From NCBI GenBank assembly GCA_036387135.1, contig DASVUH010000007.1, positions 2,105 through 66,104 on the forward strand: a DNA stretch of 64,000 bases, written 5' to 3'. This document shows positions 1 to 64,000 of the stretch, piece after piece. How positions within the stretch are numbered: the stretch's first letter is position 1; each line of letters starts with the position of its first letter. Under the pieces are notes generated by a model. The model did not search any database and was not told the origin of the DNA. It worked only from the letters and a program-made list of their open reading frames with translations. Source of the DNA: Pyrinomonadaceae bacterium (GTDB lineage Bacteria > Acidobacteriota > Blastocatellia > Pyrinomonadales > Pyrinomonadaceae). The position numbers and the translations under genes were made by a program.

Positions 1-323
1 CATATCCGGGTCTAGCCCTAACTCGAAGCCACCGATATTAAAGCCGACATAAAACGGTTGGTCAAAATAAGGCTTAGTTCCTAACGCCTCTGTGTACCAT
101 GCTTTGGCTTTCTCGAGATTATCTACATTGTAAATGACAGTTCTTAGTCCTTGAAACATTTTCTTCTCCTTTACGCCAACCGGCGCAGGTTTATTTTGCT
201 GCTGAAAACTAGCATTTGCTAAAGAAAGGATAACAAGTAGCGTAAGTAATGCAAGAATAAGTTTTCGATTCATATTCAACAATTTCTTGTAAATTCACCG
301 GACAAAAGCGGAATTTTAAGGCG

Positions 324-1271
324 TCACTTGGGTTCATTTAGATAAACCGCATTCAAAACGCGCCCGCGTTCATGATCCGAAGTAATTGTTTTAACGGCAT
401 TGAGAAGCGCGCTGCGAACGTTTTCATCTTTCGCTTTAGCGTTGGCTACCTGAATAAGAACGTTTGCCTTTTCGTAATCCGAATTTATTTTCGCGGCGGA
501 GGCGAGAGTTTGTAGCAGGATGTCTTTGTTCGCGGCATTTGCTTTCAAGACGGCTTTTAGCACGCGCCCTCGTTCGTAATCGCTCTTAATAGTTCCGGTT
601 GCCGCAAAGTACGCATCAAGCGTCTTGCGGTTGAGCGGAGACGTGCTTACGGTGTTAATAAGAAGAGTCGCCTTCTCGTAATCAGAAGAAATCCCCGTCT
701 CCGTCTGCTTTAGAACATCATTCAAAGCGCTCGCATCGAGATTCCCGCTTTTAACGGCTTCTTCCAAATAAACCCGTTTAGTGTAATCGCCCGTCAGGCG
801 CGGGATTTCATTGAGCAGAGCGGCTGCTCCGCGCTCTCGAATAATTTGTTTGGCTCTGGCTTTGGCATCAAAGCCTTTTCCGACAGCCTCAGCCATTATT
901 TTCGCCAGCCAGTCCTGTCCTTCTGCATCAAATGAGCGCTCCTGCCCGTTTACCATATAAGTTCTGACAAGCTGCCCGTTTGTCCCAGCCGCAACTTTCA
1001 ATTGACGCTTAATGCCGCCTCGACGTTCAATGACTTCCAGAGAGCCGTCGCCGTTGATGCTCGAAACGTCCGTATAATTATCATTGAACCGGACATCATT
1101 TCGCATCGTCACGCTCAATTCCGTTGATCCGTCCGAATGATTCCAACGGCTTGTGCTGTTGCGCTCATTTTGAGCAGTTGCCGTTAAAATAATAGAAAAG
1201 AGAATAAAAATCACAGAGATAAGACTTTTAATCATTATGTTACTCCTTATTGTTGCGGTTTTAGTTGCCAT
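324..1271 (-). CDS. Secreted repeat protein, function unknown. N-terminal signal peptide; C-terminus carries four ~36-aa repeats with an S-D-Y/H-E-K/R motif.
   Basis: The 315-aa ORF has an N-terminal hydrophobic signal-like segment. Tandem repeats ISSDYEKAT.., IKSDYERGR.., INSDYEKAN.. and ITSDHERGR.. are visible in the translation. Confidence 0.55.
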   Translation of the reverse strand: MATKTATIRSNIMIKSLISVIFILFSIILTATAQNERNSTSRWNHSDGSTELSVTMRNDVRFNDNYTDVSSINGDGSLEVIERRGGIKRQLKVAAGTNGQLVRTYMVNGQERSFDAEGQDWLAKIMAEAVGKGFDAKARAKQIIRERGAAALLNEIPRLTGDYTKRVYLEEAVKSGNLDASALNDVLKQTETGISSDYEKATLLINTVSTSPLNRKTLDAYFAATGTIKSDYERGRVLKAVLKANAANKDILLQTLASAAKINSDYEKANVLIQVANAKAKDENVRSALLNAVKTITSDHERGRVLNAVYLNEPK

Positions 1272-1461
1272 ATTGTTTTAACGCATTTGACTGCGATGTC
1301 AAGCCGGGAAGCGCCAAATTTTCAGAACCCGTCCATAAAAGGCTCAAAGCATCAAATTAAACCGAGTTTTTTGAATTGTTTCGAGACGAAACTCAGATAA
1401 GTCCGGCTTCTCAAAAGCAGACAGTGTGAATGAGTGATAGATACATTTTTAGATACAGATA

Positions 1462-1535
1462 CGAAAAAAGCAAAGACGGCTTTTATTCCGCGTTAAATTC
1501 GGCAAAATTAAGCCGACGCGATAAAAGCCGTCTTT
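1462..1535 (-). terminator. Candidate hairpin terminator downstream of the TPR gene (inverted repeat 1473-1486 / 1522-1535 followed by a U-run on the minus strand).
   Basis: aaagacggctttta and taaaagccgtcttt are perfect inverted repeats. A-run 1464-1470 gives a U-run on the minus-strand RNA. The loop is long (~35 nt), so this is uncertain. Confidence 0.3.
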
Positions 1536-1560
1536 ACGTAAAACAGACTGAATTCAATGT

Positions 1561-2538
1561 TTATTGAATTGTCATTTTCGACGCATCGAGAATGTAGCCT
1601 CCGTATATTTGTTTTCTAAGTTGTTCGGAAAGCTCGGCATCCAGTTTCTTGAGAATACTAAAATGCTTTAGAGCTTCATCGCGGTTATTCATCGCCAGAA
1701 AACTGACGGCAAGATTATATTGCGCGTAACTCCAATCTGGACGGAGTCTGGCTGACTCTAAATAACTTTTGTGCGCCTGCTTTTTCTTGCCTAACTTGGT
1801 TAGCACGACTCCGAGATTGCTGTGAGCATCGGCAAATGCAGGCTTCAGTTCAATGGCGCGCCTCAAGCTCTCATTAGCTTCCTGATAGCGCCCGACCGCG
1901 ATCAGTGTAACTCCCTTATCGTTAAGAATCTCAGCCGAATCGGGCTGCAGCTTAATCGCAGCATTGAATGCTTCAAGCGATTGCTCGTAATTTTTGATTT
2001 GGTACAGCGACATTCCTAATTGTCTGAGCACGGAAGGATTGTGCGGCTCAAACTGCGCGGAGCGGCGAAAAGCCGCGACGCTTTCTTCGTAACGACCAGC
2101 CTCGTAAAGCGTGTTGCCTAGTCCGGCGTAAGCATTAGCAGAATCAGGCTTATTTTCGATTATATGGTTGAATTCCTGCACGGCGTCATCATAACGACCT
2201 GCGTAATTAAGAGCCATTGCCAGGTTGAAATTAATCTGAGCCGATTTTGGAGCTATTGAGACAGCTTTTTGGAACATCTCGATGGCTTCGCTGTAATGTT
2301 TTTCGAGAGCTAATTCGACGCCCCGGTTATTAAAGTCAAGGGCTTTAACCCCGCCGATTGACGAAGCGCCTCCGGTTTCGGGAGGAAGCCAGTTAAATTG
2401 GTTTTCCGAATTGATATTCGGATTTCGCTTATTTTCTTCATACGAGTGAAGGGACGAAGGATTTCGCTTGTTTTCTTCTTGCGCGTAAGCGGTTGAAACG
2501 AGTGTGACGATAAATAGAACGAGCAGGATTGTTTTCAT
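1561..2538 (-). CDS. Secreted tetratricopeptide (TPR) repeat protein
   Basis: Signal peptide MKTILLVLFIVTLVSTAYAQ. Multiple TPR-like 34-aa units are present (AxxYxxLGxxY..G.Y..A pattern). Confidence 0.7.
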   Translation of the reverse strand: MKTILLVLFIVTLVSTAYAQEENKRNPSSLHSYEENKRNPNINSENQFNWLPPETGGASSIGGVKALDFNNRGVELALEKHYSEAIEMFQKAVSIAPKSAQINFNLAMALNYAGRYDDAVQEFNHIIENKPDSANAYAGLGNTLYEAGRYEESVAAFRRSAQFEPHNPSVLRQLGMSLYQIKNYEQSLEAFNAAIKLQPDSAEILNDKGVTLIAVGRYQEANESLRRAIELKPAFADAHSNLGVVLTKLGKKKQAHKSYLESARLRPDWSYAQYNLAVSFLAMNNRDEALKHFSILKKLDAELSEQLRKQIYGGYILDASKMTIQ

Positions 2539-2820
2539 GATTTTTTCCTTATTGCAGCAGTAGCTAACATTCTCGTTTGCTATAAAAGCCTTTTACATTA
2601 AAGACTAAAACTAGATTGTGACGAGTCGTTTCAAACCGGCTATGAAAGCATTCTTTTAGGATTGAGCGGTAGGCAAATGCGGGTTGAAAATGAAAGTTGA
2701 AAAGGGCTATTACGAAGCGGCGGGAACGATAATCGCTAAAAGACTGATCGGGTAGTTTTCCGATTTTTAAAATTTAGCTTTTAAAGCCGGAATGAAATTG
2801 ATAAAAAGGAGATTAAATTT

Positions 2821-3222
2821 ATGCGTTTTATAAAACTGCTTCTTTTTATTTTTATCTGCATCGTTTCGATTGCCGCTGCAAATGCGCAGACGGCAAAATG
2901 TCTAAGTTACGAACCGGAAAAAGTCAGCCTGCGCGGTCAGCTTTTGCGAAAAAGCGTCGTTAACGCCTCGAATCAAAAGGAAACAATCTGGACGCTCAAG
3001 CTGGATGCGCCGATTTGCGTCAAAGCCGATGCGGGAAACGAATTTAACATCGCGGTCAAGCGTCTGACCGATGTTCAGCTCGTTCTTTCAACCGAACAGT
3101 TCAAAAAATATCGCGCGAATTTAAACAGGAAAATCGAAGCCGGCGGCACGCTTTTCGGGGCGCATACGCAGCATCATTTTACGAATGTTTTAATGATTGT
3201 CGAAGAAATTAAAGCGAGATGA
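2821..3222 (+). CDS. Hypothetical small secreted protein
   Basis: RBS aaaggag 8 nt upstream of ATG. N-terminal signal peptide. 4-nt ATGA overlap with the next ORF suggests translational coupling. Confidence 0.5.
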   Translation: MRFIKLLLFIFICIVSIAAANAQTAKCLSYEPEKVSLRGQLLRKSVVNASNQKETIWTLKLDAPICVKADAGNEFNIAVKRLTDVQLVLSTEQFKKYRANLNRKIEAGGTLFGAHTQHHFTNVLMIVEEIKAR

Positions 3223-3725
3223 CTATGACGAGATTTCTTTTGGCGTTTATAACTTTGTGTCTATTTTCCGTTTTCGCAAACGCTCAACGCGAAACCGATG
3301 TTTCCGCGATTCGCAGCGATGTTCAGAGCATCAACAAAAACTCGGCGAAGCTCAAACAAGCGACTGTTAAATTAGACGGAATTTCAACCGAAGGAGCCGA
3401 GCTGACGGTTTTTCGGGAAAATAATCAAATCAAAAAAATCAACGCCCAAATCTACGGCGAAATGGGTTATTCGATAATCGAGCTTTTCTACAAAGACGAA
3501 AAGCCGATTTTCATTTACGAGCGCGAATTTCGTTATGAAAAGCCGTTCGGGAAAGTCCTGAAAATCATCCCGACGCGGTTTTATTTCGCCAATGAAAAGC
3601 TCGTCAAAATGCTTTACGCGAAAAGAGAGATTTTTGCTGAAGACAAAGAGTACAACGAAATGCGCGACCGAATGATTTCGCTCTCGAAAACAATTTTCGA
3701 CGCGGCGAAAGATAAATCGAAATAA
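3219..3725 (+). CDS. Hypothetical small secreted protein
   Basis: Signal peptide MTMTRFLLAFITLCLFSVFANAQ. Start overlaps the upstream stop. Confidence 0.5.
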   Translation: MTMTRFLLAFITLCLFSVFANAQRETDVSAIRSDVQSINKNSAKLKQATVKLDGISTEGAELTVFRENNQIKKINAQIYGEMGYSIIELFYKDEKPIFIYEREFRYEKPFGKVLKIIPTRFYFANEKLVKMLYAKREIFAEDKEYNEMRDRMISLSKTIFDAAKDKSK

Positions 3726-3748
3726 ATTAAACGCCGCTCAAAACCTTA

Positions 3749-5188
3749 TCAGGATTCTTTTTTGATTAAATTTAAAGCGGTTTCCAAAATCGCGTCTCTG
3801 CCGCTCACATAATCGGCAACTCGTCTCGTTACCGGCAAATCCGGCACGACTCCTCTGGCGTCTTTACAACCGGCGGGCGGCATCCAGTTTCTGACGGAAA
3901 GAGATGCCCGCAGTCTGGAATGCGGCAGATTAAAAAAGTAAATTTCGCCGAAATTGCAGACAGGCGCTTTGGTTTCTTCGCCGACAATCTTTGCAAGCCC
4001 GTTATCTTTTATCACTGCCAAAAACATTTGAGCGCTGGAAAATGTTTCCTTTGAACCGAGAACAAACACCTTCCCGTCGAATCGAAGCGGATTATCGCCG
4101 GGATTGACTGTCGGCGGCTGAGTCGAAATAAATTCGCCCGGACGCAGCGCCATATAATTATCCGGCACGGGTAAATTTTTGCTCTTGAGAAATTCGACAT
4201 ACTGATTGCTGCGTTTCCACTTCATCGAATAATGTTTGTACGGCTTTGCGTTGAACATATTAATCAGCGCGTCTCCGAGCGCCGAATTGCCGCCCCGGTT
4301 ATTTCTGACATCAATAATCAAAGTCTTCGCTTCGGCTGATTTAATCTGTGTAAACGCATCCTTCAGAATTGATTTATATTTTTCCAAATCGTAATCAAAA
4401 GTTGTCGAGTTAAGATAAGCCACACCATTTCCGAGCAGCTTCAGTTCAAGCGGAGATTCGTTTGTTTGCGGCGTCGGGGAATTTGCCGCCCTCAAAGCAT
4501 TTTCTCTTTGAATTATTTCCGGCAAATAAATGCCTTTTACCCGGACATTTTTGCCGTCCGAGAAAGAAACCGCAAATTCATCCGGTCGCCCGAAAACTTC
4601 GGCAGCGCCGACCCAGAGCCAGAGCGCGGCGCTTTCGACTCTTTCCCGTTCGATACCGAAAAGATGCTCGCTGAGCTTTTGGATAATCTCGTCGCTCTTA
4701 AAACCGTTTATGCTCGTAATAACGGCTCCCTTTTCAATCTTTTCATCGGCAAACGACTTTTCAACCACAATTTTGCCGTCAACATAAACCGTGCGAATCG
4801 GAAAATATTTCGTCGCATCTTTTTCCGCTTTAATAAAAAAGCGCGGTTCAACCACATAACTATGAGAATCCTGAACGGCGCTGACGAGCGGCGTAAAAAG
4901 CAGCCAGAATTCCTTCTGAGTCATCGCTCCGCGCTCGCGGATGCGAGATTTTATCTGGTTTGCGCGCGCCTGAAACTCTTTGGCTGAAATATGAGCGTAA
5001 GGATTAACGTGCGCCTCTTCCAGATTTTTGATGTAGAAATCCACATCTTCAATTAGCTGTTCGGGGGTAAACCGCTGATTACCATCAAAAACTGTCTGAC
5101 CAAACGCTGAGCAGGTAAATAAAATGATTAAGAATAAAAGGGTCTTGGTTTGGATGACCTGAAAGGTTAATTGTGTCCAAATCCGCAT
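3749..5188 (-). CDS. S41 family peptidase (C-terminal processing / tail-specific protease-like), secreted
   Basis: S41 signature IIDVRNNRGGNS..GDALI and a downstream GSKETFSSAQMF segment. N-terminal signal peptide. Confidence 0.8.
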   Translation of the reverse strand: MRIWTQLTFQVIQTKTLLFLIILFTCSAFGQTVFDGNQRFTPEQLIEDVDFYIKNLEEAHVNPYAHISAKEFQARANQIKSRIRERGAMTQKEFWLLFTPLVSAVQDSHSYVVEPRFFIKAEKDATKYFPIRTVYVDGKIVVEKSFADEKIEKGAVITSINGFKSDEIIQKLSEHLFGIERERVESAALWLWVGAAEVFGRPDEFAVSFSDGKNVRVKGIYLPEIIQRENALRAANSPTPQTNESPLELKLLGNGVAYLNSTTFDYDLEKYKSILKDAFTQIKSAEAKTLIIDVRNNRGGNSALGDALINMFNAKPYKHYSMKWKRSNQYVEFLKSKNLPVPDNYMALRPGEFISTQPPTVNPGDNPLRFDGKVFVLGSKETFSSAQMFLAVIKDNGLAKIVGEETKAPVCNFGEIYFFNLPHSRLRASLSVRNWMPPAGCKDARGVVPDLPVTRRVADYVSGRDAILETALNLIKKES

Positions 5189-5302
5189 TTAAGTTAAAGC
5201 TCCTCTTTTTCTAATGTACGATTCGAGATTCTGTTTATTTAACGGGTTATTTAACGGAAGATTTCGCAAACACTTTACGGCAAAACTCAAACAAAAGTTT
5301 AA

Positions 5303-5800
5303 TCAATTGACTTCATTAACGCGAGAAAAAGAGAAGCCGCCGCGTAAATCCAAATCCAAAGCCTGTTCCTGACCCAAAATCGGCATACCTTTGAAATGCT
5401 GCTTATAGCCGACGGCGCGAAAGCCGATGTCGCCCTGATTTGTTTTAATAATCCATTTCCATTCGGTTTTACGATTTATCAATTCCGAATTTTTAGATTT
5501 TCGATGCGCGCTGCGTTCGATATTTATAATTTCTATTTCCTGATTCGGCTCAAGCTCAATTCTAAGGTCGCTGACGTTTTCAAAAACAAGCGTCGCGGCT
5601 GCGACCAAAAACCTTTGCGAATTCGCATTTTCAGGTTGATAAATTCGTTGAAGAATATAATCAATATCGAGCAGAAATTCCGTTCGTTTGGGCAGAAACG
5701 CAAATGCATAAACTCTCGATTCGCGCCAATTCATTTGTTCAAAATCGCTTTCCGTCCAAACAAATTTTTGCAGATTTAAAATTTCACTCATTTTCGTCAA
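5303..5800 (-). CDS. Hypothetical protein, translationally coupled to recX
   Basis: 165-aa ORF overlapping recX by 17 nt on the same strand. No recognisable motif. Confidence 0.45.
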   Translation of the reverse strand: MTKMSEILNLQKFVWTESDFEQMNWRESRVYAFAFLPKRTEFLLDIDYILQRIYQPENANSQRFLVAAATLVFENVSDLRIELEPNQEIEIINIERSAHRKSKNSELINRKTEWKWIIKTNQGDIGFRAVGYKQHFKGMPILGQEQALDLDLRGGFSFSRVNEVN

Positions 5801-6332
5801 AATCCTCGCGTGCGATTTCGCGCATTTTATCGCTGATCAGCCCATAAGAAAAGCCTTGACGCATCAGATAATCGTAAAACTTTTTCGTCTCGTCGCGGTT
5901 CTCAGGCAAGCCTTTTAAGCGAATGCGTTTTTTGATCGCTTCTTCGACCAAATCCGCTTCGGGCGTTTCTTCGTAAACTTGTTCGAGCGCGTGTTCAACA
6001 GTTTCTTTATCGAGCTGCTTTTGCTGAAGAGATTGCTGGAGTTTACGTTTTCCGACCGGCTTTTGCCGGAGCTTTGAAGCGGCGAAATCGTGCGCGAATT
6101 GTTCGTCGTTGACGAATTTATATTCTTCTAATTTTTGCAAAACCGTTTCGACGATTTCGGCGTTCGTCCAGTTTTTTTCCAAAAGTCTTTCTCTTAATTC
6201 GCCGACAGAACGCGGTTTGGCGGCGAGAAGCCGGACGGCGCGCTCCATTGTTCGCTTGCGCGCTTTTTCCACGTCTTTGATTTCAACCGGCTCGTCGGAT
6301 TCGGTTTTCGGACTCCACTTCTTTCTAAACAT
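5784..6332 (-). CDS. recX: Recombination regulator RecX
   Basis: ~180 aa with three helical repeat modules typical of RecX (RAVRLLAAKPRSVGELRERL.., ..YKFVNDEQFAHDFA.., DYLMRQGFSY). Confidence 0.7.
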   Translation of the reverse strand: MFRKKWSPKTESDEPVEIKDVEKARKRTMERAVRLLAAKPRSVGELRERLLEKNWTNAEIVETVLQKLEEYKFVNDEQFAHDFAASKLRQKPVGKRKLQQSLQQKQLDKETVEHALEQVYEETPEADLVEEAIKKRIRLKGLPENRDETKKFYDYLMRQGFSYGLISDKMREIAREDFDENE

Positions 6333-6420
6333 CTGTAAATTTTAACTCTTTCGCAATTAAAATCTAAACGTGCGTTTCGCACAAAATATTTTTGCGTCAT
6401 CAAGTTAAAATATTCACAAT

Positions 6421-7206
6421 ATGATTGCTGAACAGATAAAAATGCACGAGAATTTCGGCTCGCAGTTTTTAAACCATCCGCGCAATGTTTTGGTTTATTT
6501 GCCGCCCGGTTACGGCGTAAACCCGGAAGAGCGTTATCCGGTTTTGTATATGCACGACGGGCAAAATCTGATGAATCCCGAAGACGCTTTCGGCGGCGTC
6601 GCCTGGGGCGCGGACGAAACGGCGCAAAAATTGATTTTGACGGGCGAAATCTCGCCGCTGATTATTGTCGGAATTTACAATACGGGCGGAAAACGAATTG
6701 ACGAATACACGCCGGTCAAAGCCGAGCGCGGCAGAATGAAAGGTCACGGCGGACAGGCGGATCAATACGGGCGAATGATTATCGAAGAATTAAAGCCATT
6801 TATTGATAAAACATATCTGACGCGCACCGAACGCGAATTTACCGGACTCGGCGGTTCGAGCCTCGGCGGTCTGGTTTCGCTTCACCTCGGTTTTAAACGA
6901 CCGGACGTTTTTTCGCGCGTCGCGGCAATCTCGCCCGCCATCTGGTGGGCGAACAATCAAATTATTCGCGAAGCCGCTAAATTGACCGAGCGAATTCCTT
7001 TGCGAATCTGGCTCGACATCGGCAAAAAAGAAGGCGGGCAAATCAAACACCAGGTTCGCGCATTAAAAGAAATGCTGCTCGCGCAGGGCTGGCAATTGGG
7101 CGCGGATTTCGCTTATCAGGAAATTCCCGAAGCGCGCCACAACGAACAAGCCTGGGCGGCGCGTTTCGGCGACGTTTTAAAATTTTTGTATCCGAAATTA
7201 CCTTGA
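6421..7206 (+). CDS. Esterase family protein (PF00756-like putative esterase / enterochelin-esterase-like alpha/beta hydrolase)
   Basis: YPVLYMHDGQNL motif. A GGSSLGG nucleophile elbow-like segment. Length 261 aa. Confidence 0.7.
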   Translation: MIAEQIKMHENFGSQFLNHPRNVLVYLPPGYGVNPEERYPVLYMHDGQNLMNPEDAFGGVAWGADETAQKLILTGEISPLIIVGIYNTGGKRIDEYTPVKAERGRMKGHGGQADQYGRMIIEELKPFIDKTYLTRTEREFTGLGGSSLGGLVSLHLGFKRPDVFSRVAAISPAIWWANNQIIREAAKLTERIPLRIWLDIGKKEGGQIKHQVRALKEMLLAQGWQLGADFAYQEIPEARHNEQAWAARFGDVLKFLYPKLP

Positions 7207-8132
7207 ACGGAGTTTTAATCATAGACAAACCCGAAGGCTTAACGTCGCACGATGTCGTTGGCAGAGCGCGGCGCATTTTAAAAACGCGCAGCGTCGGACA
7301 CACAGGCACGCTCGACCCGTTTGCGACCGGAGTTCTGGTCGTTTTAATCGGCAAAGCGACCAGACTCGCGCAATTTCTCGACAAAGCCGAAAAAGAATAT
7401 CTGGCGACAATCCAATTCGGATATTCAACCGACACGGGCGACAGAACTGGATTGCGGATTGCGGATTGCGGATTGCGGATTGAAGAAATCGCGGCGCGAA
7501 TAACTGCGAGCAATGTTGAAAAAGCCTTAGTCAAGTTTCGCGGAGAAACGCTGCAAACTCCGCCGATGTATTCGGCAAAAAAAGTCGGCGGGAAAAAACT
7601 TTACGAATTGGCTAGAAAAGGCGTGGAAATCGAACGCCAGCCGGTCAAAATCAAAATCTCGGAATTGGAAATTGTCGAAAATTCTGAAAATCAATCCGCA
7701 ATCCGCAATCCGCAATCCGCAATTGTGAGGGTTGTGTGTTCAGCCGGAACTTACATCCGCGTTTTGGCGGAAGACATTGGAAAAGAATTGGAAACGGGCG
7801 CGCATCTGGCGGAGCTTCGCCGGACGCGAGCCGGAAGTTTCGATTTACGCCAAGCCGTGACGCTTGAAGAGCTTGAGAATCTTGCGATTGAAAATCGAAT
7901 CGGAGAAATTAAAATTTCTCCAAACGATGCTCTCGGACATTTTCCGTTCGTTGTTTTAGATGAACTCGGAATAGCCCGGACGCTCAACGGAATGAAAACG
8001 AAAGTTTCCTCAAATTTTAACGACGCAGAGTTTGTTCGTTTGTGCGATGAGAGCGGAAACCTTGTTGCCGTCGGCGTTTTCGATGAACGGGAACAAGTTA
8101 TCCAACCGCGAATTGTTTTCGGCGCGGCTTAA
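7203..8132 (+). CDS. truB: tRNA pseudouridine(55) synthase TruB. The reading frame contains two in-frame heptamer-repeat insertions (features 7449..7482 and 7692..7725).
   Basis: TTG start. Canonical TruB N-terminus GVLIIDKPEGLTSHDVV..GHTGTLDPFATGVL with the catalytic Asp. FRGETLQTPPMYSAKKVGGKKLYELAR motif. C-terminal PUA-like region. Confidence 0.9.
   Translation: MNGVLIIDKPEGLTSHDVVGRARRILKTRSVGHTGTLDPFATGVLVVLIGKATRLAQFLDKAEKEYLATIQFGYSTDTGDRTGLRIADCGLRIEEIAARITASNVEKALVKFRGETLQTPPMYSAKKVGGKKLYELARKGVEIERQPVKIKISELEIVENSENQSAIRNPQSAIVRVVCSAGTYIRVLAEDIGKELETGAHLAELRRTRAGSFDLRQAVTLEELENLAIENRIGEIKISPNDALGHFPFVVLDELGIARTLNGMKTKVSSNFNDAEFVRLCDESGNLVAVGVFDEREQVIQPRIVFGAA
7449..7482. repeat. 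(GGATTGC)n heptanucleotide tandem repeat, ~4.9 copies, in-frame inside truB (encodes GLRIADCGLRI)
   Basis: Perfect tandem copies read directly from the sequence. Confidence 0.9.
7692..7725. repeat. (CAATCCG)n heptanucleotide tandem repeat, the inverted-orientation copy of the repeat at 7449..7482, in-frame inside truB (encodes QSAIRNPQSAI)
   Basis: Reverse complement of GGATTGC repeated ~4.9 times. Lies 210 bp downstream of the first array. Confidence 0.9.
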
Positions 8133-8139
8133 AAAGCAA

Positions 8140-8168
8140 TTGACACATTCTGCAATCGAATTTAAATT
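8140..8168 (+). promoter_or_regulatory. Candidate sigma70-type promoter: TTGACA (8140-8145), 17-bp spacer, TAAATT (8163-8168), ~40 nt upstream of the ORF at 8208
   Basis: Perfect -35 consensus and a 4/6 -10 match with canonical spacing. Read by eye, not scored. Confidence 0.3.
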
Positions 8169-8207
8169 CATCTCGTCACAATTTGAAATTGCTGAAAGGA
8201 AAATTGG

Positions 8208-9467
8208 ATGATTTCACGAAAATTCTCACCAACGGCGGCGGTAAAACTTCTGCTGATTTTATGTTTAATGCTCGGCGCAAGTTCCGGCGCAGCAGTTTCG
8301 GCTCAGGACAAGCCGAACAGTTTCGCCGCCGAGCGCGAGCGGGCGATTCAAATGATAAACGAGGGCAAATACGTCGAATCTTTGCCGCTTTTTGAAAAGC
8401 TCGCCGCCGCGAAAGAAGCCGACGGCGATGTGTTTTTCGGACTCGGAATCGCATTGCTTCATAAAGCAGACCAATCCAAAGATGTCTCGTCGCGCAAAGA
8501 GGGGCGTGTAAAAGCCAGAAATGCGCTGCTTAAAGCCAAAGAGTTCGGCTTGCGAAATCCGCAGCTCGATTCGCTTCTCAGCCAAATCAAACCGGACGGC
8601 GGCGAGCGAGGCAAATCGGACGACCCGAAAGCTAACGAAGCGATGAACGAAGCGTTTGCCGCTTTTGCCGGAAAAAATTACTTGAAAGCCGCCGAATTAT
8701 ACGAAAAAGCCGCCCGCCTTGACCCGACTTTGTACGAAGCGGCGCTTTATACCGGCAACAGTTTTTACGGCGCGCGAGATCACGAAAAAGCGGGCGTTTG
8801 GTTTGCCAGAGCAATCGCTCTCGACCAGAACCGGGAAACGGCTCATCGTTACTGGGGCGATTCATTGATGGTGAGCGGCAAAACCGAAGAAGCAAAAAAT
8901 AAATTTTTCGACGCCATTGTTGCCGAACCTTACAACCAGACGGCTTGGCGCGGGTTAATTCAGTTTGCGCAAATCAACAATCTCAAGGTCACGCATCCGA
9001 AAATTGACATTCCAACCGGAATCAGCTCAAACGAAAAAGGCGACCGGACAACAATCACGCTCGATGAATCCATTCTCAAAGACAGCAAAGACGGCTCCGC
9101 CGCGTGGATGATGTACGGGATTAGCCGCGCTGCCTGGCGCACGAGCGAATTCTCCAAGAGATTTCCCAACGAAAAAACTTATCGTCACAGTTTGGCGGAA
9201 GAATCCGCTGCACTGAGAAGCGTTTTGGAAGCGGTTAAAAATCAAAGCAAGGACATCAAGCAGCTCAATCCGTCGCTCAAATTATTGCAGGAAATAAACG
9301 ATGCCGGACTGCTCGAAGCCTACATTTTGCTTGCCCGACCTGATGCCGGAATCAGCCGCGATTATGACGCTTTCCGGCAAAACAACCGCGACAAATTGAA
9401 GCGTTATCTCATGGATTTTTTGATTCTCGAAAAAGGGGCGTCAAACGAAAAAAAGGCGGTTAGCTAA
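8208..9467 (+). CDS. Secreted TPR-like repeat protein, function unknown
   Basis: Signal peptide. Helical repeat composition with TPR-like Y/A/G spacing (NYLKAAELYEKAARLDP, LYEAALYTGNSFYG..). Confidence 0.55.
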   Translation: MISRKFSPTAAVKLLLILCLMLGASSGAAVSAQDKPNSFAAERERAIQMINEGKYVESLPLFEKLAAAKEADGDVFFGLGIALLHKADQSKDVSSRKEGRVKARNALLKAKEFGLRNPQLDSLLSQIKPDGGERGKSDDPKANEAMNEAFAAFAGKNYLKAAELYEKAARLDPTLYEAALYTGNSFYGARDHEKAGVWFARAIALDQNRETAHRYWGDSLMVSGKTEEAKNKFFDAIVAEPYNQTAWRGLIQFAQINNLKVTHPKIDIPTGISSNEKGDRTTITLDESILKDSKDGSAAWMMYGISRAAWRTSEFSKRFPNEKTYRHSLAEESAALRSVLEAVKNQSKDIKQLNPSLKLLQEINDAGLLEAYILLARPDAGISRDYDAFRQNNRDKLKRYLMDFLILEKGASNEKKAVS

Positions 9468-9480
9468 CCGCCTTTTTTAT
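9455..9480. terminator. Bidirectional rho-independent terminator between convergent genes (hairpin ggcggttagctaaccgcc flanked by an A-run upstream and a T-run downstream)
   Basis: 18-nt palindrome at 9455-9472 and T6 at 9473-9478. A7 at 9446-9452 gives a U-run for the minus-strand transcript. Confidence 0.6.
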
Positions 9481-9499
9481 TTTTAGATTGCCGCAGAAA

Positions 9500-11218
9500 T
9501 TATCTTGCAGCCGCAGCAGTTGGCGCGGGCAATGTCTTGCGCGGCATTTTTTCGTCCATCATCGCGGTTTGATAAACGAAAGCAGCCATAATCGTCGCCG
9601 CTTGTTTCATATCGTCCGCCTGAATCCGGTCGTAAACGTCCTGATTCGAATGATGAGTGCGCGTGTCGTATTCGATTTCGTCTTGAATGAATTGGAAACC
9701 CGGCAAACCGATGGCATCAAACGCGAGATGGTCTGTGCCGCCCGTATTTGACATCGTTAAAGTCGCCGCGCCCATTTCTTTGAACGGTGCGAGCCACGTT
9801 TCAAAAATCGGTCTCACGCTCGCATTTCCCTGCATATAAACGCCGCGAATTTTGCCGGTTCCGTTATCGAGATTGAAATACGCCGACAGGTTTTCGTATT
9901 TCGGCTTTTTCGTCAAAGCTCCCGGAGCACCTTGTCCCGTGCTCTGCATTTCGCCGAAATGCTCTTTAACATAAGCGCGTGAACCGAGAAGCCCTTGTTC
10001 TTCGCCGCTCCAAAGGGCGACGCGAATAGTGCGGCGCGGTTTCAGACCGAGTGTTTGAATAATCCGCGCGGCTTCCATTGCCACCGCGACTCCGGCAGCG
10101 TTGTCTGTCGCGCCCGTGCCGGAATGCCACGAATCCATATGTCCGCCGAGCATTACGATTTCGTCTTTCAATTTCGGGTCTGTTCCCGGAATTTCGGCAA
10201 TCGTGTTGTAGCCCATCAAATCCTGATCCTGATATTGAACGGCAAGCTCTACGGTCATTTTCGGTTTTTCGCCGTGTTTAATCATCCGCACGAGACGATT
10301 GTAATGCTCGCTCGCCATCGTAATTTGCGGAATCATTTTGCCTTCGGCTTCTTTTTGTTGAGGCGAAATTCCGCCGCGACGCTGCATTGCAGCTTGCGGA
10401 TCGGCGGGAATTTCCTGCGCGACCGACGCGCCGGAAACGAAAATCGTGCCGCCGTCGCCCCGCGAGCTGTTGTCAATCATCACGGCTGCGCCTTCCTGCA
10501 CTAAAAGATTCAACCGTTTGAGCGAAAATAATCGCTGCTGCATAAAACGCTGAAGCTGTTCGGGATTTGGAGCGCCTGTGCGCGCCGGTTGGGCTGGCTG
10601 CGGCGCAGCCAGCTTCGCCAAATCTTCGTCCGTGTAACGCCCTCCGAGTCCTTTAAAAGCGGCTTCGAGCGGGCGGGCATCAGAGACGAGAACAATTTTG
10701 CCTCGAAGCTGTCCTTTATATTTTTCGAGCGCCGCGTCGTCCTTGGCATCAAGATAAACGACTTCAGCCGTGACCGCACCGTTTGTTCCCGGCGACCAGG
10801 CTTTCGGGTAGGCGATAACCGGAAACGTTTGCGGCTCGGCGACTTGAGCCGAAAAGCTCTTTAGCGACCAGCCGCGTCCGAACGGTCCGAACGGTTCGAG
10901 ATGCGCGTTTTGCATTCCCCATTTCGCCATCGTGTCGCGCGTCCATTCATTAGCGCGTTTCATCTGCGGCGAATTGGTCAGGCGCGGTCCGATTACGTCT
11001 GTCAAATAACTCAAAGTGTCCATCACTTTCGAGTTTTTCGTTCCTTCGTCTTTGATTTTGGCGAGAACATCGTCCGGCGCGCGGTAAACGGATTTTGCGG
11101 GCGCAGCGGCAGCGCCTCCGCCATTATTAGTCGAGCCGGTTTGCGCGAAAATTGCGTAATTGGGCGCAGCGAGCAATGAGGAAAGCATCACTGCGGCAGC
11201 GATTTTTTGTCTTAACAT
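9500..11218 (-). CDS. M28 family zinc aminopeptidase, secreted
   Basis: M28 metal-binding motifs [17 protein letters not shown] and [16 protein letters not shown]. Signal peptide. Confidence 0.8.
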
Positions 11219-11312
11219 TTTTAGAAGCTCCTAAATTTTATAACAGAATCGAGCTGTGTTTGGTTTAGCTTGAAAGTTGTTGAATTTATACTGCGCGTAT
11301 CAGGGAAAAGTT

Positions 11313-11894
11313 TCAAGTCCGCCAAGTGAAAATATAAGTCGGCGGCAGATTGCGCCAGACAAGTTTGCTGCGATGAGCTTTGCCGTATTTTTTGTTCATC
11401 ATTCGGCGAAACTTTTTGGCGGGCGGTAAAGGTGTCGAGGTGGCGTATTGAATCGTCCGAAACTCGCATCCGCCACGCTGCATAAATTTATCGGCTTCCG
11501 CCAAAACCGCTTCGCTCACATCTTCGGGCAAAGACGCAAACGGCAAACCGGAAATAATATATTTCACCGCGCCTAAACCCGATTTTTGATGAATTTCCGA
11601 AGCACGGCTCGCGTCATCGCAAACGATGTTCAGATGCGGAAATTTTTCATGCAGAATTTGCGCTAACTCTTCGTTTAGCTCGATTCCAAGATATGCGTCC
11701 GGCGAAGGCAAAATCTTTTCAATCGCTTCGGTAAAAGGTCCGGTGCCGCAGCCCAGCTCCAAAACGATGGCGTTTTCATTCGGCTTAATGCCTTTAACCA
11801 TTCGCTTGGCGGTCGCCGGCGAGCTTGGGAAAACCGAGCCGACGGTTAAAGGATTTTCCAGAAATGCTTTTAAAAATGCTGTTGCTTCGCTCAT
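11313..11894 (-). CDS. Class I SAM-dependent methyltransferase
   Basis: Glycine-rich SAM-binding motif LELGCGTGPFT and an acidic motif-II region. 193 aa. Confidence 0.7.
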   Translation of the reverse strand: MSEATAFLKAFLENPLTVGSVFPSSPATAKRMVKGIKPNENAIVLELGCGTGPFTEAIEKILPSPDAYLGIELNEELAQILHEKFPHLNIVCDDASRASEIHQKSGLGAVKYIISGLPFASLPEDVSEAVLAEADKFMQRGGCEFRTIQYATSTPLPPAKKFRRMMNKKYGKAHRSKLVWRNLPPTYIFTWRT

Positions 11895-12003
11895 TAATAA
11901 AATTCAGACAAATTTAATCACAAAGTCGCGCAAATTCACACATTTTTTTATTCTCTGCGCTTTTAGTTGTGATTATTGCAGTTGCTTTCAGCTAAGATTT
12001 GAT

Positions 12004-14496
12004 TTATAGCAGATTTACCGGGTCAATTTCCAGATTAACCGCGCGTAAATCGCAATTTTTTTCTTCGGCTTCCGCCCAAGCCAAATCCAGAGTCTCGCGC
12101 AGCGCGCGGCGATTTTTCGCTTTTACCAAAATCTGCATCCGAAATTCGTTTTTAAGGCGCGCAAGCGGCGCGGGCGCAACGCCTAAAATGCGACAAGCGT
12201 TTTCCCGATTCGCATTTTCCAGACAAGCGCGCAAAATCTCGCCGGTTTCGAGCGCGTGAACATAATCCGGGTGATGAATCAGCAAAGACGCGAGCGCGGA
12301 AAACGGCGGATAACCGAGTTTTTGGCGAAAAGCACGCTCGGTCTTGTAAAAAGCCGCGTAATCCTGCGCGCAGGCGTGTTTTAAAGCGTAATGCTCCGGG
12401 TAAAAAGTCTGAATCAAAACTCTCCCGGCGCGCTCGCCGCGACCTGCTCGCCCGGCAACTTGCGTGATGAGCTGAAACGTGCGCTCGGCGGCGCGAAAAT
12501 CCGGCAATCCAAGACCTGCGTCAACCGAAACCACGCCGACGAGCGTCACATTCGGAAAATCGTGACCTTTGGCGAGCATCTGCGTCCCGACGAGCATATC
12601 AATTTTGCCTTCAGCGAAATCGTGCAGAGTGTCTTCCAGCAGATGTTTTTTGACGGTCGTGTCGCGGTCAACGCGCGCGATTCGCAAATCGGAAAATTTG
12701 CGGCGCAGACGGTCTTCGATTTGTTCCGTGCCTTCGCCCAGGAAATTAATATATTTGCTTTGACAAGCCGGACAAACGCGCGGCGTCTTTTGGCGAAAAT
12801 TGCAGTAATGACAAACCAGCGCGTTTTCTTTGCGGTGAAACGTAAGCGTCACGTCGCAATTCGGACAGCGCACGGTTTCGCCGCACGCGCGACACAAAAC
12901 AAATTGCGAATAGCCGCGCCGATTGAGCAAAACAATTGATTGCTCGCCGCGCTCGTGCGTTTCTTCGATTGCGGCGAGCAGCAGGGGCGATAGCGTTTCA
13001 TCTTTGCCCGTCGCTTTAAAAACCTCGCGCATATCTACGATTTCCGCTTCAGCCATCGGACGATTGCCAATTCGCGCGGGCAGCGTGAGGCGGCGATATT
13101 TTTCGCGTTCGGCGTTATAAAACGATTCGAGCGCCGGAGTTGCCGAACCCAAAATCACGACCGCCTTTGCAAAATTGGCGCGGACGACCGCAACATCTCG
13201 GGCGTGATAAAACGGCGATTCCTGCTGGCGATAAGAACCGTCGTGTTCTTCGTCAACAACGACGACGCCCAGATTTTCAAGCGGCGCGAAAACCGCCGAG
13301 CGCGTCCCGATAACGACTCGCGCCTCGCCCGCTTTGATTCTGCGCCATTCGTCGAAACGCTCGCCGACCGAAAGCGACGAATGCAAAATCGCCACCGCTT
13401 CGCCGAAAATCACGCGCAAGCGGCGCGAAAAAACCGGCGTCAAAGCGATTTCCGGGACGAGCATCAACGAGGTTTTTCCTTGCTGCAAGGCAAACTGCAT
13501 CGCGCGAATATAAATTTCGGTTTTGCCGCTGCCCGTGACGCCGTGCAGCAGAAACGCTCGATACTCATTTTCCGAAGCGGCGTGAATAATTTCCGACAAA
13601 ACTGCGGATTGTTCCGCAGTCAAAACCAAATCGTTTTTCCTGGGCAATTTGGCGTGCGCGAGCGGATCGCGGCGAACTTCGCGGACGAAGGTTTCGACGA
13701 CGCCGCGTTTTTCGAGCGTGTTGATTGCCGAAGCCGAAACTTCGGCGGCTTCGAGCAATTCAGCGAAACCGAATTCGCCTTCATTTTCAAGTAAAAACTC
13801 GATTACTCGATTTTGCCCTTCGGTTAGTTTTTTAGCGGCGTTGCCGTTTTCACTGTGGTTTTCGGGTGGAAGCAGCCGCACGGCTTTGCGGCGTTTTGGT
13901 TTCGCCTGTGTCGTCAAAACGCGGTGAAAAGATTTAATCCAATTTTTCGCTTCGAGTTCGCGGATGTTTCTTTTCGCCGCCGTTTCGCCAAAACTTTTTC
14001 CCAGCTCGCGCAGCGAAACTTCACCTTTTTCGGCAACAAGGCGCAAAATCTGAGCTTTTGCAGTTTTTAATTGTTTTTCCGAGAGCCGCAAAATCTCGTC
14101 TTTGCCAAACGGCGTCGGCTGGCAGATTTGCTCAATCGTCGCGTTGACTCCGGCGGGCAGCGCGGCTTTGATGATTTCGCCCCACGAACAACTGTAATAA
14201 TCGGCAATCCACGCCGTTAATTTTAAAATCTCCGGCGTCACAAGCGGTTCGGCGTCAACCAATTCGAGCGCGTCCTTGATTTCCGTTTCGTCAATTTCAA
14301 TTCCGCCATCCAATTCAGCGTGCAGCGCGACCGCGTAAGCCGTAATTTGTTTGTTGCGAAACGGTACGATCAAGCGCGCTCCGGCGTGCGTTCGCCCGCG
14401 CAGATTTTCCGGCAAACGATACGTAAAAGTCCGCCGCACCGGAAAAGGCACGGCGACTTCGGCATAAATCGGGCGATTGATGATTGATTCGGACAT
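12004..14496 (-). CDS. priA: Primosomal protein N-prime (replication restart helicase PriA)
   Basis: 830 aa. Walker A GVTGSGKTE and DEAD-like VVVVDEEHD. Cys-rich zinc-binding insert CRACGETVRCPNCDVTLTFH..CHYCNF..CPACQS typical of PriA. Confidence 0.9.
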   Translation of the reverse strand: MSESIINRPIYAEVAVPFPVRRTFTYRLPENLRGRTHAGARLIVPFRNKQITAYAVALHAELDGGIEIDETEIKDALELVDAEPLVTPEILKLTAWIADYYSCSWGEIIKAALPAGVNATIEQICQPTPFGKDEILRLSEKQLKTAKAQILRLVAEKGEVSLRELGKSFGETAAKRNIRELEAKNWIKSFHRVLTTQAKPKRRKAVRLLPPENHSENGNAAKKLTEGQNRVIEFLLENEGEFGFAELLEAAEVSASAINTLEKRGVVETFVREVRRDPLAHAKLPRKNDLVLTAEQSAVLSEIIHAASENEYRAFLLHGVTGSGKTEIYIRAMQFALQQGKTSLMLVPEIALTPVFSRRLRVIFGEAVAILHSSLSVGERFDEWRRIKAGEARVVIGTRSAVFAPLENLGVVVVDEEHDGSYRQQESPFYHARDVAVVRANFAKAVVILGSATPALESFYNAEREKYRRLTLPARIGNRPMAEAEIVDMREVFKATGKDETLSPLLLAAIEETHERGEQSIVLLNRRGYSQFVLCRACGETVRCPNCDVTLTFHRKENALVCHYCNFRQKTPRVCPACQSKYINFLGEGTEQIEDRLRRKFSDLRIARVDRDTTVKKHLLEDTLHDFAEGKIDMLVGTQMLAKGHDFPNVTLVGVVSVDAGLGLPDFRAAERTFQLITQVAGRAGRGERAGRVLIQTFYPEHYALKHACAQDYAAFYKTERAFRQKLGYPPFSALASLLIHHPDYVHALETGEILRACLENANRENACRILGVAPAPLARLKNEFRMQILVKAKNRRALRETLDLAWAEAEEKNCDLRAVNLEIDPVNLL

Positions 14497-14640
14497 CGGC
14501 GGCGCGAAAAAACAAGATTAGCCCAAGCTGACAAACTCGGCAAGCCGCAGCCGGATTTGAAGTTTGCCGAAATGAATTGCTGAATTTTTGAAGGAGAAGT
14601 AAAGATTACTAGGATTTATGGTACAATTAAAGGAACGGAC

Positions 14641-14662
14641 AAAAAACGGCTTTCATGAAGCC
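14641..14662 (-). terminator. Hairpin plus U-run terminator immediately 3-prime of the tRNA-like fragment (minus strand)
   Basis: ggctttcatgaagcc palindrome at 14648-14662. A6 at 14641-14646 gives U6 on the minus strand. Confidence 0.4.
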
Positions 14663-14683
14663 ATTTAAATCGTTGATTAGATT

Positions 14684-14712
14684 GGTGGAGCAGAGGAATC
14701 GAACCTCTGAGC
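14684..14712 (-). other. tRNA-like 3-prime fragment (T-arm, acceptor 3-prime strand and encoded CCA) with no complete cloverleaf. Possible relic integration site or degenerate tRNA.
   Basis: Minus-strand reading CUCAGAGGUUCGAUUCCUCUGCUCCACCA. The T-stem AGAGG/CCUCU flanks a UUCGAUU loop. The 3-prime end matches tRNA-Ala/tmRNA-type GCUCCACCA. A D-arm, anticodon arm and complementary 5-prime acceptor strand could not be fitted. Confidence 0.35.
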
Positions 14713-14907
14713 ATCCCATTGTAAATGAGCGAACAGCGTCTTAGTTTCACCGCCAAACACCGTCACCGCTCGTCATTCCCGGCGATTCTTGGCGGTAATG
14801 GGTCGAACAAACCTGCAAACCACGACAAATGAGCAGCGGCGTAAAGGACGCATTATGTTCTCGCCGCTTCAATACCGAAAGTTACAACTTTCAACAAGAG
14901 TTTAAGT

Positions 14908-15900
14908 ATGACAAAGAAAAACATTCTTTCTGGGTTCCTAGCAATTCTGTGCTTCTTGGCGAGCAATGTGCTTGCCAACGCACAAGAAAAAACTTTAGCC
15001 GCTCAAGCTGCGATTGAAGAAGTCGCAGTTTTCCAGAAATACACGAAAACACTCGCCCTGCCAGAGCGTGACCGGCGCGCGGCGTTTTCTTAAAGCGACG
15101 CGCGAGACAAAGCCGCACTCTGGCGTTTGAATCTTGCCTTATCGCTGGTAGACCGCCAAGATTTGACACTACCGCAGCAAATGGTCGTTGCCGACACAAT
15201 CGCCGCGATCACGCCCGAATCATATAGCAATCCAGACCGTGAAAGCGTCCAGAGAAAAGCAAACGCCAAAATCGAGGCAGCCGCCGCATCCGGCTTTACA
15301 AAGCGGCAAATGGGTGAGATATTTGCAACACTCGCCGCGACGCCGACCAGCTTGCGGACGCTAGAGAATTATCTAGACATCACGCAACTTGTCTGCCCGG
15401 ATAATAAAACTCTCTACCGGACTTTGAGTCTCGACGAAAAAAGCGCACTCTGGCGTTTCCAAGCTGCGCTGTTTCTGGCGACAACGGATTCGCTATCTTC
15501 CGAGCAACGTTCGGCGGTTCTCGAATGGCTCAACTTGATTAGTCCAGAATTGCTCGATAGAGCAGTCAGCGACACGGAATTAGCGAGAAAAGGCAACTTA
15601 ATTAAGGCTGCTGCGTCACGACTTGGTGAGGTTTTCACGCCAGAACAAACGGCGAACATCTCGCTTAAGCTCGGTTTGGTTGCTAATCCAAGAGGAGGTA
15701 GCGCGCGGGCGAATCAGAGAGTAAAAATGATCAAGGCATCCGGCAAAGTAGACTTAAGGGAATGCTCCTGTTCAACTAACAGCGATTGGTGTGCTGTGTG
15801 GGTGTCGCAGCAGTATTGCCATAGCGGTAACTGTACTGGGCTGCCGGACGGCTGTGGCAATCTCGGTTTTTATAGTTGCAACGGTAGTTGCAGTTACTGA
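14908..15900 (+). pseudogene. Secreted protein gene interrupted by an in-frame TAA at 15091-15093. N-terminal signal peptide, two internal ~50-aa repeats (..ALWR[LF]..AL.LA..D..) and a C-terminal Cys-rich module (10 Cys in 47 aa).
   Basis: ORFs 14908..15093 and 15127..15900 share one reading frame. Codons immediately after the stop (SDARDKAALWRLNLALSLVD) are homologous to an internal repeat (LDEKSALWRFQAALFLATTD), so the stop lies inside coding sequence. Confidence 0.45.
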
Positions 15901-15912
15901 CGAAAGGTTGGT

Positions 15913-16341
15913 TTGGTTATGTACTTAACAAGGAAAGAGAATCGAGAACTTGATTTTTGGATAGAACAGCCGAAAGGTTTGCCGTTCGCCGCTTGTCTGG
16001 CGGGCGGCGTTGCGGGCGGTTTGCTCATTCTGGTTACTGTCCTGTCAACTTTTGGGGGCTTGATGCTCTTTCCTTTTGTTTTTCTCGCGGGTGGTCTCTT
16101 TTGGCTAATGCGGGGAACGCGAATCGGTTATTTTCGCCGATTTTTGACAGGGGTGGCGGCTTTTATGCTGGCTGGAATGATTCTTTATTTTTATCTTCTC
16201 ATCTTTATCAGTCAACTCGGCTTCCAGACGCCGTTGTCGACACACGTCTGGCGAATTGGAATGATGCTCGGAATTGGCATTATCTTCAACGGCGTGATAG
16301 CGCTCGTCCAAGCCGCTTACGAAACTCGCCTTAGGAGATAG
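15913..16341 (+). CDS. Small integral membrane protein with 4 predicted TM helices, function unknown
   Basis: Four long hydrophobic stretches in 142 aa. Starts 13 nt after the Cys-rich protein gene. Confidence 0.5.
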   Translation: MVMYLTRKENRELDFWIEQPKGLPFAACLAGGVAGGLLILVTVLSTFGGLMLFPFVFLAGGLFWLMRGTRIGYFRRFLTGVAAFMLAGMILYFYLLIFISQLGFQTPLSTHVWRIGMMLGIGIIFNGVIALVQAAYETRLRR

Positions 16342-16637
16342 CGGCGGCGTTATCTTTTTCGCTTTTCTTCCTCGAATTTCCGAATAATCTCTTTCATCTG
16401 CGCCGGAGTTGCCGACGAGTTCGGGCTAAATATGTATAATCTATGGCGGTGCGGCGAAGTTGGAGCTATATCCGGCGTAGAAACAGTTTTGTAGTATTCA
16501 CATTCCAAATCTTTAATTGGAACAGGTTCAACCATATATTCGATATAATCGCGTAGGATTATCGTATCTTGCTCATATTCATCAGTAATAACCGCTTACC
16601 GCAAGCTGTTCGCGTAAATTGCCGAGTTTTCCCACCT

Positions 16638-17234
16638 CTAGGATTTTGATTCGGCGAGCGCGTCGCGTACCCGTTTCATATCTTCCCAAACCTCGCGTTT
16701 TTTCGTCGGATCGCGGAGCAAATAAGCCGGATTAAAAGTCGGCATTATTCGAGCAAAACCGCCGTAATCGTGAAACTCGCCGCGCATCTGCGAAATCGTT
16801 TTTTTCGTCTTCAAAAGAGCTTTGGTCGGAGTCGCGCCGAACGAGATAATTATTTTCGGGCGAACAACGGCGAGTTCTCGATGCAGATACGGAATAAAAA
16901 AGTTTAAGATGTCAGGCGTCAACTCGTCTCCGGCGGAAATATATTTGACGGTATTTGTCAGATAACAATCTTCGCGTTTGAGTCCAATCGAATTCAAAAT
17001 TTTAACCAGCATTTCGCCCGCCGGTCCCATAAACGGACGCCCGCTCGCCGCATCCGGCGCGCCCGGCGATTCGCCGACAACCGCCACGCGCAAACCCGCC
17101 GCGCCTTCGCCGAAAATAAACATTCGACTCTGCAATGCCGGAATCGCTTTAGCCTTTTCGAGCAATTCCTGATTCACTTCGTCAAGCGTTTCGGTCGGCT
17201 GCGTTTCTTCATCTGCAAACAAAAAATTTTGCAT
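16638..17234 (-). CDS. Uracil-DNA glycosylase family 4-like paralog lacking the Fe-S cysteine ligands and with Asn replacing the motif-B His
   Basis: Aligns to the neighbouring canonical UDG4 gene: GESPGAPDAASGRPFMGPAGEML versus GEAPGANEDAEGRPFVGRAGQLL, and FNPAYLLRDP versus FHPAYLLRDP. None of the four Cys residues is conserved. Confidence 0.7.
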   Translation of the reverse strand: MQNFLFADEETQPTETLDEVNQELLEKAKAIPALQSRMFIFGEGAAGLRVAVVGESPGAPDAASGRPFMGPAGEMLVKILNSIGLKREDCYLTNTVKYISAGDELTPDILNFFIPYLHRELAVVRPKIIISFGATPTKALLKTKKTISQMRGEFHDYGGFARIMPTFNPAYLLRDPTKKREVWEDMKRVRDALAESKS

Positions 17235-17244
17235 AACAAAAATT

Positions 17245-17344
17245 TGAACCGCTGAGACGCAGAGACGCCGAGTTTAAGAAAAAGAGTTTGAGACAAAAGA
17301 ATAAAAAATCTTTTCCCGGCGTCTCTGCGTCTCGGCGGTGAAAA
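17245..17344. repeat. MITE-like intergenic repeat, copy A. 17-bp terminal inverted repeats gagacgcagagacgccg / cggcgtctctgcgtctc with an A-rich core, ending ctcggcggtgaaaat.
   Basis: Perfect inverted repeats at 17254-17270 and 17318-17334. The 5-prime flank (ttgaaccgcYgagacgca) and 3-prime end (gcgtctcggcggtgaaaat) are shared with copy B at 28744..28866. Confidence 0.75.
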
Positions 17345-18370
17345 TCACTTTTGCGTCCGAGCAAGTTCGTCGCGCACTTTTTTCATATCTTCCCACGTTT
17401 CCCGCTTTTTCGACGGGTCGCGCAAAAGATAAGCCGGGTGAAAAGTCGGCATCACTTTAATGCCGTAATAATCCTGAAATTTACCGCGAATTTTGGTGAT
17501 TCCTTCTTTCGTGTCAAGCAGATTCTGCGTCGCCGTGTTGCCCATTACAACGATGATTTCGGGGCGCGCGATGGAGATTTCGCGCATTAAAAATTGGCGG
17601 CAGGTTCTGGCTTCCTGAATCGTCGGCGTGCGGTTTTGCGGTGGGCGGCACCGGTTGACGTTGCCGATTAAAACTTCCTCGCGTTTTAAACCGATGGCTT
17701 CGATGATTTTGGTCAAAAGCTGTCCGGCGCGCCCGACAAAGGGGCGTCCCTCGGCGTCTTCGTTCGCGCCCGGCGCTTCGCCGACAAAAAGAATGCGCCC
17801 TGTCCAATTGCCTTCCGTGTGGACGATTTTCGTTCTGCCCTGATAAAGCGGGCAGCGCACGCAATCGCCGATGTCGGCGCGGATTTCCTCGACAGTTTCG
17901 TTCGATTCCGGGAGCGTTGCGGATTCCGGCGTCAGATCGCCAAAAAGTGAACCTTCCATTTTTGTTTCCTCTGATTTTTTTGCAAAATTCTGCGGCGGCG
18001 CGACGTTTATTGGCTCTGCAATTTTTTTTAGAATTTCCGGCGCACTTGATTCTTCCTCGCGCGCTGCAACCGACGGCGAGATTTTCGACAATTTTGTCGC
18101 TTCCAATTTATCGCGGAAAGAATTTAAACGAGGCAGCGGCTTTGTTTGGGGCGCAGCAACAGGTTTCGGCGGCGCGGTTTTGTTCACGGGCGGCACATAA
18201 GCCTGAAAAGCGGGCGGCGCGGCTCTTAAAGTCTGAGGCTGTGTTTCTTCCGTTTTTTCCGCGACAAAATCGGTTTCCAATCCTGCAACGCCCAATTCTT
18301 GCGCAAACGCTAAATGCTCGCGCACGTCCGCAAGCAATTCCAAAAAATCTTCGCGCAAACTTTCAGCCAT
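17345..18370 (-). CDS. Uracil-DNA glycosylase family 4 (4Fe-4S type) with a ~170-aa Pro/Ala-rich low-complexity N-terminal extension
   Basis: C-terminal domain carries CVRCPLY, GEAPGANEDAEGRPFVGRAGQLL, NRCRPP..ARTCRQ (four Cys) and FHPAYLLR. Confidence 0.85.
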   Translation of the reverse strand: MAESLREDFLELLADVREHLAFAQELGVAGLETDFVAEKTEETQPQTLRAAPPAFQAYVPPVNKTAPPKPVAAPQTKPLPRLNSFRDKLEATKLSKISPSVAAREEESSAPEILKKIAEPINVAPPQNFAKKSEETKMEGSLFGDLTPESATLPESNETVEEIRADIGDCVRCPLYQGRTKIVHTEGNWTGRILFVGEAPGANEDAEGRPFVGRAGQLLTKIIEAIGLKREEVLIGNVNRCRPPQNRTPTIQEARTCRQFLMREISIARPEIIVVMGNTATQNLLDTKEGITKIRGKFQDYYGIKVMPTFHPAYLLRDPSKKRETWEDMKKVRDELARTQK

Positions 18371-18373
18371 AAA

Positions 18374-19669
18374 CTACTTTTGCTGCCGCAATTTTATCAC
18401 TTCATCGAGTATTTTGTGTGCAGCTTCGTACTTTGAAACGAGCGGCAGAGCCAGCGGTTTTGTTCCGTTTTTCGATAAAATCGTGATTTGATTTGTGTCC
18501 GCGCCAAAACCGGAATCGGAGCGCGAAACATCGTTGGCGACAATTAAATCCAAATTTTTCGCAATCAATTTTTGCCCGGCGTGTTCCAAAACATTTTCGG
18601 TTTCGGCGGCAAATCCGACGACCAGCAAATTCTCGCCGCGCTTTGCCGAAACATCCGCCAAAATGTCCGGCGTTTTTTCGAGTTCAAGAATCAAATCGGC
18701 GTTTTTCTTTTTGATTTTCTCACCTTCGCGTTTTTTCGGACGATAATCGGCAACCGCCGCAGCCGCAATAAAAACCGTAGCATTTTCAATTTCGCTCAAA
18801 ACCGCCCGGTGCATTTCTTCGGCTGAAAAGCCCCGCACGACTTTTACGTTTTCGGGCAATTCGACGCTGACAGTTCCAGCAACCAAAACAACTTCCGCGC
18901 CTCTTTCGCTTGCCGCTTTCGCCAGCGCGACGCCCATTTTTCCGCTTGAATAATTCGAAATGAAACGCACCGGATCAATTTCCTCGCGCGTCGCTCCGGC
19001 GGTTATTAAAATCCTTTCGGATTTAAGGTCTTCGGTCTTCGGTCTTCGGTCTTCGGAAATTTTCTCCTCTTCTCCTCTTCTCCTCTTCTCCTCTTCTAAA
19101 ATTTCCAGAGCGCGACGAACAATCACATCCGGTTCGCTCAAACGACCGGGTCCGACGGTTTTGCAAGCCATTTCGCCCGTGTCGGGTTCGACAAAATGCG
19201 CGCCGTCTCGCCGCAGTTGTTCCAAATTGCGCTGCGTTGCCGGATGCAAGAGCATTTGCGTGTTCATCGCCGGAGCGATTAAAACCGGCGCGGTGGCGGC
19301 GAGATAAGCGGTTGAAAGAAAATCATCGGCAATTCCGTTGGTAAATTTGGCAATGATGTTGGCGGTGGCGGGCGCGATTAAAAGCAAATCAATGTTTTGC
19401 GAAAAATTGATGTGAGCAATCGGGTCTGGATTTTCGGGCGCGTAATCGTCAACCAAAACGTATTTTTCGGTCAGAGCGCGAAAGGTTAAAGGCTGAACGA
19501 ATTCGGTTGCATGGCGCGTCATCGCCACCTGTACTTCGCAGCCGGCTTTTTGCAGCCCGCGCAAAACCTCGACCGCTTTGTAAGCCGCGATTCCGCCCGC
19601 AACTCCCAATCCGACGCGCCATTTTTTATTCTTCTCGTTCATTGCTCGAACCGTTCGCAAATGTAGCAT
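18374..19669 (-). CDS. coaBC: Bifunctional phosphopantothenoylcysteine decarboxylase / phosphopantothenate-cysteine ligase CoaBC (Dfp). The interdomain linker carries repeat insertions.
   Basis: N-terminal flavoprotein motif RVGLGVAGGIAAYKA and a C-terminal CoaB domain (~431 aa total). Linker EEEKRRRGEEEKISEDRRPKTEDLK is encoded by the STR arrays. Confidence 0.9.
   Translation of the reverse strand: MLHLRTVRAMNEKNKKWRVGLGVAGGIAAYKAVEVLRGLQKAGCEVQVAMTRHATEFVQPLTFRALTEKYVLVDDYAPENPDPIAHINFSQNIDLLLIAPATANIIAKFTNGIADDFLSTAYLAATAPVLIAPAMNTQMLLHPATQRNLEQLRRDGAHFVEPDTGEMACKTVGPGRLSEPDVIVRRALEILEEEKRRRGEEEKISEDRRPKTEDLKSERILITAGATREEIDPVRFISNYSSGKMGVALAKAASERGAEVVLVAGTVSVELPENVKVVRGFSAEEMHRAVLSEIENATVFIAAAAVADYRPKKREGEKIKKKNADLILELEKTPDILADVSAKRGENLLVVGFAAETENVLEHAGQKLIAKNLDLIVANDVSRSDSGFGADTNQITILSKNGTKPLALPLVSKYEAAHKILDEVIKLRQQK
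19027..19056. repeat. (GGTCTTC)n heptanucleotide tandem repeat, ~4.3 copies, in-frame in the coaBC linker
   Basis: Read directly from the sequence. Confidence 0.9.
19063..19097. repeat. (CTCCTCTT)n-type CT-rich tandem repeat, ~4 copies, adjacent to the GGTCTTC array inside coaBC
   Basis: Read directly. A similar CT-rich tract recurs in the exosortase gene at 58922..58957. Confidence 0.85.
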
Positions 19670-19768
19670 TTACGCCGCCACGACTGCAAAATCTCTTTGC
19701 AAGTGCCGACTGGATTTGTGCTAAACTTGCAAGACGAAACCGTTTTATTTAAAAGTTCGTCGGACGTT

Positions 19769-20419
19769 ATGCGATTAGTGTCGAAAAGTTTGGTTGTCTT
19801 TGTTTTGCTGTTGACTGCGGCTTTAATGGCGCCTGCGCAAACGACGAAATCGAAAAAACAAATTCAGAAAAAATTCGGTCCGAACGTCCAAGCTTATCTT
19901 GATTATCTCGAAACGGAATTAACAGTCACCGACGCGCGCGAAAGCCAGCGCGAAGTCAGTGCAGAATACATTCGACATAATTTTAACCGCGTTACCGCGC
20001 TGCGCCAGTTTGCCATCAAGCTCGCCAACGAATCCGATGTTGATTACGTGCCGGAAATGGAAGCAATCGTCGAACGTGAGTTTCATCTGCTTTTTTCCGA
20101 AAACGCGCCGAAACCGGCAACTTTAAAAGCCGGGGAAATTTACGACTCTTACCGATTTTTAGGCAGCGTCCGCAACCACGAAGTTTTCTATATTTTCTCG
20201 CGGCTCGATCCGTTTGAAGAAGAAGCCCTGAAACCGAAATCGCAAAACACGCCAAACGCCGCCGCGCCGAAAACCGAACCGATAAATCCGCCTAAAACCG
20301 GGATCAAAACCGCCGCTGAACCCAAACCGGAAACGCCAAAGGAACAAATAACACGCGAAAGAATTTTGTACGGTGCCGACGGCAAACCCCAAAACCGTGA
20401 AAAACAACCGAACAAGTAA
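19769..20419 (+). CDS. Hypothetical secreted protein with a Pro/Lys-rich C-terminal tail
   Basis: Signal peptide MRLVSKSLVVFVLLLTAALMAPAQ (start chosen at the internal ATG 19769). No recognisable domain. Confidence 0.5.
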   Translation: MRLVSKSLVVFVLLLTAALMAPAQTTKSKKQIQKKFGPNVQAYLDYLETELTVTDARESQREVSAEYIRHNFNRVTALRQFAIKLANESDVDYVPEMEAIVEREFHLLFSENAPKPATLKAGEIYDSYRFLGSVRNHEVFYIFSRLDPFEEEALKPKSQNTPNAAAPKTEPINPPKTGIKTAAEPKPETPKEQITRERILYGADGKPQNREKQPNK

Positions 20420-20430
20420 GCTTAAAGACG

Positions 20431-21039
20431 ATGATTGCCCAACCCAAACAAAAATATACGCTCGAAGAATACCTGGAGCTTGAGGAAAAATCGGAAGAAA
20501 AATTCGAATATTGGGACGGAAACGTCTGGACGATGAGCGGCGCCAGTCTGGCTCATAACACGATTGTTCTCAATATCGGGAGCGAGCTGCGAACAGGTCT
20601 GCATCCGCTCGGCTGCCGCGCCTTTCCTTCGGATATGCGAATTTTCGTGCCGGATTATCCGCCGCATCGCTACCCTGATGTGACCGCTTTGTGCGGCAGA
20701 CCTGAAATCAAGAAAACGGGCAATCTTGAGCTTTTGACAAATCCGCAATTAATTGTCGAAGTTTTGTCGGACTCGACCGAAGGTTTTGACCGCGGCGATA
20801 AATTTTCTTATTACAAATCAATCGAAAGCTTTACCGAGTATTTGCTCGTAGCGCAACACCGACCGCACGTTTCGCAGTTTATCAAACAAGGCGAAAAATT
20901 TTGGAATCACACCGAATACAACGATTTGGAAGAAGCTGTTGCGCTCCGATTCGCTCCGAGCGAAATTAAGCTCAGCGAGATTTACCGCGAAGTCGAATTT
21001 ACGGAAAGACCGTTTTTTGACGACTCGATTATCAAATGA
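20431..21039 (+). CDS. Uma2 family endonuclease (DUF820, restriction-endonuclease-like fold)
   Basis: Characteristic Uma2 N-terminus YTLEEYLELEEKSEEKFEYWDG..V..M.GAS..HN and acidic core residues. 202 aa. Confidence 0.75.
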   Translation: MIAQPKQKYTLEEYLELEEKSEEKFEYWDGNVWTMSGASLAHNTIVLNIGSELRTGLHPLGCRAFPSDMRIFVPDYPPHRYPDVTALCGRPEIKKTGNLELLTNPQLIVEVLSDSTEGFDRGDKFSYYKSIESFTEYLLVAQHRPHVSQFIKQGEKFWNHTEYNDLEEAVALRFAPSEIKLSEIYREVEFTERPFFDDSIIK

Positions 21040-21386
21040 ATCAACCGTCGCTTTTCGATGTTCCGACTAAAACCGTTGACGCGGCGCGTCTCGTACTTTA
21101 TGCGCTGGGCGAATTTCAAGCGCGCCGGAAAGTTTTAGCCGAAAGAGAATTGCCGCTCGACCGTCTTCGCGGAGCTTTTCGCCGCGCGGCTGAACATTTT
21201 GAAACGGAAGAATTGCCGGACGAGCAAATTGCCCAAGAGTTGGCAAATCTCGGAGCAAAAATTCAGCGTTTGCCGTCATTCAGAGCCAAACATCCGTTTC
21301 ACGTAACGGTACAAACTGAATTAGCGCAGCGCGCTTTTGAGTTTTATCAACAAGCTGTTTCTCAAAATGCGGAGGCAAAGCAATGA
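21036..21386 (+). CDS. Hypothetical protein (116 aa), translationally coupled on both sides by ATGA overlaps
   Basis: ATGA overlap with the Uma2 stop and with the downstream start. No recognisable domain. Confidence 0.45.
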   Translation: MNQPSLFDVPTKTVDAARLVLYALGEFQARRKVLAERELPLDRLRGAFRRAAEHFETEELPDEQIAQELANLGAKIQRLPSFRAKHPFHVTVQTELAQRAFEFYQQAVSQNAEAKQ

Positions 21387-22243
21387 AAATCACAAAAATC
21401 ACAATTAGCGTTTTCTTTTTAGCATTCTTAATCGGTTATATTTCTGTTCCGCAGACAAAACAAGTTTCTGCGCCAATCGCAATTGTCGATATAACTACTC
21501 AATATTTGCCTTTAGCCAAGAATGAAACGAAGTTTGAGCCTGAAATTTTCGACATTATTGATGTTTGGGAAAATGAGGATAAGTTTAAAATCAAACTGGT
21601 TGACGTCGCCGAACACAATAATACCTTCAGAAAAGACGAAGTTATTGCAAAATCCGGTGAGTCCTGGTTAGGGCTTTTTAAAGAAAACGATCAATATGTT
21701 TTGCGCCACACAACAGTCAAAATAAAGCAAGAACGAAAATTAAGTTATGAAAAAGAAAGCTATGTGCGAATAAAGTTCGGTAATAAATCAGAGCCTGTTT
21801 TTCTGTTAAAAAATGCGAAGAAATTAAAAGAGGGCGAAGTCAAGACATTATATCGTCACCCATCGCAGGAAGAAAGAGAGCAATTTGAGATTGAACCGCC
21901 TTCACTAAAGCAAGGATTTATTCGGCAATTTCAACTGGGGGATAAAAAATACACGTTACGTGTCAAAGAAGGTCTGACTAAATCGAACGAAAAAAGTTTG
22001 GCTTTGATTTTGGAAACTGAAAATACAAGCCAGGTTATTCACGTCGTTTACGGAGAACCGGGCAACGTAGTCGGAGATTTGCTTTGGGTTGGAGATTTGG
22101 ATCGCGACGGAAAACTCGATTTGTATATGGATTTTTATAATTATGAAAAAGGCAGTTTCGGTTCAGGTCTTTTTCTTTCATCAGAAGCAAAAAAAAGACA
22201 AATAGTAAAACAAGCAGCTTATTTCGGAACGGCTGGCTGCTAA
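21383..22243 (+). CDS. Hypothetical membrane-anchored or secreted protein, markedly low GC (~37%), with one DxDxDGxxD Ca-binding-like loop
   Basis: N-terminal hydrophobic anchor ITISVFFLAFLIGYISV. DLDRDGKLDL motif near the C-terminus. AT-rich codon usage differs from flanking genes. Confidence 0.5.
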   Translation: MKITKITISVFFLAFLIGYISVPQTKQVSAPIAIVDITTQYLPLAKNETKFEPEIFDIIDVWENEDKFKIKLVDVAEHNNTFRKDEVIAKSGESWLGLFKENDQYVLRHTTVKIKQERKLSYEKESYVRIKFGNKSEPVFLLKNAKKLKEGEVKTLYRHPSQEEREQFEIEPPSLKQGFIRQFQLGDKKYTLRVKEGLTKSNEKSLALILETENTSQVIHVVYGEPGNVVGDLLWVGDLDRDGKLDLYMDFYNYEKGSFGSGLFLSSEAKKRQIVKQAAYFGTAGC

Positions 22244-22271
22244 AATAAAAAACAAATGAACAAGGGGTTTT

Positions 22272-23174
22272 ATGAACAAATATGTCGATTTATGGCGTTA
22301 TGTCGGACGAGTCAAACCGGAAATAGAAACATCTTTGCGCGAAAATCTGCCGCTCGCGCCCGCCGCGCTCGGAACGGATTTTAACGATGCTCTCGTTTAC
22401 GCGATGTTTCCCGGCGGCAAACGTCTGCGTCCGGTTTTAACTCTTCTGGCTGCCGAATTGGTCGGCGGCGAGCGTGAAAAGATTTTGCCAGCCGCTGCCG
22501 CGGTCGAATTTGTTCACACCAGCTCTTTGATTTTCGACGATTTGCCGTGTATGGACGATGCCGACGAACGGCGCGGCAAATCTTGTCTGCACCGGAAATT
22601 CGGCGAAGGAAACGCTGTTTTAGTCGCGCTCGCTTTGCTCAATGCTTCGTATAATCTGGTTTTCGCCGGAATGAAAAACGATTGTACGATGTGCGCGACG
22701 GCGGCAATCAAAGCGCATCGAGAATTAACCGAATGCATCGGGGCGGCGGGAATGGTCGGCGGGCAATCAATTGATTTGGCAGCCGCTAAGTCAGACGCTG
22801 TTGCGCCGGAAAAATTTGAATCGCTCAGAAATTTGAAAACGTCGGCGTTGATGCGTATGGCGCTGAGTTTGGGCGCGATTCTTTCAGGCGCAAACGAAAA
22901 TCAGTTAAACGCGCTCTCGCGTTTCGCAGAATTGCTCGGCGACGCTTATCAAACGAGCGACGATTTGCTCGATTTGCAGGAAGATTTACACATTTCGCAA
23001 ATTACCGAACGACGCGCGGGCTTAGCTCTCACACAAGGCGCAATGAGAGCGCAAATCAGAGTCGGAAATTTAATCTCAACGGCGAAAGACGTTTTGTTGA
23101 CCGAGTTCGACAGGCGCGAGCCGGCGAATATGCTGTGCGAGATGGCTGATTATGTCGCCGAGCGACGCGTTTGA
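22272..23174 (+). CDS. Polyprenyl synthetase family protein (GGPP synthase CrtE-like)
   Basis: FARM with bacterial GGPPS-type insertion FDDLPCMDDADERRG and a second Asp-rich motif YQTSDDLLD. Confidence 0.8.
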   Translation: MNKYVDLWRYVGRVKPEIETSLRENLPLAPAALGTDFNDALVYAMFPGGKRLRPVLTLLAAELVGGEREKILPAAAAVEFVHTSSLIFDDLPCMDDADERRGKSCLHRKFGEGNAVLVALALLNASYNLVFAGMKNDCTMCATAAIKAHRELTECIGAAGMVGGQSIDLAAAKSDAVAPEKFESLRNLKTSALMRMALSLGAILSGANENQLNALSRFAELLGDAYQTSDDLLDLQEDLHISQITERRAGLALTQGAMRAQIRVGNLISTAKDVLLTEFDRREPANMLCEMADYVAERRV

Positions 23175-23177
23175 CCG

Positions 23178-24155
23178 ATGGAATCAATCGCCGCTAAAAA
23201 CTTTCCGCAAACTCCGTTTGAATCGCGCGCCGAACTCGAACGCGCTTATGAGTTTTGCCGCCAAATCACCAAAAAACACGCCAAAAGTTTTTATTTCAGC
23301 GCGCGTTTCTTAAAAAAAGAAAAGCGCCAGCCGATTTACGCGCTTTACGCGCTTTGTCGTCTGGTTGACGACGAAGTTGACGCCATAGAAGTCGGAAGCG
23401 AGCGCGAAGCAATCAAAGCGGTCGAAATCTGGAAACAAAAGCTTGATGAAATCTACCAAAATGCGGAATTAAATAACAACGAACGACGAACAACGAACGA
23501 CGATCAAACTCTGGTTTTGCTCGCCTGGCGAGAGATGTTGAAAAAGTATCGAATCCGGCAGGAACTGCCGCTCGAACTAATGCGCGGCGTGGTTCAGGAC
23601 ACGCACGTCAAGCGTTACGAAAGCTGGCGAGAGCTTTACGTTTATTGTTTTCGCGTGGCTTCGACGGTCGGATTGATGTCTTCGGAGATTTTCGGTTATG
23701 AAAAACCGGAAACTTTGGAATACGCCGAAGCGCTCGGAATTGCGATGCAGTTGACGAATATTTTGCGCGATGTTCGGGAAGACGCGGCGATGAACAGAAT
23801 TTATTTGCCGCAGGAAGATTTGCGGACTTTTAATGTTTCGGAAGAACAGATTTTCGCCGGGCGAGTTGATGATAATTTTATCGCTTTGATGCAATTTGAA
23901 ATCGAGCGCGCGCGCGAATACTACCGAAAAGCCGAGCGTGGAATTCCGCTTCTTGAGAAAGACGCGCGTTTTTGTGTTTTGCTTGCCGCCAGAATTTATG
24001 CGGCGATTTTAAATGAGATCGAACGGCAAAATTACGACGTTTTCGCAGCCCGCGCCCATACTACAAAATTTCAAAAAATACGCGCAATTCCCGGCATTTG
24101 GCGCGAAGCTCGGCGAATGCGACCGGCAATTCAAAATTCCGCAAAATCGCGCTAA
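23178..24155 (+). CDS. Phytoene/squalene synthase family protein (CrtB/HpnD-like). Contains an in-frame heptamer-repeat insertion.
   Basis: YCFRVASTVGLMS and QLTNILRDVREDAAMNRIYLP motifs. 4-nt gap from the upstream polyprenyl synthase gene. Confidence 0.8.
   Translation: MESIAAKNFPQTPFESRAELERAYEFCRQITKKHAKSFYFSARFLKKEKRQPIYALYALCRLVDDEVDAIEVGSEREAIKAVEIWKQKLDEIYQNAELNNNERRTTNDDQTLVLLAWREMLKKYRIRQELPLELMRGVVQDTHVKRYESWRELYVYCFRVASTVGLMSSEIFGYEKPETLEYAEALGIAMQLTNILRDVREDAAMNRIYLPQEDLRTFNVSEEQIFAGRVDDNFIALMQFEIERAREYYRKAERGIPLLEKDARFCVLLAARIYAAILNEIERQNYDVFAARAHTTKFQKIRAIPGIWREARRMRPAIQNSAKSR
23475..23507. repeat. (CRACGAA)n heptanucleotide tandem repeat in-frame in the crtB-like gene (encodes NNNERRTTNDDQ). 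Same unit as the array at 36028..36067.
   Basis: Read directly from the sequence. Confidence 0.85.
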
Positions 24156-27100
24156 TTACTGTTCCGACACCGATTTCAAATTGTCGTCAGGCTGTCTGTC
24201 CACAAGCAGCGCAAACGGATCAATTCCGGCTTTTTCGGGCAGCTCATCAACAGTAAAAGTAAAAGCGTTTTCCGGTTTGTTAATTTTCACGCGCTCGCGG
24301 TGCAGTGTTTTGCCGTAACGCTTGCCGCTTTCGGGCGCGGCGAATGCGCCGATTTCGATGAAATCATCAATCGGAATTTCCTGTTCCAAGCCCTTTTCAT
24401 CGGCTTTTAATTTTTGCGTCAGCACTTTTATTGTCACGTCGAAACGTCCGTCATCGCGTTTTTTTGCAGTCGCTTCGGTCGTGCGGTTAGCGAACAGCGT
24501 GATGTCCTCGAATAAATCTTTGAGCAGATATTGGAATTCCGGCGGGGTTTGGACTTTGAGCGCGTCAGTCAGCGCGTATGAAGTCGGATACGGCGCTTCT
24601 TTGTAAGCGTGTTTTTGAATGATTTCGCGCAAAGCCGCGTTTACTTTGTCCTCGCCGATCATTTCTTTGAGGTAATACATCACGAGACTGCCTTTGTTGT
24701 AATGAATATAGCCTTGATCGGCTTCGACCGTCTGCAAAGGTTGTTCTTTCATCAATTCGCCGCCGCGCCCGCGCAGGTAAGCGTCGGCTTCGTACTGCAA
24801 AAACTTGCGCATCATATCGCGCCCGTATTCTTTTTCCATCACCATCAGCGCCGTGTATTGCGCCAGCGTTTCCGAAAGCAAAGTCGCGCCCTGCATATTC
24901 GCTCCGCAGACTTGATGCGCCCACCATTGATGCCCGATTTCGTGCGCGACAATATAAGTCGCCATATCAATAGCGTCCGGGGTTTCCAAGTTTGCAATAA
25001 AACCGATGCTTTCGGAATAAGGCATCGAGCCGGGAAAGGCTTGCGCGAAGCTGCCGACGCGCGGAAATTCGATAATGCGAAGCTGCTTGTGTTTGTATTC
25101 GCCGAAATTTGCGGTCGCATATTCGTAAGTTCTGCGGAGCGCATTCATCATTTTCGGCACGTTCCATTCGTGACCTTTGTGGTAATAAACTTCGAGGTTG
25201 ACGCCGTTGACGATTTCGCGCGCGACTTCATAACGCGCCGACAAGAACGAATAAAAATTTAAAGCCTTGTGGTCAAGACGATAATGGAAGTAACGCCGCC
25301 CGTTTTCCGTCCATTCCCGAACGAGCGAGCCGGGCGCAATCGCTGTTTGGTCGGCGGCTGTGCTCATCACGGTTTCGACATTTACCCAATCGGAGTTGTT
25401 CGAGATGTATGTGTTCATACAATTCGTCGTGCAGTCGCGTTCGAGTCGCGGCATCAATTCTTTTTCCGGCAAGCCTTGTCTGCGACGGTCGCCGCGCTCT
25501 TGCAGCTCGGTCCCCGGTTGATAACCGATTTGCGGCGCAATCGTGCTGTTGAAAAACGTCCCATTCGTCATTATTTGTTCCTGCGACAAATCGTTTTCAA
25601 ACCCGCGATTGTTGTATTTCACAGTAAAATTCAATTTTACTGTTTCGTTCGGCTGGAGCGCTGGCGAGAGCGTGTAAATTTGATAGTTTAAGCGTTTGTC
25701 GTCCATTTCGAGCGTGGCGCGTTCAAGCTCAATGTCGGTTTCGAAATTGACTGCGAGGTTTAAATGAACTTTATCAACGGGCGCATCGGTTTTGTTTTGC
25801 AGAATCTCTTCGCCGCGCATCACAAGGTCTCGGCGCTCCGGGAAAAGCTCAATATTGTATTTCACATCAACAATTCGCGGCTGCGGCAGATTCTCGTACT
25901 GTTTAAACTGACGTTCATAATCTGCGGCTTTCTTGTGGCGCTCCGGTCTTGCTTCTACTTTGTTGACGACAAGCGTGTTGTAATAAACCCATCCGCCGAT
26001 ACAGAGAAAACCGAGGAAAAACGCCGCTCCGACGTTGCCGATTGTTCCGCGTAAACTGCGGAAAGCCTGACCAAACCGGTTTTTATAATGTGTTTCGCGA
26101 CCGCGCTGCCACAGCGCAGCCGTTCCAGCCGCGAGCAAGCCGCAGAATAAAAACCAGTACAAACCGAACCAGAGAACTTGCGAAAAGTAAGGCGCGATTC
26201 CGTAAAAATCCGAGTAGGTATAATTTGAAAACGCCGCGAAACGAAGCATTTTCGATTCAAACTCGAAATAATTCGCCGTAAATGCGTTGACCATAAAAAC
26301 GACGACGAAGATAAAATAGCCGACGTATTTGTTCGGCGCGAGCGTGTGCGAGAGCATCGCCAGAATCGCCCAAAAGCCGAAAAATAAAAGCTGAAAAAGA
26401 AAGAAATCGCGCGCGTAAAGTCCGAGCTGAAAATTATAAAAGCCTTTCAAACTTTGAAACGTCACAGCGCACAAAACATCAAGCGCGAGCAAAATCGCGA
26501 CAATTCCCATCAGCGCGGCGAATTTGGCGCAAAACGAAATCCAGGTCGGAAACGGGAGCGCATCGTAAACTTCGTCGAACTTTGCCTCGCGCTCGCGCCA
26601 AATCATTGCGCCGGAAAAAAACGTGATAATTGCAATCAAAAAAAGCGAGGATGAACCGACCAGCAGGTGAATTATTCTGTAGGTAACAGGCAGAGACGAA
26701 ATGCCGTAACCTTCGCCGGTCGAATGATACAAAGTAACCATTACGTCAATGATTGCAAAGAGCGCAATCACGACAAAAACCGTGCTTTTAACAATCGTCC
26801 GGAAATTTATTTTTACTTCGCTCCAAAATCGCGAAAGATTTGTTGTTGCCGTGTCCGTAAGTTGAACCGATGGAATTCGGGCATAATTTTGCGACAAAAT
26901 TTCTTCATCTTTTGCTTTGCCGCGTTTTGTGCGTTCGGTGAAAGTAAAACGCCAGACCGACACCGCGAGAAAAATCGTCCCGATTCCGACCCACAGCAAG
27001 CGATTTGCCAGCATCCAGCCGGTCAATCCGACGCTCAAATTATTTTTGTCGCTCGCCGTCCAGTATTTTGTCACCATGTTGTAAGTGTTGATGCCAAACG

Positions 27101-27731
27101 GGTCAATCATCATCGCCAGAGTTTGATTGTCCAAATCCTGCAACAACTCGCCCGCCAGCGAATAACCGATGAGCAAAGCAAGAGCGCCGACGAATGAAGC
27201 AATCGTGCTGCGCGTCCAGATTGCGATGGCGAAAATTATCGCGCCGACGAGAAAGGTGTTCGGAACCGCGAAAATGAGAATGCTGTTGAGATGCGCCCAA
27301 AAATTATATGCGGTGTAGCGTTCAGGATCGCTCACTCCGGCGATTAATGACGCGAGGACGATGCCGAGACTGACGCCCAAAATCGGAACGACCGCAACAA
27401 TCACCGAGCCGAAAAATCTGCCGAGCAGATAATCCGTTTTGCGAATCGGAGTGGAGAAAATTATTCCCACCGTATCCTGCGTAAACTCGCGCGTCGCCGC
27501 CGAATTGACGAAAGCGGTCGTCATCAGCAGCGTCACGAACGACATCGCCGCGTAAAAATTTTGAATCACAAACGGCGAGTTACGGAAAGTGTTGTCAACG
27601 CCTCCGCCGATTTGAACGTTGTCGCTCGACGTTGCCAGATAAACCAGAAATGTGACGACGGCGAGAAAAACGTAAACCATCAAACGCCGCATCCAATAGC
27701 GAACTTCAAAGCTAAAAAACGTGGTGAACAT
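24156..27731 (-). CDS. Fusion protein: N-terminal ABC-2-type multi-TM permease domain and C-terminal M1 family (aminopeptidase N-like) zinc metallopeptidase domain
   Basis: ~550 aa of repeated hydrophobic helices, then HEIGHQWW..(18 aa)..LSETLAQY, which is the M1 HEXXH-X18-E motif. Stop/start nearly abut the upstream ABC ATPase gene. Confidence 0.8.
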   Translation of the reverse strand: MFTTFFSFEVRYWMRRLMVYVFLAVVTFLVYLATSSDNVQIGGGVDNTFRNSPFVIQNFYAAMSFVTLLMTTAFVNSAATREFTQDTVGIIFSTPIRKTDYLLGRFFGSVIVAVVPILGVSLGIVLASLIAGVSDPERYTAYNFWAHLNSILIFAVPNTFLVGAIIFAIAIWTRSTIASFVGALALLIGYSLAGELLQDLDNQTLAMMIDPFGINTYNMVTKYWTASDKNNLSVGLTGWMLANRLLWVGIGTIFLAVSVWRFTFTERTKRGKAKDEEILSQNYARIPSVQLTDTATTNLSRFWSEVKINFRTIVKSTVFVVIALFAIIDVMVTLYHSTGEGYGISSLPVTYRIIHLLVGSSSLFLIAIITFFSGAMIWREREAKFDEVYDALPFPTWISFCAKFAALMGIVAILLALDVLCAVTFQSLKGFYNFQLGLYARDFFLFQLLFFGFWAILAMLSHTLAPNKYVGYFIFVVVFMVNAFTANYFEFESKMLRFAAFSNYTYSDFYGIAPYFSQVLWFGLYWFLFCGLLAAGTAALWQRGRETHYKNRFGQAFRSLRGTIGNVGAAFFLGFLCIGGWVYYNTLVVNKVEARPERHKKAADYERQFKQYENLPQPRIVDVKYNIELFPERRDLVMRGEEILQNKTDAPVDKVHLNLAVNFETDIELERATLEMDDKRLNYQIYTLSPALQPNETVKLNFTVKYNNRGFENDLSQEQIMTNGTFFNSTIAPQIGYQPGTELQERGDRRRQGLPEKELMPRLERDCTTNCMNTYISNNSDWVNVETVMSTAADQTAIAPGSLVREWTENGRRYFHYRLDHKALNFYSFLSARYEVAREIVNGVNLEVYYHKGHEWNVPKMMNALRRTYEYATANFGEYKHKQLRIIEFPRVGSFAQAFPGSMPYSESIGFIANLETPDAIDMATYIVAHEIGHQWWAHQVCGANMQGATLLSETLAQYTALMVMEKEYGRDMMRKFLQYEADAYLRGRGGELMKEQPLQTVEADQGYIHYNKGSLVMYYLKEMIGEDKVNAALREIIQKHAYKEAPYPTSYALTDALKVQTPPEFQYLLKDLFEDITLFANRTTEATAKKRDDGRFDVTIKVLTQKLKADEKGLEQEIPIDDFIEIGAFAAPESGKRYGKTLHRERVKINKPENAFTFTVDELPEKAGIDPFALLVDRQPDDNLKSVSEQ

Positions 27732-28709
27732 TTAGCTTTCCTCCTCATCTCGTTCGTTTGATTGAGAATCGGTAATTTGCGCGAAGAAAACGTCTTCCAA
27801 ATCCGGTTCGACCGCGCGAAAACCGTCGCCGGGCGCGATGGGACTAAAAATCCGAATAATCGGCTGACCGGCGACGAGCTTGCTCGAAATAATACGAAAC
27901 TGTTTTTGATAATCTTCGAGTTCGCCTTTGCCGATTTGTTTGCGCCAGATTTTGCCGGAGAGCGTTTCGAGCGCGGCGGCTGGCGCGCCCGCATACAAAA
28001 CCCTGCCGTTGTTGATAATCGCCATATTCGTGCAAAGCTCTTTTACGTCTTCAACGATGTGAGTGGAAAGAATGACGATCACGTTTTCGCCGATTTCCGC
28101 GAGCAAATTGTAAAACCGATTGCGTTCGCTCGGATCAAGCCCGGCTGTCGGCTCATCAACGATAATCAAGCGCGGATCGCCGATCAAAGCCTGCGCAATT
28201 CCGAATCGCTGTTTCATTCCGCCCGAAAAACCGCTCAGAGCTTTTTTGCGGTGCTGATAGAGATTAACGCGGTTGAGCAGAGCTTCGACAAGCTGTTTAC
28301 GCTCGGCACGGTCGCGCACCCCTTTTAAAAGCGCCAGATGATCGAGCATCTCGATTGCCGAAACTTTTTGATAGACGCCGAATTCCTGCGGCAGATAACC
28401 GAGGATTTTGCGAACTTCGTGTTTCTGCCGCAAAACATCCAAATCGCCCAAAACCGCCGAACCGCTGTCGGCATCTTGCAGCGTGGCAAGCGTTCGCATC
28501 AGAGTTGATTTTCCCGCGCCGTTTGGACCGAGCAAACCGAACATTCCCGTCGGAATCGTTAAAGAAACGTTGTCGAGCGCCTTAACGCCGTTCGAGTAGG
28601 TTTTCGAGAGATTCTCGATGTGAAGCTCCACCTTTAGTTTTCTCCTTGTTTGAATTTCGGAATGCGGAAAAACGCCAAGCTTATAACATATTTGACCGAA
28701 ACCGCGCAC
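27732..28709 (-). CDS. ABC transporter ATP-binding protein
   Basis: Walker A GPNGAGKST, signature LSGGMKQR and Walker B IIVDEPTAGLD. Confidence 0.9.
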   Translation of the reverse strand: MRGFGQICYKLGVFPHSEIQTRRKLKVELHIENLSKTYSNGVKALDNVSLTIPTGMFGLLGPNGAGKSTLMRTLATLQDADSGSAVLGDLDVLRQKHEVRKILGYLPQEFGVYQKVSAIEMLDHLALLKGVRDRAERKQLVEALLNRVNLYQHRKKALSGFSGGMKQRFGIAQALIGDPRLIIVDEPTAGLDPSERNRFYNLLAEIGENVIVILSTHIVEDVKELCTNMAIINNGRVLYAGAPAAALETLSGKIWRKQIGKGELEDYQKQFRIISSKLVAGQPIIRIFSPIAPGDGFRAVEPDLEDVFFAQITDSQSNERDEEES

Positions 28710-28743
28710 TTTATTTTTAACTTGAATTCAAAGTAATGAAAGT

Positions 28744-28866
28744 TGAACCGCCGAGACGCAAAGACGCAGAGAAAATTAAAGAAAAAAATGAGAAGAATTC
28801 GAGTGAAAAGAAGAAACCTCTCTTCTTTTCCTAAAAATCTCGGCGTCTCGGCGGTGAAAATTTTCT
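28744..28866. repeat. MITE-like intergenic repeat, copy B. Inverted termini ccgccgagacgc / gcgtctcggcgg with an A-rich core, ending ctcggcggtgaaaat.
   Basis: Shares its 5-prime flank and 3-prime end with copy A (17245..17344). Sits in the divergent promoter region between the ABC ATPase and the asparaginase-like gene. Confidence 0.75.
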
Positions 28867-28968
28867 TACCTCAAATTCACCTAATTTTTACGCTCCTCAG
28901 CCCACGAAGTTCGGTTTGATTCTGTTATAATTTGCCGTACATTTCCGAAGGATCTCAACAAGGTATTT

Positions 28969-30063
28969 ATGAGACAAACAATTTCGCTGATCTTAATTGG
29001 AGTTTTGATGATTTTGCCGTTAACAGCTTTCGGGCAAAAAAGCGCCGGACGCGAAGTGAAACAACTGCAATCGCCGCAAAACCCGCCGCTCGGAATCGTG
29101 ATTCACGGCGGCGCGGGCGTGATTACACGCGGGAGTTTGACGCCCGAACAGGAAAAAGAATATCGCGTCACGCTAGAACAAGCCGTTCTAGCGGGTTATA
29201 AAGTTTTGCAAGCTGGCGGAACAAGTCTCGACGCCGTCGAAGCCGCTGTGCGGATTATGGAAGATTCGCCGCTATTTAACGCCGGAAAAGGCGCGGTTTT
29301 TACCAGCGAAGGCACAAACGAGCTGGACGCTTCGATTATGGACGGCAAAACTCTAAAAGCCGGAGCGGTGGCGACTCTGAAACACATCAAAAATCCGATT
29401 TCGCTCGCACGGCTCGTAATGCAAAAATCGCCGCACGTAATGATGATCGGCGAAGGCGCGGAAAAATTCGCACGTGAAAACGGCGTGGAAACTGTTCCGC
29501 AAAGCTACTTTTTCACGCAGCGCCGGTTTGACGCTCTGAAGCGGATTCAGGAAGAAGAAAAGAAAAAAGCGGAAGCCGAAAAAGCGGGCAAAAAAGTTTC
29601 GCTTGTCGAATCAAAAAAAGACGAAAACCGTCACGGCACGGTAGGCGCGGTTGCGGTTGATAAATTCGGCAATCTCGCCGCCGCTACTTCCACCGGCGGA
29701 ATGACGAACAAAAAGTTCGGTCGCGTCGGCGACGCTCCGATTATCGGCGCGGGAACTTATGCCAACAACAATTCCTGCGCTGTGTCGGCAACCGGCTGGG
29801 GTGAATATTTTATTCGCCTGGGCGTCGCGCGCGACATCTCGGCGATAATGGAATATCAGGCAATGCCGATTCAACAAGCGGTTGACGCCGTGATTCAGCG
29901 AAAGCTGCCCGCGCTCGGCAAAATGGACAATGAAGATGCCGACGGCGGCGTGATTGCGATTGATAAATTCGGCAACATCGGCATTTCATTCAACAGCGAA
30001 GGAATGTACCGCGCTTATATTGATATGAACGGCAAACCGGTAGTGCAAATTTATAAGGATTAA
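28969..30063 (+). CDS. Isoaspartyl peptidase / L-asparaginase (Ntn-hydrolase), secreted
   Basis: HGTVGAVAVD autoprocessing Thr region and GGMTNKKFGRVGDAPIIGAGTYA motif. Signal peptide. Confidence 0.85.
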   Translation: MRQTISLILIGVLMILPLTAFGQKSAGREVKQLQSPQNPPLGIVIHGGAGVITRGSLTPEQEKEYRVTLEQAVLAGYKVLQAGGTSLDAVEAAVRIMEDSPLFNAGKGAVFTSEGTNELDASIMDGKTLKAGAVATLKHIKNPISLARLVMQKSPHVMMIGEGAEKFARENGVETVPQSYFFTQRRFDALKRIQEEEKKKAEAEKAGKKVSLVESKKDENRHGTVGAVAVDKFGNLAAATSTGGMTNKKFGRVGDAPIIGAGTYANNNSCAVSATGWGEYFIRLGVARDISAIMEYQAMPIQQAVDAVIQRKLPALGKMDNEDADGGVIAIDKFGNIGISFNSEGMYRAYIDMNGKPVVQIYKD

Positions 30064-30151
30064 AAAACTTGAAACCGGAAGGAAATGCTTGTCGTAATAG
30101 AAAACGACGGCAAAAGTTGCTTCCGTCAAGGACGCGCAAAAGGCGCAAAAG

Positions 30152-30865
30152 ATGTCAACAGTCATCTTCAGTCTTTCATTTTTAATCCTTCTGGCACTGA
30201 TTTATGCTGCTTCGCGCCGACGGCGCGAGCAGCATTCTTTTTTGCCCGAAGGCGAATCGCAAAATCAACTTCGTTCGCCGCGCGTCGCTGCTTTATTCGC
30301 TCCGACAGCACGCGATTTAGCGAAAATCGAACAGGAAAAACATCATCGTCAATACGCCGAGCAGCGCGAAAAACTTCTGACCTGGGCGACGCTCGTTGAT
30401 TTTTCCGCTTTAAATAACCGCCCGATTCTCCAAGACGAAAATCTTTTTGTAAAAAATTGGACAAAAAATTGGAATGAGGCGGTTGGAATCTTGACGGAAC
30501 GCGCCCGTTCGGAGGAAGATGTACGGCGGTTGGCGTCGTTTTGTCTTGATAACGAATTCAATGTAAACAATACTTTATTTAACGCTTTCCAAAAAATTTG
30601 GGCAGCCTCGCCCGACACGCGGACAACAACCGAAATGTTTCGACTCGCCGCAAAAACCGACGAAGCCGATACTTTTCTGGACGTTTTAACCGAAGCCGAA
30701 CAATCGGTTAAAAACGGCAAATTGTCCGAAATCTCAGCCGCCGAGCTTTACCGGCTTGCTGAAAGCCATTACTGGCTGCTGTCCCAATCGGCAAGAACTT
30801 CCGGCGCGGGTTTTCTAATCAAAGAGAAAATGGCGGATTTGCGCCGCGAATTAACACAGAACTAA
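30152..30865 (+). CDS. Hypothetical membrane-anchored protein upstream of the flotillin-like gene
   Basis: Single N-terminal TM followed by an RRRR stop-transfer. No recognisable domain. Confidence 0.45.
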   Translation: MSTVIFSLSFLILLALIYAASRRRREQHSFLPEGESQNQLRSPRVAALFAPTARDLAKIEQEKHHRQYAEQREKLLTWATLVDFSALNNRPILQDENLFVKNWTKNWNEAVGILTERARSEEDVRRLASFCLDNEFNVNNTLFNAFQKIWAASPDTRTTTEMFRLAAKTDEADTFLDVLTEAEQSVKNGKLSEISAAELYRLAESHYWLLSQSARTSGAGFLIKEKMADLRRELTQN

Positions 30866-30892
30866 AGTCCGCAGAAATTAGAGGAAAATAAA

Positions 30893-33109
30893 ATGGAATC
30901 TCAAATTCCTTATGTCGTTTTGGGCGTTGTTGCGCTCATCGTTTTGGGTTTTTTGTGGTACATCGTCACGCGCTTTCTGGTCAACGTCGGCGCGGAAGAA
31001 GTGGCGATTAAAGAACGCCGTTATTTCGGCAGAAGAATGCCGCAAGGTCGCGTTGTCGCTACCGAAGGCGAAGTCGGAATTCAAGCCGACGTTTTAAAAC
31101 CCGGTTTGCACTTTGTCATTTACCCGATTGAGCGCGTGATTCGCAAAGTGCCGCTCGTTGAAATCGGCGCGGACGAAATGGGCGTGATTGACGCGGTGGA
31201 CGGCGAACCGATGCAAACCGGCTCGATTTTCGCGCCCGACCGGGCGCAAAACGCGCACAACAATTTCCAGGACCCGATTGCTTTTATCAAACAAGGCGGC
31301 GTTAAAGGCATCCAGCTTCGTACGCTTCCGCCCGGAAAATGGGCGATTCACCCGTTTTTGTTCCGCGTTTCGATTGCCAAAGCGACCGTCGTTCCACCCG
31401 GAAAAATCGGCGTCGTCACGAGCGCCGACGGCGCGCAGCTCGAAGCCGGACGACTTCACGGCAGCGCGATTCAGGGACACAAAAATTTTCAGGATGCCGA
31501 GAGTTTTGTTTATAACGGCGGTCAAAAAGGACCGCAGGTCGAAACTTTGACGCCCGGAACCTACCGCATTCACACCGCTTCGGTTGCGATTGACGGGAGC
31601 AACGAGCAAAAACCCGGACTTTTTTACGTGCGACTTTACGACGCAACCGTAGTTTCCGAAAACCAAATCGCTCTGGTGGAAGCTCTCGACGGCGCGCCGC
31701 TCGACCCCCGCGATTATGTCGCGCAAGCGGTCACCGGACACGACAATTTTCAAGACTCGAACACTTTTATTGCGGGCGGAGGACAGCGCGGACCGCAAAA
31801 GGACATTCTGCTTCCCGGTACTTATTACATCAATCCGCTGATGTTTAAAATAATTCCCGAACAGGCGAAAGAAGTAAAACCCGGCGAAGTCGCCGTAATC
31901 GTCTCGAACGTCGGCAAAGACCCCGGCGAAGAAATTCGGCAGGCGATGGCGCGGAAAGTGCGCGAAAGATTGGAGCGCGAAGAACAGGAACAAATCACAC
32001 GCGCCGCCCAGCAATTGGACAAAGTTGACGGCGAATCGGTTTCGATTGAAGAAATCAAAGCCGAATTGCAGGCTGACGGCGATCCGGCGGACAAACGGCT
32101 CGATGGCGGAGCGCACGAGGCTTATGTCGTGCCGGAAGGTTTTCGCGGAATTCAGGAAGCGGTCGTCGGACCGGGACGTTACTACATCAACACTCTGGCG
32201 GTTTCGCCGATTATTATTCCGACGACGAATATGACGGTTGAATGGACGGCGGAAGATGTTGCGCAATCGTTCGATCCGTTTGCCGTGATTTCCAAAGACG
32301 GTTTTACGATGCAGCTCGAAGTCCGCGTCGTCTTTCGCGTCAAACCCGAAGACGCGCCGTTTATGGTCGCGAAAATCGGGAACACCGATAAATTGGTGCA
32401 AAATGTAATGCACCCGCTGATTGACTCGATTTTTAGAAATCAGGCGTCGGAATCGTCGGCAATGGCGTATCTGCAAAACCGCCATGAGGAACAGGAGCGC
32501 GCCGAAGCCCGCGTCCGAATGCATCTTTTGAAATATCACGTTGATGTCGTCAACGTCTTAATTTGCCACATTCATCTGCCTGAAGAATTGATGAAAACGC
32601 AAACCGAAAAAATTCTCGCCGAGCAGCGCCAAAATATGTATAACGCGCAGCGCGAAGCCGAGGTTAAACGCATCGAACTGGAAAAAACCAGCTCGCAAGC
32701 CAACAATCAAAAGAGCTTGATGGAAGCGACGGTCGGCGTCGAGATTGCCGGAAAACGTTCGGAACAGCGCAAAAAAGAAGCCGAAGGCGAAGCGTATTAC
32801 ATTTCGGAAACCGGCAAAGCCGAAGCCGAAAAAGTGCGCCTGATGGGCGAAGCGCAAGGCGTCGCCTATGCCGAACAAGTCAACGCGCTCGGCGCAAACG
32901 GCGTCGCGCTCGTCGAAACTTTAAAAGTCATCGGCGAAAAAGGCGTCCGTATCACGCCTGACATTCTGGCTTCGGGCGGAAATGGAAGCGGTGACGGCGG
33001 CATCGGCAGTTTGCTGCTGCTCAATCTTTTCCGCGACCAGATGAACAAAAATGGCAGCGGAAACAATAATGCCGCGCCAAATACTGTCCCGACAAACGGG
33101 GCGAAGTAA
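30893..33109 (+). CDS. Flotillin-like SPFH/Band-7 family protein with five tandem ~90-aa N-terminal repeats and a C-terminal coiled-coil flotillin region
   Basis: N-terminal TM. Repeated G[IP]Q..L.PG...I.P modules x5. C-terminal AQREAEVKRIELEK..EAEKVRLMGEAQGVAYAEQV typical of the flotillin C-terminus. Confidence 0.65.
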   Translation: MESQIPYVVLGVVALIVLGFLWYIVTRFLVNVGAEEVAIKERRYFGRRMPQGRVVATEGEVGIQADVLKPGLHFVIYPIERVIRKVPLVEIGADEMGVIDAVDGEPMQTGSIFAPDRAQNAHNNFQDPIAFIKQGGVKGIQLRTLPPGKWAIHPFLFRVSIAKATVVPPGKIGVVTSADGAQLEAGRLHGSAIQGHKNFQDAESFVYNGGQKGPQVETLTPGTYRIHTASVAIDGSNEQKPGLFYVRLYDATVVSENQIALVEALDGAPLDPRDYVAQAVTGHDNFQDSNTFIAGGGQRGPQKDILLPGTYYINPLMFKIIPEQAKEVKPGEVAVIVSNVGKDPGEEIRQAMARKVRERLEREEQEQITRAAQQLDKVDGESVSIEEIKAELQADGDPADKRLDGGAHEAYVVPEGFRGIQEAVVGPGRYYINTLAVSPIIIPTTNMTVEWTAEDVAQSFDPFAVISKDGFTMQLEVRVVFRVKPEDAPFMVAKIGNTDKLVQNVMHPLIDSIFRNQASESSAMAYLQNRHEEQERAEARVRMHLLKYHVDVVNVLICHIHLPEELMKTQTEKILAEQRQNMYNAQREAEVKRIELEKTSSQANNQKSLMEATVGVEIAGKRSEQRKKEAEGEAYYISETGKAEAEKVRLMGEAQGVAYAEQVNALGANGVALVETLKVIGEKGVRITPDILASGGNGSGDGGIGSLLLLNLFRDQMNKNGSGNNNAAPNTVPTNGAK

Positions 33110-33231
33110 TCTAAATTCGCTTTATGAAGAAAATGGCTGCTCAGGAAATGGGCAGCCATAATTTATTCAAAAACAAAATCGAAATTTATTATTGCGGCGG
33201 GGTTCTTTTCTCGGAGGCTTCACAATTCAAT

Positions 33232-33276
33232 AAAATCAAGGCTACCCGAAAACGAGCAGCCTTGATTTTATTTTAC
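33232..33276 (+). terminator. Rho-independent terminator after the flotillin-like gene
   Basis: 12-bp perfect stem aaaatcaaggct / agccttgatttt with a 14-nt loop, followed by attttacc T-rich tail. Confidence 0.55.
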
Positions 33277-33325
33277 CGTAAAGTTATAAACCTTAGCTTT
33301 AAAACAGAATTTTTGTCAGAAAATT

Positions 33326-33997
33326 ATGATTCCAGAAATTCCGAAGGGTTGGCGCGAGCGTTTGCAGCCGGAGCGCGAAAAGCCTTATTTTGCGAAATTG
33401 GAAGAGTTTGTCGAGCAGGAACAGCATGAACATACCATTTTCCCGCCCGCCGAAAAGATTTTTACTGCCCTTAGTTTAACGCCTTACGAAAAAGTGAAAG
33501 TTGTGATTCTCGGACAAGACCCGTATATCAGAAAAGGTCAGGCTCACGGATTGAGCTTTTCGGTTGAAGACAAAAGCCAGACTGTTCCGCCTTCGCTCAG
33601 GAATATCTATCGCGAATTAAAGGATGATTTGGGTGTCGAGCCACCTAATCACGCGAATTTAACAACCTGGTCAAAGCAAGGCGTGTTGATGCTCAATGTC
33701 GTTTTGACCGTCCGCGAAGGAGTTTCCAATTCGCACAAAAACAAAGGATGGGAAAAGTTTACCGACGAAATTATCCGGCAAATCAATGAGAAAGATGAAA
33801 CTGTGGTTTTCGTTTTGTGGGGAAAACCGGCTCAAAAGAAAATTGAGTTGATTGACGAAACCAAACACAAAATCGTCAAGGGCGCGCATCCTTCACCGCT
33901 TGCCACAGGCTTTTTGGGCAGCCGACCTTTTTCACAAATCAACGAAGCACTGAGAAAAGCCAAACGGGGAGAAATTGACTGGCAAATTCCCGAATAA
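33326..33997 (+). CDS. ung: Uracil-DNA glycosylase family 1 (UNG) with a non-canonical water-activating loop
   Basis: GQDPYIRKGQAHGLSFSV (canonical is GQDPYHGPNQAHGL) and a C-terminal HPSPLA motif. 223 aa. Confidence 0.85.
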   Translation: MIPEIPKGWRERLQPEREKPYFAKLEEFVEQEQHEHTIFPPAEKIFTALSLTPYEKVKVVILGQDPYIRKGQAHGLSFSVEDKSQTVPPSLRNIYRELKDDLGVEPPNHANLTTWSKQGVLMLNVVLTVREGVSNSHKNKGWEKFTDEIIRQINEKDETVVFVLWGKPAQKKIELIDETKHKIVKGAHPSPLATGFLGSRPFSQINEALRKAKRGEIDWQIPE

Positions 33998-34000
33998 TAT

Positions 34001-35170
34001 TTATTCGTTTTCGGTCACAGGAACAGCGGTCGAAACGGAGCTTTTTGAACGATTTGCCAACCAGCCGCGAAAACGCCGGAACGCTAGCGAAAGTCCGGTA
34101 TAAACGAGCAAACTTCCTCCTAAACACGCGATAAAAGCGATGATTTGCCCGACGATTCCAAACGATTCGCCCGTGTGCGTAAAACGCATCCACGAGCGAA
34201 GCTGCCGCCCTGAGTTTTGTTCGCCGTAAGATTCCCATTTGACGGTTTCAGCCGTGTTTGCATTTAGCGTCAGCGTCGAACGCCCGAATTTGTTCAAATA
34301 TTTGCCTTCGTCAATCGTGAAAATCGCGTTTTCGCCAATCGGAAAACGCAGCGCGATTGATTTCCAACCGGGCGACTGCTGTTCTGCGCGTGAAAACAGG
34401 GAAGATACGTTTGCCGGAACTACGAAAGGCGCATTGCCGTTTGATTGTTGCTGCGGCGCAGGCTGCTGAGGCGCGGGCGGCGCGTTGCCCGTTGCGTAAT
34501 AAACCAGATTGCTCGCCCATTGATACGAAATAACAGCCGCCGTCGCCGTCAAAATAATTAAAACGAGCGATGTCCAGATTCCGGCGACATTGTGCCAATT
34601 GAAATCGCGCGCTTTTCCTTTTTGATCGAAACGAAACGTGCCGACCGCTTTGACGTTTTTCCGGCTCCATTTGCGCGGCATCCAGAGATAAATTCCGGTA
34701 ATCGCCAAAACCAGAAACGCCAGATTGCAAGCGCCCGTGATTCCTTTGCCAATCGCGCGATTTTCGCCCGAAGCGCCGAGCCAGCGATGCCAATCGGTGA
34801 CGAATTGGAAAAACGCTCGCGCCGGTTTTGAATTTTCGCCCGTAATCTCGCCGTTGTAAGGATTGACGTACAAAGTTCCTTCGCGTCCGAGCGCGAGCGC
34901 TACGGCTTCGCCGGATTCGGATTTAATCGTCAGATTTGTCGGCTTGATTTCCGGTTTCACGGTTTGAATCCGCGTGAGAAGCGTGTTCACATCCAGCCGT
35001 ACGGCGTTTTCGGAAATTTGAATCGTCCGCGCGTCGCGTTCGACAAACGCTTCGATTTGCGGCTGAAACGCCAGAAGCGCGCCGGTTACCGACATAATCA
35101 AAATCACGATTCCGGCAAAAACGCCCGCCGTCAAGTGAAGCCAAAAAATAATTTTGCGAAAAATTTTCAT
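34001..35170 (-). CDS. PepSY-associated TM helix domain protein (PiuB-like)
   Basis: N-terminus FWLHLTAGVFAGIVILIMSVTGALLAF and repeated TM segments characteristic of the PepSY_TM family. Confidence 0.75.
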   Translation of the reverse strand: MKIFRKIIFWLHLTAGVFAGIVILIMSVTGALLAFQPQIEAFVERDARTIQISENAVRLDVNTLLTRIQTVKPEIKPTNLTIKSESGEAVALALGREGTLYVNPYNGEITGENSKPARAFFQFVTDWHRWLGASGENRAIGKGITGACNLAFLVLAITGIYLWMPRKWSRKNVKAVGTFRFDQKGKARDFNWHNVAGIWTSLVLIILTATAAVISYQWASNLVYYATGNAPPAPQQPAPQQQSNGNAPFVVPANVSSLFSRAEQQSPGWKSIALRFPIGENAIFTIDEGKYLNKFGRSTLTLNANTAETVKWESYGEQNSGRQLRSWMRFTHTGESFGIVGQIIAFIACLGGSLLVYTGLSLAFRRFRGWLANRSKSSVSTAVPVTENE

Positions 35171-35397
35171 CAGTTTTATAAATCCGTTTATGAAAAAGCC
35201 TTTAGCAAATCAGCAGGCTAAAGGTTTTAAAATAAAATGAAAGTGAAAATCAGTTTCATTAAGACTATATTTGGCGGTTTCGGCGATGTCAAACTTTTGA
35301 TTGTGAAGAAATGTTGAAAAGCCCTGATTATCGCGACGGTTTGCTTGTTTGGCGGGCGTTTTTCCGGCGTGTTACGATAAATGATTGCATTAATTAA

Positions 35398-36672
35398 ATG
35401 AACGAAAATATAAAGAAAACAAGATTAGAAAACGGTCTCACAATTTTGACGGAAAAAATGCCGGGCGTGCGTTCGGCGACAATCGGATTTTGGGTAAAAA
35501 GCGGTTCGCGTCATGAACCGGAACATTTAAACGGAATCTGCCATTTCATCGAACACTCGGTTTTTAAAGGAACTGCGAAGCGTTCGGCTCTCGATATTGC
35601 GGTTGAATCCGACAAACTCGGCGGAAATTTCGACGCTTTTACCTCGCACGAAATCACGGGTTTTACGATGAAAATCGTTGACAAATGCGTCCCGCAGGCT
35701 TTTGATCTTTTGGCGGATATGCTGGCGAATCCGCGTTTTGACGAGAAGGAATTAAAACGCGAGCAAAAGGTCATCATCGAAGAAATGAAAATGGTCGAAG
35801 ACACGCCCGAAGAATACCTGGGCGAGCTTTTCAACCGCGCATTTTTCCCCGCTCATCCATTAGGCTTGCCGATTGAAGGCACGCGCGAAACCGTTAAAAC
35901 CTTCGGTCACCGAACAACCGCCGAATTTCACGCCGCAGTTTTCGCGCCGTCAAACATCGTTATTGCAGCAGCCGGAAATCTCGAACACTCGCAACTGGTC
36001 GGATTAGCCGAAAAATCTTTCGGAAAAACAACGAACGACGAACAACGAACGACGAACAACGAACAACCGCAATTGGCAGCGCCAATCTTGCTCAAGAAAA
36101 AGCGCGAATTGGAACAAACGCATCTTATTATCGCCACGCCTTTTGTGCCGTCAAACAGCCCGCAGCGTTATGCGGCGAATCTTTTGACAAATATTTTGGG
36201 CGGCGGAACGGCGTCTCGTTTGTGGCAATCCGTCCGCGAACAACGCGGTCTGGCATATTCGGTCGGGGCAAGCGCGATTGCGTTTCAGGATTGCGGCATT
36301 TTTTCGGTTTATGCCGGGACTTCGCCAAAACATCTCGATCAGGTTGTTGATTTGTCAATCGCCGAAATGCGCCGCATCGTGCGCAAGGGGGTTTCAGCGG
36401 AAGAACTCGAACTTGTTAAAGAACAAGGCGTGGCTTCAATCCTGCTCGGTTTAGAGTCAACCAGCGTGCGAGCGGGAACTCTGGCGCGTCAGGAAATCGT
36501 TCACGGCAAAACGATTCCGATTGAGGAAACTCTGGCAAACATCGAAGCCGTCACGCCCGACGACATTCAAGCCGTTGCGCGAGAGTTTTTCCAAACCGAA
36601 CAAATCGCTCTCGCCGCGCTTGGCAATCTCAACGGGTTTAAGATAGAACGTTCACGGTTGAGCGTTTCTTAA
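35398..36672 (+). CDS. M16 family (insulinase/pitrilysin-like) zinc peptidase. Contains an in-frame heptamer-repeat insertion.
   Basis: Inverted zinc motif HFIEHSVFKGT (HxxEH) and a downstream EE. 424 aa. Confidence 0.85.
   Translation: MNENIKKTRLENGLTILTEKMPGVRSATIGFWVKSGSRHEPEHLNGICHFIEHSVFKGTAKRSALDIAVESDKLGGNFDAFTSHEITGFTMKIVDKCVPQAFDLLADMLANPRFDEKELKREQKVIIEEMKMVEDTPEEYLGELFNRAFFPAHPLGLPIEGTRETVKTFGHRTTAEFHAAVFAPSNIVIAAAGNLEHSQLVGLAEKSFGKTTNDEQRTTNNEQPQLAAPILLKKKRELEQTHLIIATPFVPSNSPQRYAANLLTNILGGGTASRLWQSVREQRGLAYSVGASAIAFQDCGIFSVYAGTSPKHLDQVVDLSIAEMRRIVRKGVSAEELELVKEQGVASILLGLESTSVRAGTLARQEIVHGKTIPIEETLANIEAVTPDDIQAVAREFFQTEQIALAALGNLNGFKIERSRLSVS
36028..36067. repeat. (CRACGAA)n heptanucleotide tandem repeat, ~5.5 copies, in-frame in the M16 peptidase gene (encodes TTNDEQRTTNNEQ)
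   Basis: Read directly. Same repeat unit as in the crtB-like gene at 23475..23507. Confidence 0.9.
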
Positions 36673-36675
36673 TTT

Positions 36676-36722
36676 ATGAAATTCACGGTTCTCGGCAGCG
36701 GTTCGACCGGAAATGCGGTTTT
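36676..36722. repeat. 47-bp direct repeat, copy 1: a duplicate of the first 47 nt of the MBL-fold gene. Left boundary of the vapBC insertion.
   Basis: atgaaattcacggttctcggcagcggttcgaccggaaatgcggtttt is identical to 37428-37474. It encodes an 18-aa remnant MKFTVLGSGSTGNAVLRL. Confidence 0.85.
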
Positions 36723-37152
36723 AAGATTGTAATGGATTGATTGTTTTCAAACCCGAAAAGCGGCTAAAATCGCTGTCCGTCGTTATGAGAACGGCATTAT
36801 GTTCGATAGCGAGCGCGGCGAGATGCGCATCCATAATCATTGCGGCTTTAATTTGTCAGACGGTTATCAGATTTTTGAAAATCGTCCAATGGCTTTCAGC
36901 GGGCAGCAGTATTCGCGCATTCGGAACTTCAAGCCAATCGCTCACAATTTCAGTGGCTTGAGTTGGAGTCAAAGGATTAGGAAATGCCCGCGCATTTGTC
37001 GAAATGCGTAGAAATGCCGTAATTGTTTGCCAGCCGAAACCGACCAAATCCGTACCGGAGAGTTGATTTTCGAGCCATTCGCGGCATTTTTCGTGTTCGG
37101 CGGCATCAGAATTATAGGCGTAAAGCAAAATGTTGGCATCGGGCAAATTCAT
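36721..37152 (-). pseudogene. vapC: vapC-like PIN-domain toxin gene with an in-frame TGA (plus coordinates 36856-36858) after codon 98. The C-terminal PIN segment containing the last conserved Asp is encoded beyond the stop.
   Basis: N-terminus MNLPDANILLYA (PIN Asp). The same frame continues after TGA as QIKAAMIMDAHLAALAIEHNAVLITTDSDFSRFSGLKTINPLQS*, the canonical PIN C-terminal motif. Confidence 0.6.
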
Positions 37153-37157
37153 TCGGT

Positions 37158-37388
37158 TTAATTTTGCTCGATTGTTTCAAGCAGTTCATTGATTTTGTCG
37201 TAATTTAAGTCTTCGCGCTTGCCCATCGAATGCGGGCGGATTTTAAAGGGTTTGCCGGTCTGTTTCGCCTGCAGACCGAGCCTCAGAGTTTCGTTAACGA
37301 TTTCTTTGAATGTCGCGCCGTCTCGCTGCCGCATTTCGCCCTCGAGTTTGGCAACTATGTCGTCATCAATTACTATCGTAGTTTCCAT
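37158..37388 (-). CDS. vapB: VapB-like antitoxin (76 aa), immediately upstream of vapC on the minus strand
   Basis: METTIVIDDDIVAKLE.. small N-terminal DNA-binding-like region with an acidic/helical tail. 5-nt gap to the vapC start. Only the C-terminal 76 codons of the long ORF 37158..37766 look genuine. Confidence 0.55.
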   Translation of the reverse strand: METTIVIDDDIVAKLEGEMRQRDGATFKEIVNETLRLGLQAKQTGKPFKIRPHSMGKREDLNYDKINELLETIEQN

Positions 37389-37427
37389 ACTGAAGATGTT
37401 AATTTCGCTCAGGTTTATTGTCAAAAA

Positions 37428-37474
37428 ATGAAATTCACGGTTCTCGGCAGCGGTTCGACCGGAAATGCGGTTTT
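37428..37474. repeat. 47-bp direct repeat, copy 2: the genuine 5-prime end of the MBL-fold gene. Right boundary of the vapBC insertion.
   Basis: Identical to 36676-36722. Confidence 0.85.
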
Positions 37475-38252
37475 GATTTCTGCCGGAAAAACAAAAGTTC
37501 TGATTGACGCCGGTTTGAGCGCGAAAGAAATTGTGCGCCGCTGCGTTGAAGTCGGCGAAGACGTTGCAAAGCTCGACGCGGTTCTCGTCACGCACGAACA
37601 TTCGGATCATGCGGGCGGTTTGCGGGTTTTGCTCAAAAGTCTGAATTGCCCGGTTTATATGTCGGGCGAAACGCTCGAAGCGTATCTTTTTGAAAAGCGT
37701 CACGTTAAGCCTGACGAAGGTGTTAAACGGACCGACGCGATTAAAGGGAAAGTCGTTGAAATTCAATCAAGCCAGGACTTCCGCATCGGTGAAATCGAGT
37801 TTGAGCCTTTCAGCGTGCCGCACGACGCGGCTGACAATTTCGGTTTCGTCGCCAAATATTGCGGAATCAGATTAGCGGCGGTGACGGATTTCGGGCAGAT
37901 GACGACGTTGATTTCACAAAAACTGCGCGGATGCGACGCGATTATTATTGAATCGAATCACAGCTTGCCGATGCTGCGCGCGTGTCCGATTTATTCGTGG
38001 GATTTAAAACAAAGAATCGCGTCGCGCACCGGGCATCTTTCAAACGAAGATTTAGCCGTCTGGCTTTCCGCTGAGTTTGACGGCGCGGCGCGTCACATCG
38101 TTCTCGCGCATCTCTCGCAAAAAGCGAACGAGCCGCATCTGGCGCGTTTAACCGCCGAACAAGCTATCGCGATGCGCTCGCCGCTTTTCAAAGCCGAAAC
38201 AAAAATCACTCTCACGCATCACAAAGAACCGACCGAGTGGATCGAGTTTTAA
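37428..38252 (+). CDS. MBL-fold metallo-hydrolase
   Basis: HEHSDHAGG metal-binding motif. N-terminus MKFTVLGSGSTGNAVLI typical of this fold. Start chosen at ATG 37428 rather than the upstream ORF start. Confidence 0.8.
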   Translation: MKFTVLGSGSTGNAVLISAGKTKVLIDAGLSAKEIVRRCVEVGEDVAKLDAVLVTHEHSDHAGGLRVLLKSLNCPVYMSGETLEAYLFEKRHVKPDEGVKRTDAIKGKVVEIQSSQDFRIGEIEFEPFSVPHDAADNFGFVAKYCGIRLAAVTDFGQMTTLISQKLRGCDAIIIESNHSLPMLRACPIYSWDLKQRIASRTGHLSNEDLAVWLSAEFDGAARHIVLAHLSQKANEPHLARLTAEQAIAMRSPLFKAETKITLTHHKEPTEWIEF

Positions 38253-38977
38253 AAAACTCTTTGCGGCGTCGGTTTAGTCCCAAGCGCAAAAACTTTAATC
38301 AATAAAAATCCGGCGACAAAACCGCCGATGTGCGCCATATAAGCCACGCCGCCGGCTTCGGCGGATGAAAAATACCCGCGAAAAAGCTGCAATCCGATCC
38401 AAATGCCGAGGGCAATAAACGCCGGAATTTGGATGACAGTGAAAAAAATAATCGCAGTTATGCTGCGGCGCGGAAATAATAAAATATAACCGCCGAGAAC
38501 GCCCGAAATCGCGCCCGAAGCGCCGAGCATCGGAATAATCGAATTCTGGTCGGTGAAAATCTGCGCCAGAGCCGCAAATGTTCCGCAGACGAGATAAAAA
38601 ACCGCAAAACGAATGTGTCCCAAACGGTCTTCGAGATTGTCGCCGAAAATCCATAAATAAAGCATATTGCCGAAAATATGCATTAAACCGCCGTGCATAA
38701 ACATCGAGGTCAGAATCGTTCCCCAAACCGGAATCGGCGTCGGCTGTAAAGGAATCACGGCGCGGTTGCCGAAAGAATCGCGGATTATCTGCGGCGCGGC
38801 AAGATCAACGCCGGTCGTAATCTCACGCGGGACGACCGAAAAAGCGTAGGTAAAAGCGTCGTTATAACCCGCGCCCTGAAACAAAATGTAAACCACGATG
38901 TTTGCCGCAATCAGCAAATAAGTTACATACGGAAATCGCAGCAGGTCACTGTTATCGTCGCCAATCGGAAAAAGCAT
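38249..38977 (-). CDS. Rhomboid family intramembrane serine protease
   Basis: GASGAISGVLG (GxSG catalytic Ser) and HIGGFVAGFLL (catalytic His helix). Multi-TM. Confidence 0.85.
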   Translation of the reverse strand: MLFPIGDDNSDLLRFPYVTYLLIAANIVVYILFQGAGYNDAFTYAFSVVPREITTGVDLAAPQIIRDSFGNRAVIPLQPTPIPVWGTILTSMFMHGGLMHIFGNMLYLWIFGDNLEDRLGHIRFAVFYLVCGTFAALAQIFTDQNSIIPMLGASGAISGVLGGYILLFPRRSITAIIFFTVIQIPAFIALGIWIGLQLFRGYFSSAEAGGVAYMAHIGGFVAGFLLIKVFALGTKPTPQRVF

Positions 38978-38978
38978 C

Positions 38979-39017
38979 GGAATTAATTACGAATTATGAA
39001 TTACGAATTACGAATTC
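38979..39017. repeat. (GAATTAC)n heptanucleotide tandem repeat, ~5 copies, intergenic, immediately upstream of the rhomboid start codon
   Basis: Read directly from the sequence. Confidence 0.85.
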
Positions 39018-39236
39018 GATTGCTTGATAATTCGTTGCCATAATTTCAGTTTCGGCTTTTGATAATGTCGTTTTTCCGACCGTTTTTCAGTACGGTTTCC
39101 GACTATTATTTTTAAAATCCGAATGTTTCGAGCGGTTAGTTTTTGACCGGGCGAGCGGTTTGCTACACTTGAAACACAACGGAAGAGAGGCGAACAAACT
39201 CATAATTTAAAAATCGTTTTCGCCCGCGCACAACTG

Positions 39237-40409
39237 ATGTTTTCGGACAAGCTCAATTTTACAGAACAGCAAAAACTTAGCGGCGAGACGTTTGACGCAA
39301 TCGTCATCGGCGGCGGCGTAATCGGTTTATCCATTGCGCGCGAACTGAAAAAACGCGGCGTTGGGCGCGTTCTGATTCTCGAAAAAAACGCGCATTGCGG
39401 AGCGGAGGCGTCTAATGCAGCAGCCGGAATGCTCGCGCCGCAAGCGGAAGCCGATTCGGCGGATGATTTTTTCAATCTCTGCCGCCAAAGCCGCGATTTG
39501 TATCCGAATTTCGCCGCCGAACTTCTTAACGATACAAGCATTGACGTTCGGCTCGATCAAACCGGAACGCTTTATCTGGCGTTTGGTGAAAAAGATTTGG
39601 AAGAAATCGAGAAGCGCTTTGCCTGGCAGCGAGCGGCAGATTTGCCGGTGGAAAAAATCAGCCGCGAAGCGGTTTTAGAGCTTGAGCCGAACGTTTCGGA
39701 CAAAGTTTTGGGCGCGCTGCGATTTCCGCTTGATTGGCAGGTCGAAAACCGCGATTTGATTCGCGCGTTGGTTGAATCGGTGCAAAAGCAAAATGTTTTG
39801 CTTAGACGCTCAACTAAAGTCGAAAAGATTTTGTTTGAAAACGGCAAAGCCGTCGGCGTTGCCACAAATGCGAGCGAAATAAGAGCGCAAAACGTGATTG
39901 TCGCGGCGGGAGCGTGGACTCGCGCATTTTCGGAGATGCCTTTTGATTCGTCGCTCGAATCGTTTATTAAGCCGATTCGCGGTCAGATGCTCAGTTTCGC
40001 GTGTCAGGAAAAACCTTTGCGCCATGTCGTTTATTCGGCGCGCGGTTACATTGTTCCGCGCGGCGATAATCGAGTTTTAATCGGCGCGACGGTTGAAGAT
40101 GTCGGTTTTGACAAAAGCATAACGGGCGGAGGTTTGCTTTCTTTGCTGCAAACGGCAGAGGAGATTTCTCCTAAACTCGGCAATTCAACGGTTTCCGAAA
40201 TCTGGGCTGGCTTGCGTCCGGCGAGCCGCGACGATTTGCCGATCATCGGCGAGTTTCCCGAAAATTCCAATTTGTATTTCGCAACCGGGCATTATCGCAA
40301 CGGCATCCTACTTGCGCCTTTGACTGCGCGGCTGATTGCAGACAAAATCGTCGAGGGCAAAAATTCTCCGTTTTTACAAATTTTTAATTTATCTCGTTTT
40401 CAAAGCTAA
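39237..40409 (+). CDS. FAD-dependent oxidoreductase, glycine oxidase ThiO / D-amino-acid oxidase family
   Basis: N-terminal dinucleotide-binding DAIVIGGGVIGLSIARELKKRG. ~390 aa with DAO-family architecture. Confidence 0.7.
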   Translation: MFSDKLNFTEQQKLSGETFDAIVIGGGVIGLSIARELKKRGVGRVLILEKNAHCGAEASNAAAGMLAPQAEADSADDFFNLCRQSRDLYPNFAAELLNDTSIDVRLDQTGTLYLAFGEKDLEEIEKRFAWQRAADLPVEKISREAVLELEPNVSDKVLGALRFPLDWQVENRDLIRALVESVQKQNVLLRRSTKVEKILFENGKAVGVATNASEIRAQNVIVAAGAWTRAFSEMPFDSSLESFIKPIRGQMLSFACQEKPLRHVVYSARGYIVPRGDNRVLIGATVEDVGFDKSITGGGLLSLLQTAEEISPKLGNSTVSEIWAGLRPASRDDLPIIGEFPENSNLYFATGHYRNGILLAPLTARLIADKIVEGKNSPFLQIFNLSRFQS

Positions 40410-40413
40410 ATTT

Positions 40414-41865
40414 ATGACTCGATTTTTCTCCGTCATTTTAATTTTGTGCGTTTCGACAATCGCTTTCGCTCAATCGCGGCGCGTTCCGCCGGTGCGGACA
40501 AATCCAGCCGCGACCGCGCCAAGCGCAACTGCGGAAAATCCGGTTTCTCCCGATGCAAATGAAGCCGCAAAAAACGGAGCGGCGCTTTACGAGGACGCGA
40601 ACACTTACGCGAAGCGCAAGTTTGAAGATTACGAGCGGCGCAAACTTCCTTACAACGACGAATTGCGCCAGACGACTCAGCGCGAACAGCGTCAGCTTGC
40701 CGCTAAATACGCAGCGCAGCTTGCGGCGCAAAATCCGGCGGGCGATGATTTGTATTTTCTCGGAATGCTGCAACTCTTGGCGACAAATACCGACGGCGCG
40801 GGCGAAACGATGAAAAAATATCTCGCTTTGCCGGAAAAAGACGGCGAAAAAGCGCAAACCGCGCGCTCGATTGCCGCCGTTACAGCCGCGCGCCGCAAGA
40901 ATTTCGATGACGCCGAAGCGCTCTTAAAAGAATATTTGAAAAACGCGCCCGTCAAAGTCGCGGAGCGCGTTTTGATTGAAAGCGAAATGGCGGAAAACTA
41001 TATCGCCGCCAGACAACAAGAACGCGCCGCGTTTCACGCCGAATCTGCGCTGCTTGCCGCCAAACCCGCGCTTTCCGATCCCGGTTCCAACAAACGGCTC
41101 GTCAAAGACGTTTACGAATTGGCGATGAAGTTGTTTGAAATTCACGCCGCAGCGGGCGCGAAACAAAAAGCCGAAACGGTTTTGGAAAATCTGCGCGAAA
41201 CCGGCGCGCACGTCAATCAGCCGGATTTATACTGGCTGGCAACCGATAAATTAGTTGCGTTTTTGATTGAAACAGGGCGCAAGCCGGAAGCTCTGCAAAA
41301 AGTGAAAACCACAAAGGACGGGCTTGATACGGCGTTTCGAGACCCCGGATCGCGCGCCAAAATTCTCGCTTTTTTAAGAAAACGCGAGCCGCAATACAAA
41401 TTGCTCGGCGAAGCTGCGCCGGAACTGGCGGCAGATAAATGGCTGGGCGAAATCGGCGCCTCGTCGCTCGCCGGTTTGCGCGGCAAAGTCGTGCTTTTGG
41501 ATTTTTGGGCGCATTGGTGCGAGCCTTGCTACGCGGCTTTCCCGAATCTTTCCGAATGGCACAAAACTTATTCCGGTCAAGGCTTTGAAATCGTCGGCGT
41601 CACCCGTTATTACGGCTCGGCTGAAGGTTTCGGCGCGGATGCCGACACGGAATTCGCGTTTTTGCAAAAAATCAAACGCAACCAGCGTTTGCCTTACCCG
41701 TTCGCCATTGCAAAAGGACTCGTTAATCACAACCGTTTTTCGGTCGAAAGCCTGCCGACCGGAATTTTAATTGATAAAAAAGGCGTCGTTCGCTACATCA
41801 GCACCGGCTCAAATCACGCCGGCGAGGAAATGGAAAACTCGATTAAAAAACTGCTCTCCGAGTAG
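40414..41865 (+). CDS. Secreted TlpA/ResA-like thiol:disulfide oxidoreductase (thioredoxin fold, WCEPC active site) with an N-terminal TPR-like helical domain
   Basis: Signal peptide. LLDFWAHWCEPCYAAFP CxxC motif in the C-terminal ~150 aa. Start taken at ATG 40414. Confidence 0.75.
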   Translation: MTRFFSVILILCVSTIAFAQSRRVPPVRTNPAATAPSATAENPVSPDANEAAKNGAALYEDANTYAKRKFEDYERRKLPYNDELRQTTQREQRQLAAKYAAQLAAQNPAGDDLYFLGMLQLLATNTDGAGETMKKYLALPEKDGEKAQTARSIAAVTAARRKNFDDAEALLKEYLKNAPVKVAERVLIESEMAENYIAARQQERAAFHAESALLAAKPALSDPGSNKRLVKDVYELAMKLFEIHAAAGAKQKAETVLENLRETGAHVNQPDLYWLATDKLVAFLIETGRKPEALQKVKTTKDGLDTAFRDPGSRAKILAFLRKREPQYKLLGEAAPELAADKWLGEIGASSLAGLRGKVVLLDFWAHWCEPCYAAFPNLSEWHKTYSGQGFEIVGVTRYYGSAEGFGADADTEFAFLQKIKRNQRLPYPFAIAKGLVNHNRFSVESLPTGILIDKKGVVRYISTGSNHAGEEMENSIKKLLSE

Positions 41866-41955
41866 CGGAGAACTGAGAATGAAGAACGGAAAACCGATAA
41901 GAAAATTCAACTATTATCGGTTCTCCGTTCTCAGTTTTACGTTCTCAGTTTTCTT

Positions 41956-42756
41956 TTATTTTGTCGGTTTAGCGAATTTGGCGTCGTCAATCGTCACGTT
42001 CGATTTGATTTCATCAGTTTTAATGGTAAAACCGCCGGAAGCCGCATCCACACGCATCGTGTACGGCATTAGAACTCCTTCAAATTTTCGATAGTCCGAT
42101 AGAAAGGTCTGCACGGGAGTTTTTCCCTGTGGCGTCACGGCAATTTGGTCAACGCGCACGAGCAAATTCGTTTTCTGATCGAAATAATAAGTTTGCGAAA
42201 CGTCGCCCGCCGTCATCACAACGGCGTAAGCGTCACTACCTTCAATTTTTTCGATGCCTTTGGTTTCGCGTTTCGGAAACAATTCTTTGAGTCGGGCGAA
42301 TCTGTAAAAGTCCGAATCGAGCTTGGTTTGCACCAATTCTTCTGCGGTTTTTTCGCGCGTACCCTGAATCGGATCGGTCGCCCAAGCCTTGCTGCCGTCA
42401 AAAATCTCCGTCATCTGCCCAAAACCCGGAATGTTGATAAAAACCGCCAATTTATTCGGCGCTTTTTGAAAGCTCTCATAAGTTCCTTTGACTCCCGCCG
42501 CCGGAATTTCCATCGTGCCTTTGACGTGATAACTGTTCGCTTTTTTGTAAGCGGCTTCGCCGCCGGTCGCTGCGACGAATTTGTCAATAATTTCGTCGGC
42601 TTTCGGAAGAGCCGCAATTGTCGAAGGCGCTTTAGTTTCGGTTTTCGGTGCAGGCGTTGAAGATTTGGCGGGCGCGGCGGTTTGCTGCGCGCTCGCATTG
42701 ACGGAGGCAAATAAAATCAATGCGAAAACGGCTGTTAAATTTTTAAAGTTTTTCAT
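41956..42756 (-). CDS. Hypothetical secreted protein (possibly LolA-like lipoprotein-sorting fold)
   Basis: Signal peptide with a Pro/Ala/Thr-rich linker. The fold assignment is a guess from size and composition. Confidence 0.4.
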   Translation of the reverse strand: MKNFKNLTAVFALILFASVNASAQQTAAPAKSSTPAPKTETKAPSTIAALPKADEIIDKFVAATGGEAAYKKANSYHVKGTMEIPAAGVKGTYESFQKAPNKLAVFINIPGFGQMTEIFDGSKAWATDPIQGTREKTAEELVQTKLDSDFYRFARLKELFPKRETKGIEKIEGSDAYAVVMTAGDVSQTYYFDQKTNLLVRVDQIAVTPQGKTPVQTFLSDYRKFEGVLMPYTMRVDAASGGFTIKTDEIKSNVTIDDAKFAKPTK

Positions 42757-42786
42757 ATCTGTAATTTCCCTTTTGTTTGTGTGTGG

Positions 42787-44094
42787 TTATTTTAATATCT
42801 CGCGGATGGCGGCATCAATCTGCAAATCGCGTCCGGCGAGCAGACTTTCGCGCGTTAGTCGCACTTCGACATCCGGTTTGACTCCGCGACCTTCGATCAG
42901 TACATCGCCGGGCGATTTGTAATCGGAAATCGCGTATTGAAAAATCGCGCCGGTCGGCAGACGGTCAAAAAGCGACGCCAAAACCGCGCCCATCGTGGTT
43001 TCGCCGACAGTTTTCGCGCGCTTTGTCGCCTGCAAACCGGCGGCGAAAATCTCGCTCGTCGAAGCGCTTCCGCCGTCGGTTAAAACGACGACTTTGCCTT
43101 TATACGAATCGGCTTGCGGATACGCGATAAATTTTTGTTCCGCCGCGCGAAATTTGAGCGAGCCGAGCGAGGTTTGTTCGGTGACCAGATTTCCGGTGAT
43201 TCCGGCGGCTAACGCTCCGAGTCCGCCAACGTTTCCGCGCACGTCGAAAACGATTCCGGGCGCGTCTTTCATCTCGCTAATCGCCGCCCTGATTTTAGCG
43301 AGCTGCGGCATCACCCAAATGTTAAAACGAATGTAGCCGATGCCGTTTTCCAGTCGGCGCGTTTCAAATTCGACCGGCTGCGGCGGAAAGTTTCCGAGCG
43401 GCAGCGAATATTCAACCTTTTCCCGCGCGCGCTGAAGCGTTAGCGTTTGGCGTCCGTCTTTTTCGTTTAAAACCTCGATTTTTACTGTTGAACCGGACGC
43501 GCCGTCAAGAAAACGTTCCAAAACTCGCTCGCGCGTAAACTGTTTTTGACCTTCCGTTCCATGTCGTTTTTCGAGAGCGGCGTTAATTGGCGTGAGGATT
43601 TCTTCCACAGTTTTGTCGCCGATTTTGAGAATCTCAAACCCCGGTTTGATGCCGTTTTTGGCGGCGGGCAAATCCGCGCGGACACGAAATACAACTGCTT
43701 TGCCGTCAATTCTTCTCAACTCAATGCCGACGCTTCCATTTCCGCCGTTTTCTTTATTTTCGGTTTCAATTTGCGCTTCGGGCGGGACAACATTGAAATG
43801 CGATTGACCAAGCTCGGCGAGCATCGTTTGCAAAACGCGATAAAACTCGGCATCCGATTTGGTGGCGAGCGCTTTCGGCTCGTAAATCTCGCGCATTTTT
43901 TTCCAATCAACGCCGCCGAAAGTCGGATCGAAATGTTTTTCGTTGACGGTAGTCCAAACTTTTTCAAACGATTCACGCCGCAGCAGAGCATTTTTGTCGG
44001 CGACGGACGGCACAGCTTGCGAAACGGTTTGCGCAACGGCAATCGCACCGCTGAAATTTAAAAGCAAAATCAGTAGAAACAATTTTTTGAGCAT
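42787..44094 (-). CDS. S41 family peptidase, secreted
   Basis: VVLTDGGSASTSEIFAAGLQ S41 motif. Signal peptide MLKKLFLLILLLNFSGAIAVAQ (start chosen at the internal ATG 44094). Confidence 0.8.
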   Translation of the reverse strand: MLKKLFLLILLLNFSGAIAVAQTVSQAVPSVADKNALLRRESFEKVWTTVNEKHFDPTFGGVDWKKMREIYEPKALATKSDAEFYRVLQTMLAELGQSHFNVVPPEAQIETENKENGGNGSVGIELRRIDGKAVVFRVRADLPAAKNGIKPGFEILKIGDKTVEEILTPINAALEKRHGTEGQKQFTRERVLERFLDGASGSTVKIEVLNEKDGRQTLTLQRAREKVEYSLPLGNFPPQPVEFETRRLENGIGYIRFNIWVMPQLAKIRAAISEMKDAPGIVFDVRGNVGGLGALAAGITGNLVTEQTSLGSLKFRAAEQKFIAYPQADSYKGKVVVLTDGGSASTSEIFAAGLQATKRAKTVGETTMGAVLASLFDRLPTGAIFQYAISDYKSPGDVLIEGRGVKPDVEVRLTRESLLAGRDLQIDAAIREILK

Positions 44095-44235
44095 CACAAT
44101 TGTTTTGATGCTTATTATGAAAGATAGATTCGAGACTATAAAATGATTTTGGGTGCGTTGCCGCTTTCGAGCCACAAAAGTTAAAATCACGCACGGCAGG
44201 AATTTTACACAAAAAACGATTTAAAGGTTTCAAGA

Positions 44236-45606
44236 ATGAAGTATTACGAAAATGTTTTGGGTATTATCGGCAATACGCCGCTCGTCAAAATCACAAAGCT
44301 CACCGAGCAATACGGAATCAAAGCTCAGATTTTCGCCAAAATGGAATCGCTCAATCCCGGTTATTCGGTCAAGGACCGAATCGGCGTGGCGATGATCGAA
44401 GCGGCGGAAAAAGACGGTTCGCTCAAATCTCGCGGGACTGTGATTGAAGCCACGTCCGGCAATACGGGAATCGGTTTGGCTGTCGCGGCGGCGGTCAAAG
44501 GCTATAAATGTATTTTTATTATGACCGAAAAGGTTTCGACCGAAAAAGTAAAATATCTCAAAGCGCTCGGCGCGGATGTCGTAATTTGTCCCGTCACGGC
44601 GAAAAAAGGCTCGCCGGATCATTACCTGACCGTCGCCCGCCGCATCGCCGACGAAACGCCGAACTCGTTTTACCCGGATCAATTCAACAACATTCCGAAC
44701 CGCGAAGCGCATTACAAAACCACCGGACCGGAAATCTGGCGCGACACGGACGGAAAAATCACGCATTTCGTCGCTTCGGTCGGAACGGGCGGCACGATTT
44801 CGGGCGCGGGGCGTTTTTTGAAAGAACAAAATCCGAAAATCCGCATCGTCCAAGCCGATCCGGTCGGCTCGATTTTAAAAGCGGTCAAAGAAACCGGCAA
44901 TATGCCCGAAGGCTCGCCGTTTCTTGTCGAAGGCATCGGGCAATCGGATATGCTTCCGACAACTTACGAACCGCGCGTGGTTGACGAAGTTCACAGCATC
45001 ACAGACCGCGACTCGTTCGAGATGGCGCGGCAATTAACCAGAGTTGAAGGCATTTTCTGCGGCGGCTCGACCGGGACGAATTTTGCCGCCGCGCTGCGCA
45101 TCGCGAAGGATTTGGACGAAAACAGTTTGATCGTTTTTATCGTCTGCGATACGGGCGAACATTATTTGACGAAACATCATTCGGATGAATGGCTCAAAGA
45201 AAAACAGCTTCTCGAACCTCAGCGTTTGACCGCCGGGCTTTTGACCGAAACGAAAAATGGGAGCAGACCGCGCAAACTGGTTTTCGTTGCGCCGGCTCAA
45301 ACCGTTGCCGAAGCTCTCAAAGTTATGGACGAGAACGGTATCACGCAGCTTCCGGTTTTAGACGAAGGAAAATCGGTCGGCTCAATTCGCGAATCGAGAG
45401 TTTTGGCGAAGCTGCTCGAAAACCGCGAGCTGATGAACGCCGCTGTCGGCGAAGTGATGGAAAAAGGCTTTCCGGTCGTTGACGAATCAATCAGCTTAAA
45501 CGAAGTCTCGCAAAAACTAATGAAATCGCCCGCCGTTCTGGTTGAGGAATACAAACGAATTATCGGAATTATCACGCGAACCGATGTTTTGGACGTGCCG
45601 CGCTGA
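44236..45606 (+). CDS. Cystathionine beta-synthase (PLP-dependent, with tandem C-terminal CBS domains)
   Basis: PLP-lysine motif NPGYSVKDR and glycine loop GTGGTISG. C-terminal ~120 aa has CBS-pair character. Confidence 0.85.
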   Translation: MKYYENVLGIIGNTPLVKITKLTEQYGIKAQIFAKMESLNPGYSVKDRIGVAMIEAAEKDGSLKSRGTVIEATSGNTGIGLAVAAAVKGYKCIFIMTEKVSTEKVKYLKALGADVVICPVTAKKGSPDHYLTVARRIADETPNSFYPDQFNNIPNREAHYKTTGPEIWRDTDGKITHFVASVGTGGTISGAGRFLKEQNPKIRIVQADPVGSILKAVKETGNMPEGSPFLVEGIGQSDMLPTTYEPRVVDEVHSITDRDSFEMARQLTRVEGIFCGGSTGTNFAAALRIAKDLDENSLIVFIVCDTGEHYLTKHHSDEWLKEKQLLEPQRLTAGLLTETKNGSRPRKLVFVAPAQTVAEALKVMDENGITQLPVLDEGKSVGSIRESRVLAKLLENRELMNAAVGEVMEKGFPVVDESISLNEVSQKLMKSPAVLVEEYKRIIGIITRTDVLDVPR

Positions 45607-45678
45607 AGTTTAGCTGAGAATTTTGGCGACTATCTGTACAGACTTTAGAACAGAAATTGCCAATCTTCAGCTATTGAT

Positions 45679-47172
45679 TTAGCGACGATTCGGAGGCGGC
45701 GATTTCGCTTCTTCAACTGTGAGGAAATGCGGGCGCTCGAACGAAACTGTGCGTCCTTTGACATCCTGCCCTTTGAAAAAATCTACGACGACTGTTTGCA
45801 CCTCCGAACCGGGCAATGTTTCGTGTCCGCCGTTTTCAACGATTAAATGTGTGCTGTTCGGAAATCCCCAGCGCACTTCTTCAGCCTGAAAAGGCGGCGT
45901 GTTGGTATCGAGCGCACCGCTTATAAACAGAGCCGGAAGCGTACTCCAAAGACGGGATTGCGATGCAGACCCGCTTTCCGATACGCCAATCGCCTTACAA
46001 TTTTCCGCCGTCCATTGCAGATTTACGTTGCTGAATAACGCCTGGCGCGTTTCTTTTTGTGCTTGTGCGAGTCGTTCAGCCGACCAACCGACCGAGCAAT
46101 CCACAGCGTTCGCCATCGGCGACCTTCCTTGAAAGCCGTTATATAACGCCTCTATCCGGCGCGTAAAGAGAGAATAATCGCCCTGGTCTATGGTGTGAAA
46201 CAACGCCGGAAGCCATGCGTAGTTTCTTGCATCGGTCATGCTGTTACGCACCAGCCATTGCAATCCGATTTTACCGACACGAATTTGCGCCGGACTCCTG
46301 GTTTGCGCGTCGTTGACGGTTAGTGTTACGGGATTTCGCTCCAGCTTATCCAGCAAGCGCCGGTAAAGACTTTCCATATCCGGCACTAGTTTACTCATGG
46401 CAGAGTCCTCTGCGGCAAAATATGAAAGTTTTTTTATGATTAAATCCCAAACGCTCGGCAGCGCGATTAGATTGTCGGCGGCGTCCGTCGCGGCGAAAAC
46501 AACGCGGTCGAGATTTTTGCCGTGCCTCCTGACAGCCGCCTGTGCCAGCACGGTTCCGTAAGAATGCCCGATGAGACTAATTCGTTCAGCGCCGAGCGCC
46601 TGCCGCAAATCGTCCAGATCGTCCGCGCTGGCGTCGTTAGTATAAGCTGATATTTCAACTCCCTGTTTGCGCCAGTGTTCCGCGCAAATGCGCGAATTAT
46701 CGGTGAAGGCTCGCTGCCATTTTTCCGCACTCTCAAAAACATCCGGCGCAACGGGCGTTGCCGGACAATCCAGACTAGGCGTTGACATTCCCAAGCCGCG
46801 CTGGTCGAGAAGAATCACGTCCGCGACTTCGCGCAATTTATCAAACAAGCTGAAATAAACGGGAACTCGTCCCATTCCGATTCCGGGAGCGCCCGGACCG
46901 CCTGCCAGAAAAACAATCGGCGAGCCGGGTTTTGCCACTGTGCTTTTAAGCCGCACAAATGCGAGCTGAATCAAACGCTTTGATTGATTATTGCGATTTT
47001 CGCGTACCCACAGCTTGCCAAGCTCTGCTGAAATCTCTTTTCCGGCGTAAGTTTTGAAGGCGTAAGATTCGATAACGAGCTTACCGGCGCGCTCTTCTTC
47101 CTGCTGTCCCTGGATAGCTGCGCTGGCGGCAACGCACAATAAGCAAACTACGAATAACTTAAATCGGCTCAT
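45679..47172 (-). CDS. Secreted alpha/beta hydrolase, S33 family (tripeptidyl/prolyl aminopeptidase-like)
   Basis: Signal peptide. Nucleophile elbow ISLIGHSYGTVLA. ~500 aa. Confidence 0.7.
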   Translation of the reverse strand: MSRFKLFVVCLLCVAASAAIQGQQEEERAGKLVIESYAFKTYAGKEISAELGKLWVRENRNNQSKRLIQLAFVRLKSTVAKPGSPIVFLAGGPGAPGIGMGRVPVYFSLFDKLREVADVILLDQRGLGMSTPSLDCPATPVAPDVFESAEKWQRAFTDNSRICAEHWRKQGVEISAYTNDASADDLDDLRQALGAERISLIGHSYGTVLAQAAVRRHGKNLDRVVFAATDAADNLIALPSVWDLIIKKLSYFAAEDSAMSKLVPDMESLYRRLLDKLERNPVTLTVNDAQTRSPAQIRVGKIGLQWLVRNSMTDARNYAWLPALFHTIDQGDYSLFTRRIEALYNGFQGRSPMANAVDCSVGWSAERLAQAQKETRQALFSNVNLQWTAENCKAIGVSESGSASQSRLWSTLPALFISGALDTNTPPFQAEEVRWGFPNSTHLIVENGGHETLPGSEVQTVVVDFFKGQDVKGRTVSFERPHFLTVEEAKSPPPNRR

Positions 47173-47289
47173 AACTTAATTTCCTTTTCATTTTCTATGC
47201 AGAGTTTTGGTGGCAACTGCTGTTATAGACGTTGAAGAAAGAAAATTGTTAACGAGCTTAAATCTTAAGCTAATTCACTTATTTATTTT

Positions 47290-47613
47290 TTATCCTCTAA
47301 TTTTAGCGAACCACCAGCGCAGACCTACGAAAAGGAAGCGCCAGTCTTTGAAAAATTCCGGCGGTTTGCCTTCAAAGGCGTGACCGATGAATTGGAAAAT
47401 CCAGCCGATGACGAAAAGCGCGGTCGGGACAATCCAAAATCCGCGAATGAAAAGCGCGGGTAAAAATAGCGGCAATGACAAAGCAATCATCGGAATCCCG
47501 ATTTTATGCGTGATTTGATTAACCGGATGTTGATGACTTTTTGAATATTCCGAAATCCATTCGTCCCAAGATTTTCCGCCGAGCATTGTTTCGAGTTCTC
47601 CTTTTTGCAGCAA
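47290..47613 (-). CDS. DUF962 (Mpo1-like) family membrane protein
   Basis: SHQHPVNQITHKIGIPMI conserved His cluster and two TM helices. 107 aa. Confidence 0.65.
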   Translation of the reverse strand: MLQKGELETMLGGKSWDEWISEYSKSHQHPVNQITHKIGIPMIALSLPLFLPALFIRGFWIVPTALFVIGWIFQFIGHAFEGKPPEFFKDWRFLFVGLRWWFAKIRG

Positions 47614-47678
47614 AATTTACCGCATTTTAAACGAAAATACGAGTCGAAATGGAGGATGTTAAATTTAACTTGCCGATT

Positions 47679-47918
47679 TCAGCTTTGTTTTTTGATTTCG
47701 CTCAACAATTCTTCGTCCGACAGCTTGCTTTCCCAATCACCCGCAAGCTTTAAGCGGACGGTTTGCGCGCCGCCGCTCGGCGTGCAAACGACTTCAACCA
47801 AACCGGGCGCGCCTTCGACGCGCGCCGCTTCGCGCTTTTCGGCGTTATTCGACAAACCGGCGTAAGCCTGTATGCACGACCAGGTTGTTCCTTCACCGTC
47901 TTGAATTTCTCTAGGCAT
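47679..47918 (-). CDS. Hypothetical small protein (79 aa)
   Basis: ORF only. Divergent from the DUF1206 gene across a 377-bp intergenic region. Confidence 0.3.
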   Translation of the reverse strand: MPREIQDGEGTTWSCIQAYAGLSNNAEKREAARVEGAPGLVEVVCTPSGGAQTVRLKLAGDWESKLSDEELLSEIKKQS

Positions 47919-48295
47919 AAATTAACGAAAATCCTCTTCTGTTTTATTTCTCGCCGGAGCGACAAAATCCGCATTTTTCCACTCGGCGATTAAAGTAAAA
48001 TTGGTGGACGGGCGCGAAATTGTGACGCTTTCAAAGAGCGAAGAAATATACAATGCAGTGATAAAATCGGATGTTTATCAACACAATTCAAAGCGTCACT
48101 AAATTTGAGACACGACCGATTATTTAGTTTATCTGAGTTCGCACACATTCCGCACACATTTTCTGAATTAACCGTCACTAAATTATTTGGGAAATCCGAC
48201 TTTTCTCAACAATTCCTGAAACGAGCTTGTGCTACCCTGATACATAACATTTTTTATAAAGGTCTTTCGCAATCTCCCCGCGAAAGAAGTAATTC

Positions 48296-49150
48296 ATGAA
48301 AAGTAAAAATTCATCTCTCGGACTCATAGAAGAACAGGGCAAGCGAATTGAAAAATCTGCCGGTCCGGGAATTACTCTGCTCGCTAGATTCGGGTATGCG
48401 GCAAAGGGAATTGTTTACATTATTATCGGTGTCCTCGCGGCATATGCGGCTTTTACAAGCGGTGGAAGAACAACTGATTCACGCGGCGCGCTGGAAGAAA
48501 TTATGATTCAGCCTTACGGTAAATATTTGTTAGGCGCCGTCGCGGTTGGATTAGCCGGTTATGCTCTCTGGCGTTTTGTTCAGGCTCTAAAGGATACCGA
48601 AGACAAAGGCTCCGGGATAAAGGGAATAGCAATTCGGATCGGGTATGCAATTATTGGAGTCATTTATCTCGGTTTAGCTTTTTCAGCCGTTCAAATCATT
48701 CTCGGTTCCGGCGGAAACAGCAGCAGTGAGGATTCATCGAAAGAATGGACGGCAACCTTGCTCGCCCAACCGTTCGGTCAATGGCTGGTCGGTTTGGCGG
48801 GTCTAGGATTTATCGCTGCGGCTTTATCGCATTTCTACAAGGCATTTACAGCTAAGTTCCGGGAAAAGCTGAAGATGACTGAAATGAGCCAAGGGGTGCA
48901 AACTTTTGCGATTCGCACCGGTCGTTTCGGTCTTGTCGCGCGAGGAGTGGTGTTTGGAATTATCGGAGCATTTTTGATTCAAGCCGCTCTTCATTCAAAT
49001 GCCGGAGAAGCGCGGGGTTTAAGCGGAGCCTTGAGCGCGCTGGGAGAACAAACATACGGACAAATTTTACTTGGCGTCGTAGCTCTCGGATTAGTCGCCT
49101 ACGGGTTTTATATGCTGGTGCTTTCGCGGTATCGGCGCATTATTTTATAG
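48296..49150 (+). CDS. DUF1206 domain membrane protein
   Basis: Repeated GYAAKG.VY..IG.LA modules (x3), characteristic of DUF1206. Confidence 0.7.
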   Translation: MKSKNSSLGLIEEQGKRIEKSAGPGITLLARFGYAAKGIVYIIIGVLAAYAAFTSGGRTTDSRGALEEIMIQPYGKYLLGAVAVGLAGYALWRFVQALKDTEDKGSGIKGIAIRIGYAIIGVIYLGLAFSAVQIILGSGGNSSSEDSSKEWTATLLAQPFGQWLVGLAGLGFIAAALSHFYKAFTAKFREKLKMTEMSQGVQTFAIRTGRFGLVARGVVFGIIGAFLIQAALHSNAGEARGLSGALSALGEQTYGQILLGVVALGLVAYGFYMLVLSRYRRIIL

Positions 49151-49230
49151 CGAATAAAACAAAGCGGTTTTAGTCATTGCAGGACGATAATGTTTTATTT
49201 TTAAATAACTTTCGTTTCGGCTAAAAAAGG

Positions 49231-49956
49231 ATGTCATCGAATCTATCAAAGAGAGCGCGTACAGAAGCCCGCCTTAAAAACCTTTTTATTTGGCTTCAAA
49301 CTTTAGTCGGCTCAATTTTGTTTTTCGGTTTGATGATCGCTGTTGGAGCGCTATTCTTCTTTGCGTGGCTGGCGGACGAGGTTCTTGAGGGCGGAACTCA
49401 AGCTATGGACGAAACGGTGCGTATTTTCGTTCACGGATTTGCCAGCCAACCGCTTACGCTCCTAATGAATTTTATGACAGTGCTTGGTTCAACTTTGTTC
49501 CTAAGCACTGTTTTTGTTTGTGTTTTTATAATATTCATTCGCAAAAACAGCAAGCGCCCAGCCATTTTAATAACAATGACAATGGCGGGAGCCGTGATTC
49601 TTAATTTTGTATTAAAGGTAAGTTTCGCTCGCGCCCGACCAGCCCCGTTTTTTGATACGCCGCTGCCGAGTTCTTACAGCTTTCCAAGCGGACACGCGCT
49701 TTTTGCACTGTGTTTTTACGGAGCTTTAGCCTGGATTTTTGCCTCAATGATACGCAAACACTGGTTGAAATCTTTAATTTGGGTTGCTGCTGTTTTTCTT
49801 GTTCTGTTGATTGGTATGTCGCGCATTTATTTAGGCGTTCATTATCCGAGCGATGTGATAGCAGGATACGCAGCTTCAATTGTTTGGGTTATAACTATTA
49901 TATCGGCAGATTACGTACTCAAAAATAAGAATGATTTTCTCAGGAAAATGTCTTAA
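49231..49956 (+). CDS. PAP2 family phosphatase (phosphatidic acid phosphatase type 2 / undecaprenyl-PP phosphatase-like)
   Basis: All three PAP2 motifs: KVSFARARP, SFPSGHA and SRIYLGVHYPSDV. Confidence 0.85.
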   Translation: MSSNLSKRARTEARLKNLFIWLQTLVGSILFFGLMIAVGALFFFAWLADEVLEGGTQAMDETVRIFVHGFASQPLTLLMNFMTVLGSTLFLSTVFVCVFIIFIRKNSKRPAILITMTMAGAVILNFVLKVSFARARPAPFFDTPLPSSYSFPSGHALFALCFYGALAWIFASMIRKHWLKSLIWVAAVFLVLLIGMSRIYLGVHYPSDVIAGYAASIVWVITIISADYVLKNKNDFLRKMS

Positions 49957-49982
49957 TTTTTTTTAGTAGGAGCAACTACATC

Positions 49983-51389
49983 TTGTCTAAATTAACTAAA
50001 CACAAATTGCGCCGTTTTCAAGCTCAAATACTTTTCACTTTCTTAATAATTTGTTTATTAGGCGTCGTTTCATCCGCTCAATCACAGGCAAAAACGATTG
50101 ATTCGAGAACGGAAACACTCTCAATTCCCTTGCGTGAACAAGCTAAAATTCAACAGGAATGGCTGAAACTGCGCCTTGAACGTGTTTTGCCGCAGCTTAT
50201 GCGGAAACACAAAGTCAAGATGTGGCTTATAATCTGCCGCGAATATAACGAAGACCCGGTTTTTTTCTCGCTGGTTTCGCCCACTACTTTTGCCGCGCGC
50301 CGACGGACAATTTACGTTTTTAATGATCGCGGTGAAAAAGAAGGCATTGAGCGTCTTGCTTTAGGCGGCGGTTCAAATGGTGGTCTTTACACTGTTTATC
50401 GCGATCCTGAAACTGAAAACCGCGAGCTTTATGGTGAAGGGCAATGGGCTTTGCTGAAAAAACTGGTAACCGAACGCAATCCAGAAAATATAGCCGTTAA
50501 TATTTCTTCAACTCATGCTTTTTCCGATGGGCTTTCAGCAGGAGAGCGAGAAAAATTGGAAGCAGTTTTAGGATTAGAATACACTCGCCGAATCATTCGC
50601 GCTGAAGAGCTTCCGCTTGAATACGTTGAAACGAGATTGCCCGAAATGATGCCGACTTATAAAAGCATGATGGAAGTCGTTCACTCTTTAATAAGTCGCG
50701 CTTTTTCCAGTGAAGTTATTAAACCGGGAACAACGACAAACGAAGACGTGACCTGGTGGCTGCGGCAACAACTCAGCAATAACAGGCTCGGCACTTGGTT
50801 TCAACCTTCGGTTCGCATACAACGTAAAGAAAAAGCCGGAGTTAATATTCTGGCTGAAAACACACCGACAGCTATCCAGCGCGGAGATGTCTTGCACGTT
50901 GATTTCGGAATGACATTGATGCGGCTTAATACGGACACACAGCATATGGGTTATGTTTTACGGGAAGGCGAAAAAGACGTTCCCGCAGGAATTAAACGCG
51001 CTTTGGCAAACTCCAACCGCTTGCAGGACATAGTAATGGAGCGGATGAAAGTCGGAAGAACAGGCAACGAAGTGTTGGCAGATTCGCTTGCGGCAATGAA
51101 AGCGGCAGGAATTAACGGCAGTGTATATACACATCCAATCGGTGACCACGGGCACGGCGCAGGTCCGCTCGTCGGATTGTGGGACAGACAACAAGGTGTT
51201 CCGGGTCGCGGTGATGTGAAATTGATTCCAAGCTCGTGGTTTGCGATTGAACTTGCGACAACAACGCCCGTGCCGGAATGGGACAATCAGGAATTATGGG
51301 TCGGACAAGAAGAAAATGCGGCGATAGATGAACAGGGGCGCATAAGCTGGATTCTAAAACGTCAAAATCAATATCACTTAATAAGATAG
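49983..51389 (+). CDS. M24 family metallopeptidase (Xaa-Pro aminopeptidase/creatinase-like), secreted
   Basis: Signal peptide. C-terminal pita-bread-like region with HPIGDHGHGAGP and acidic metal ligands. Assignment is moderate. Confidence 0.55.
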   Translation: MSKLTKHKLRRFQAQILFTFLIICLLGVVSSAQSQAKTIDSRTETLSIPLREQAKIQQEWLKLRLERVLPQLMRKHKVKMWLIICREYNEDPVFFSLVSPTTFAARRRTIYVFNDRGEKEGIERLALGGGSNGGLYTVYRDPETENRELYGEGQWALLKKLVTERNPENIAVNISSTHAFSDGLSAGEREKLEAVLGLEYTRRIIRAEELPLEYVETRLPEMMPTYKSMMEVVHSLISRAFSSEVIKPGTTTNEDVTWWLRQQLSNNRLGTWFQPSVRIQRKEKAGVNILAENTPTAIQRGDVLHVDFGMTLMRLNTDTQHMGYVLREGEKDVPAGIKRALANSNRLQDIVMERMKVGRTGNEVLADSLAAMKAAGINGSVYTHPIGDHGHGAGPLVGLWDRQQGVPGRGDVKLIPSSWFAIELATTTPVPEWDNQELWVGQEENAAIDEQGRISWILKRQNQYHLIR

Positions 51390-51433
51390 AAACAAAGGCG
51401 TAGAAAGCGATTCGATAACTCGCTTTCAAGAAG

Positions 51434-52057
51434 TTAATTTTTAGCGGGATTCTTTCGCAATACCCAAGTGGACATACAGCGGAGGTTTTGCACATTCGTT
51501 GTTTTCAAAGGCTCCTGCCAAATAGCGCCAATTTTATTTGTGGCTTTCGTTAGAAATTCTTCATCAATGAGAAACCGTTGCGAACCATCCGGCAATAAAA
51601 ATCTTCGATTTTGAATCTGTTGAATTCTATCTTCAATTCCAATGGAAGAAGCAAGACGCGCAAAAAATAAACCGTTGCTTTTCAGTACCCTCCACAGCTC
51701 TGTAAGCATTTCGTGAAAATGCTCTTCATTTCCGGCAAAGTGCAAAACTGCGCTGCTGATAACCACATCAAAATGCTCGACCGGAAACGGCATCTTTTCT
51801 ACCGGTGAAACCTGGAAATTATTCTTGGGTAAATTTGGAGCAAGGTTCTCTGCGAGACTTTGGACTTGTTCAATAGCCTGCCGATTTTGATCAACTCCGA
51901 AAACTTCATATCCCTGGCGCAAAAAATAAACAAGATTGCGACCGCCGCCGCATCCGGCGTCCAATATCTTCATATTGGGGCTGAATCTGCCTTTCAATAT
52001 TTGATCGAACAGATAAATATCTATATCGCCAAATAACTCTCGTACGGTTATCATCAT
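51434..52057 (-). CDS. Class I SAM-dependent methyltransferase
   Basis: ILDAGCGGGRNL SAM-binding motif. Confidence 0.75.
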   Translation of the reverse strand: MMITVRELFGDIDIYLFDQILKGRFSPNMKILDAGCGGGRNLVYFLRQGYEVFGVDQNRQAIEQVQSLAENLAPNLPKNNFQVSPVEKMPFPVEHFDVVISSAVLHFAGNEEHFHEMLTELWRVLKSNGLFFARLASSIGIEDRIQQIQNRRFLLPDGSQRFLIDEEFLTKATNKIGAIWQEPLKTTNVQNLRCMSTWVLRKNPAKN

Positions 52058-52107
52058 TCGAGCTTAGATTATTTTTAATTGGTAAGCTATATAAAAAGGA
52101 GTTTTAA

Positions 52108-52464
52108 ATGATAACCGTAGCAAATCGCATCTATGTAAAAGCGGAATACTCCGAAGCATTTGAGAAAGTGTTTCGCGAAAGAGCGAGGCTGGTTGATGAA
52201 ATGCCCGGATTCGTTTCCAATCAGGTTTTACGCCCCGTAAATGAAGGCGATCCTTATATTGTGTTTACTCTCTGGGATAGCCGAGAAGATTTTATGAATT
52301 GGGTGCGTTCAGATGCTTTCGTCAAAGGTCATGCTCAATCAGGCACTCTGCCAAAAGAGGCATATTTTAAACCCAACGTTTTAGAGATGCATGAAGTGGT
52401 ACAGGATTCTTCAAGAACGGAGCTAAAGCCGGAAACTAAAGGCGGACCATTTAAAATGCATTAA
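52108..52464 (+). CDS. Antibiotic biosynthesis monooxygenase (ABM) domain protein
   Basis: 118 aa with ferredoxin-like ABM pattern (FE..F......D.PGF......R.......Y.V.T.W.S.EDF..W). Confidence 0.7.
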   Translation: MITVANRIYVKAEYSEAFEKVFRERARLVDEMPGFVSNQVLRPVNEGDPYIVFTLWDSREDFMNWVRSDAFVKGHAQSGTLPKEAYFKPNVLEMHEVVQDSSRTELKPETKGGPFKMH

Positions 52465-52526
52465 TATCAGTTTCTTGAGGTTTCTTTATTTAGTTTTTAT
52501 GTTTATCCAATAGAGGAATAAGTAAT

Positions 52527-53009
52527 ATGAAGTTTTTATCCAAATTAACCTTACTGCTGATTGTTTTTGTCGGCGTTTCTTTAGCGCTGACAATAAACAG
52601 GGATGAGAAAGTTAATCCGCGTCTTCCTGACGATGCTGTAAATAATGAACAATCAAATCAAGCTAATTTAAAGAAACTAAAAAAAGAAATTGATCGTGAA
52701 ATCGGAAAACCGCGAGCAAAACGTTTGAATCAATGCCGGGTTATTGCATTCGGGGCAAAGGCTTGCGGCGGACCGAAGAGTTATTTGATTTATTCAACCT
52801 TACAAACCAATGAAAATAAATTAAAACGGTTGGTTAATCAGTACAATTCCATAGAAGAGAAAATCAACAAAGAAACTGATGCAATGTCTGACTGTATGTT
52901 TATTGAAGAGCCGAAAGTAAGTTTGGTTAATGGAATGTGCAAAACTAACAGAAGTTACGCAATTGGAATAAGCGAAACTTTGTTTAAATTCGCAAGAGTG
53001 ATAAATTGA
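52527..53009 (+). CDS. Hypothetical small secreted protein with 6 Cys, low GC (~37%)
   Basis: Signal peptide. AT-rich codon usage unlike most of the window. Confidence 0.45.
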   Translation: MKFLSKLTLLLIVFVGVSLALTINRDEKVNPRLPDDAVNNEQSNQANLKKLKKEIDREIGKPRAKRLNQCRVIAFGAKACGGPKSYLIYSTLQTNENKLKRLVNQYNSIEEKINKETDAMSDCMFIEEPKVSLVNGMCKTNRSYAIGISETLFKFARVIN

Positions 53010-53050
53010 ACGCGAATCGGTCAGAATCAATCTTCCTGGGAATTTCAATC

Positions 53051-55237
53051 ATGAAAACACTTCGCTTGGCAAATATTTTTCGATTTACCTTTTTTGCTCT
53101 GTTATGGATTGCATTTGCACAAGCCGCGGCTCAACCTTTGGCACAACCGCCGGCGCCGCAACCCTCTCCTGTCGAAGTTAAGATTGATGCAAAGATTTTC
53201 GATTCTTACATTGGACAATATGAAGACGCAGCTAATCTCGGAGGAACAGTTTTCTCATTTTTCCGTGAAGGCGAAAAGTTTTACCTGCAAGTCACGAATC
53301 AGGACAAACTTGAGATTTTCCCCACAGCCGAAAACAAGTTTTTCTTAAAAGTTGCTCCTGCTTCAGCGGAGTTTGTGCGCGATGCCGCAACGGGGCGCAT
53401 CACCAATATGATCTGGCGACAGGGCGGCAGGGATTTTACCACCAAGCGCATTGCCGACCAGCCCGCCAAAGATACGCGCATTCAATTTAAACGCACCGAA
53501 GCGATGATTTCGATGCGCGACGGTATTAAGCTTTTTACGGTTATTTTTACGCCAGAAAACCAAACCGAGTCGCTTCCTGTTTTAATCGAGCGCTCGCCTT
53601 ACGGCGTCAAAGGTTGGAATTCGAGCGGAGTGAACGGTTCGCGACCTGAACTCGTTAAAGACGGCTATGTTTTTGTCTTTCAGGATATTCGCGGGCGGTA
53701 TGAGTCCGAAGGCGAATTTGTGATGGTGCGCCCGCCCGTAAATCATCGCGACCCGAAAGCCATTGATGAAAGCACGGACACTTACGACACTATTGAGTAT
53801 TTGCTTAAAAACGTCGCCAACAATAACGGGCGAGTCGGCATTTACGGCGTTTCGTATGGCGGTTGGCTGTCGTCGGTCGCGCTCATTGATCCGCATCCGG
53901 CGCTCAAAACCTCTTCGCCGCAGGCTCCAATCGGCGATCTTTGGATGGGCGATGATTTATTTCATCACGGCGCTTTTCGTCAGACTTACGCCCACGATTG
54001 GGCTTATCTGCTCGAAACGGTCAAAGGCGAGGGCGAAGGCGCAGTCAAGCTCGATAAACTGGACGCTTTTGATTGGTATTTCGATTTAAAAACCGTTGGG
54101 GCGCTGGTCAACAAGCTCGGCAACAAATCCGCTACCTGGAATAATGCCGTCGCTCATCCGAACTGGGATTCTTATTGGCAGCAACGCGCAGTGCCGAATT
54201 ATTTAAAAGAAACGAGCATTCCGACGCTCATTGTCGGCGGCTGGTGGGATCAGGAAGATTTATACGGACCGCTTGTAACTTACAAAACTCTGGAAAAAAC
54301 CGACCGCGACAATCAGGTTTTTCTCGTGATGGGTCCCTGGAATCACGGCGGATGGGGCGGGCGTGGTCGCAGATTGGGCGCGATTGATTTCGGCAGCGAC
54401 ACTGGCAGATATTTTCGCAGCGAAATACAAGCCCCGTGGTTTGCTTATCATCTCAAAGGCAAAGGCGCTTTAAAGCTTGCTGAAGCTACAATTTTCCAGT
54501 CCGGTTCAAACAAATGGATGACTTACGATTCCTGGACGCCAAAGCAAAATCTGCAAAAACGCGAATTGTATTTGCAGACCGGCGGAAAGGTTTCGTTTCA
54601 GAAACCGGCAAACAAAGGCGAGGAGTTTGACACATACGTTTCAGACCCGGCAAATCCGATTCCGTATCGCAAACGACCGATTTTAGGGACTTACGCGCAA
54701 GGCTCATCCTGGTTTACGTGGCTATCCGACGACCAGCGTTTTCTCTCTGACCGCAAAGATGTTCTTTCGTGGCAATCGGACGTTTTGAGCGAAGATGTTA
54801 CGATTACGGGCGACATCTTTGCGCATCTTTTTGCTTCAACGACTGGTTCGGACAGCGATTGGGTAGTGAAATTGATTGACGTTTACCCGGCTGAATATCC
54901 TGCGGATGCGAAAATGGCAAATTATCAATTTATGGTCGCCAGCGAGATTTTTCGCGGTCGCTATCGCCGCAGTTTTGAAAAGGCGGAAGCGATTGAGCCT
55001 AACAAAGTCAGCGAATACACGGTTGATCTGCGCGGCAACAATTACACGTTCAAAAAAGGTCATCGAATCATGGTGCAAGTACAAAGCTCATGGTTTCCGC
55101 TTTATGACCGCAATCCGCAAAAGTTTGTTGAAAACATCTTTCTCGCCAAAGAAAGCGATTATCAAAGAGCAAGCCAGCGCGTTTATCATTCGTCAAAATA
55201 TCCTTCCCATATCAGCGTTTCTGTTGCTGCCCGGTGA
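53051..55237 (+). CDS. CocE/NonD family hydrolase (S15 Xaa-Pro dipeptidyl-peptidase-like), secreted
   Basis: Signal peptide. GVSYGGWLS nucleophile elbow. ~730 aa with a C-terminal beta-sandwich-like region. Start taken at ATG 53051. Confidence 0.8.
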   Translation: MKTLRLANIFRFTFFALLWIAFAQAAAQPLAQPPAPQPSPVEVKIDAKIFDSYIGQYEDAANLGGTVFSFFREGEKFYLQVTNQDKLEIFPTAENKFFLKVAPASAEFVRDAATGRITNMIWRQGGRDFTTKRIADQPAKDTRIQFKRTEAMISMRDGIKLFTVIFTPENQTESLPVLIERSPYGVKGWNSSGVNGSRPELVKDGYVFVFQDIRGRYESEGEFVMVRPPVNHRDPKAIDESTDTYDTIEYLLKNVANNNGRVGIYGVSYGGWLSSVALIDPHPALKTSSPQAPIGDLWMGDDLFHHGAFRQTYAHDWAYLLETVKGEGEGAVKLDKLDAFDWYFDLKTVGALVNKLGNKSATWNNAVAHPNWDSYWQQRAVPNYLKETSIPTLIVGGWWDQEDLYGPLVTYKTLEKTDRDNQVFLVMGPWNHGGWGGRGRRLGAIDFGSDTGRYFRSEIQAPWFAYHLKGKGALKLAEATIFQSGSNKWMTYDSWTPKQNLQKRELYLQTGGKVSFQKPANKGEEFDTYVSDPANPIPYRKRPILGTYAQGSSWFTWLSDDQRFLSDRKDVLSWQSDVLSEDVTITGDIFAHLFASTTGSDSDWVVKLIDVYPAEYPADAKMANYQFMVASEIFRGRYRRSFEKAEAIEPNKVSEYTVDLRGNNYTFKKGHRIMVQVQSSWFPLYDRNPQKFVENIFLAKESDYQRASQRVYHSSKYPSHISVSVAAR

Positions 55238-55277
55238 TAGAAGGAAATAATGTAAAAACAGTCTAAAAAAGACCTTT

Positions 55278-56660
55278 TTGGGAGGTGAAACTGTAGCTAC
55301 TGCCGATACTTCAAAACTCGCTAAACGCCTGGGACTTTTTGATTCCACCATGATCGTGATGGGCGGAATTATCGGTTCCGGGATTTTTATCAATCCTTAT
55401 GTTGTCGCTCAGCACGTTCAAACCCCATTCTTAATTTTAGGAGCGTGGCTGCTCGGTGGTTTGATCGCACTTTTAGGTGCATTTATCTACGCCGAGCTTG
55501 CAGACAGATGCGCTGATGTCGGAGGACAATACGCCTACTTGCGGGAGGCTTATCATCCGTCGGTAGCATTTATTTACGGATGGGCTTTATTGCTGGTTAC
55601 GCAAACCGGCGGAATGGCTGCGGTCGCCATTACTTTTTCCCGGTACTTTTTGGAAATCACTCACGCTCCTTTACCTGATTGGTTTATCGCAACGCTAACT
55701 CTCGGAGGATTGACGATCATCAACTGTCTAGGCGTTCGGGCAGGGAGCAGCGTTCAAAATGCCTTAATGGTTCTAAAGATTTTAGCCATTCTTGCACTTA
55801 TTGTATGCGGCTTTTTCTTTGTATCCGAACCGGCAAGCTCATTAGGAAACACGCCGGATCGCTCTCTCTCATTAAATTTATTTACTGCAATGGGAGCAGC
55901 TTTGATTCCTGTGATGTTCGCTTACGGCGGATGGCAAACAGCAAGTTTTGTGTCGGGTGAAATGCGCAACCCCCGCCGTGATTTGGCGCGCGGTCTTTTA
56001 ATCGGAGTTATCGGAGTTATCTTACTGTACACATTGGTTAATCTCGTTTGCCTTTATGCGCTCGGTCCCGAACGATTGGCAGCAACCACTACTCCCGCCT
56101 CAACAATTATGCGAATTGCCTTTGGCGAGCGCGGAGCGGCGTTGATTGCTTTAGGAATAGCCATTTCTACTCTGGGTTTTTTAAGTCAGGGAATGTTGAC
56201 AGCCCCGCGCGTTTATTTTGCGATGGCAAAAGATAAACTTTTCTTTCAAAGCGTCGCAAAACTCAACGAACGCACTCACGCTCCCGTTCTCGCAATTGCC
56301 TTGCAGGGAGCGCTGGCGATAATCATTGCGCTTTCGGGCAAATATGAACAAATCCTGAATTATGTTGTCTCAATTGATTTTATTTGGTTTGGATTAACGG
56401 CAGCTTCGCTTTTTGTCTTTCGCAGCCGCGCGACTCGCTTGAATAAACTCGAAACTCACGAAAACATTGAGAACACCGGAACAACATATAATCGCGTTCC
56501 CGGTCATCCATTTACAACCGCCTTGTTTACTGCCGCCTGCGCTTTGATTGTTTTCAGCACTTTTTATAATTATCCTTCAAACAGTGTGATCGGTTTGATT
56601 ATTGTTATTGCCGGAATACCTGTTTATTTCTTCTGGCGCAGGCGGAGTCAAGATAAATGA
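55278..56660 (+). CDS. APC family amino acid permease
   Basis: LFDSTMIVMGGIIGSGIF signature and 12 TM-like segments. TTG start is uncertain. Confidence 0.85.
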   Translation: MGGETVATADTSKLAKRLGLFDSTMIVMGGIIGSGIFINPYVVAQHVQTPFLILGAWLLGGLIALLGAFIYAELADRCADVGGQYAYLREAYHPSVAFIYGWALLLVTQTGGMAAVAITFSRYFLEITHAPLPDWFIATLTLGGLTIINCLGVRAGSSVQNALMVLKILAILALIVCGFFFVSEPASSLGNTPDRSLSLNLFTAMGAALIPVMFAYGGWQTASFVSGEMRNPRRDLARGLLIGVIGVILLYTLVNLVCLYALGPERLAATTTPASTIMRIAFGERGAALIALGIAISTLGFLSQGMLTAPRVYFAMAKDKLFFQSVAKLNERTHAPVLAIALQGALAIIIALSGKYEQILNYVVSIDFIWFGLTAASLFVFRSRATRLNKLETHENIENTGTTYNRVPGHPFTTALFTAACALIVFSTFYNYPSNSVIGLIIVIAGIPVYFFWRRRSQDK

Positions 56661-57775
56661 CAAGCAATTTCTCTCAAGTTCCGAGTTCAAATCGAGTAAT
56701 GAGTTCGGAGTATATGCAATGGGCTAAAACTAATTTACAAGCCCGCTATAATCTCGCCTCAAGCGGTCTGATGAATTTTCCGTTGTCGGAACTGCCGGCT
56801 ACATTAGAAGATTTGGAATTGAGCGGTTCGAGCTATTACGGTTATGAACCTCTCCAAAAGGCTCTGGCTGCTAAATGCGGCGTTCCTGTCGAATGCGTTG
56901 TTGCCGCAACCGGCACATCAATGGCGAATCATCTGGTGATGGCTGCGCTTCTCGAACCGGGAGATGAAGTGCTGATTGAACAGCCCACCTATGAGCTTCT
57001 GATAAGCACAGCCCGATATTTACGCGCTGATATTAAAAGGTTTATTCGTCCCGCCGAATCGGGGTTCGGCATTGAACCGGAAGAAGTCGCTCGTCAGGTT
57101 AGTTCGCGAACAAAGCTAATCGTTTTAACAAATCTGCATAATCCATCATGCGCGTTTACGTCCAATGAAACGCTCGGAAAGATTGGCGATATTGCGCGTG
57201 AAATCGGTGCTCGCGTCCTTGTTGATGAAGTTTATCTGGATGCTTTATTTGAAGAAACGCAGCCTGGTGCCTTTCACTTGGGTAAGGAATTCATTGTGAC
57301 CAGCAGCTTAACTAAAGTGTACGGGCTGAGCGGACTGCGTTGCGGATGGATATTGGCTGAGCCGGAGCTTGCCGGAAAACTTTGGCGTTTAAATGATCTT
57401 TTCGGCGTTATTCCCGCCCATCCTGCTGAAAGGCTCAGTTGCATTGCGCTTGCAAATCTCAATCGAATTGCAGATCGCGCGCGCAGTATTATCGAAACTA
57501 ACAGTAAAACGCTCAATTCATTTTATAAGTCCTGCGACCGTCTCGAATGGACGGAACATAAATTTGGCACGGTCTCTTTCCCGCGTTTGAAGCACGGAAG
57601 CGTTGATGCTTTAACCGCGCTTCTTCTGGAAAAATATGAAACATCAATCGTACCGGGAAGATTTTTTGAAATGCCTCAACACCTCAGAATTGGAATAGGG
57701 AATGACAATTCGACATTAATAGAAGGTTTGGAAAGATTGGAAATGGCGCTCAACCAACGAGAACAAAGCTTATAA
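56657..57775 (+). CDS. PLP-dependent aminotransferase (class I/II fold)
   Basis: SLTKVYGLSGLRCGW (PLP Lys). Fold-type I architecture. 4-nt overlap with the permease gene. Confidence 0.75.
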   Translation: MTSNFSQVPSSNRVMSSEYMQWAKTNLQARYNLASSGLMNFPLSELPATLEDLELSGSSYYGYEPLQKALAAKCGVPVECVVAATGTSMANHLVMAALLEPGDEVLIEQPTYELLISTARYLRADIKRFIRPAESGFGIEPEEVARQVSSRTKLIVLTNLHNPSCAFTSNETLGKIGDIAREIGARVLVDEVYLDALFEETQPGAFHLGKEFIVTSSLTKVYGLSGLRCGWILAEPELAGKLWRLNDLFGVIPAHPAERLSCIALANLNRIADRARSIIETNSKTLNSFYKSCDRLEWTEHKFGTVSFPRLKHGSVDALTALLLEKYETSIVPGRFFEMPQHLRIGIGNDNSTLIEGLERLEMALNQREQSL

Positions 57776-58001
57776 ATAAAACAGCTTCTTGCCGGAGCGT
57801 TTCGGAATCGGGTAAGAGAATGTGGAAGCTTAAATAAGAATTCAGACTTGTTTTTAAATTTTTATTTCAGTGATTTCACTTTTTTATTGCCATAAAGCCA
57901 ATTTTACGTTAATTTCCTTAAAGAGATTTGTTTTCCCAAATCTCGATTTGTCCGCTCTTTTCTGCTAAAGTTTCTCGCACACCGAATAAAGTTCTCGCTC
58001 G

Positions 58002-59591
58002 ATGCAAAATTCCTGGGTTAAAAACAGTTTCGCCAAATTTTGGCAGCCTTTGCTGCTTGCCGCGACTTTGCTGTTTTTGTACGCGCCCGCTTTAAAGCTG
58101 CTCGCGCAAACCTGGTGGACGGACGAAAACTATTCGCACGGGCTTTTGATTCCGTTTTTGATTGGCTTTCTGCTCTGGTTTGAAAAGGACGAGCTGGGAA
58201 AACTGGAAAAACGCCCGGCTTTTCCGGCGGGCGGAATCACTGTTTTGGCGGCGATGCTTCTTTTGCTCGTCGGAATTTTGGGCGCAGAGCTTTTTACGCA
58301 GAGATTTTCGCTTTTGCTGATGCTCGCCGGAATTACGATTTATTTTTTCGGCTGGCAAATTTTGAAAAAGCACGTCGTGCCGTTTGTTTTGCTCGCGCTG
58401 GCGATTCCGATGCCGACGATTCTTTTTAACAAAATCGCATTTCCGCTTCAGCTTTTGGCGACGGATTTGGCGGTTTGGGGAATTCGGCTGTTCGGAATTC
58501 CGGCGGCGAAATTCGGTAACGTCATCGAATTGCTGCCGCGCGGCGCTTCGCAATCAATCTGGCTCGAAGTCGTCGAGGCGTGCAGCGGGATTCGCTCTTT
58601 GATGACGCTCGTCACGCTCGCGCTCGTATATGCTTATTTTACGAGCCGACGGAGGAATTTCGCGTCTTTAAAAAGTTTTGATTTGTGGCGCGCGGCAATT
58701 TTAATGTTTGCCGCATTGCCGATTGCGGTTTTAACCAACGGCGTGCGCGTCTCCGCGACCGGGATTCTGGCTTATTACTACGGCGGTGAAACCGCGCAGG
58801 GCTTTTTGCACGGCGCTTCGGGCTGGCTGGTTTATGTCGCGGCTTTGCTGCTGCTGCTGTTTGTCGGAAAAATCCTGGATTTAAGCCGGAGACAGGGAGA
58901 AATCAGCAAAACTGATTTTCACTCCTTTTCTCCTTTTTTCCTCTTCTCCTCTTCTTTTAAATTCTGGCTTTTGCTGCTGGTTTTGCTAACGGGCGGCGCG
59001 CTGATTCATTGGCGCGAAGCGGCAGGTGAAATTCGTCCCGACAGAAAACTGTTGAAAGATTTTCCGGCGAAAATCGGCGATTGGCGGCAAAACGGCGCAG
59101 ACCAGCGTTTTGAAACTGAAGTTGAAACGGTTCTCGGCTCGGACGATTATTTGATGCGCGATTATTTTGTCCCGGCTTCGGGCAAAGGCGCGAATCTTTA
59201 CATCGGTTATTATGAAACTCAGCGCACGGGCGCGACTTATCACAGCCCGCGCAACTGTCTGCCCGGTTCGGGCTGGACGATGACCGAAAGCGAGCCGGTG
59301 GAAATCAGTTTGCCCGACGGGCAGAAATTCGTCGCCAACAATTATGTAATTGAAAACAATCGCTCAAAAGCCTTGATGATTTACTGGTATCAAGGGCGCG
59401 GGCGATTTGTCGCAAATGAATATAAAGACAAGTTTTTCACCGTTTTAGACAGCATTTCGCGCCGCCGCTCGGACGGCGCGATGATTCGCGTCGTCGTTTC
59501 GATTGACAAATCCGAACAAGACGCCCTGGAAACCGCTAAAAACTTGGCTGCCGGAGCAGCCGCCGACCTCCACGAATTTGTGCCAAATTAA
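58002..59591 (+). CDS. Exosortase (EpsH/Xrt family) fused to a C-terminal EpsI-family domain. Contains a CT-rich repeat insertion.
   Basis: N-terminus WWTDENYSHGLLIP. Catalytic region EVVEACSGIRSL and TNGVRVSATG. The C-terminal ~190 aa resemble EpsI. Confidence 0.8.
   Translation: MQNSWVKNSFAKFWQPLLLAATLLFLYAPALKLLAQTWWTDENYSHGLLIPFLIGFLLWFEKDELGKLEKRPAFPAGGITVLAAMLLLLVGILGAELFTQRFSLLLMLAGITIYFFGWQILKKHVVPFVLLALAIPMPTILFNKIAFPLQLLATDLAVWGIRLFGIPAAKFGNVIELLPRGASQSIWLEVVEACSGIRSLMTLVTLALVYAYFTSRRRNFASLKSFDLWRAAILMFAALPIAVLTNGVRVSATGILAYYYGGETAQGFLHGASGWLVYVAALLLLLFVGKILDLSRRQGEISKTDFHSFSPFFLFSSSFKFWLLLLVLLTGGALIHWREAAGEIRPDRKLLKDFPAKIGDWRQNGADQRFETEVETVLGSDDYLMRDYFVPASGKGANLYIGYYETQRTGATYHSPRNCLPGSGWTMTESEPVEISLPDGQKFVANNYVIENNRSKALMIYWYQGRGRFVANEYKDKFFTVLDSISRRRSDGAMIRVVVSIDKSEQDALETAKNLAAGAAADLHEFVPN
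58922..58957. repeat. CT-rich tandem repeat tract (ctcctttt / cctcttc units) in-frame between the exosortase and EpsI domains (encodes FSPFFLFSSSF)
   Basis: Read directly. Similar to the coaBC tract at 19063..19097. Confidence 0.7.
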
Positions 59592-59769
59592 CAAATCCGT
59601 GCTACAATGCCGCAAAATCAAAACTCTTTCGCGCTACTCCCAAGCGCTTGATTTTTGGGATGTTTCAACGATTCGCAATATTCCCTTAATGCCGACAATT
59701 TTCTAATCGGTTGTAAAAATAAATAAAATTACGAGTTTTAAGTTTTAAATCCAAACGAATTAGCCCAGA

Positions 59770-62076
59770 ATGAAAGCAAATTCTCCGAAAATCAGATTCG
59801 TCACCGCAGCTTTGGCTTTGCTCGCCGCAAATCTCCTTATTTTTTCCGGCGCGGCTTGCAGCACGGCAAAGGCGGTACAAGCGCACGTCGAGCGCGGCGA
59901 AAGCTATCTCAAAGAACGGCGTTTCCCCGAAGCCTCGCTCGAATTTCGCAGCGCGATTGAACTGGATAAAGCTTCCGCTCCGGCGCATTTCGGTCTGGCG
60001 CGCGCTTTTGAAGGTCAGCAGCGGCTGGCGGAAACGGTGGAAGAATTGCGCCGCACGGTCGAACTGGACAAAACTCAACTCGAAGCGCGCGTAAAATTGG
60101 GAAATTATTTGCTGATAGCGCAGCCGCCTTTAACGGAAGAAACCGAAAAATTAATTCAGGAAATTTTCGCCGCCGACCCGAATTACATTGAAGGTCACGT
60201 TTTGCAGGCGAGCGTGATGACGGTCAAAAACGCCGCGACGAGCGAAGTCGCCGCCCAACTCGAAAAAGCCGTTTCGCTCAATCCGCAAAGAGTCGAAACG
60301 TATCTCAGTCTGGCGCGTTTTTACGTTTCGCGCGAGAAAACGGAGGACGCTGAAAAAACGTTCAGCCGCGCTTTTGCCGTCAACGAAAAATCGGCAATCG
60401 CGCACATCGAATACGCGCGTTTTCTCGATCTCAAAGGGCGCGCTGACGAAGCCGAAAAACATTATCTGCGCGCGACGGAAGTCGAACCGAAAGAGCGCGA
60501 GCCGCTCGAAGCTCTCGCCGGATTTTATTACGCGCACGGACAGCTCGAAAAGGCGGAAAACGCTTATAAAAATTTGGGCAATTTAAATCCCGACCGACCG
60601 GAAGAAAAAACTCTGCTCGCGGATTTTTACGCAGCCGTTAATCGCCCGGATGATGCGCGGCGAATTTACGGCGAGATTTTGGCGGTCAGACCGGAATTTG
60701 TCCGCGCTCGGACACGAATGGGCGAGCTTTATTTGCAAACCGGCGACACCAAAGCGGCGAGCAATGAAGTGACGGAAATTCTGAGCCGCAACAACAAAGA
60801 CGTGCAGGGTTTGACTTTGCGGGCGCGCGTTTCTTTAAAAACCGGCGAGCCGGAAGCCGCAATCAAGGATTTACAGGAAGTTTTAAAACAGGAACCGAGC
60901 AACCGGCTGGCGCTTTATTATATGGCTGACGCTCAGTTTCGCGCCGGGCAAACCGAACAGGCGCGCAATTTTATAAACGATTTACAGCGTTATCATCCGA
61001 ATTATCCGCACGCCAAGCTTTTAAACGCGCAAATCAGCTTTGCCGCAGGCGAGCCGGAAACTGCTTTGAATCAAGCGAACGAGTTGCTCAAAACGCTTGA
61101 AAAATCTACCCCCGACGGCGATATTTCCGCCGCTTCGCTCGCCGAGCTGCGCGTCAACGCTCTCGTCGCGCGCGGAACGGCGAATTTGCAGCTCGGAAAG
61201 GAACAGGAAGCGCGCGCCGATTTCCAAATTGCGCAAAAGCACGCTCCAAATTCGGCTAGCGTGTATCTGAGTCAGGCGAGCGCCGCGCAGCGCGGCAAAA
61301 ACGCTGCGGAAGCCGCGCGCTTTTACGAAAAGGCTTTGCAGCTCGACGCCAATAATTTCGACGGCTTGAGCGGTTTCGTCAGCGCCAAGATTCGGCAAAA
61401 AGATTTCACGGCGGCGCATTCGCAAATTGATCGCGCTTTTAGCGCAAACCGCGCCGACAATAAATTGCAAGCCGCGCTTTTTTATCTCAAAGCGCAGGTT
61501 TTCACGGCGGAAAACAAAACCTCGGAAGCCGAAAATGCTCTTCATCAATCAATCGCTCAGAATACCGATTATCTTCCGGCTTATCAGGCTTACGCCGCTT
61601 TGCTCGCAGCGAGCAGACAAGTTGACCGCGCGATTGAAAATTATCGCCAGATTTTGCAGCGCAGCCCTGCGAGCGATGAAACTTTTACGCTCATCGGGAT
61701 GCTCGAAGAAGGACGCGGAAACGCGGACGAAGCGGTTAAGAATTACCGCGAGGCTTTGCGAGTCAATCCGAATGCTCCGGTTGCTGCGAATAATCTGGCG
61801 TGGATTATCGCCGACACCGGGCGCGGAAATTTGGACGAAGCCGTTACGCTGGCGCAAACGCTCGTCGAAAAACATCCGAACGAGCCGGTTTATGCAGACA
61901 CGCTCGGCTGGGTTTTTCACAAAAAAGGTCAAAAAGATCGGGCAATCGCACAGCTTCGACGCGCCGTCTCGCTCGAAGAAAAAGCAGCCCTGCAAGCCGG
62001 GCGCGCGCCCGCGCAAATGTATAAAAACCGTCTCGAAACGGTTCTCGCCGCTGCGGACAACCGCGCTGCTCTCTAA
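59770..62076 (+). CDS. PEP-CTERM-system-type TPR repeat lipoprotein (PrsT-like)
   Basis: 768 aa, lipoprotein-like signal ..FSGAAC, wall-to-wall TPR repeats. Positioned between the exosortase and the chain-length determinant gene. Confidence 0.7.
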   Translation: MKANSPKIRFVTAALALLAANLLIFSGAACSTAKAVQAHVERGESYLKERRFPEASLEFRSAIELDKASAPAHFGLARAFEGQQRLAETVEELRRTVELDKTQLEARVKLGNYLLIAQPPLTEETEKLIQEIFAADPNYIEGHVLQASVMTVKNAATSEVAAQLEKAVSLNPQRVETYLSLARFYVSREKTEDAEKTFSRAFAVNEKSAIAHIEYARFLDLKGRADEAEKHYLRATEVEPKEREPLEALAGFYYAHGQLEKAENAYKNLGNLNPDRPEEKTLLADFYAAVNRPDDARRIYGEILAVRPEFVRARTRMGELYLQTGDTKAASNEVTEILSRNNKDVQGLTLRARVSLKTGEPEAAIKDLQEVLKQEPSNRLALYYMADAQFRAGQTEQARNFINDLQRYHPNYPHAKLLNAQISFAAGEPETALNQANELLKTLEKSTPDGDISAASLAELRVNALVARGTANLQLGKEQEARADFQIAQKHAPNSASVYLSQASAAQRGKNAAEAARFYEKALQLDANNFDGLSGFVSAKIRQKDFTAAHSQIDRAFSANRADNKLQAALFYLKAQVFTAENKTSEAENALHQSIAQNTDYLPAYQAYAALLAASRQVDRAIENYRQILQRSPASDETFTLIGMLEEGRGNADEAVKNYREALRVNPNAPVAANNLAWIIADTGRGNLDEAVTLAQTLVEKHPNEPVYADTLGWVFHKKGQKDRAIAQLRRAVSLEEKAALQAGRAPAQMYKNRLETVLAAADNRAAL

Positions 62077-62103
62077 AGATTTTGAGGTTCGCGTAAAACG
62101 AAA

Positions 62104-62271
62104 ATGTTATCGGCAGTTTTCACAATTTTGTTAGACATTAAGCTGCAAAGCGTTGACTTTAATGAAGATGCGTGGGTGCTGATGGCGGGCGTCGGGTTGA
62201 TAATTTTGGTGTTTGTTCTGCGGCGCTGGTTCCGCGGCGGCAAAAAAGATGAAACAAACTTGCTGTTTTAA
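62104..62271 (+). CDS. Possible small single-TM protein (55 aa) between the PrsT-like and Wzz-like genes
   Basis: MLSAVFTILLDIKLQSVDFNEDAWVLMAGVGLIILVFVLRRWFRGGKKDETNLLF. Below the ORF-track cutoff and found by eye. Hydrophobic helix followed by RRWFRGGKK. Confidence 0.3.
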   Translation: MLSAVFTILLDIKLQSVDFNEDAWVLMAGVGLIILVFVLRRWFRGGKKDETNLLF

Positions 62272-62284
62272 CTGGTAAAAAAAC

Positions 62285-63946
62285 ATGGGCGTTGAATTTC
62301 GGCAAAGAAGTTTAGGCGAATTATTCGCAATGGTTTGGCGGCGCAAGCTGATTATTTTGCTGCCCGTCGCGGCGATGACCGTGGCTGTCTGGTGGGTTGT
62401 CGTGCAGCTTCCGAGCATTTACGAATCAACCACGCTTTTGACGATTCGCCCGCCCGCGATCTCGAACAACGTGATTCAACCGCTTTCGGACGAAGATGTG
62501 TCGGCGCGGCTTAATCAAATCACCGAAGAAATCAAAAGCCGCTCATCGCTCGAACCGATGATCACGAAATACAGACTCTTCACACGCGAACGCGATGCGG
62601 GCGTGCCGATGGAGCTTTTGATTGACCGGATGCGGACCAACATCAATGTCCAGATGCGAGACCGCACGGCGGACGACAAAGTTCCCGCTTTTACGATTTC
62701 CTACCGCGACCGCGAACCTGAAGCCGCGCGCAACGTCGTCGCCGAGCTTGCCGGAAAATTTGTCAACACGCAAACGGAAAACTCCCAGCGCGAGTCGAAA
62801 GCGACGCAGGAATTTTTCGAGAAACAGCTCGCCGAATCGAAAGAGAAATTAGACCAGATTGACGCGCAGCGGCTCACGTATATGCTGCAAAATGTGGACA
62901 AACTGCCGACCGCTGCGGGCGGTTTGATCGCGCAGCTCAACGGTTTGCACGAGCAGTTAAAAACCGCAGCCGAGCGCGAGCAGTCGGTCGAAACCGAAAT
63001 CGGGCGAATGCGCGACAATCGGGTTTTGCTCGAACGCCAGAAAAACACGATTAGCGACATCAGCGAAAAAGAAGCCGCCGAGCGCGACCGCCTGCTTTCC
63101 GATCCGACTCGAACGCCCGCTTATGCGGATTTGATTAAGCGCCGCACCGAATACAAAGAGCAGTTGCAAAAAATGCAGACCGAATATCGCCCGAAACACC
63201 CGGACGTTGTCGCCAAGCAAGCGCAAATCGAAACGGTCGAGAAAGAAATCGCCGCGCTGGTTGCTTCAGCGAAAACCAGTCAGGACGAAATGCGAGCCGC
63301 GTCCAGAGGCAGAATTGATTTGCAAATTCAGAGCATCGAAAACGAGCAGCGCCGGATAGACGGTGAAATCGGCAGGCAAGAGCAGCTTTTACAACAAATA
63401 AAAAGTTCGGCGGGGCAGGTTCAAACCGCAATCAGCGATTTGCAGCGCCGCATCGAAAGCATCCCGAATGCGGAAGTCGCGCTCGAATCTTTCAACCGCG
63501 ATTACCAGACCGCAAAAGGGAGCTATGACGAGCTGTTAAAGAAAAACAATGACGCCCGCTTGCAAGCCGAGCGCGAAAAAAATTCGCAGGGCGAAACGAT
63601 TCGAGTCGTTGACGCGGCGAATTTACCGCAATCTCCGGTCGCGCCGAAACGCCCGATGCTGATTGCCATCGGCGCTTTGCTCGGTTTGGCGCTCGGTTTT
63701 GTTTTCGCGGCGGCGGCGGAAATGCCGCGCCTTTTCACGATTCAAAGCGTTGACGACGCCAAACATTACACGGGGCTTCCCGTTTTGGCGAATGTGCCGG
63801 AGCTTTTAACGCCCGCTGAGAAACGCTGGCGGGCGATTTTCGGAGTTTTGAAAACAGGATTTGCCGTTGCGGTTGCCGCCGCGAGCATTCCGGTTTTAAT
63901 TTTCGTGCTGCAAATATCGCACGTTTTTGACAGGTTTGTTTCTTAA
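62285..63946 (+). CDS. Polysaccharide chain-length determinant protein (Wzz/GumC-like, PEP-CTERM-locus subfamily)
   Basis: N-terminal TM LIILLPVAAMTVAVWWVVV. Long coiled-coil periplasmic region. C-terminal TM MLIAIGALLGLALGFVFAAAA. Confidence 0.8.
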   Translation: MGVEFRQRSLGELFAMVWRRKLIILLPVAAMTVAVWWVVVQLPSIYESTTLLTIRPPAISNNVIQPLSDEDVSARLNQITEEIKSRSSLEPMITKYRLFTRERDAGVPMELLIDRMRTNINVQMRDRTADDKVPAFTISYRDREPEAARNVVAELAGKFVNTQTENSQRESKATQEFFEKQLAESKEKLDQIDAQRLTYMLQNVDKLPTAAGGLIAQLNGLHEQLKTAAEREQSVETEIGRMRDNRVLLERQKNTISDISEKEAAERDRLLSDPTRTPAYADLIKRRTEYKEQLQKMQTEYRPKHPDVVAKQAQIETVEKEIAALVASAKTSQDEMRAASRGRIDLQIQSIENEQRRIDGEIGRQEQLLQQIKSSAGQVQTAISDLQRRIESIPNAEVALESFNRDYQTAKGSYDELLKKNNDARLQAEREKNSQGETIRVVDAANLPQSPVAPKRPMLIAIGALLGLALGFVFAAAAEMPRLFTIQSVDDAKHYTGLPVLANVPELLTPAEKRWRAIFGVLKTGFAVAVAAASIPVLIFVLQISHVFDRFVS

Positions 63947-64000
63947 ACGATGAACGATGAACGATGAATGATGAACGGATTTTAATTCATCATTCATCGT
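63947..64000. repeat. (ACGATGA)n heptamer array followed by its inverted copy (ttcatcattcatcg), forming a 14-bp hairpin directly after the Wzz-like stop codon
   Basis: cgatgaatgatgaa (63963-63976) and ttcatcattcatcg (63986-63999) are exact reverse complements. The window ends here. Confidence 0.8.

Follow-up and report, generated by a model that had tools for sequence, protein, structure and literature searches.

The locus analysed here raises the question of how a uracil-DNA glycosylase (UDG) of family 4 can work without the histidine of motif B, and whether a protein that has lost this residue together with its iron-sulfur cluster is an enzyme at all. Two UDG genes lie next to each other on the minus strand of the window, i.e. 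the whole 64 kb stretch of DNA from a soil acidobacterium that was analysed. The long gene (17345-18370 (-)) encodes a protein of 341 amino acids and the short gene (16638-17234 (-)) one of 198 amino acids. The initial annotation had described them as a tandem pair of family-4 paralogs, and this description was confirmed: both open reading frames are present on the same strand, both proteins match PF03167, and both exceed the cutoff of 125.3 bits of the TIGR00758 model "UDG family 4", the long protein with 212.3 bits and the short protein, as a marginal pass, with 132.9 bits. Residues 1-197 of the short protein were aligned by BLASTP with residues 138-340 of the long protein at 45% identity (E=3e-51).

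The two genes are part of a conserved cluster, the first gene of which encodes a putative CoaBC of 431 amino acids (18374..19669 (-); identity read off the translation). The stop codon of this gene is located 3 nt ahead of the long UDG start, and in most of 80 related loci tblastn searches found the gene immediately preceding the long UDG gene. The synteny of the pair itself is also strong: the long UDG gene is found directly upstream of the short gene in 77 of the 80 Pyrinomonadaceae loci, including that of Pyrinomonas methylaliphatogenes K22. The gap between the two UDG genes has a median of about 90 nt but extends up to 2.5 kb, and in one locus (L003) a gene encoding 677 amino acids lies between them. 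This interruption and the long gaps weaken the case for an obligate operon.

The long paralog belongs fully to family 4. It was aligned with the Thermus UDGa (1ui0) with an E-value of 1e-52, and all four cysteines that bind the [4Fe-4S] cluster were aligned as well. In addition to the four Cys ligands, it contains GEAPG in motif A, E204/D205, N246, and H311. The four ligands are present in 27/27 long paralogs, and A42, E47, D48, and H155 (Thermus numbering, also used below for family-4 positions) were found in 189/189 long orthologs. The claim that this gene encodes a canonical Fe-S enzyme with a proline-rich N-terminal extension (16% Pro in residues 36-137) was correct.

The short paralog has the same fold. 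Its AF2 model has a pLDDT of 91, and the top Foldseek matches of this model were the structures 1l9g, 1ui1, and 4zby, with TM-scores of 0.78-0.86. Its relation to the characterized family-4 enzymes from Thermus thermophilus (TTHA0718, 1ui0), Thermotoga maritima (TM0511, 1l9g), and Sulfolobus tokodaii (4zbx) is evident, with about 32% identity, the motif A pattern GE.PG, the stacking Phe of GRPF, the base-reading Asn of TN, and the motif-B frame.P[AS]YLLR with its intercalating Arg. It differs from these enzymes in the lack of the four cluster cysteines and in the replacements of E47 by Asp, N89 by Asp, and H155 by Asn.

The proposed loss of all four Fe-S ligands was verified, as the aligned positions are either deleted or occupied by other residues. 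Across the short clade, R/K, a gap, Y/M/I/V, and F take the place of the four ligands. Of the 120 closest homologs of the short paralog, 114 contain a single Cys that is not a ligand. The third ligand was part of the motif-3/cluster loop, which has been rebuilt. The canonical KCRPPxNRxP is replaced by KYISAGDELTP (residues 97-107, 16914..16946 (-)), and HMMER and MAFFT agreed that Cys ligand 3 corresponds to Y98, R85 to I99, N89 to D103, and R90 to E104. Judged by this alignment to N89/R90, D103 and E104 would be placed at the water site.

Loss of the cluster alone is not confined to this clade. In the literature, the enzymes of family 4 are portrayed as carriers of a [4Fe-4S] cluster with a structural role, and Cys mutants retain partial activity (PMC5295032). 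Among 139 diverse family-4 representatives, 8 are cluster-free, e.g. P0245 from Alphaproteobacteria, and E47, N89, and H155 are retained in these lineages. Thus, loss of the cluster does not require changes in the active site.

In the short paralog, in contrast, the active site has been changed at several positions. Motif A and the pocket helix (GESPGAPDA, residues 54-62, 17049..17075 (-)) retain E55, whereas G/A42 is replaced by Ser, the thymine-gate residue E47 by D61, and D48 by A62. All 188 short-clade sequences contain GESPG, compared with GE(A/G)PG in family 4, and Ser42 is rare among the canonical representatives (2 of 139). In motif B (FNPAYLLR, residues 167-174, 16713..16736 (-)), H155 is replaced by N168 (codon AAT, 16731-16733), and R174, the intercalating residue, is unchanged. 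NPAYLLR is likewise present in 188/188 short-clade sequences, and since 137 of the 139 diverse family-4 representatives have His at this position, the substitution is indeed as unusual as the initial annotation had suggested.

The change from His to Asn is not an isolated event but part of a correlated set that includes the residues excluding thymine and positioning water. E47D, D48 to a hydrophobic residue, R85I, N89 to Asp or Glu, and H155N occur all together in the short clade. S42, D47, a hydrophobic residue 48, and N155 were found in 188/188 sequences, and position 89 is Asp or Glu across the clade, with the motif-3 counts taken from the alignment. Among the 139 canonical representatives, E47 is present in 135 and N89 in 130. 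In the Thermus enzyme, E47 blocks thymine, N89 positions the water molecule, and the H155S variant has a k2/Km lowered about 10^4-fold, with k2 reduced by more than 10^3 and Km unchanged (PMC5387724).

The conservation of the short gene leaves little room for the view that it is an artefact or a decaying duplicate, for which nothing speaks beyond the loss of hallmark residues. We retrieved 188 distinct orthologs from many independent assemblies, including that of a cultured type strain, and none of the 80 genome loci has a disrupted open reading frame. As the Asn was found in every ortholog across assemblies, sequence errors that mask Cys codons were excluded. The dN/dS ratio, determined from 1608 pairs, is 0.16 for the short gene and 0.135 for the catalytic domain of the long gene, and E55, F68, N94, N168, and R174 are among the invariant residues of the clade. 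This strong purifying selection, together with the retention of E41, F54, N80, and R161, argues against a dead protein. Given also the confident fold prediction, we rejected sequencing or assembly error and pseudogene formation as extremely improbable explanations.

The same substitutions were also found outside of the Pyrinomonadaceae. A second group of proteins from the same bacterial class (the P0162 cluster, "Blastocatellales Asn-type") has D47 in 120/120 and FNPAYLL in 118/120 sequences. These uncharacterized proteins have a length of about 222 amino acids, and their only annotations are uracil-DNA glycosylase and DNA polymerase. They share with the short clade D47, a hydrophobic residue 48, I/V85, an acidic residue 89, N155, C76, and K145, and they also carry an N-terminal LF(G) motif. 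Unlike the short clade, most of them keep the CxxC...C...C ligands, and they have GEGPG and PPGER instead of GESPG and SxGDE. Their gene is solitary, without a tandem UDG (L081-L083).

In neighbour-joining (NJ) trees, the short clade and the Asn-type proteins were grouped in 186 of 200 bootstraps, and still in 167 of 200 when the Asn column was omitted, while monophyly of the short and long paralogs was recovered in 0 of 200. The NJ analysis therefore did not support a simple recent tandem duplication of the long gene, and the presence of the whole set in the Blastocatellales sister clade indicates that the short gene may not have arisen in this way. The short clade shares four derived residues with the long paralogs (T106, E120, N134, and D175) and has a lower mean distance to them (0.95 vs 1.06), so that they are its closest relatives by raw distance, which leaves some probability to such a duplication. 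Both groups joined by NJ form long branches, and many of the shared active-site states could be convergent. Because the Asn-type set occurs together with cluster cysteines in Blastocatellales, cluster loss and the exchange of His for Asn are separable events, and the active-site change probably came first. No established, characterized cluster-free clade with the same substitutions was found, nor did we find in the literature a published description of an Asn-type or cluster-free family-4 enzyme.

Several characterized systems resemble the short paralog in part. The closest parallel for motif B is E. coli MUG of family 2 (1mug), inspection of which revealed Asn at the respective position (VLPNPSG). 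MUG also has no Fe-S cluster, and it is the known enzyme with the UDG fold that works without a motif-B His. It is slow and product-inhibited, and it acts on mismatched uracil and on xanthine. However, the similarity to the short paralog is restricted to the fold (TM-scores of 0.62-0.73, about 21% identity, no match at the sequence level), and motif A of MUG is GINPG with a catalytic Asn instead of GE.PG.

UdgX of Mycobacterium smegmatis (6ail), a family-4 derivative that forms a covalent complex with AP-DNA, shows that small changes on a family-4 active site can yield a new function, and it shares with the short protein GPAG after the Phe. It nevertheless keeps the Fe-S cluster, the motif-B His, GEQPG, and an inserted KRRIH loop, all of which are missing in the short protein. 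Membership in the UdgX group was rejected, as the TIGR03914 model gave 113.8, well short of its cutoff of 189.95, motif A is GESPG, and no KRRIH R-loop is present; KYISAGDELTP does not differ in length from the canonical loop and thus contains no UdgX-type insertion. Family 5 (UDGb), with GLAPG in motif A and an Fe-S cluster, was rejected as well. A phmmer comparison of the short protein with 2d3y gave no match at E<=0.001, the structural similarity is weak (TM 0.61, rmsd 7.7), and the short motif A has Glu.

An experimental precedent for gating of C5 substituents at the E47-equivalent position is the acid UDG DR0022 of Deinococcus radiodurans, a family-4-like offshoot in which this residue is Ala. 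The Ala permits excision of 5-hydroxymethyluracil (hmU), and the variant A50E abolishes it (PMC9796141). In contrast to the short protein, DR0022 has retained His in motif 2 and Asn in motif 3; it has LEAP in motif 1 and about 20% identity to family 4. That a family of DNA glycosylases can lose its structural [4Fe-4S] cluster repeatedly is shown by the precedent of clusterless MutY (MutYX), although the fold of this enzyme is unrelated and belongs to the helix-hairpin-helix superfamily.

At odds of about one in two, we favour the reading that the short protein is a functional member of an uncharacterized, Blastocatellia-specific, mechanistically rewired "Asn-type" offshoot of family 4, which probably has an altered specificity or a slow turnover. 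Such an offshoot would be defined by the shortening of E47 to Asp, a hydrophobic residue 48, R85 to Ile, N89 to Asp/Glu, and H155 to Asn. The Pyrinomonadaceae lineage would, in addition, have dispensed with the structural [4Fe-4S] cluster, and the loop anchored by it would have been remodelled to KxISxGDE. As E41, F54, N80, and R161 are kept, the protein should still flip out and bind a uracil-like pyrimidine. Cleavage would proceed with a weaker activation of the leaving group, in which a hydrogen bond from Asn replaces the His, and the carboxylate at the water site may serve as a general base. The pocket would be wider at C5. The predicted outcome is a slower, MUG-like turnover and/or a shifted range that includes 5-substituted or otherwise activated pyrimidines, and the short protein would thus complement the fast, uracil-only canonical paralog. 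Fold, synteny, gene structure, conservation, purifying selection, and the pattern of substitutions are results of this analysis, whereas catalytic competence and the substrate shift are features that we infer, and, by analogy with the loss of about four orders of magnitude upon replacement of His by Ser in Thermus, an Asn in motif B may also simply give a very poor enzyme.

Two further explanations of the conserved short gene were considered. It is rather doubtful that the protein is a non-catalytic or single-turnover binder of lesions or AP sites, in line with the damage-binding role that the initial annotation had considered. Such a binder might, for example, cover AP sites or flag them, either for the canonical UDG or for later repair steps at the fork. 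That k2 collapses in H155S at an unaltered Km (PMC5387724) shows that binding can survive the loss of catalysis, and the residues contacting base and DNA (E55, F68, N94, and R174) are all kept. UdgX, a uracil-DNA-binding and cross-linking protein derived from family 4, offers a precedent with the same fold, and a motif for tethering to the clamp (see below) would suit a sensor. However, His was replaced specifically by Asn in 188/188 sequences and the Asn at the water site specifically by a carboxylate, which looks like selection for an altered chemistry and not like relaxed constraint. Furthermore, the dN/dS ratio is as low as that of the active paralog, and neither the KRRIH loop nor the TIGR03914 score is of the UdgX type.

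We regard it as unlikely that the short protein is an ordinary, redundant UDG, i.e. a cluster-free backup independent of iron and oxidation in which the substitutions represent neutral or compensatory drift. Its score above the family-4 cutoff fits this view, as do the structural role of the cluster, which is dispensable for the chemistry (PMC5295032), and the cluster-free proteins with canonical active sites in other phyla (8/139); a backup role would also account for the tandem arrangement and the strong selection. Against this view stand the other cluster-free lineages, in which E47, N89, and H155 are unchanged, and the Blastocatellales proteins, in which the Asn-type set coexists with an intact cluster. 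In addition, the changed positions are exactly those that were experimentally found to control specificity and rate (PMC5387724). If the protein were nonetheless an ordinary uracil glycosylase, it would be a lineage-specific paralog of modest interest.

Should the favoured reading of a rewired Asn-type enzyme hold, its significance would lie in the fact that minor differences in the motifs have several times set apart a class of the UDG superfamily with a new chemistry, as in UdgX (cross-linking), DR0022 (acid UDG, activity on hmU), and MUG (excision of xanthine). The short clade represents a natural experiment in which residues for specificity, water positioning, and the leaving group were changed together, under strong selection and in hundreds of genomes. 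Moreover, the Asn-type set exists in two versions, with and without [4Fe-4S], and allows a comparison of the contribution of the cluster beside a canonical paralog next door.

The N-terminus of the short protein contains a further conserved element. Residues 2-6 (QNFLF, 17217..17231 (-)) resemble a beta-clamp-binding motif, the consensus of which is QL[SD]LF (PMC6511837). The pattern xxxLF is present within the first 14 residues of 182 of 188 short orthologs, 158 of which have the Q, and the form Q[SND][SFL]LF at residues 2-6 is that of 158/188 short-clade sequences; a random 14-mer would contain Q..LF with a probability of 0.0017. Residues 1-10 have an AF2 pLDDT below 50, and the protein thus carries, in a flexible terminus, a pentapeptide close to the consensus, as expected for a clamp-binding motif. 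The long paralogs contain a related motif, Q[ED]TLFG, about 30 residues N-terminal of CxxC, and its local form MEGSLF (residues 138-143, 17942..17959 (-)) was aligned by BLASTP with the N-terminus of the short paralog. The pattern xxx[ST]LF is shared by 69 of the 70 long orthologs, 38 of which have the Q.

The conserved Q-x-x-L-F points to a connection of bacterial UDGs with the sliding clamp, of which we found no published description in the literature. We infer that the disordered peptide probably tethers the short protein to the beta clamp, while, given its shortness and its occurrence in both paralogs, it could also serve another partner or a structural role. On a far-reaching and quite tentative view, the Asn-type proteins, with and without the cluster, might together constitute a new functional class of UDGs. 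Such a class would combine a MUG-like Asn with a motif-3 carboxylate as general base and a thymine gate opened by E47D, it would act on a lesion other than plain uracil (e.g. mismatched thymine, 5-substituted or oxidised pyrimidines), and a clamp-binding peptide would bring it to the replisome, as a bacterial counterpart of the archaeal PCNA-bound family-4 UDGs.

Between the two UDG genes lies a palindromic repeat (17242..17345, no strand assigned), which consists of two 29-nt arms (17242-17270 and 17317-17345) and a 46-nt spacer. The predicted RNA fold has an energy of -55 kcal/mol (z=-8.6), and with its 46-nt loop it is no canonical terminator. It had been described as a MITE-like element, and an inverted repeat is indeed present between the genes. 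Its MITE nature, in contrast, is weakly supported, as the 64 kb window contains one further related copy (28723-28879), i.e. two in total. The repeat is peripheral to the gene pair; at this intergenic site it is confined to the closest relatives (L001, L002, and L004).

Finally, the N-terminal extension of the long paralog is not uniform. It starts with a helix (residues 2-25, 18296..18367 (-), AF2 pLDDT about 74-85), and an alignment of 70 orthologs revealed a conserved ...E...Y..ELGV element just past this helix. The linker of about 110 residues that follows (residues 36-137, 17960..18265 (-)) is predicted to be disordered, with pLDDT values mostly below 50-58; it is poorly conserved in the same alignment and, apart from Pro, is rich in Ala (15%), Lys (12%), and Glu (11%). 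A regular expression for the N-terminal helix motif proved uninformative, with 5/107 matches in other phyla.

The initial annotation had proposed tandem UDG paralogs at 16638-18370, and both ORFs were found at these coordinates, with the short paralog at 16638-17234 (minus strand, 198 aa) and the long paralog at 17345-18370 (minus strand, 341 aa). Their suggested close relationship was verified, as the short protein aligned with residues 138-340 of the long protein with an identity of 45% (E=3e-51). Both proteins matched the Pfam UDG family PF03167. The family-4 model of NCBIfam, TIGR00758, was passed comfortably by the long protein (212 bits) and marginally by the short protein (132.9 bits vs. 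a cutoff of 125.3). The long protein could be aligned with Thermus UDGa (1ui0, E=1e-52) at CxxC, at KC(R)PP, and at the Cys positions further downstream. The short protein aligned over the same span of 1ui0 (E=6e-27), and, in accordance with the annotation, the cluster cysteines were absent and the motif-B His was replaced by Asn (FNPAYLLR; Asn codon AAT at 16731-16733).

The 120 closest database homologs of the short protein were 69-98% identical and belonged to Pyrinomonadaceae (Acidobacteriota). All of them contained FNPAYLL, and 114 of the 120 contained a single Cys, which is not a cluster ligand. Scanning of species-representative genomes yielded 172 loci; the best 80 of these all belonged to Pyrinomonadaceae or Pyrinomonadales, the cultured Pyrinomonas methylaliphatogenes K22 among them. 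Over 1608 ortholog pairs, the short gene had a median dN/dS of 0.16, compared with 0.135 in the long gene's catalytic domain. The AF2 model of the short protein was confident (pLDDT 91, pTM 0.87), and its closest structures were family-4 UDGs (TM about 0.8). The invariant motif, the dN/dS value, and the confident fold excluded that the short gene is an artefact, i.e., an error or a pseudogene.

To compare the active sites, the alignment was mapped onto the Thermus UDGa residues characterised in PMC5387724. The comparison included a Blastocatellales group that also carries Asn at motif B (Asn-type). The binding residues E41, F54, N80, and R161 were kept in the short, Asn-type, long, and canonical proteins. 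At position 42, the short proteins had Ser (188/188), the Asn-type proteins Gly, and the long and canonical proteins Ala or Gly. E47, which blocks thymine, was Asp in all short (188/188) and Asn-type (120/120) proteins and Glu in the long (189/189) and canonical (135/139) proteins. D48 was retained in long (189/189) and canonical (137/139) proteins; it was Ile, Ala, or Val in the short proteins and mostly hydrophobic in the Asn-type proteins. R85 (Arg in 134 of 139 canonical proteins) was Ile in the short and Ile or Val in the Asn-type proteins. The water-positioning N89 (canonical 130/139, long 27/27) was replaced by Asp (23/28) or Glu (4/28) in the short and by Glu (16/17) in the Asn-type proteins. 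R90 was Glu in the short proteins and Arg in the three other groups. H155, which stabilises the leaving group, was conserved in canonical (137/139) and long (189/189) proteins and was Asn in 188 of 188 short and 118 of 120 Asn-type proteins. Because the characterised positions changed jointly, the His-to-Asn exchange is one element of a coupled remodelling, which, as read from the alignment, extends in the short clade over the specificity gate and the sites of the water and the leaving group. Two further rare family-4 variants in the representative library, P0152 and P0244, have Ser instead of the motif-B His. P0152 is close to neither the short nor the Asn-type clade and combines E47D, R85L, N89E, and H155S; the same coupled switch may have arisen there independently.

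The best description of the short gene is that of a family-4 UDG without the cluster, which belongs to an uncharacterised Asn-type offshoot and is maintained beside a canonical enzyme. As three defining family-4 features are missing (the cluster, the motif-B His, and the motif-3 Asn), the short paralog is not a plain member of the family. The residues at the active site suggest that the protein probably has an altered catalytic chemistry, an altered substrate range, or both. In Thermus UDGa, k2/Km was lowered about 10^4-fold by H155S and about 100-fold by E47A, and N89A lowered k2 about 6-fold (PMC5387724); in DR0022, a family-4-like UDG of Deinococcus radiodurans, the E47-equivalent residue controls the acceptance of 5-hydroxymethyluracil (PMC9796141). 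E. coli MUG (family 2) has Asn at the same motif-B position (VLPNPSG in 1mug). With its binding residues intact and H155 replaced, the short paralog could be a binding or sensor protein, which we consider rather unlikely; it is also unlikely that it is an ordinary cluster-free backup UDG.

Family 4 is described as cluster-containing, with a loop stabilised by the cluster, and part of the activity survives in Cys mutants (PMC5295032). Eight of 139 diverse family-4 representatives (P0175, P0177, P0195, P0218, P0227, P0228, P0245 from Alphaproteobacteria, and P0262) have lost three or four cluster cysteines, leaving at most one ligand Cys, yet kept E47, N89, and H155. They belong to other lineages. 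Cluster loss has thus occurred repeatedly and can be separated from the Asn-type switch. A literature search found no paper on cluster-free or Asn-type family-4 enzymes; a published analogue of cluster loss in a glycosylase is clusterless MutY, which has a different fold.

When 1.84 billion cluster representatives were searched in full with HMMER, one complete short-type protein (P0121) and a few fragments were retrieved, and below about 160 bits every match was a Cys-bearing family-4 protein. The short clade was monophyletic in all bootstraps, and its neighbour-joining sister was the second FNPAYLL group (P0162, P0257, and relatives), i.e., the Asn-type proteins of about 222 aa from Blastocatellia and Blastocatellales. 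These contain GEGPG (120/120), most have CxxC, KC, and the fourth Cys, and their genes were solitary at the loci checked. The two groups, both on long branches and analysed by neighbour-joining only, were united in 186 of 200 bootstraps, or 167 of 200 without the Asn column; grouping of the short with the long proteins was found in 0 of 200. Four derived residues are common to the short clade and the long paralogs, and by raw distance the long paralogs are slightly nearer to the short clade (0.95 vs. 1.06).

Within the first 14 residues, 182 of 188 distinct short-clade proteins carry xxxLF, in 158 of them as Q[SND][SFL]LF; KLSLF and EFSLF are among the variants. A random 14-mer of equal composition would contain Q..LF with a probability of 0.0017. 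Residues 1-10 are the sole low-confidence part of the AF2 model, and the bacterial clamp-binding consensus, QL(D/S)LF, is usually located in flexible termini (PMC6511837). Motif and predicted disorder suggest that the short paralog is probably tethered to the sliding clamp. Among 121 other N-extended family-4 representatives, 22 have a comparable QxSLF about 30 residues ahead of CxxC. Archaeal family-4 UDG and PCNA are treated together in several papers, and our literature search found no paper that connects clamp-binding motifs with bacterial UDGs.

The long paralog is the standard family-4 UDG of the lineage. The long N-terminal extension described previously is present in all long orthologs (313-351 aa), and its Pro-rich character was borne out (16% Pro in residues 36-137). 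AF2 predicted an N-terminal helix (aa 2-25; 18296-18367, minus strand), followed by a low-confidence region that is presumably disordered (aa 36-147) and by the catalytic domain (aa 150-341). Outside the UDG domain no Pfam match was obtained. A conserved ...E...Y..ELGV element directly follows the helix, and at the linker end the long orthologs share Q[ED]TLFG about 30 residues before CxxC, which is EGSLF in the window. By eye, the N-extended family-4 UDGs P0125, P0129, and P0244 from other lineages seem to have similar N-termini.

The long gene was located directly upstream of the short gene on the same strand in 77 of 80 loci, the remaining three having no upstream flank, and the intergenic gap had a median of about 90 nt (range -1 to 2475 nt). 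In most loci the long gene is preceded by a CoaBC-like gene, named from its translation, and this adjacency is kept across Pyrinomonadaceae; in the window the CoaBC-like gene is found at 18374-19669 (minus strand) and ends 3 nt before the long UDG start. In E. coli, coaBC (dfp) presumably adjoins dut, which we take to be another gene keeping uracil out of DNA. In a 94%-identical relative, L003, a 677-aa gene (L003 1815-3848) is situated between the two UDG genes; therefore, the pair can be split, and co-transcription is usual, not obligatory. The 677-aa protein is repeat-rich and appears secreted.

The repeat element reported between the two genes was recovered as a palindrome at 17242-17345 (-55 kcal/mol, z=-8.6). 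A single related copy is present in the window at 28723-28879, with 42-nt arms (76% complementary), a 73-nt spacer, and a terminal sequence identical to that of the UDG-site element (TTGAACCGCCGAGACGC...GCGTCTCGGCGGTGAAAAT). At the UDG site the palindrome is confined to the closest relatives L001, L002, and L004 and is absent in L005. It is thus a small repeated palindromic element, peripheral to the UDG pair. Elsewhere in the window, a 257-aa ORF (15127-15900, plus strand) encodes a very Cys-rich C-terminal tail (...CSCSTNSDWCAVWVSQQYCHSGNCTGLPDGCGNLGFYSCNGSCSY).

Follow-up and report, generated by a model that had tools for sequence, protein, structure and literature searches.

In the 64-kb stretch of DNA analyzed here, the whole of which we call the window, we read two repeats, copy A at 17243 to 17345 and copy B at 28743 to 28861; the original prediction had placed them at 17245 to 17344 and 28744 to 28866, limits that are refined here. 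Both are intergenic, as had been claimed, with copy A lying between two UDG genes and copy B between the divergent genes of an ABC ATPase and an asparaginase, and the window is indeed without a transposase. Depositor-given names of neighboring proteins assign the window to Pyrinomonadaceae (Acidobacteriota). The spacer that holds copy A is bounded by the stop codon (17345 to 17347, minus strand) of the 341-aa UDG gene and the ATG (17234) of the 198-aa UDG gene, and the final base of the right arm overlaps this stop codon. The same copy A sequence is present in two independent metagenome assemblies (L001 and L002). The parts of the two copies are given below, with mismatches counted against the 21-nt arm pattern ACCGCNGAGACGCNGAGACGC.

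17243..17345, no strand: copy A, whole, 103 nt; fills the gap separating the two UDG genes, both on the minus strand
17243..17272, plus strand: copy A left arm; TTTGAACC, GCTGAG-AC, GCAGAG-AC, GCCGAG; 0 mismatches to the arm pattern
17251-17256, 17259-17264, 17267-17272, plus strand: the units of the copy A left arm, GCTGAG, GCAGAG, and GCCGAG
17273..17314, no strand: copy A core, 42 nt, A+T-rich, plus strand purine-rich, with an inner hairpin AAAAGA/TCTTTT; unconserved among copies
17315..17345, plus strand: copy A right arm; CCCGGC-GT, CTCTGC-GT, CTCGGC, GGTGAAAAT; complements the left arm
28743..28861, no strand: copy B, whole, 119 nt; between the divergent genes of the ABC ATPase (minus strand) and the isoaspartyl peptidase/asparaginase (plus strand, ATG at 28969)
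28743..28771, plus strand: copy B left arm; TTGAACC, GCCGAG-AC, GCAAAG-AC, GCAGAG; one mismatch to the arm pattern
28772..28838, no strand: copy B core, 67 nt, with a perfect 10-bp inner hairpin, GAAAAGAAGA (28805-28814) / TCTTCTTTTC (28821-28830); unrelated to the copy A core
28839..28861, plus strand: copy B right arm; CTCGGC-GT, CTCGGC, GGTGAAAAT; two units only

The arms of A and B follow one plan, TT(G/C)AACC and then 8-nt units GCNGAG-AC repeated in tandem two or three times, the opposite end carrying the complement (in shorthand, ends of the form TTNACC-(GCNGAGNN)n). In both copies the arms converge, the GAG side coming first and the CTC side second, with 3+3 units in copy A and 3+2 in copy B. 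The 8-nt internal period of the arms (GCNGAG plus AC) is missing from the original prediction. The 3′ end, GCGTCTCGGCGGTGAAAAT, occurs exactly twice in the window (17327 to 17345 and 28843 to 28861), and the opposite end of each copy carries its inverted partner with 3 mismatches. When up to 3 mismatches are allowed, GCGTCTCGGCGGTGAAAAT has four matches compared to 0.06 expected, a count reached by none of 100 shuffled sequences; a search with the 5′ motif returned the same four sites, and the pattern ACCGCNGAGACGCNGAGACGC, again at up to 3 mismatches, matched only the four arms of A and B in the 64 kb (0.01 expected).

The terminal inverted repeats that had been described are present but are longer than the plain 12 to 17 bp given for them: in copy A, 29-nt arms (17242 to 17270 and 17317 to 17345) show 90% complementarity, and in copy B the inverted repeat extends over 42 nt at 76% complementarity, with a perfect 13-bp core at the termini. 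Because the right arm of copy B has two units only, perfect pairing with the left arm is limited to these outer 13 bp. Folding, which had been proposed as a check, predicts long hairpins for both copies, of −54 kcal/mol for A (z = −10) and −43 kcal/mol for B (z = −5.6), the two strands being about equal in stability. Among the parts said to be shared by the copies, the 5′ flank and the identical 3′ end stand, whereas the A/G-rich core is common in composition alone: the cores of A, B, and six related copies are A+T- and purine-rich but have no alignable similarity, and the 77% mean column identity of the aligned copies is thus due to the arms.

Neither a T-tract terminator (terminator scan) nor a σ70-like promoter (consensus scan) was found at copy A or B, and neither copy qualifies as an intrinsic terminator. 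Across the window, Rfam release 15 gave no match at the gathering threshold, sub-threshold matches being limited to microRNA precursor hairpins (best 33 bits, compared to cut-offs of 58 to 211), and no rRNA is present, both copies lying between protein-coding genes. Two further ideas about the arms were discarded, that GGCGGTGA mimics a Shine-Dalgarno sequence which TCACCGCC masks, since no start codon follows the right arm in A or B, and that GAAC...CGTC is an ECF σ factor promoter, since its two boxes are not oriented correctly to each other.

Turnover at the two sites among relatives

We compared the UDG-UDG junction in nine Pyrinomonadaceae relatives, ranked by the identity of the 198-aa UDG protein (73 to 92%), and found eight different states of the copy A site among the nine.

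Window, 100%: GCNGAG hairpin
L201, 92%: degenerate left arm, then a 126-aa ORF
L207, 91%: GCNGAG hairpin, core different; orientation perhaps reversed, judging from weak similarity
L202, 87%: hairpin of the ACAGAG type
L203/L204, 84%: 144-aa ORF, arms absent
L210, 84%: two small ORFs
L205/L206, 83%: (GGTCTTTG)4-loop-(CAAAGACC)4 hairpin
L212, 79%: single left arm of the ACAGAG type, with other repeats
L214, 73%: 44-nt spacer, arms absent

The insert always spans the interval from the stop codon to a few bases ahead of the next ATG, and the small ORFs found there match no Pfam family above the cut-off. The junction is a small hot spot for the turnover, in close relatives, of short cassettes and hairpins. 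At the copy B site, two relatives (L216 and L219; asparaginase identity of 89% and 79%) lack the hairpin, and a squalene/phytoene synthase (SQS_PSY) gene directly abuts the asparaginase gene; both are also without the 4.6-kb ABC ATPase/permease module present in the window. Hairpin B is likewise absent from L218, where the asparaginase gene has a different neighbor. Both copies thus show presence/absence polymorphism at orthologous sites.

Arms in other genomes and the genes between them

The conserved ends recur far outside the window, which supports the original prediction. With one genome scanned for each species, the end motif GCGTCTCRGCGGTKMAA gave at least 118 stretches (8-kb loci), a number to be read against the several hundred hits that a 17-mer with 8 variants is expected to have by chance in 596 Gb, and the loci from Streptomyces and Prevotella are clearly of this kind. 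Complete two-armed elements are found at at least 52 loci among the matches listed and well-formed single arms at many more, such partnerless arms being common in Terriglobales. The prediction had considered that only two copies might exist, which is untrue, and that their similarity might be confined, which holds in that it is limited to the arms, the cores being unrelated. Metagenome-assembled genomes (MAGs) with arms carry the labels of at least seven phyla, mostly Acidobacteriota (Terriglobales, Bryobacteraceae, Pyrinomonadaceae, and Chloracidobacterium), Chloroflexota, and Planctomycetota, with others labeled Verrucomicrobiota, Bacteroidota/Chlorobi, Elusimicrobia, and delta- or gamma-proteobacteria, labels that may include mis-binned contigs. 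Viral contigs contain 23 exact matches to the end motif, only about six of them with real arms, and give no clear link to phages. A literature search by sequence words returned unrelated primer or aptamer matches only.

Within 938 kb of arm-selected DNA, two-unit arms number 107 in the forward and 111 in the reverse direction, and pairs less than 300 nt apart converge in 58 cases compared to 3 that diverge, which identifies a defined element rather than scattered motifs. Arms contain from 1 to 5 units, often with unequal numbers in the two arms of an element, L082 having five on one side. The spacers that hold gene-less elements are tandem, convergent, and divergent in a ratio of 32:12:7, close to the background of 197:74:70, so that there is no enrichment at 3′ ends or between convergent genes. 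At the variable N of the units, complementarity between the arms (0.46, 0.29, and 0.41) is at the level expected from base frequencies (0.42, 0.29, and 0.36). The stem is therefore regularly mismatched, pairing alone cannot be the selected feature, and the fixed bases are conserved as sequence; the lack of covariation at the variable positions also makes the elements unlike recent copies of a master MITE. Nor did the proposed check for target-site duplications, made on 87 gene-less elements, reveal any of fixed length: the mode for the longest direct repeat at the flanks is 2 nt, compared to 1 nt in controls, with ±4 nt of freedom in the boundary, and the TGAA around CCGC...GCGG in A and B belongs, in other copies, to the terminal palindrome.

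All long ORFs of the at least 118 arm-selected loci were clustered with no prior choice of gene, and among these listed loci a protein of ∼125 aa is the only small family that recurs beside the arms. It scores 154 bits against TIGR04256 (GxxExxY protein) and 148 bits against PF13366 (PDDEXK_3, PD-(D/E)XK). The gene-bearing form with the same ends hence encodes a PD-(D/E)XK-family protein and not a known transposase. The association with insertion sequences that the prediction had proposed to look for did not emerge, no transposase-like ORF family recurring beside the arms in the at least 118 arm-selected 8-kb loci, and no integrase is found among the ORF families that recur near the elements in these loci. 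A left and a right arm exactly bracket the GxxExxY gene in L118 and L058; the gene is found between arms with the unit and spacer of A and B in L146 and between arms of a different unit, CACGAAAN, in L087; in L116 a complete gene-less hairpin is followed by the GxxExxY gene and then by another right arm.

The association is also seen from the side of the gene. We picked 80 metagenome loci by GxxExxY peptide motifs alone (relatives at least 53% identical to the query), 75 of them with enough flank, and an inverted repeat links the upstream and downstream flanks of the gene, each taken as 200 nt, in 58 of the 75, compared to 2 after shuffling (median score of 44 compared to 16.6). On visual inspection, almost all such repeats consist of arrays of 8- to 9-nt units with the ends TTCACC.../...GGTGAA, and the units vary by lineage (GCNGAG, ACNGAG, AGTGAG, GCAAAG, and ACGAAG). 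Arm types called separately for each side match in 49 of 54 GxxExxY loci (permutation mean of 24, maximum of 35), and gene-less hairpins that share a contig with a cassette are of the same unit type in 4/4 cases. The cassette sits just downstream of a host gene; the GxxExxY gene usually starts no more than a few nucleotides from the stop codon of that host gene and is co-oriented with its upstream neighbor in 49 of 57 cases and with its downstream neighbor in 33 of 47. Among the positions that recur, one follows a class II aminoacyl-tRNA synthetase gene and another separates a MoxR-like from a DUF58-like gene.

Arm-to-arm spacing is bimodal, with 84 pairs less than 200 nt apart and 62 pairs at 400 to 700 nt. 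In the long-spacing class all cargo ORFs are GxxExxY, 78 of those 80 loci having been chosen for that gene; among the listed matches of the arm-selected loci, gene-less elements number 64 and gene-bearing ones 2, the short form being ∼30-fold more common. Such an excess of short forms over a gene-bearing form with the same ends is the ratio expected for a non-autonomous derivative. A and B are of the gene-less form, no GxxExxY gene being found by tblastn in the whole window or in the MAG as far as it is visible. No coding remnant of GxxExxY was detected in the 87 gene-less cores by hmmsearch on six-frame translations (best E value of 1.8), and an origin of the hairpins by deletion of the gene-bearing form is unsupported, given this count of 0 remnants in 87 cores, the lack of relationship among the cores, and the frequency of solo arms.

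The GxxExxY family comprises 24,275 clusters at 50% identity (E ≤ 0.001). None of the solved structures is related to it by sequence, and an AlphaFold model of the protein reached a pLDDT of only 50 from a shallow alignment of sequences that are 80 to 92% identical. Full-text searches of the literature on GxxExxY, on PDDEXK_3, and on PDDEXK together with inverted repeats turned up no mention of flanking repeats. Gene callers run ORFs through the arms, which yields peptides such as NRRDAETQRK... and LGVSAVK and N-terminal extensions on GxxExxY proteins.

Explanations for the hairpins

We consider A and B to be gene-less members of a cassette family with octamer-array arms that extends across phyla, in which the short hairpins would be non-autonomous relatives of a selfish cassette, and we give this reading a probability of about 0.55. 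The family to which both copies belong has arms of TTNACC followed by 2 to 4 tandem 8- to 9-nt units (here GCNGAG plus a 2- to 3-nt spacer) that face each other and enclose either an unconserved A+T-rich core of 40 to 200 nt or one small GxxExxY gene (spacing of 400 to 700 nt); its arms are associated with GxxExxY genes, its gene-less members are in excess, and its sites turn over rapidly. The label "MITE-like" in the original prediction is therefore partly right. It holds in population terms, as the elements are dispersed, noncoding, and polymorphic in presence, with inverted repeats, conserved ends, and a rarer gene-bearing form, but it is wrong in the defining details, since target-site duplication, a conserved shared core, and a known transposase are all absent.

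For the mechanism of spread, we infer a process in which the short hairpins would behave as MITEs or REPINs do in population terms, being gained, lost, replaced, and perhaps inverted at intergenic sites. After co-transcription with the flanking genes, the arms would anneal to each other as a long, imperfect stem, leaving the insert looped out of the transcript, and this looping-out would explain how an insert can be tolerated in the interval from one stop codon to the following start codon. The fixed GC-GAG with free N and spacers, together with the unit type shared by both arms, points to sequence-specific recognition of the array by a protein. The encoded GxxExxY PD-(D/E)XK nuclease is the obvious candidate, although its assignment to this role is speculative, and a protein reading the 8-nt units could plausibly take part in the spread or exchange of hairpins. 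A bolder version, which we put forward only tentatively and hold to be rather doubtful, is that arms and GxxExxY genes form an unrecognized class of selfish elements in many phyla, in which the predicted nuclease reads the units and either moves, inverts, or exchanges the cassette or excises it at the RNA level in the manner of an intron or intervening sequence, with gene-less hairpins as non-autonomous passengers. If true, it would give a function to ∼24,000 clusters (50% identity) of proteins, a family for which none is known; the arm-wrapped genes and the gene-less hairpins already provide a concrete hypothesis and, in the 8-nt arrays, a candidate substrate. Should the elements prove mobile, Acidobacteriota, Chloroflexota, and Planctomycetota, phyla in which repeats are poorly cataloged, would harbor miniature mobile DNA of a new kind.

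We weighed four other explanations, none of which fits better than a cassette family. The hairpins could be selected for by the host, and not be selfish, as REP-like intercistronic RNA elements that stabilize, process, or terminate the flanking mRNAs. Very stable folds on both strands would suit such a role, and so would the exact fit of copy A between two co-transcribed genes and the persistence of elements upstream of the same gene across species in Terriglobales (L005, L006, L031, and L076); the co-orientation of GxxExxY cassettes with the upstream gene further implies that arms are transcribed. However, 3′ ends are not enriched among the spacers, copy B lies in a divergent promoter region, and close relatives carry no element, or a different one, at the same sites. 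Moreover, both copies are without a T-tract terminator or a promoter consensus, there is no Rfam match, and conserved sequence combined with a freely mismatched N is unlike a purely structural RNA. We therefore regard a host RNA element as unlikely.

Alternatively, short tandem arrays could expand in place by slippage or template switching, with the arms homogenized by intramolecular recombination and no transposition involved. This would account for the variable and often unequal number of units per arm, up to the five of L082, for the occurrence of GCNGAG, ACAGAG, and CAAAGACC units at one orthologous site in related genomes, for another inverted array pair with a different 7-nt unit in the truB gene of the window, and for L116, where 105-nt stretches are duplicated in tandem with a right arm closing each. 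Yet the same terminal TTNACC and GCNGAG recur across MAGs of many phyla, which slippage would not repeat, the arms are tightly tied to one gene family, and their strict convergence, 58 compared to 3, needs a defined element, which leaves local palindrome formation improbable.

A classical MITE, moved in trans by a DDE-type insertion sequence sharing its terminal inverted repeats, would match the small size, the intergenic site, the inverted repeats, and the presence/absence polymorphism, but we find it very improbable in view of the absent fixed-length target-site duplication, the unshared internal sequence, the arrays of 8-nt units unlike known insertion sequence ends, and the finding that GxxExxY ORFs are the only ones enclosed by arms in the at least 118 arm-selected 8-kb loci, with no recurrent transposase-like family. 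We give equally little credence to a REPIN-type doublet moved by a RAYT or Y1 HUH transposase, including the class 3 TnpA_Y1 with its CnGA foot: the doublet-hairpin architecture, the solo arms, the high copy numbers, the taxa overlapping those of class 3 (PMC6006769), and the CNGA within the unit GCNGAG are in its favor, but the GTAG/CGTC tag is absent, the arms are not individually palindromic, and the class 3 structures in the supplement of PMC6006769 are CAGAGCCGCGACCGTAAGGGAGCGG-like, a different repeat. The class 3 structure itself, with its CnGA foot and a hairpin of the CCGCGACCGT-NA-GGGAGCGG type, was rejected as a candidate because the listed sequences differ from the arms, and TIRYTs were likewise discarded once the published sequences had been compared. 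A tblastn search of 1.4 Mb of loci with an IS200 TnpA query had a best E value of 0.27.

Comparison with known systems

Integron cassettes resemble the GxxExxY cassettes in carrying a promoterless single gene in sense orientation, in their imperfect palindromes with unpaired positions, and in hot spots occupied by different cassettes in related genomes. The attC site, however, is a single hairpin beside the ORF, whereas here the ORF lies inside the hairpin, and integron cassettes are arrayed, whereas the elements described here are dispersed. The ends of A and B, TTTGAACC and GGTGAAAAT/GGTTCAAAT, do not fit the attC boxes (RYYYAAC/GTTRRRY). Bacterial MITEs such as RUP, Correia/NEMIS, Nezha, and ERIC share the length of 100 to 130 nt, the terminal inverted repeats, the intergenic location, the co-transcription with neighbors, the insertion polymorphism, and the excess over a coding form. 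They differ from our elements, which have no target-site duplication, conserved interior, or known transposase and whose ends are modular, built of 8-nt units.

In the literature, REPs are palindromes tagged with GTAG or CGTC (PMC3733652, PMC6006769), and the class 3 group of Y1 transposases, with its CnGA foot, is found in Acidobacteria and Planctomycetes (PMC6006769). Like REPs and REPINs, the elements are abundant intergenic repeats that occur as singletons and as inverted doublets folding into long hairpins, and a small nuclease-type gene is flanked by the same repeats, the repeat type covarying with the gene. The arms, however, start with TTNACC and bear no such tag, unpaired at the foot of a 20- to 40-nt palindrome, CGTC being found inside paired units only (GCGTCTC); a REP is palindromic, whereas the arm is a tandem array. 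The elements are accordingly not canonical REPs, the original prediction having spoken of a REP-like structured repeat. Further, the partner gene belongs to the PD-(D/E)XK superfamily and not to the HUH-Y1 family, and the arm consensus spans phyla, whereas REPs are usually specific to a species or genus.

The closest described architecture is that of the intervening sequences (IVSs) of 23S rRNA, in which a stem formed by inverted ends encloses a short loop or one small ORF. In Coxiella burnetii, the ends of the 23S rRNA IVS form a 28-bp stem that encloses a small ORF, and RNase III cuts the sequence out (PMC4990558). The stem of ∼28 bp, the ORF of ∼120 aa, which is of unknown function, and the view of these sequences as selfish have their parallels in our elements, as would their co-transcription with the host RNA and their looping-out by pairing of the ends. 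The sites and the cargo differ: IVSs lie in helix 25 or 45 of 23S rRNA, whereas A and B lie between protein-coding genes, and the known IVS ORF encodes a four-helix-bundle protein (PF05635), whereas the cargo here is GxxExxY; tblastn with two consensus queries found no four-helix-bundle gene in the loci covered here. Cleavage by RNase III, demonstrated for IVSs, may by analogy also act on octamer-arm hairpins. We file the elements as a variant of the palindromic intergenic kind to which REPs and REPINs, MITEs, and IVSs belong, here with a candidate protein partner that does not appear to have been described earlier.

Sites and coding content of copies A and B

The junction between the two uracil-DNA glycosylase (UDG) genes, where copy A lies, is occupied differently in related Pyrinomonadaceae, in which the spacer orthologous to window 17235-17344 holds small ORFs of 100 to 144 aa:

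L201, 2088-2468: small ORF
L203, 2061-2495: small ORF
L210, 696-998 and 1128-1496: small ORFs

None of these ORFs matched a Pfam family above cut-off. The UDG-UDG junction is thus a hot spot not just for hairpins but also for small accessory inserts. Copy B, for its part, sits at the right junction of a 4.6-kb module:

24156-28709, minus strand: ABC ATPase gene and a gene for a 1191-aa ABC-2 permease/M1 peptidase fusion

Two relatives (L216 and L219) lack both genes in the interval from the squalene/phytoene synthase gene to the asparaginase gene, so the module was inserted or rearranged in the lineage of the window.

Two ORFs cross the studied elements:

17209-17364, minus strand: repeat-spanning ORF, 51 aa
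28743-28919, plus strand: repeat-spanning ORF, 58 aa

These ORFs, whose peptides are exemplified by MNRRDAKTQRKLKKK...LGVSAVKIF, are translated repeat and should not be annotated as genes. Likewise, the N-terminal extensions on many database GxxExxY proteins, encoded by the small genes that such inverted arms enclose elsewhere, are translated arms.

Other repeats and features of the window

7451-7483 and 7691-7723: perfect 33-nt inverted repeat inside truB (7203-8132, plus strand)
41866-41953: imperfect hairpin with GAGAAC/GTTCTC-rich arms of 33 nt, 79% complementary
15127-15900, plus strand: 257-aa ORF ending in a cysteine-rich tail (...CSCSTNSDWCAVWVSQQYCHSGNCTGLPDGCGNLGFYSCNGSCSY)

The repeat in truB, the gene for tRNA pseudouridine synthase B, is built from a 7-nt unit, as (ATTGCGG)4 and (CCGCAAT)4, in arrays that lie 207 nt apart and flank a conserved core segment of the gene on both sides. 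Both arrays are in frame, reading as GLRIADCGLRI and NQSAIRNPQSAI, and their sequence does not differ between two independent assemblies. They share with copies A and B the design of inverted tandem arrays, but differ in their repeat unit and in their intragenic position. The hairpin at 41866-41953, enclosed by convergent genes (40336-41865, plus strand; 41956-42756, minus strand), precedes a T-rich tract and resembles an ordinary bidirectional terminator. The cysteine-rich tail of the 257-aa ORF could represent a peptide domain that is secreted or modified.

Duplicated, nested and intermixed arms at other loci

At L116 (2600-2910), 3' of a GxxExxY gene, a segment of ~105 nt occurs in three tandem copies, each closed by a right arm; these arms are all complete and end at 2691, 2798 and 2903. 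The arrangement suggests that arm-containing segments have been duplicated locally. Five GxxExxY cassettes sited between MoxR-like and DUF58-like genes (L139, L141, L147, L164 and L189) have an inner inverted pair (e.g., AAAGTCAAAACCCGAGAGCACGGAGG...) nested within the outer octamer arms, so that the stem has two layers. Single arms also occur in mosaic spacers of Acidobacteriota:

L029, 150-260: mosaic spacer
L112, 6530-6700: mosaic spacer
L212, 1100-1480: mosaic spacer

Here the arms are intermixed with other repeat families, such as REPs of the GGGTG-CCCACTCAAGCC...GGCTTGAGTGGG type and 'GTCATTCTGAGCG' repeats, and these mosaic intergenic regions are reminiscent of BIMEs.

What the first reader, a model, noticed from the sequence alone, without database searches (positions are those of the whole stretch)
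36676..37474. vapBC toxin-antitoxin cassette inserted at the 5-prime end of an MBL-fold hydrolase gene, flanked by a 47-bp direct duplication
The first 47 nt of the MBL gene (atgaaattcacggttctcggcagcggttcgaccggaaatgcggtttt) occur twice, at 36676-36722 just after the M16 peptidase stop and at 37428-37474 as the real gene start. Between the copies lie 705 bp encoding, on the opposite strand, a VapB-like antitoxin and a PIN-domain VapC. The toxin stop codon lies exactly at the junction with repeat copy 1. A 47-bp duplication is far longer than a normal transposon target duplication. It suggests either a site-specific integrating module that carries a copy of the target 5-prime end to restore the host gene, or a recombination footprint. 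There is no integrase nearby, so this looks like a minimal mobile toxin-antitoxin module.
Basis: seen in the sequence. Interest (0 to 1): 0.75.

Follow-up and report, generated by a model that had tools for sequence, protein, structure and literature searches.

The report
vapBC cassette with duplicated gene start
A toxin-antitoxin gene pair sits inside the first 47 bases of a soil acidobacterium's hydrolase gene and carries a spare copy of that gene start; related genomes suggest a one-off recombination scar, gained and lost by ordinary homologous recombination, and here the toxin is already dead.

Summary
A perfect 47-nt direct repeat (36676-36722 and 37428-37474) brackets a 705-bp minus-strand vapBC cassette between an M16 peptidase gene and an MBL-fold hydrolase gene in a Pyrinomonadaceae chromosome. 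Six independent assemblies of close relatives show the same architecture and the same copy1/vapC joint, so it is not an artefact.

Empty sites exist in one close relative (L098) and in two sister lineages (L122, L123/L124). The cassette is therefore a presence/absence polymorphism. Copy 1 is the resident's old gene start and copy 2 is the replacement that travels with the cassette.

The "autonomous minimal mobile module" reading has no positive support:
- Every close VapC homologue lies at this one site.
- No recombinase, terminal inverted repeats, or plasmid or phage copy was found.
- Copy 1 decays.
- The cassette itself is a recombination mosaic.
- A 69%-identical vapBC occupies the same M16-MBL slot in more distant relatives without any duplication.

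The best reading is one illegitimate joint plus a homologous crossover (insertion-duplication, HFIR-like). After that the 47-nt repeat served as a homology arm for RecA-type gain and precise loss.

All six relatives have an intact vapC. This is an ordinary TA family with a neat but modestly interesting architecture.

The parts
35398..36672 (+). M16 (insulinase-family) peptidase gene, the conserved left flank of the variable slot. Stop codon at 36670-36672.
   Evidence: PF00675 and PF05193. M16 lying upstream of MBL is conserved in distant Acidobacteriota (L013, L014, L016, L019).
36676..36722 (+). Copy 1: relic of the resident MBL gene start (nt 1-47), now a dead-end 18-codon ORF running antisense into the 3' end of vapC.
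   Evidence: 100% identical to copy 2. In seven lineages it always begins exactly at the ATG, and the sequence upstream is unrelated between lineages. It is collinear with the single MBL start of the empty site L098. It accumulates substitutions, 10 synonymous and 5 nonsynonymous types. It has no terminator-like fold.
36721..37152 (-). vapC, a PIN-domain toxin of the TIGR00028 subfamily. It is a pseudogene in this window, with an in-frame TGA at codon 99 (36856-36858). The stop codon overlaps copy 1 by 2 nt.
   Evidence: Closest solved structure is Mtb VapC43, 7vwo, E=2e-23. Six relatives have an intact 143-aa ORF with Gly or Arg at codon 99.
37158..37388 (-). vapB-like antitoxin gene, 76 aa and intact, 5 nt upstream of vapC.
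   Evidence: The protein is 100% identical in L081, L082, L083 and L086. It has no Pfam, NCBIfam or PDB match, so the assignment rests on position and size.
37389..37427 (.). 39-nt intergenic region carried by the cassette. On the minus strand it has TTGACA (37424-37419), a 17-nt spacer and TAACAT (to 37396), ending 7 nt before the vapB ATG. This is an inferred near-leaderless vapBC promoter.
   Evidence: Best promoter-like hit in the region, 10 of 12 matches. The region is invariant or nearly so in all filled lineages. L111 and L121 have the same -35/17/-10/ATG layout.
37348..37376 (+). Promoter-like site inside the vapB 5' codons, pointing at MBL (TTGGCA, 17 nt, TACTAT). It is a candidate replacement promoter for MBL once the gene is cut off from the M16 operon.
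   Evidence: 9 of 12 matches. It lies in the near-invariant block 37342-37498. Function is inferred and was not tested.
37428..37474 (+). Copy 2: the functional first 47 nt of the MBL gene, physically linked to the cassette.
   Evidence: It shows 2 or fewer differences among the filled lineages.
37428..38252 (+). MBL-fold hydrolase gene (274 aa, Lactamase_B_2 type), the conserved right flank.
   Evidence: The public annotation over-extends it to 340 aa, starting at 37230.

Best explanation
This is a chromosomal type II VapBC toxin-antitoxin cassette sitting in a hypervariable slot between two conserved genes (M16 peptidase and an MBL-fold hydrolase) of a Pyrinomonadaceae lineage.

The filled allele was probably created once, by an insertion-duplication. 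Incoming DNA from a relative carried vapC, vapB, the 39-nt promoter region and an MBL 5' end. It recombined homologously within MBL. Its other end was joined illegitimately, with microhomology of about 2-3 T at most, to nt 47/48 of the resident MBL. The event could have been Campbell-type integration of a circularised fragment or homology-facilitated illegitimate recombination.

That one event explains every boundary:
- The repeat starts at the ATG because donor-recipient homology starts there.
- It ends at the illegitimate joint, next to the vapC stop.
- Copy 1 is the orphaned resident start.
- Copy 2, with the cassette's own compact divergent promoters, restores an expressible MBL gene.

Afterwards the host's homologous recombination used the 47-nt repeat and the flanking genes as arms. 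Cassette alleles were exchanged between lineages, the variable genes left of copy 1 were swapped, and copy1 x copy2 recombination can delete the cassette precisely and regenerate an empty site. No dedicated recombinase is involved.

In this window the toxin has since been inactivated by a GGA-to-TGA nonsense mutation, while vapB stays intact. That is the usual first step of TA decay.

Shown: the architecture, the polymorphism, the single shared joint, the mosaicism and the pseudogene. Inferred: the polarity and exact mechanism of the founding event, the promoters, and the role of RecA.
For: 1. One joint, one site. Seven lineages share the same copy1/vapC joint, give or take a 1-nt indel in a T run, and copy 1 starts at the ATG in all of them.
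2. Empty sites. L098 is collinear with filled L086 through M16, DUF7710 and the 47-mer, then continues straight into MBL. L122 and L123/L124 are empty with no vapBC remnant.
3. Copy 1 is the resident start. The genes upstream of it end 0-10 nt before its ATG, with an ATGA stop/start overlap in L084. L086 copy 1 shares T9/A12 with the L098 native start, whereas L086 copy 2 has C9/G12. Copy-1 variants are biased toward synonymous changes in the MBL frame (10 versus 5, p=0.0015-0.005), as expected for sequence that evolved as a working gene start.
4. Recombination, not clonal descent. For the window versus L081, L082 and L083, dS is 0.04-0.08 for vapBC, 0.19-0.22 for MBL and 0.27-0.43 for M16 (Fisher p from 0.005 to 2e-10). 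Against L084 and L085 the vapC dS is about 0.7. L086 has vapC 12% diverged but vapB only 0.8% diverged.
5. No mobility machinery or other sites. No recombinase is present from 19.7 to 55 kb. No terminal inverted repeats. No plasmid or phage copy. No close homologue lies elsewhere. Homologues in other contexts have no flanking repeats.
6. The first 47 nt of MBL are conserved in their own right, at 46/47 in L122 and 43/47 in L123. That makes them a natural homology anchor.
7. HFIR is a documented route: a homologous crossover at one end of incoming DNA and an illegitimate join at the other (PMC3240628). It has been proposed for module displacement that leaves orphan immunity genes, and in one array an effector 3' end, in V. 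cholerae T6SS clusters (PMC5361080).
Against: - The donor arrangement this model needs has not been found. That would be a W-type vapBC directly upstream of an MBL start, with something other than the 47-mer after the vapC stop.
- Classical HFIR usually produces insertion plus deletion, not duplication. A circular intermediate or a two-step path is therefore needed.
- 47 nt is close to the lower limit for efficient RecA recombination.
- The identical joint in all lineages, the existence of empty sites, a repeat that begins at the gene boundary, and the low dS of the cassette are all equally expected of a site-specific element.
- The vapBC in the same slot in L111 and L121 could mean the cassette was ancestral and the segment carrying the variable genes and the 47-mer was the incoming piece.
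- The filled sites were found through VapC, so they are a biased sample. Only one unbiased close relative, L098, was sampled, and it is empty.
Confidence: 0.6

Rival explanations
1. Mirror polarity. vapBC was already resident directly downstream of M16, as in L111 and L121. What came in was a segment from an empty-type relative carrying the variable gene(s) plus the first 47 nt of MBL. It was anchored homologously in M16 and joined illegitimately at the vapC stop. The result is the same kind of scar, but the TA is the old part.
For: L111-L113 and L121 carry a 69-70% identical VapC and a 60-73% identical VapB in the same slot. There, the vapC stop is 1 nt from the M16 stop, the promoter layout is the same, and there is no duplication. 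The M16 3' end (GCGTTTCTTAA) resembles MBL nt 39-47 (GCGGTTTT), which offers possible microhomology. M16 is the most diverged and most mosaic flank.
Against: The nearest sampled outgroups, L122 (MBL 91%) and L123/L124 (88%), are empty. Vertical persistence of vapBC would therefore need at least two losses. The VapC of L111 and L121 is only marginally closer to the window's (69-70%) than VapCs in unrelated contexts are (63-67%), so orthology is not established. In L111 and L121 a HAD gene separates vapB from MBL.
Confidence: 0.2
2. A true site-specific integrative cassette. The 47-mer is an att site, with attL as copy 1 and attR as copy 2. The circular form is vapBC plus one 47-mer. A tyrosine or serine recombinase encoded elsewhere in the genome inserts it into the MBL start and excises it.
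For: The insertion point is the same in all carriers. Clean empty sites exist. The repeat runs from the gene boundary to a fixed point, as with islands that restore a targeted gene end. The cassette's dS is lower than that of both flanks in three lineage pairs. The L086 pattern (copy 1 resident-like at nt 9 and 12, copy 2 cassette-like) fits a crossover 3' of nt 12.
Against: No recombinase lies in the cassette or within about 17 kb. There are no inverted-repeat or arm-type features. The cassette is absent from L122 even though its target is conserved at 46/47. It is never seen at another locus, on a plasmid or on a phage. Copy 1 is free to drift by up to 5 of 47 positions. Recombination breakpoints fall inside the cassette, which shows that general recombination acts here.
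Confidence: 0.12
3. Copy 1 is kept because it does something. For example, it could form an antisense tail on the vapBC transcript that pairs with the MBL translation start, or act as a decoy operator half-site, or encode an 18-aa peptide translationally coupled to M16. On this view it is more than a scar.
For: Copy 1 persists in all seven filled lineages with ATG and reading frame retained. Its substitutions are biased toward synonymous changes. No terminator separates vapC from copy 1, so read-through antisense RNA is plausible. The GAAATTCAC half of an inverted repeat at the vapB promoter also occurs in copy 1.
Against: The nonsynonymous changes include Thr-to-Met, Gly-to-Ser, Leu-to-Pro and Thr-to-Ile. 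One copy has an indel at the end. Divergence of copy 1 (6-11%) is similar to that of neighbouring non-constrained sequence. The synonymous bias is explained equally well by exchange with functional resident alleles. Persistence is automatic, because removing copy 1 gives no benefit.
Confidence: 0.05
4. The repeat is an assembly artefact or a chance match.
For: None beyond the general risk with metagenome assemblies.
Against: Seven independent assemblies from NCBI MAG, ENA and Logan sources carry the structure, and they have diverged from one another in sequence. The chance expectation is about 1e-19.
Confidence: 0.01

Closest known systems
VapBC type II toxin-antitoxin systems, TIGR00028 'Mtu_PIN_fam' subfamily (closest solved member: M. 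tuberculosis VapC43, PDB 7vwo)
   Same: A PIN-domain toxin of 143 aa scoring well above the family cutoff. A small upstream antitoxin gene lies 5 nt away in the same operon. An sigma-70-like promoter sits directly upstream of the antitoxin.
   Different: The antitoxin matches no curated VapB family. The toxin is a nonsense pseudogene in this window. The operon appears leaderless, and its promoter region abuts and partly overlaps the start of a host gene.
Homology-facilitated illegitimate recombination and Campbell-type insertion-duplication (PMC3240628; proposed for V. cholerae T6SS effector-immunity module displacement that leaves orphan immunity genes, PMC5361080)
   Same: New genes are added at a conserved anchor without any element-encoded recombinase. 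One end is homologous and the other illegitimate. A remnant of the resident gene is left next to the incoming module, and ordinary homologous recombination reshuffles the locus afterwards.
   Different: Here the remnant is a 5' gene fragment that duplicates the anchor. The described cases mostly involve insertion with deletion or 3' orphans. The event here is inferred from comparative data, and neither the donor nor an intermediate has been observed.
Integrative islands and prophages that target the end of a gene (classically the 3' end of a tRNA gene) and carry a replacement copy of that end (from general knowledge, not tested here)
   Same: Direct repeats of tens of nucleotides flank the insert. 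The repeat runs from the gene boundary to the crossover point. The host gene is restored, and empty sites carry a single copy.
   Different: Those elements encode their own integrase next to the att site and are kilobases long. This 705-bp cassette encodes only the TA pair, and no recombinase was found nearby.
TA cassettes in chromosomal (super)integrons (from general knowledge; the integron parallel is discussed in PMC5361080)
   Same: A compact, promoter-bearing TA pair behaving as a cassette in a variable array next to other small genes of unknown function.
   Different: There is no attC-like imperfect palindrome at the cassette end. There is no IntI integrase and no attI site. The flanking repeat is host coding sequence.

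Membership tests
VapBC type II toxin-antitoxin | Toxin is a PIN-domain protein scoring above curated family thresholds | tested here: met
   TIGR00028 scores 128.3 bits against a cutoff of 73.6. PF01850 scores 50.7 bits against a cutoff of 23.6. The stop codon was masked as X for both searches. Mtb VapC43 (7vwo) matches at E=2e-23.
VapBC type II toxin-antitoxin | Conserved acidic PIN active-site residues are present | tested here: inconclusive
   In the alignment to VapC43, Asp5, Asp108 (DAHLAA motif) and Asp126 align. The fourth acidic residue was not checked explicitly. In the window's allele, the TGA at codon 99 removes Asp108 and Asp126 from any product.
VapBC type II toxin-antitoxin | Small antitoxin gene immediately upstream, co-oriented and tightly spaced | tested here: met
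   A 76-aa ORF at 37158-37388 ends 5 nt before the vapC ATG. The pair is conserved in six relatives and in L111 and L121.
VapBC type II toxin-antitoxin | Antitoxin belongs to a recognised VapB or DNA-binding antitoxin family | tested here: not met
   No Pfam, NCBIfam or PDB sequence match was found. No fold prediction was run.
VapBC type II toxin-antitoxin | Intact toxin ORF, and toxicity neutralised by the antitoxin | tested here: not met
   The ORF is broken by an in-frame TGA in this window and is intact in L081-L086. Toxicity and neutralisation cannot be tested with these tools.
Site-specific integrative element (att-flanked) | Flanking direct repeats, with a single copy at empty sites | tested here: met
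   47-nt repeats. A single copy is present in L098, L122 and L123.
Site-specific integrative element (att-flanked) | Cognate integrase or recombinase encoded in or next to the element | tested here: not met
   The cassette encodes only VapB and VapC. ORFs of 170 aa or more from 19.7 to 55 kb are housekeeping-type, with no recombinase domain. A recombinase acting in trans from elsewhere in the genome cannot be excluded.
Site-specific integrative element (att-flanked) | Element found in independent genomic or taxonomic backgrounds, or at secondary sites | tested here: not met
   All VapC homologues of 83% identity or more lie at the same locus in one clade. The cassette is absent from L122 despite a 46/47 target. 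There is no plasmid or phage hit.
IS or transposon insertion with target-site duplication | Short target-site duplication (typically 2-14 bp), terminal inverted repeats and a transposase | tested here: not met
   The duplication is 47 nt. No inverted repeats sit at the cassette ends. No transposase is present.
Integron gene cassette | attC recombination site at the cassette end, and IntI or attI nearby | tested here: not met
   There is no structured imperfect palindrome next to the vapC stop; the fold z-score is -0.3. No integrase is present.
Insertion-duplication or HFIR recombination scar | A single founding joint shared by all carriers, with no mobility genes | tested here: met
   The copy1/vapC joint is the same in seven lineages, and no mobility genes were found.
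Insertion-duplication or HFIR recombination scar | The repeat equals the segment of donor-recipient homology, and the other boundary is an illegitimate joint with at most a few nt of microhomology | tested here: inconclusive
   The repeat starts at the ATG, and the upstream sequences of copies 1 and 2 are unrelated. At the joint, only the terminal T run could be shared. The donor sequence is unknown, so microhomology cannot be verified.

The most novel reading that the evidence does not exclude
The 47-mer is a true attachment site. On this reading vapBC plus one copy of the MBL start is a roughly 750-bp recombinase-less integrative cassette. It is mobilised in trans by an unidentified recombinase, or efficiently by RecA via a looped-out circle taken up by transformation. 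It inserts specifically into the start of a conserved housekeeping gene and brings the promoter and start codon needed to keep that gene alive. That would make it a self-entrenching 'natural knock-in' TA element.
Probability: 0.12. Interest if true: 0.7.

Novelty: new member of a known kind. Interest (0 to 1): 0.3.

Why it matters
This locus is a clean, well-sampled natural example of how a toxin-antitoxin pair can enter a conserved operon without any mobile-element machinery. The cassette brings a spare gene start and its own promoters, so the interrupted host gene survives. The resulting 47-nt repeat then acts as a built-in homology arm, allowing precise loss and transfer between strains. 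It also shows the expected end of such a cassette, with the toxin inactivated first.

For annotation, it explains three things:
- a spurious 18-codon pseudo-start after the M16 gene;
- an over-extended 340-aa MBL gene call in public data;
- a vapC that should be flagged as a pseudogene.

If the minority reading (a dedicated site-specific TA cassette) were true, it would be a new class of minimal mobile element. The present evidence does not favour that.

Tried and rejected
- Species-representative genomes. The best Pyrinomonadaceae hits have only 60-70% MBL identity and mostly a different upstream neighbour, an SDR gene. They are too distant to serve as empty sites.
- Exact look-up of VapB. 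It found only L081, because gene calls differ on short contigs.
- DNA search of the 705-bp insert against plasmids and phages. No match.
- Rfam scan of 33-41 kb at E of 0.1 or below. No match.
- Terminator or structured element in copy 1 on the vapBC strand. None found; z=-0.3.
- Terminal inverted repeats or attC-like features at the cassette ends. None found.
- Flanking direct repeats around vapBC homologues in other contexts (L111, L114, L115, L121). None flank vapBC.
- Recombinase or transposase search from 19.7 to 55 kb. None found.
- Concerted evolution of the two copies. I considered this because both L081 copies share C27 and C39. I rejected it as a general explanation because copy 1 differs from copy 2 by 1-5 nt in the other lineages, and position 39 is polymorphic everywhere.
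- Treating the near-invariance of copy 2 as proof of a sweep. This is weakened because the empty L122 start is already 46/47 identical.
- Literature search for TA cassettes flanked by duplicated gene starts. Nothing specific turned up.
- Structure prediction and the large representative-protein search were not used. Family assignment was already unambiguous.
Full report
**Observation**

The window carries a perfect 47-nt direct repeat, ATGAAATTCACGGTTCTCGGCAGCGGTTCGACCGGAAATGCGGTTTT, at 36676-36722 and 37428-37474. It is the only perfect local direct repeat of 28 nt or more in the 64 kb. The chance expectation is about 1e-19.

Copy 1 begins 3 nt after the stop of an M16 peptidase gene (35398-36672; PF00675 and PF05193). 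Copy 2 is the start of a 274-aa MBL-fold hydrolase gene (37428-38252).

The 705 bp between the copies encode two genes on the minus strand:
- a 76-aa antitoxin-like ORF (37158-37388);
- 5 nt downstream, a PIN-domain gene (36721-37152) that scores 128 bits on the VapC model TIGR00028 against a cutoff of 73.6. Its closest solved relative is M. tuberculosis VapC43.

The vapC stop codon overlaps the last two bases of copy 1. This removes the C-terminal third of the protein, including two aligned catalytic aspartates.

**Host and neighbourhood**

The MBL protein places the window in the Pyrinomonadaceae (Acidobacteriota). Species-representative genomes reach only 60-70% identity. M16 lying directly upstream of MBL is an old arrangement, seen in distant Blastocatellia and Terriglobia (L013, L014, L016, L019).

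The ORFs of at least 170 aa from 19.7 to 55 kb are ordinary chromosomal genes where annotated. None has an integrase, transposase or other recombinase domain. No known RNA family matches around the locus.

**Close relatives found through VapBC**

An exact look-up of VapB and a homologue search with VapC returned six contigs from different samples and assemblers (L081-L086; VapC 83-97% identical). After those, identity drops to 70% or below.

All six contigs have the same architecture: copy 1, vapC, vapB, a 39-nt intergenic region, copy 2, then MBL. The copy1/vapC joint is the same in each. The structure is therefore real, and it is older than the divergence of these lineages, whose cassettes differ by up to 16% in nucleotide sequence. 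All six have an intact 143-aa vapC with Gly or Arg at codon 99. The nonsense codon is private to the window's lineage, or it is a sequencing error.

Copy 1 begins exactly at the ATG in every lineage, and the sequence upstream of it is unrelated between lineages. That upstream space, between the M16 stop and copy 1, differs in every lineage:
- 3 nt in the window;
- 135 nt of non-coding sequence in L081;
- a 172-aa secreted ORF in L082;
- 93-aa and 151-aa ORFs in L083;
- 183-aa and 79-aa ORFs in L084 (L085 retains the 183-aa homologue's 3′ end);
- a DUF7710 gene in L086.

These genes are co-oriented with M16 and MBL and end 0-10 nt before the copy 1 ATG. In L084 the stop overlaps it as ATGA. That is how an operon gene abuts the next gene's true start, so copy 1 looks like the original MBL start.

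**Empty sites**

One metagenome scan used a codon-degenerate pattern for the MBL start that copy 1 cannot match. It returned 24 loci.

One of them, L098, is a close relative (MBL 98.8% and M16 94% amino-acid identity). It has M16, a DUF7710 gene, a single 47-mer, then MBL, with no vapBC. It is collinear with filled L086 up to the last base of the 47-mer. At that point L086 continues into vapC and L098 continues into MBL.

An MBL homologue search gave two intermediate lineages:
- L122 (MBL 91%) has M16, a 67-aa membrane ORF, then MBL.
- L123 and L124 (88%) have M16, 43 nt, then MBL.

Both are empty, with no vapBC remnant.

L098 is nested among the filled lineages for both MBL and M16, and filled L085 is more divergent than L098 is. 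L098 is thus either a secondary precise loss or evidence that the filled allele spread laterally.

**Which copy came with the cassette**

Copy 2, the intergenic region and the first 15 vapB codons form a block (37342-37498) with two or fewer differences in every filled lineage. Copy 1 differs from the consensus by 0-5 nt.

The copy 1 of L086 shares T9 and A12 with the L098 native start, and these states also occur in the outgroup L111. The copy 2 of L086 has the cassette-type C9 and G12.

Copy-1 variants are biased toward changes that are synonymous in the MBL frame: 10 types against 5, where about 27-31% synonymous is expected (p=0.0015-0.005). They also include clearly damaging changes (Thr to Met, Gly to Ser, Leu to Pro). 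This fits copy 1 sequences that descend from, or were exchanged with, functional resident alleles and are now drifting.

One caution applies. The first 47 nt of MBL are conserved in their own right (46/47 in empty L122, 43/47 in L123). The invariance of copy 2 is therefore not proof of a sweep.

**Recombination signal**

Between the window and L081, L082 or L083, synonymous divergence is 0.04-0.08 for vapB and vapC, 0.19-0.22 for MBL and 0.27-0.43 for M16 (Fisher p from 0.005 to 2e-10). Against L084 and L085, vapC dS is about 0.7 while MBL dS is about 0.22. In L086, vapC is 12% diverged but vapB only 0.8%.

Cassette alleles therefore do not track their flanks, and breakpoints fall inside the cassette. 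This is the signature of general homologous recombination among related strains.

**What the cassette carries**

The best promoter-like site in the region is on the minus strand inside the 39-nt intergenic region: TTGACA, a 17-nt spacer, then TAACAT, ending 7 nt before the vapB ATG. This implies a near-leaderless vapBC transcript. L111 and L121 have the same layout.

A plus-strand site (TTGGCA, 17 nt, TACTAT; 37348-37376) lies within the vapB 5' codons and points at MBL. The cassette therefore plausibly supplies a promoter for the gene it has cut off from the M16 operon.

A 9-nt inverted repeat brackets the vapB promoter and includes MBL codons 1-4. It is a candidate operator. All of these functional assignments are inferences from consensus matches.

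**Tests of mobility**

- The 705-bp insert has no DNA match in 72,556 plasmid or 50,697 phage records.
- No close homologue sits at any other locus.
- More distant subfamily members have unrelated neighbours: a DEAD helicase and an esterase for L114, and Fic and IS630 for L115-L120 (65-66% VapC identity). None has direct repeats flanking vapBC.
- The cassette ends have no inverted repeats or attC-like structure. Copy 1 does not fold as a terminator.

**Same slot in more distant relatives**

The next-closest VapCs (69-70% identity; L111-L113 and L121) lie in the same slot in lineages with MBL 78% and M16 78-83% identical. The order there is M16, then vapC and vapB on the opposite strand, then a HAD hydrolase gene, then MBL. 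The vapC stop is 1 nt from the M16 stop, and no duplicated gene start is present.

Two readings are possible. A vapBC in this slot may predate the duplication, which then requires losses in L122 and L123. Alternatively, the slot may be a hot spot that captured related cassettes twice. Nucleotide distances place L122, L123 and L111/L121 at similar depth from the window's clade, so this question stays open.

**Mechanism**

The simplest account is a single insertion-duplication. DNA carrying vapC, vapB, the promoter region and an MBL 5' end recombined homologously in MBL. Its other end was joined illegitimately at nt 47/48 of the resident gene.

The repeat then equals the stretch of homology to the left of the joint. 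It starts at the ATG because the cassette-side and resident-side upstream sequences are unrelated. Copy 1 is the orphaned start.

This combination of one homologous and one illegitimate end is what defines homology-facilitated illegitimate recombination (PMC3240628). It has been proposed for module displacement that leaves orphan immunity genes, and in one array an effector 3′ end, in V. cholerae T6SS clusters (PMC5361080). A circularised fragment integrating by a single crossover would give the duplication directly.

Once formed, the repeat-insert-repeat structure can loop out by recombination between the 47-mers, giving an L098-type site. It can also be recombined into empty relatives, using 47 nt on one side and MBL on the other. 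That much of the "mobile" idea survives, but it works through host recombination and not through any function of the cassette.

The mirror polarity (vapBC resident, with the variable genes and the 47-mer incoming) is a serious rival. So, less so, is a true site-specific element served by a recombinase in trans. Neither is excluded. I put them at about 0.2 and 0.12, against about 0.6 for the preferred model.

**Verdict**

It is a new member of a known kind. It is of modest interest as a well-documented natural case of a TA cassette that restores the gene it interrupts, and that can be gained and lost precisely through a 47-nt homology.

Noticed in passing
window 37230-38252 (+): The longest ORF over the MBL gene is 340 aa. 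That is how the 100%-identical public protein P0121 is annotated. Its first 66 codons run antisense through vapB, and all orthologues are 274 aa starting at 37428, so this looks like a gene-calling over-extension caused by the cassette.
   Followed up: partly
window 36673-36675 and the equivalent interval in L007, L081-L086, L098, L111, L121, L122 and L123: The interval between M16 and MBL is a hypervariable slot. Almost every lineage has different content there: nothing, a DUF7710 gene, small secreted or membrane ORFs, a HAD hydrolase, or two larger genes in L007. All are co-oriented with the flanking genes. Most have no Pfam family.
   Followed up: partly
L114 3453-3516 and 4931-4994: In another Pyrinomonadaceae genome, a 64-nt direct repeat (86% identical) flanks an esterase gene that lies immediately downstream of a vapBC homologue. 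It may be a second insertion-duplication scar of the same general kind.
   Followed up: no
window 37398-37406 / 37430-37438: The inverted repeat GTTAATTTC / GAAATTCAC brackets the vapB promoter hexamers and includes MBL codons 1-4. It is a candidate VapB operator. The second half-site is also present in copy 1.
   Followed up: no
window 37342-37498: This block covers the vapB 5' codons, the intergenic region and the first 71 nt of MBL. It is nearly invariant in all filled lineages, even where vapC is 16% diverged. Overlapping promoters, intrinsic conservation of the MBL start, or a short-tract recombination sweep could each contribute.
   Followed up: partly
window 16654-16745 and 17361-17452: A 92-nt repeat at 77% identity lies at the 5' ends of two adjacent minus-strand ORFs (16638-17234 and 17345-18370). 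They are apparently tandem paralogues.
   Followed up: no
window 36027-36060: A 14-nt tandem repeat (AACAACGAACGACG) lies inside the linker between the two M16 domains. This linker differs in sequence between lineages.
   Followed up: no
window 20431-21036 (+); L122 7163-7726: A Uma2-family putative restriction endonuclease gene lies in the window. Another lies near the MBL locus in L122. There is no evident link to the cassette.
   Followed up: no

Follow-up and report, generated by a model that had tools for sequence, protein, structure and literature searches.

The window, a 64,000-nt stretch of DNA from an uncultured Pyrinomonadaceae bacterium, carries a small toxin-antitoxin (TA) cassette between an M16 peptidase gene (35398–36672, plus strand), which forms the conserved left flank, and an MBL-fold hydrolase gene (37428–38252, plus strand), which forms the conserved right flank. 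The 705-bp vapBC cassette (36723–37427) is enclosed by perfect 47-nt direct repeats, a pair for which no occurrence is expected by chance. The proximal copy (37428–37474, plus strand) is the real 5′ end of the MBL gene. The initial 47 nt of this gene recur as a pseudo-copy in the distal copy (36676–36722, plus strand), which is placed 3 nt after the M16 stop and overlaps the vapC stop by 2 nt. The resulting junction after M16 reads TAA TTT ATG, and the distal copy would encode an 18-aa stub (MKFTVLGSGSTGNAVLRL). Mechanical ORF prediction and the ENA calls start the MBL gene at an ATG at 37230 (340 aa, overlapping vapB antisense), whereas homologues and the NCBI calls place the true start at 37428 (274 aa). 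On the minus strand of the cassette, an intact vapB gene of 76 aa (37388–37158) is followed after a 5-nt gap by the vapC ATG at 37152, so that a small antitoxin gene lies upstream of the toxin gene in the same operon, as in type II vapBC modules. A recombinase gene was found neither in the 705-bp cassette nor in its immediate flanks. The window is 100% identical to a 116,502-nt MEGAHIT contig (L003; ENA ERZ27253093 k141_50364).

The full vapC frame (37152–36721, minus strand) consists of 98 sense codons, a TGA, 44 sense codons, and a TAA. Minus-strand translation of 36721–37152 thereby bears out the original prediction that the vapC ORF ends after 98 codons at a TGA at 36856–36858. The 5′ part (36856–37152, minus strand) corresponds to the NCBI protein HEX8564189.1, a ‘TA system VapC family ribonuclease toxin’ of 98 aa that matches the product exactly and is titled ‘MAG TPA: TA system VapC family ribonuclease toxin [Pyrinomonadaceae bacterium]’. 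The deposited record therefore presents the fragment as an ordinary VapC toxin and does not mark it as a pseudogene, which is an annotation problem. The premature stop is codon 99 (36858–36856, minus strand) in the context GUC UGA C, where orthologues have GGA (Gly) or AGA (Arg). Beyond it, the 3′ remnant (36721–36855, minus strand) comprises codons 100–143 and the original TAA (36723–36721), and its 44 sense codons translate as QIKAAMIMDAHLAALAIEHNAVLITTDSDFSRFSGLKTINPLQS.

When the stop is masked, the 143-aa product scores 128.3 bits against the NCBIfam model TIGR00028 (cut-off 73.6 bits), aligning protein residues 1–142 with model positions 2–142 of 143, and 50.7 bits against the Pfam PIN model PF01850 (cut-off 23.6 bits). 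The encoded 98-aa ORF alone reaches 17.8 bits with PF01850, which is under the cut-off. A database search returned 2519 homologues; the matches listed are 141–147 aa long, and the best two among them are 97% and 95% identical and both have 143 aa. The predicted full length of 143 aa for the toxin is confirmed by the end-to-end TIGR00028 match and by the equal length of the 97%-identical homologue. Among solved structures, the nearest homologue is VapC43 (Rv2872) of Mycobacterium tuberculosis (PDB 7VWO; E=5.8e-23), whose alignment covers query residues 4–141 and includes the lost segment. Both proteins belong to the same PIN subfamily (TIGR00028), are homologous over their full length, and share the DAHLAA and D-x-D-F motifs of the C-terminal part. 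The window gene differs from VapC43 and the TIGR00028 family in being broken at codon 99, and its partner antitoxin has no match of solved structure and only a sub-threshold one to PF09957. By descent, the locus is a VapC gene, but its 98-aa product is not a complete VapC.

In PIN domains, a cluster of acidic residues binds the catalytic metal. An alignment of 20 homologues gave D5, E28, D108, D126, and D128 as the invariant acidic residues of the VapC subfamily, the catalytic members of which we assign on the presumption that general knowledge of PIN domains applies here. D5 and E28 precede the premature stop, and D108, D126, and D128 lie in the remnant beyond it, so that the 98-aa product does not have the full set of conserved acidic active-site residues. 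The original prediction held that the truncation removes the PIN C-terminal motif with the last active-site Asp; the motif is indeed lost, but the loss extends further than one Asp, as D108 and D126 are both gone. Because the metal-binding acidic cluster loses these two residues, we infer that the 98-aa product would have neither nuclease activity nor toxicity.

The TGA could in principle be decoded. The window contains 41 non-overlapping ORFs of 200 aa or longer, with TAA as the stop of 27, TGA of 10, and TAG of 4; since TGA ends 10 of these 41 long ORFs, the genome uses the standard genetic code, and an alternative code is ruled out by this stop-codon usage. Selenocysteine insertion and structured recoding were also rejected. 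An Rfam scan of 36300–37700 (E up to 10) matched neither a SECIS nor any other relevant RNA family, and an 81-nt segment covering the TGA and the sequence 3′ of it forms a fold less stable than 198 of 200 shuffles (z=+1.65). Position 99 of the 20 homologues is Gly in most, Arg, Asn, Tyr, or Glu in the rest, and never Cys, and no relative has the TGA. As far as can be judged at the level of sequence, both mechanisms are excluded. No tRNA genes lie within the window.

In Escherichia coli, UGA-C is the leakiest stop context, and the vapC stop is indeed followed by a C. Near-cognate decoding of UGA-C could then yield a little full-length VapC (e.g., G99W), leaving the module attenuated rather than dead, and such leakage would be compatible with the undamaged downstream frame and with the variability of position 99, where homologues have G, R, N, Y, or E. 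However, there is no recoding signal or stable structure 3′ of the stop, a young mutation explains the undamaged remnant equally well, and the stop occurs in no relative, the other alleles being TAA at unrelated positions, among them codon 25, at which a common read-through design would be impossible. A stop that is found once, at a position that varies, makes programmed read-through implausible, and we give leaky termination very little credence.

Comparison with intact VapC homologues, which had been proposed as a check, showed that the frame after the stop is homologous to them and does not stay open by chance, and that codon 99 is GGA or AGA in orthologues. The orthologue contigs comprised the best homologues and the other members of the 90% cluster, all of them at the M16–MBL locus. 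Codon 99 is GGA in L001, L004/L005, L086/L087, L088–L090, and L092 and AGA in L002, and TGA is found in the window alone among the orthologues compared. Because orthologues read GGA, the lesion is best described as a single-base nonsense change, G-to-T on the coding strand. Intact 143-aa alleles are present in L001, L002, L086/L087, L088–L090, and L175 and in the proteins P0126 and P0127; the window stop is premature relative to these intact orthologues of the same locus, in a genome with the standard code.

Other members of the clade carry lesions of their own in the orthologous vapC. Two records, L004 (NCBI GCA_036400075.1, 107,823 nt) and L005 (JGI 3300034140, 115,036 nt), have E25* through a GAA-to-TAA change and encode a VapC that is otherwise the same as that of the window. 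The most distant clade member (L092), whose flanks are 86–87% identical, has E117*, again GAA-to-TAA. All three point lesions (window, E25*, E117*) are nonsense codons, and the knock-outs in related lineages are independent of that in the window. On a 671-nt contig (L091, 1–671), the first 155 nt of vapC run straight into the distal repeat at its middle, everything from nt 156 up to that point being absent; the join shows no more than 1 nt of microhomology, and the product ends in ...LRISTAENREFH. This deletion allele may be either a genuine minor variant or a chimera of the assembly.

These relatives bear on the possibility that the organism has GGA at codon 99 and that the T is an artefact of sequencing or of the metagenome consensus. 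Such an error would account for the TGA being a singleton among the orthologues examined, and the allele was inspected only on the window's own MEGAHIT contig (L003), to which it is confined among the contigs examined. Yet substitution errors are rare in Illumina consensus contigs, NCBI, JGI/IMG, and ENA sources all list a protein identical to the 98-aa product, and relatives' vapC genes show two other nonsense alleles and a deletion, one of the alleles being present in two records (NCBI, JGI). As the relatives carry recurrent real lesions, we regard an error as very unlikely.

Between the window and L092, vapC has a dS of 0.67 and a dN/dS of 0.09, and the dN/dS of vapB is 0.08, therefore both genes were under purifying selection for most of their history. 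The low value for vapC further implies that the gene was functional until recently and that the stops are events on terminal branches. In the close clade, vapC shows 17 synonymous, 14 missense, and 2 nonsense changes against 295, 951, and 41 opportunities, respectively. Missense changes are thus depleted about 4-fold relative to synonymous ones, and nonsense changes occur at about the synonymous rate, a comparison that with 2 events only is indicative at best. The window TGA is young, because the downstream remnant has no indels and a single window-specific change, which is synonymous. Both pieces of the gene are still open reading frames, so the 98-aa protein might have acquired a new role, either as a dead VapB-binding decoy or co-repressor or as one half of a split PIN domain together with a 39-aa ORF (36840–36721). 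This reading is barely credible, as the internal ATG at 36840 is preceded by no Shine-Dalgarno-like motif, the allele is a singleton without any sign of selection for a split architecture, and the truncations in relatives are at other positions.

The antitoxin gene was predicted to be intact, and it does form an uninterrupted 76-aa ORF of the same length as in close relatives. Every close relative encodes a VapB of 76 aa that differs by two substitutions or fewer, the exception in ORF length being the most distant relative (L092), and the window VapB is identical to those of L001, L002, and L088. It is called an antitoxin by its position, by its conserved pairing with vapC, which is kept in all orthologous loci and in the outgroups, and by a sub-threshold match to PF09957 (E=0.069); searches of Pfam and NCBIfam gave no family above threshold, and those of PDB sequences gave no match. 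Upstream of vapB lies a promoter-like site, TTGACA-17-TAACAT (37396–37424, minus strand), and the TTTTTGACA motif of this region is found at the same place in the outgroup loci. The vapB ATG follows 7 nt past the −10 hexamer and has no Shine-Dalgarno sequence (37388–37424, minus strand), for which reason the vapBC mRNA is probably leaderless. In L092 (1018–1061), a 1-nt deletion abolishes the vapB stop, replaces the last five residues, and lets the frame enter the vapC start (...ETVEEIKPNEFA); this stop loss is a possible second step of decay. The intactness of vapB in the window fits selective retention and too little time to decay equally, and the two cannot be distinguished.

Both copies of the 47-nt repeat are present in every clade member, including L092 (~86% identity). 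The outgroup loci (L173/L174 and L176), whose VapC is 68–69% identical, have the order M16, vapC and vapB on the opposite strand, a HAD hydrolase, and MBL, with no repeat and with the vapC stop abutting the M16 stop; in more distant Acidobacteriota, MBL directly follows M16. A target-site duplication from a fresh insertion was considered for the repeat and rejected, since the repeat is clade-wide and the outgroups have vapBC at this place without it. No empty site, with just one copy of the repeat, turned up in a scan of genome contigs with the MBL protein, whose matches did not exceed 70% identity; the synteny of these contigs was informative for the M16–MBL adjacency alone, and the 2-kb insert of L012 is unrelated. 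The 47-nt repeat is, from this distribution, evidently an old rearrangement scar. Two ideas for its origin are a homology-facilitated illegitimate recombination anchored in MBL and an integration by a recombinase acting in trans.

The repeat copies have not evolved separately. In L088, the copies (2679–2725 and 3431–3477) have two lineage-specific substitutions common to both, and the copies of the window are identical though the duplication predates ~14% divergence of the flanks, which argues for concerted evolution of the repeats. The copies of L092 differ ungapped at 12 of 47 positions, about half of which reflect a register shift by a 1-nt deletion, and a gapped alignment gives 7 mismatches in 43. 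Synonymous divergence between the window and its close relatives is 0.055–0.097 in the cassette and 0.18–0.26 in the M16/MBL flanks (Fisher p 7e-5 to 5e-9), which suggests that the cassette was exchanged among lineages more recently than the flanks or is under unusual constraint.

The recurrent vapC knock-outs might reflect, rather than neutral decay, a polymorphism under selection while recombination keeps the cassette moving through the population. We consider this unlikely. Three points speak for it: cassette synonymous divergence is 3–5 times below that of the flanks; nonsense changes occur at about the synonymous rate; and vapC-null cells that keep vapB would be immune to intact alleles arriving from outside, with the 47-nt direct repeats permitting precise excision once the toxin was dead.

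Further variation lies immediately next to the cassette. Relatives have different inserts of 132–749 nt, lodged exactly between the M16 stop codon and the distal-repeat ATG at the site equivalent to window positions 36673–36675: 530 nt with a 158-aa lipoprotein-like gene (L001 822–1351 and L004 3348–3878), 749 nt with genes of 93 and 151 aa (L002 1203–1951), 220 nt (L086 3478–3697), and 132 nt (L088 3478–3609). The window and L092 have no insert, only the bare TAA-TTT-ATG junction. The extra genes in the relatives' inserts had no family match, and no mobility gene or third repeat copy was recognisable at the site. By these comparisons, the M16/distal-repeat junction is an insertion hot spot. 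Within the M16 gene itself, the window has a 20-nt direct repeat with 14-nt spacing (36027–36060) in the part that encodes TTNDEQRTTNNEQ, a low-complexity linker of the peptidase that is variable among relatives too.

Two observations were made on TA cassettes elsewhere. An unrelated metagenome contig (L099) has a vapBC of the same family inside a 105-nt direct repeat (1572–1676 and 2458–2562, 90% identical) that goes back to the 3′-terminal part of a urocanate hydratase-like gene, with a second TA pair downstream; it is a second TA cassette flanked by the duplicated end of a neighbouring gene. Nine metagenome loci share a conserved element of ~60 nt (TTGGCGATTCGGCGGAAGTTTATGCGGTGAAAGTTATGTTAAAATCGCAAACGAGGTGAAA), which they carry at 11 sites in all (L094 2226; L097 369 and 1120; L099 2815; L116 461; L121 743; L123 134 and 874; L134 244; L143 375; L155 2534). 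An antitoxin-like start codon follows within a few bases at 10 of the 11 sites, the antitoxin families differ, and in some loci two copies flank a cassette. This inter-cassette element, which is absent from the window, may be a shared promoter or leader or a cassette-boundary element.

Taken together, the uncultured Pyrinomonadaceae bacterium very probably carries a chromosomal type II vapBC module whose present allele lost its function recently. The module is an old resident of the M16–MBL locus and has been under purifying selection; a G-to-T change in Gly codon 99 of the coding strand (GGA to TGA) then ended translation after residue 98. The product would keep D5 and E28 and lose the strand and helix elements bearing D108 and D126, and vapB and its promoter are unchanged. 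Loss of the toxin is the only viable first step of TA decay, and this toxin-first order is expected, since a cell that lost its antitoxin first would die. The decay of ccdO157 in E. coli, studied by Mine and colleagues in 2009, is reportedly an erosion of the toxin-first type.

Toxin-first pseudogenisation is the dominant decay path of chromosomal TA systems, and TA pseudogenes of Photorhabdus affect the toxin only (N=185) or the toxin and the antitoxin (N=186), with few antitoxin-only cases (N=8) (Belot et al. 2026, Mol Biol Evol, PMC13617665). Like the chromosomal type II modules described there, that of the window has lost the toxin first, by point mutation or truncation, with the antitoxin kept; its pseudogenisation recurs independently across related genomes; and conserved core genes flank it, mobility genes being absent from the vicinity. 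The window differs from that study in its host, an uncultured acidobacterium known only from MAGs, and in that the three vapC point lesions are all nonsense codons. The original interpretation, toxin inactivation with retention of the antitoxin along a common decay path, is supported by the stop usage, the lack of an RNA signal 3′ of the TGA, the orthologue codons, the lesions of relatives, and the survey of PMC13617665. A further likeness concerns the Photorhabdus ParE/RelE 26 TA operon, which is flanked by 24-bp res-I-like palindromes (PMC13617665): both are bare TA operons without mobility genes between two copies of a sequence that was probably ancestrally single-copy. In contrast to those resolvase-site palindromes, the window repeat is 47 nt of the coding 5′ end of the neighbouring gene, and in the window's outgroups the same position holds the cassette but no repeat.

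The vapC TGA allele is a fresh example of the well-described toxin-first erosion of TA systems and involves no new mechanism, and it leaves knowledge of how TA systems work unchanged. Only the cassette between its repeats and the hot spot beside it, the parts of the locus still without an explanation, might repay study. What the locus offers is a clean natural toxin-first case from uncultured soil Acidobacteriota, with three independent nonsense alleles of one orthologous vapC.
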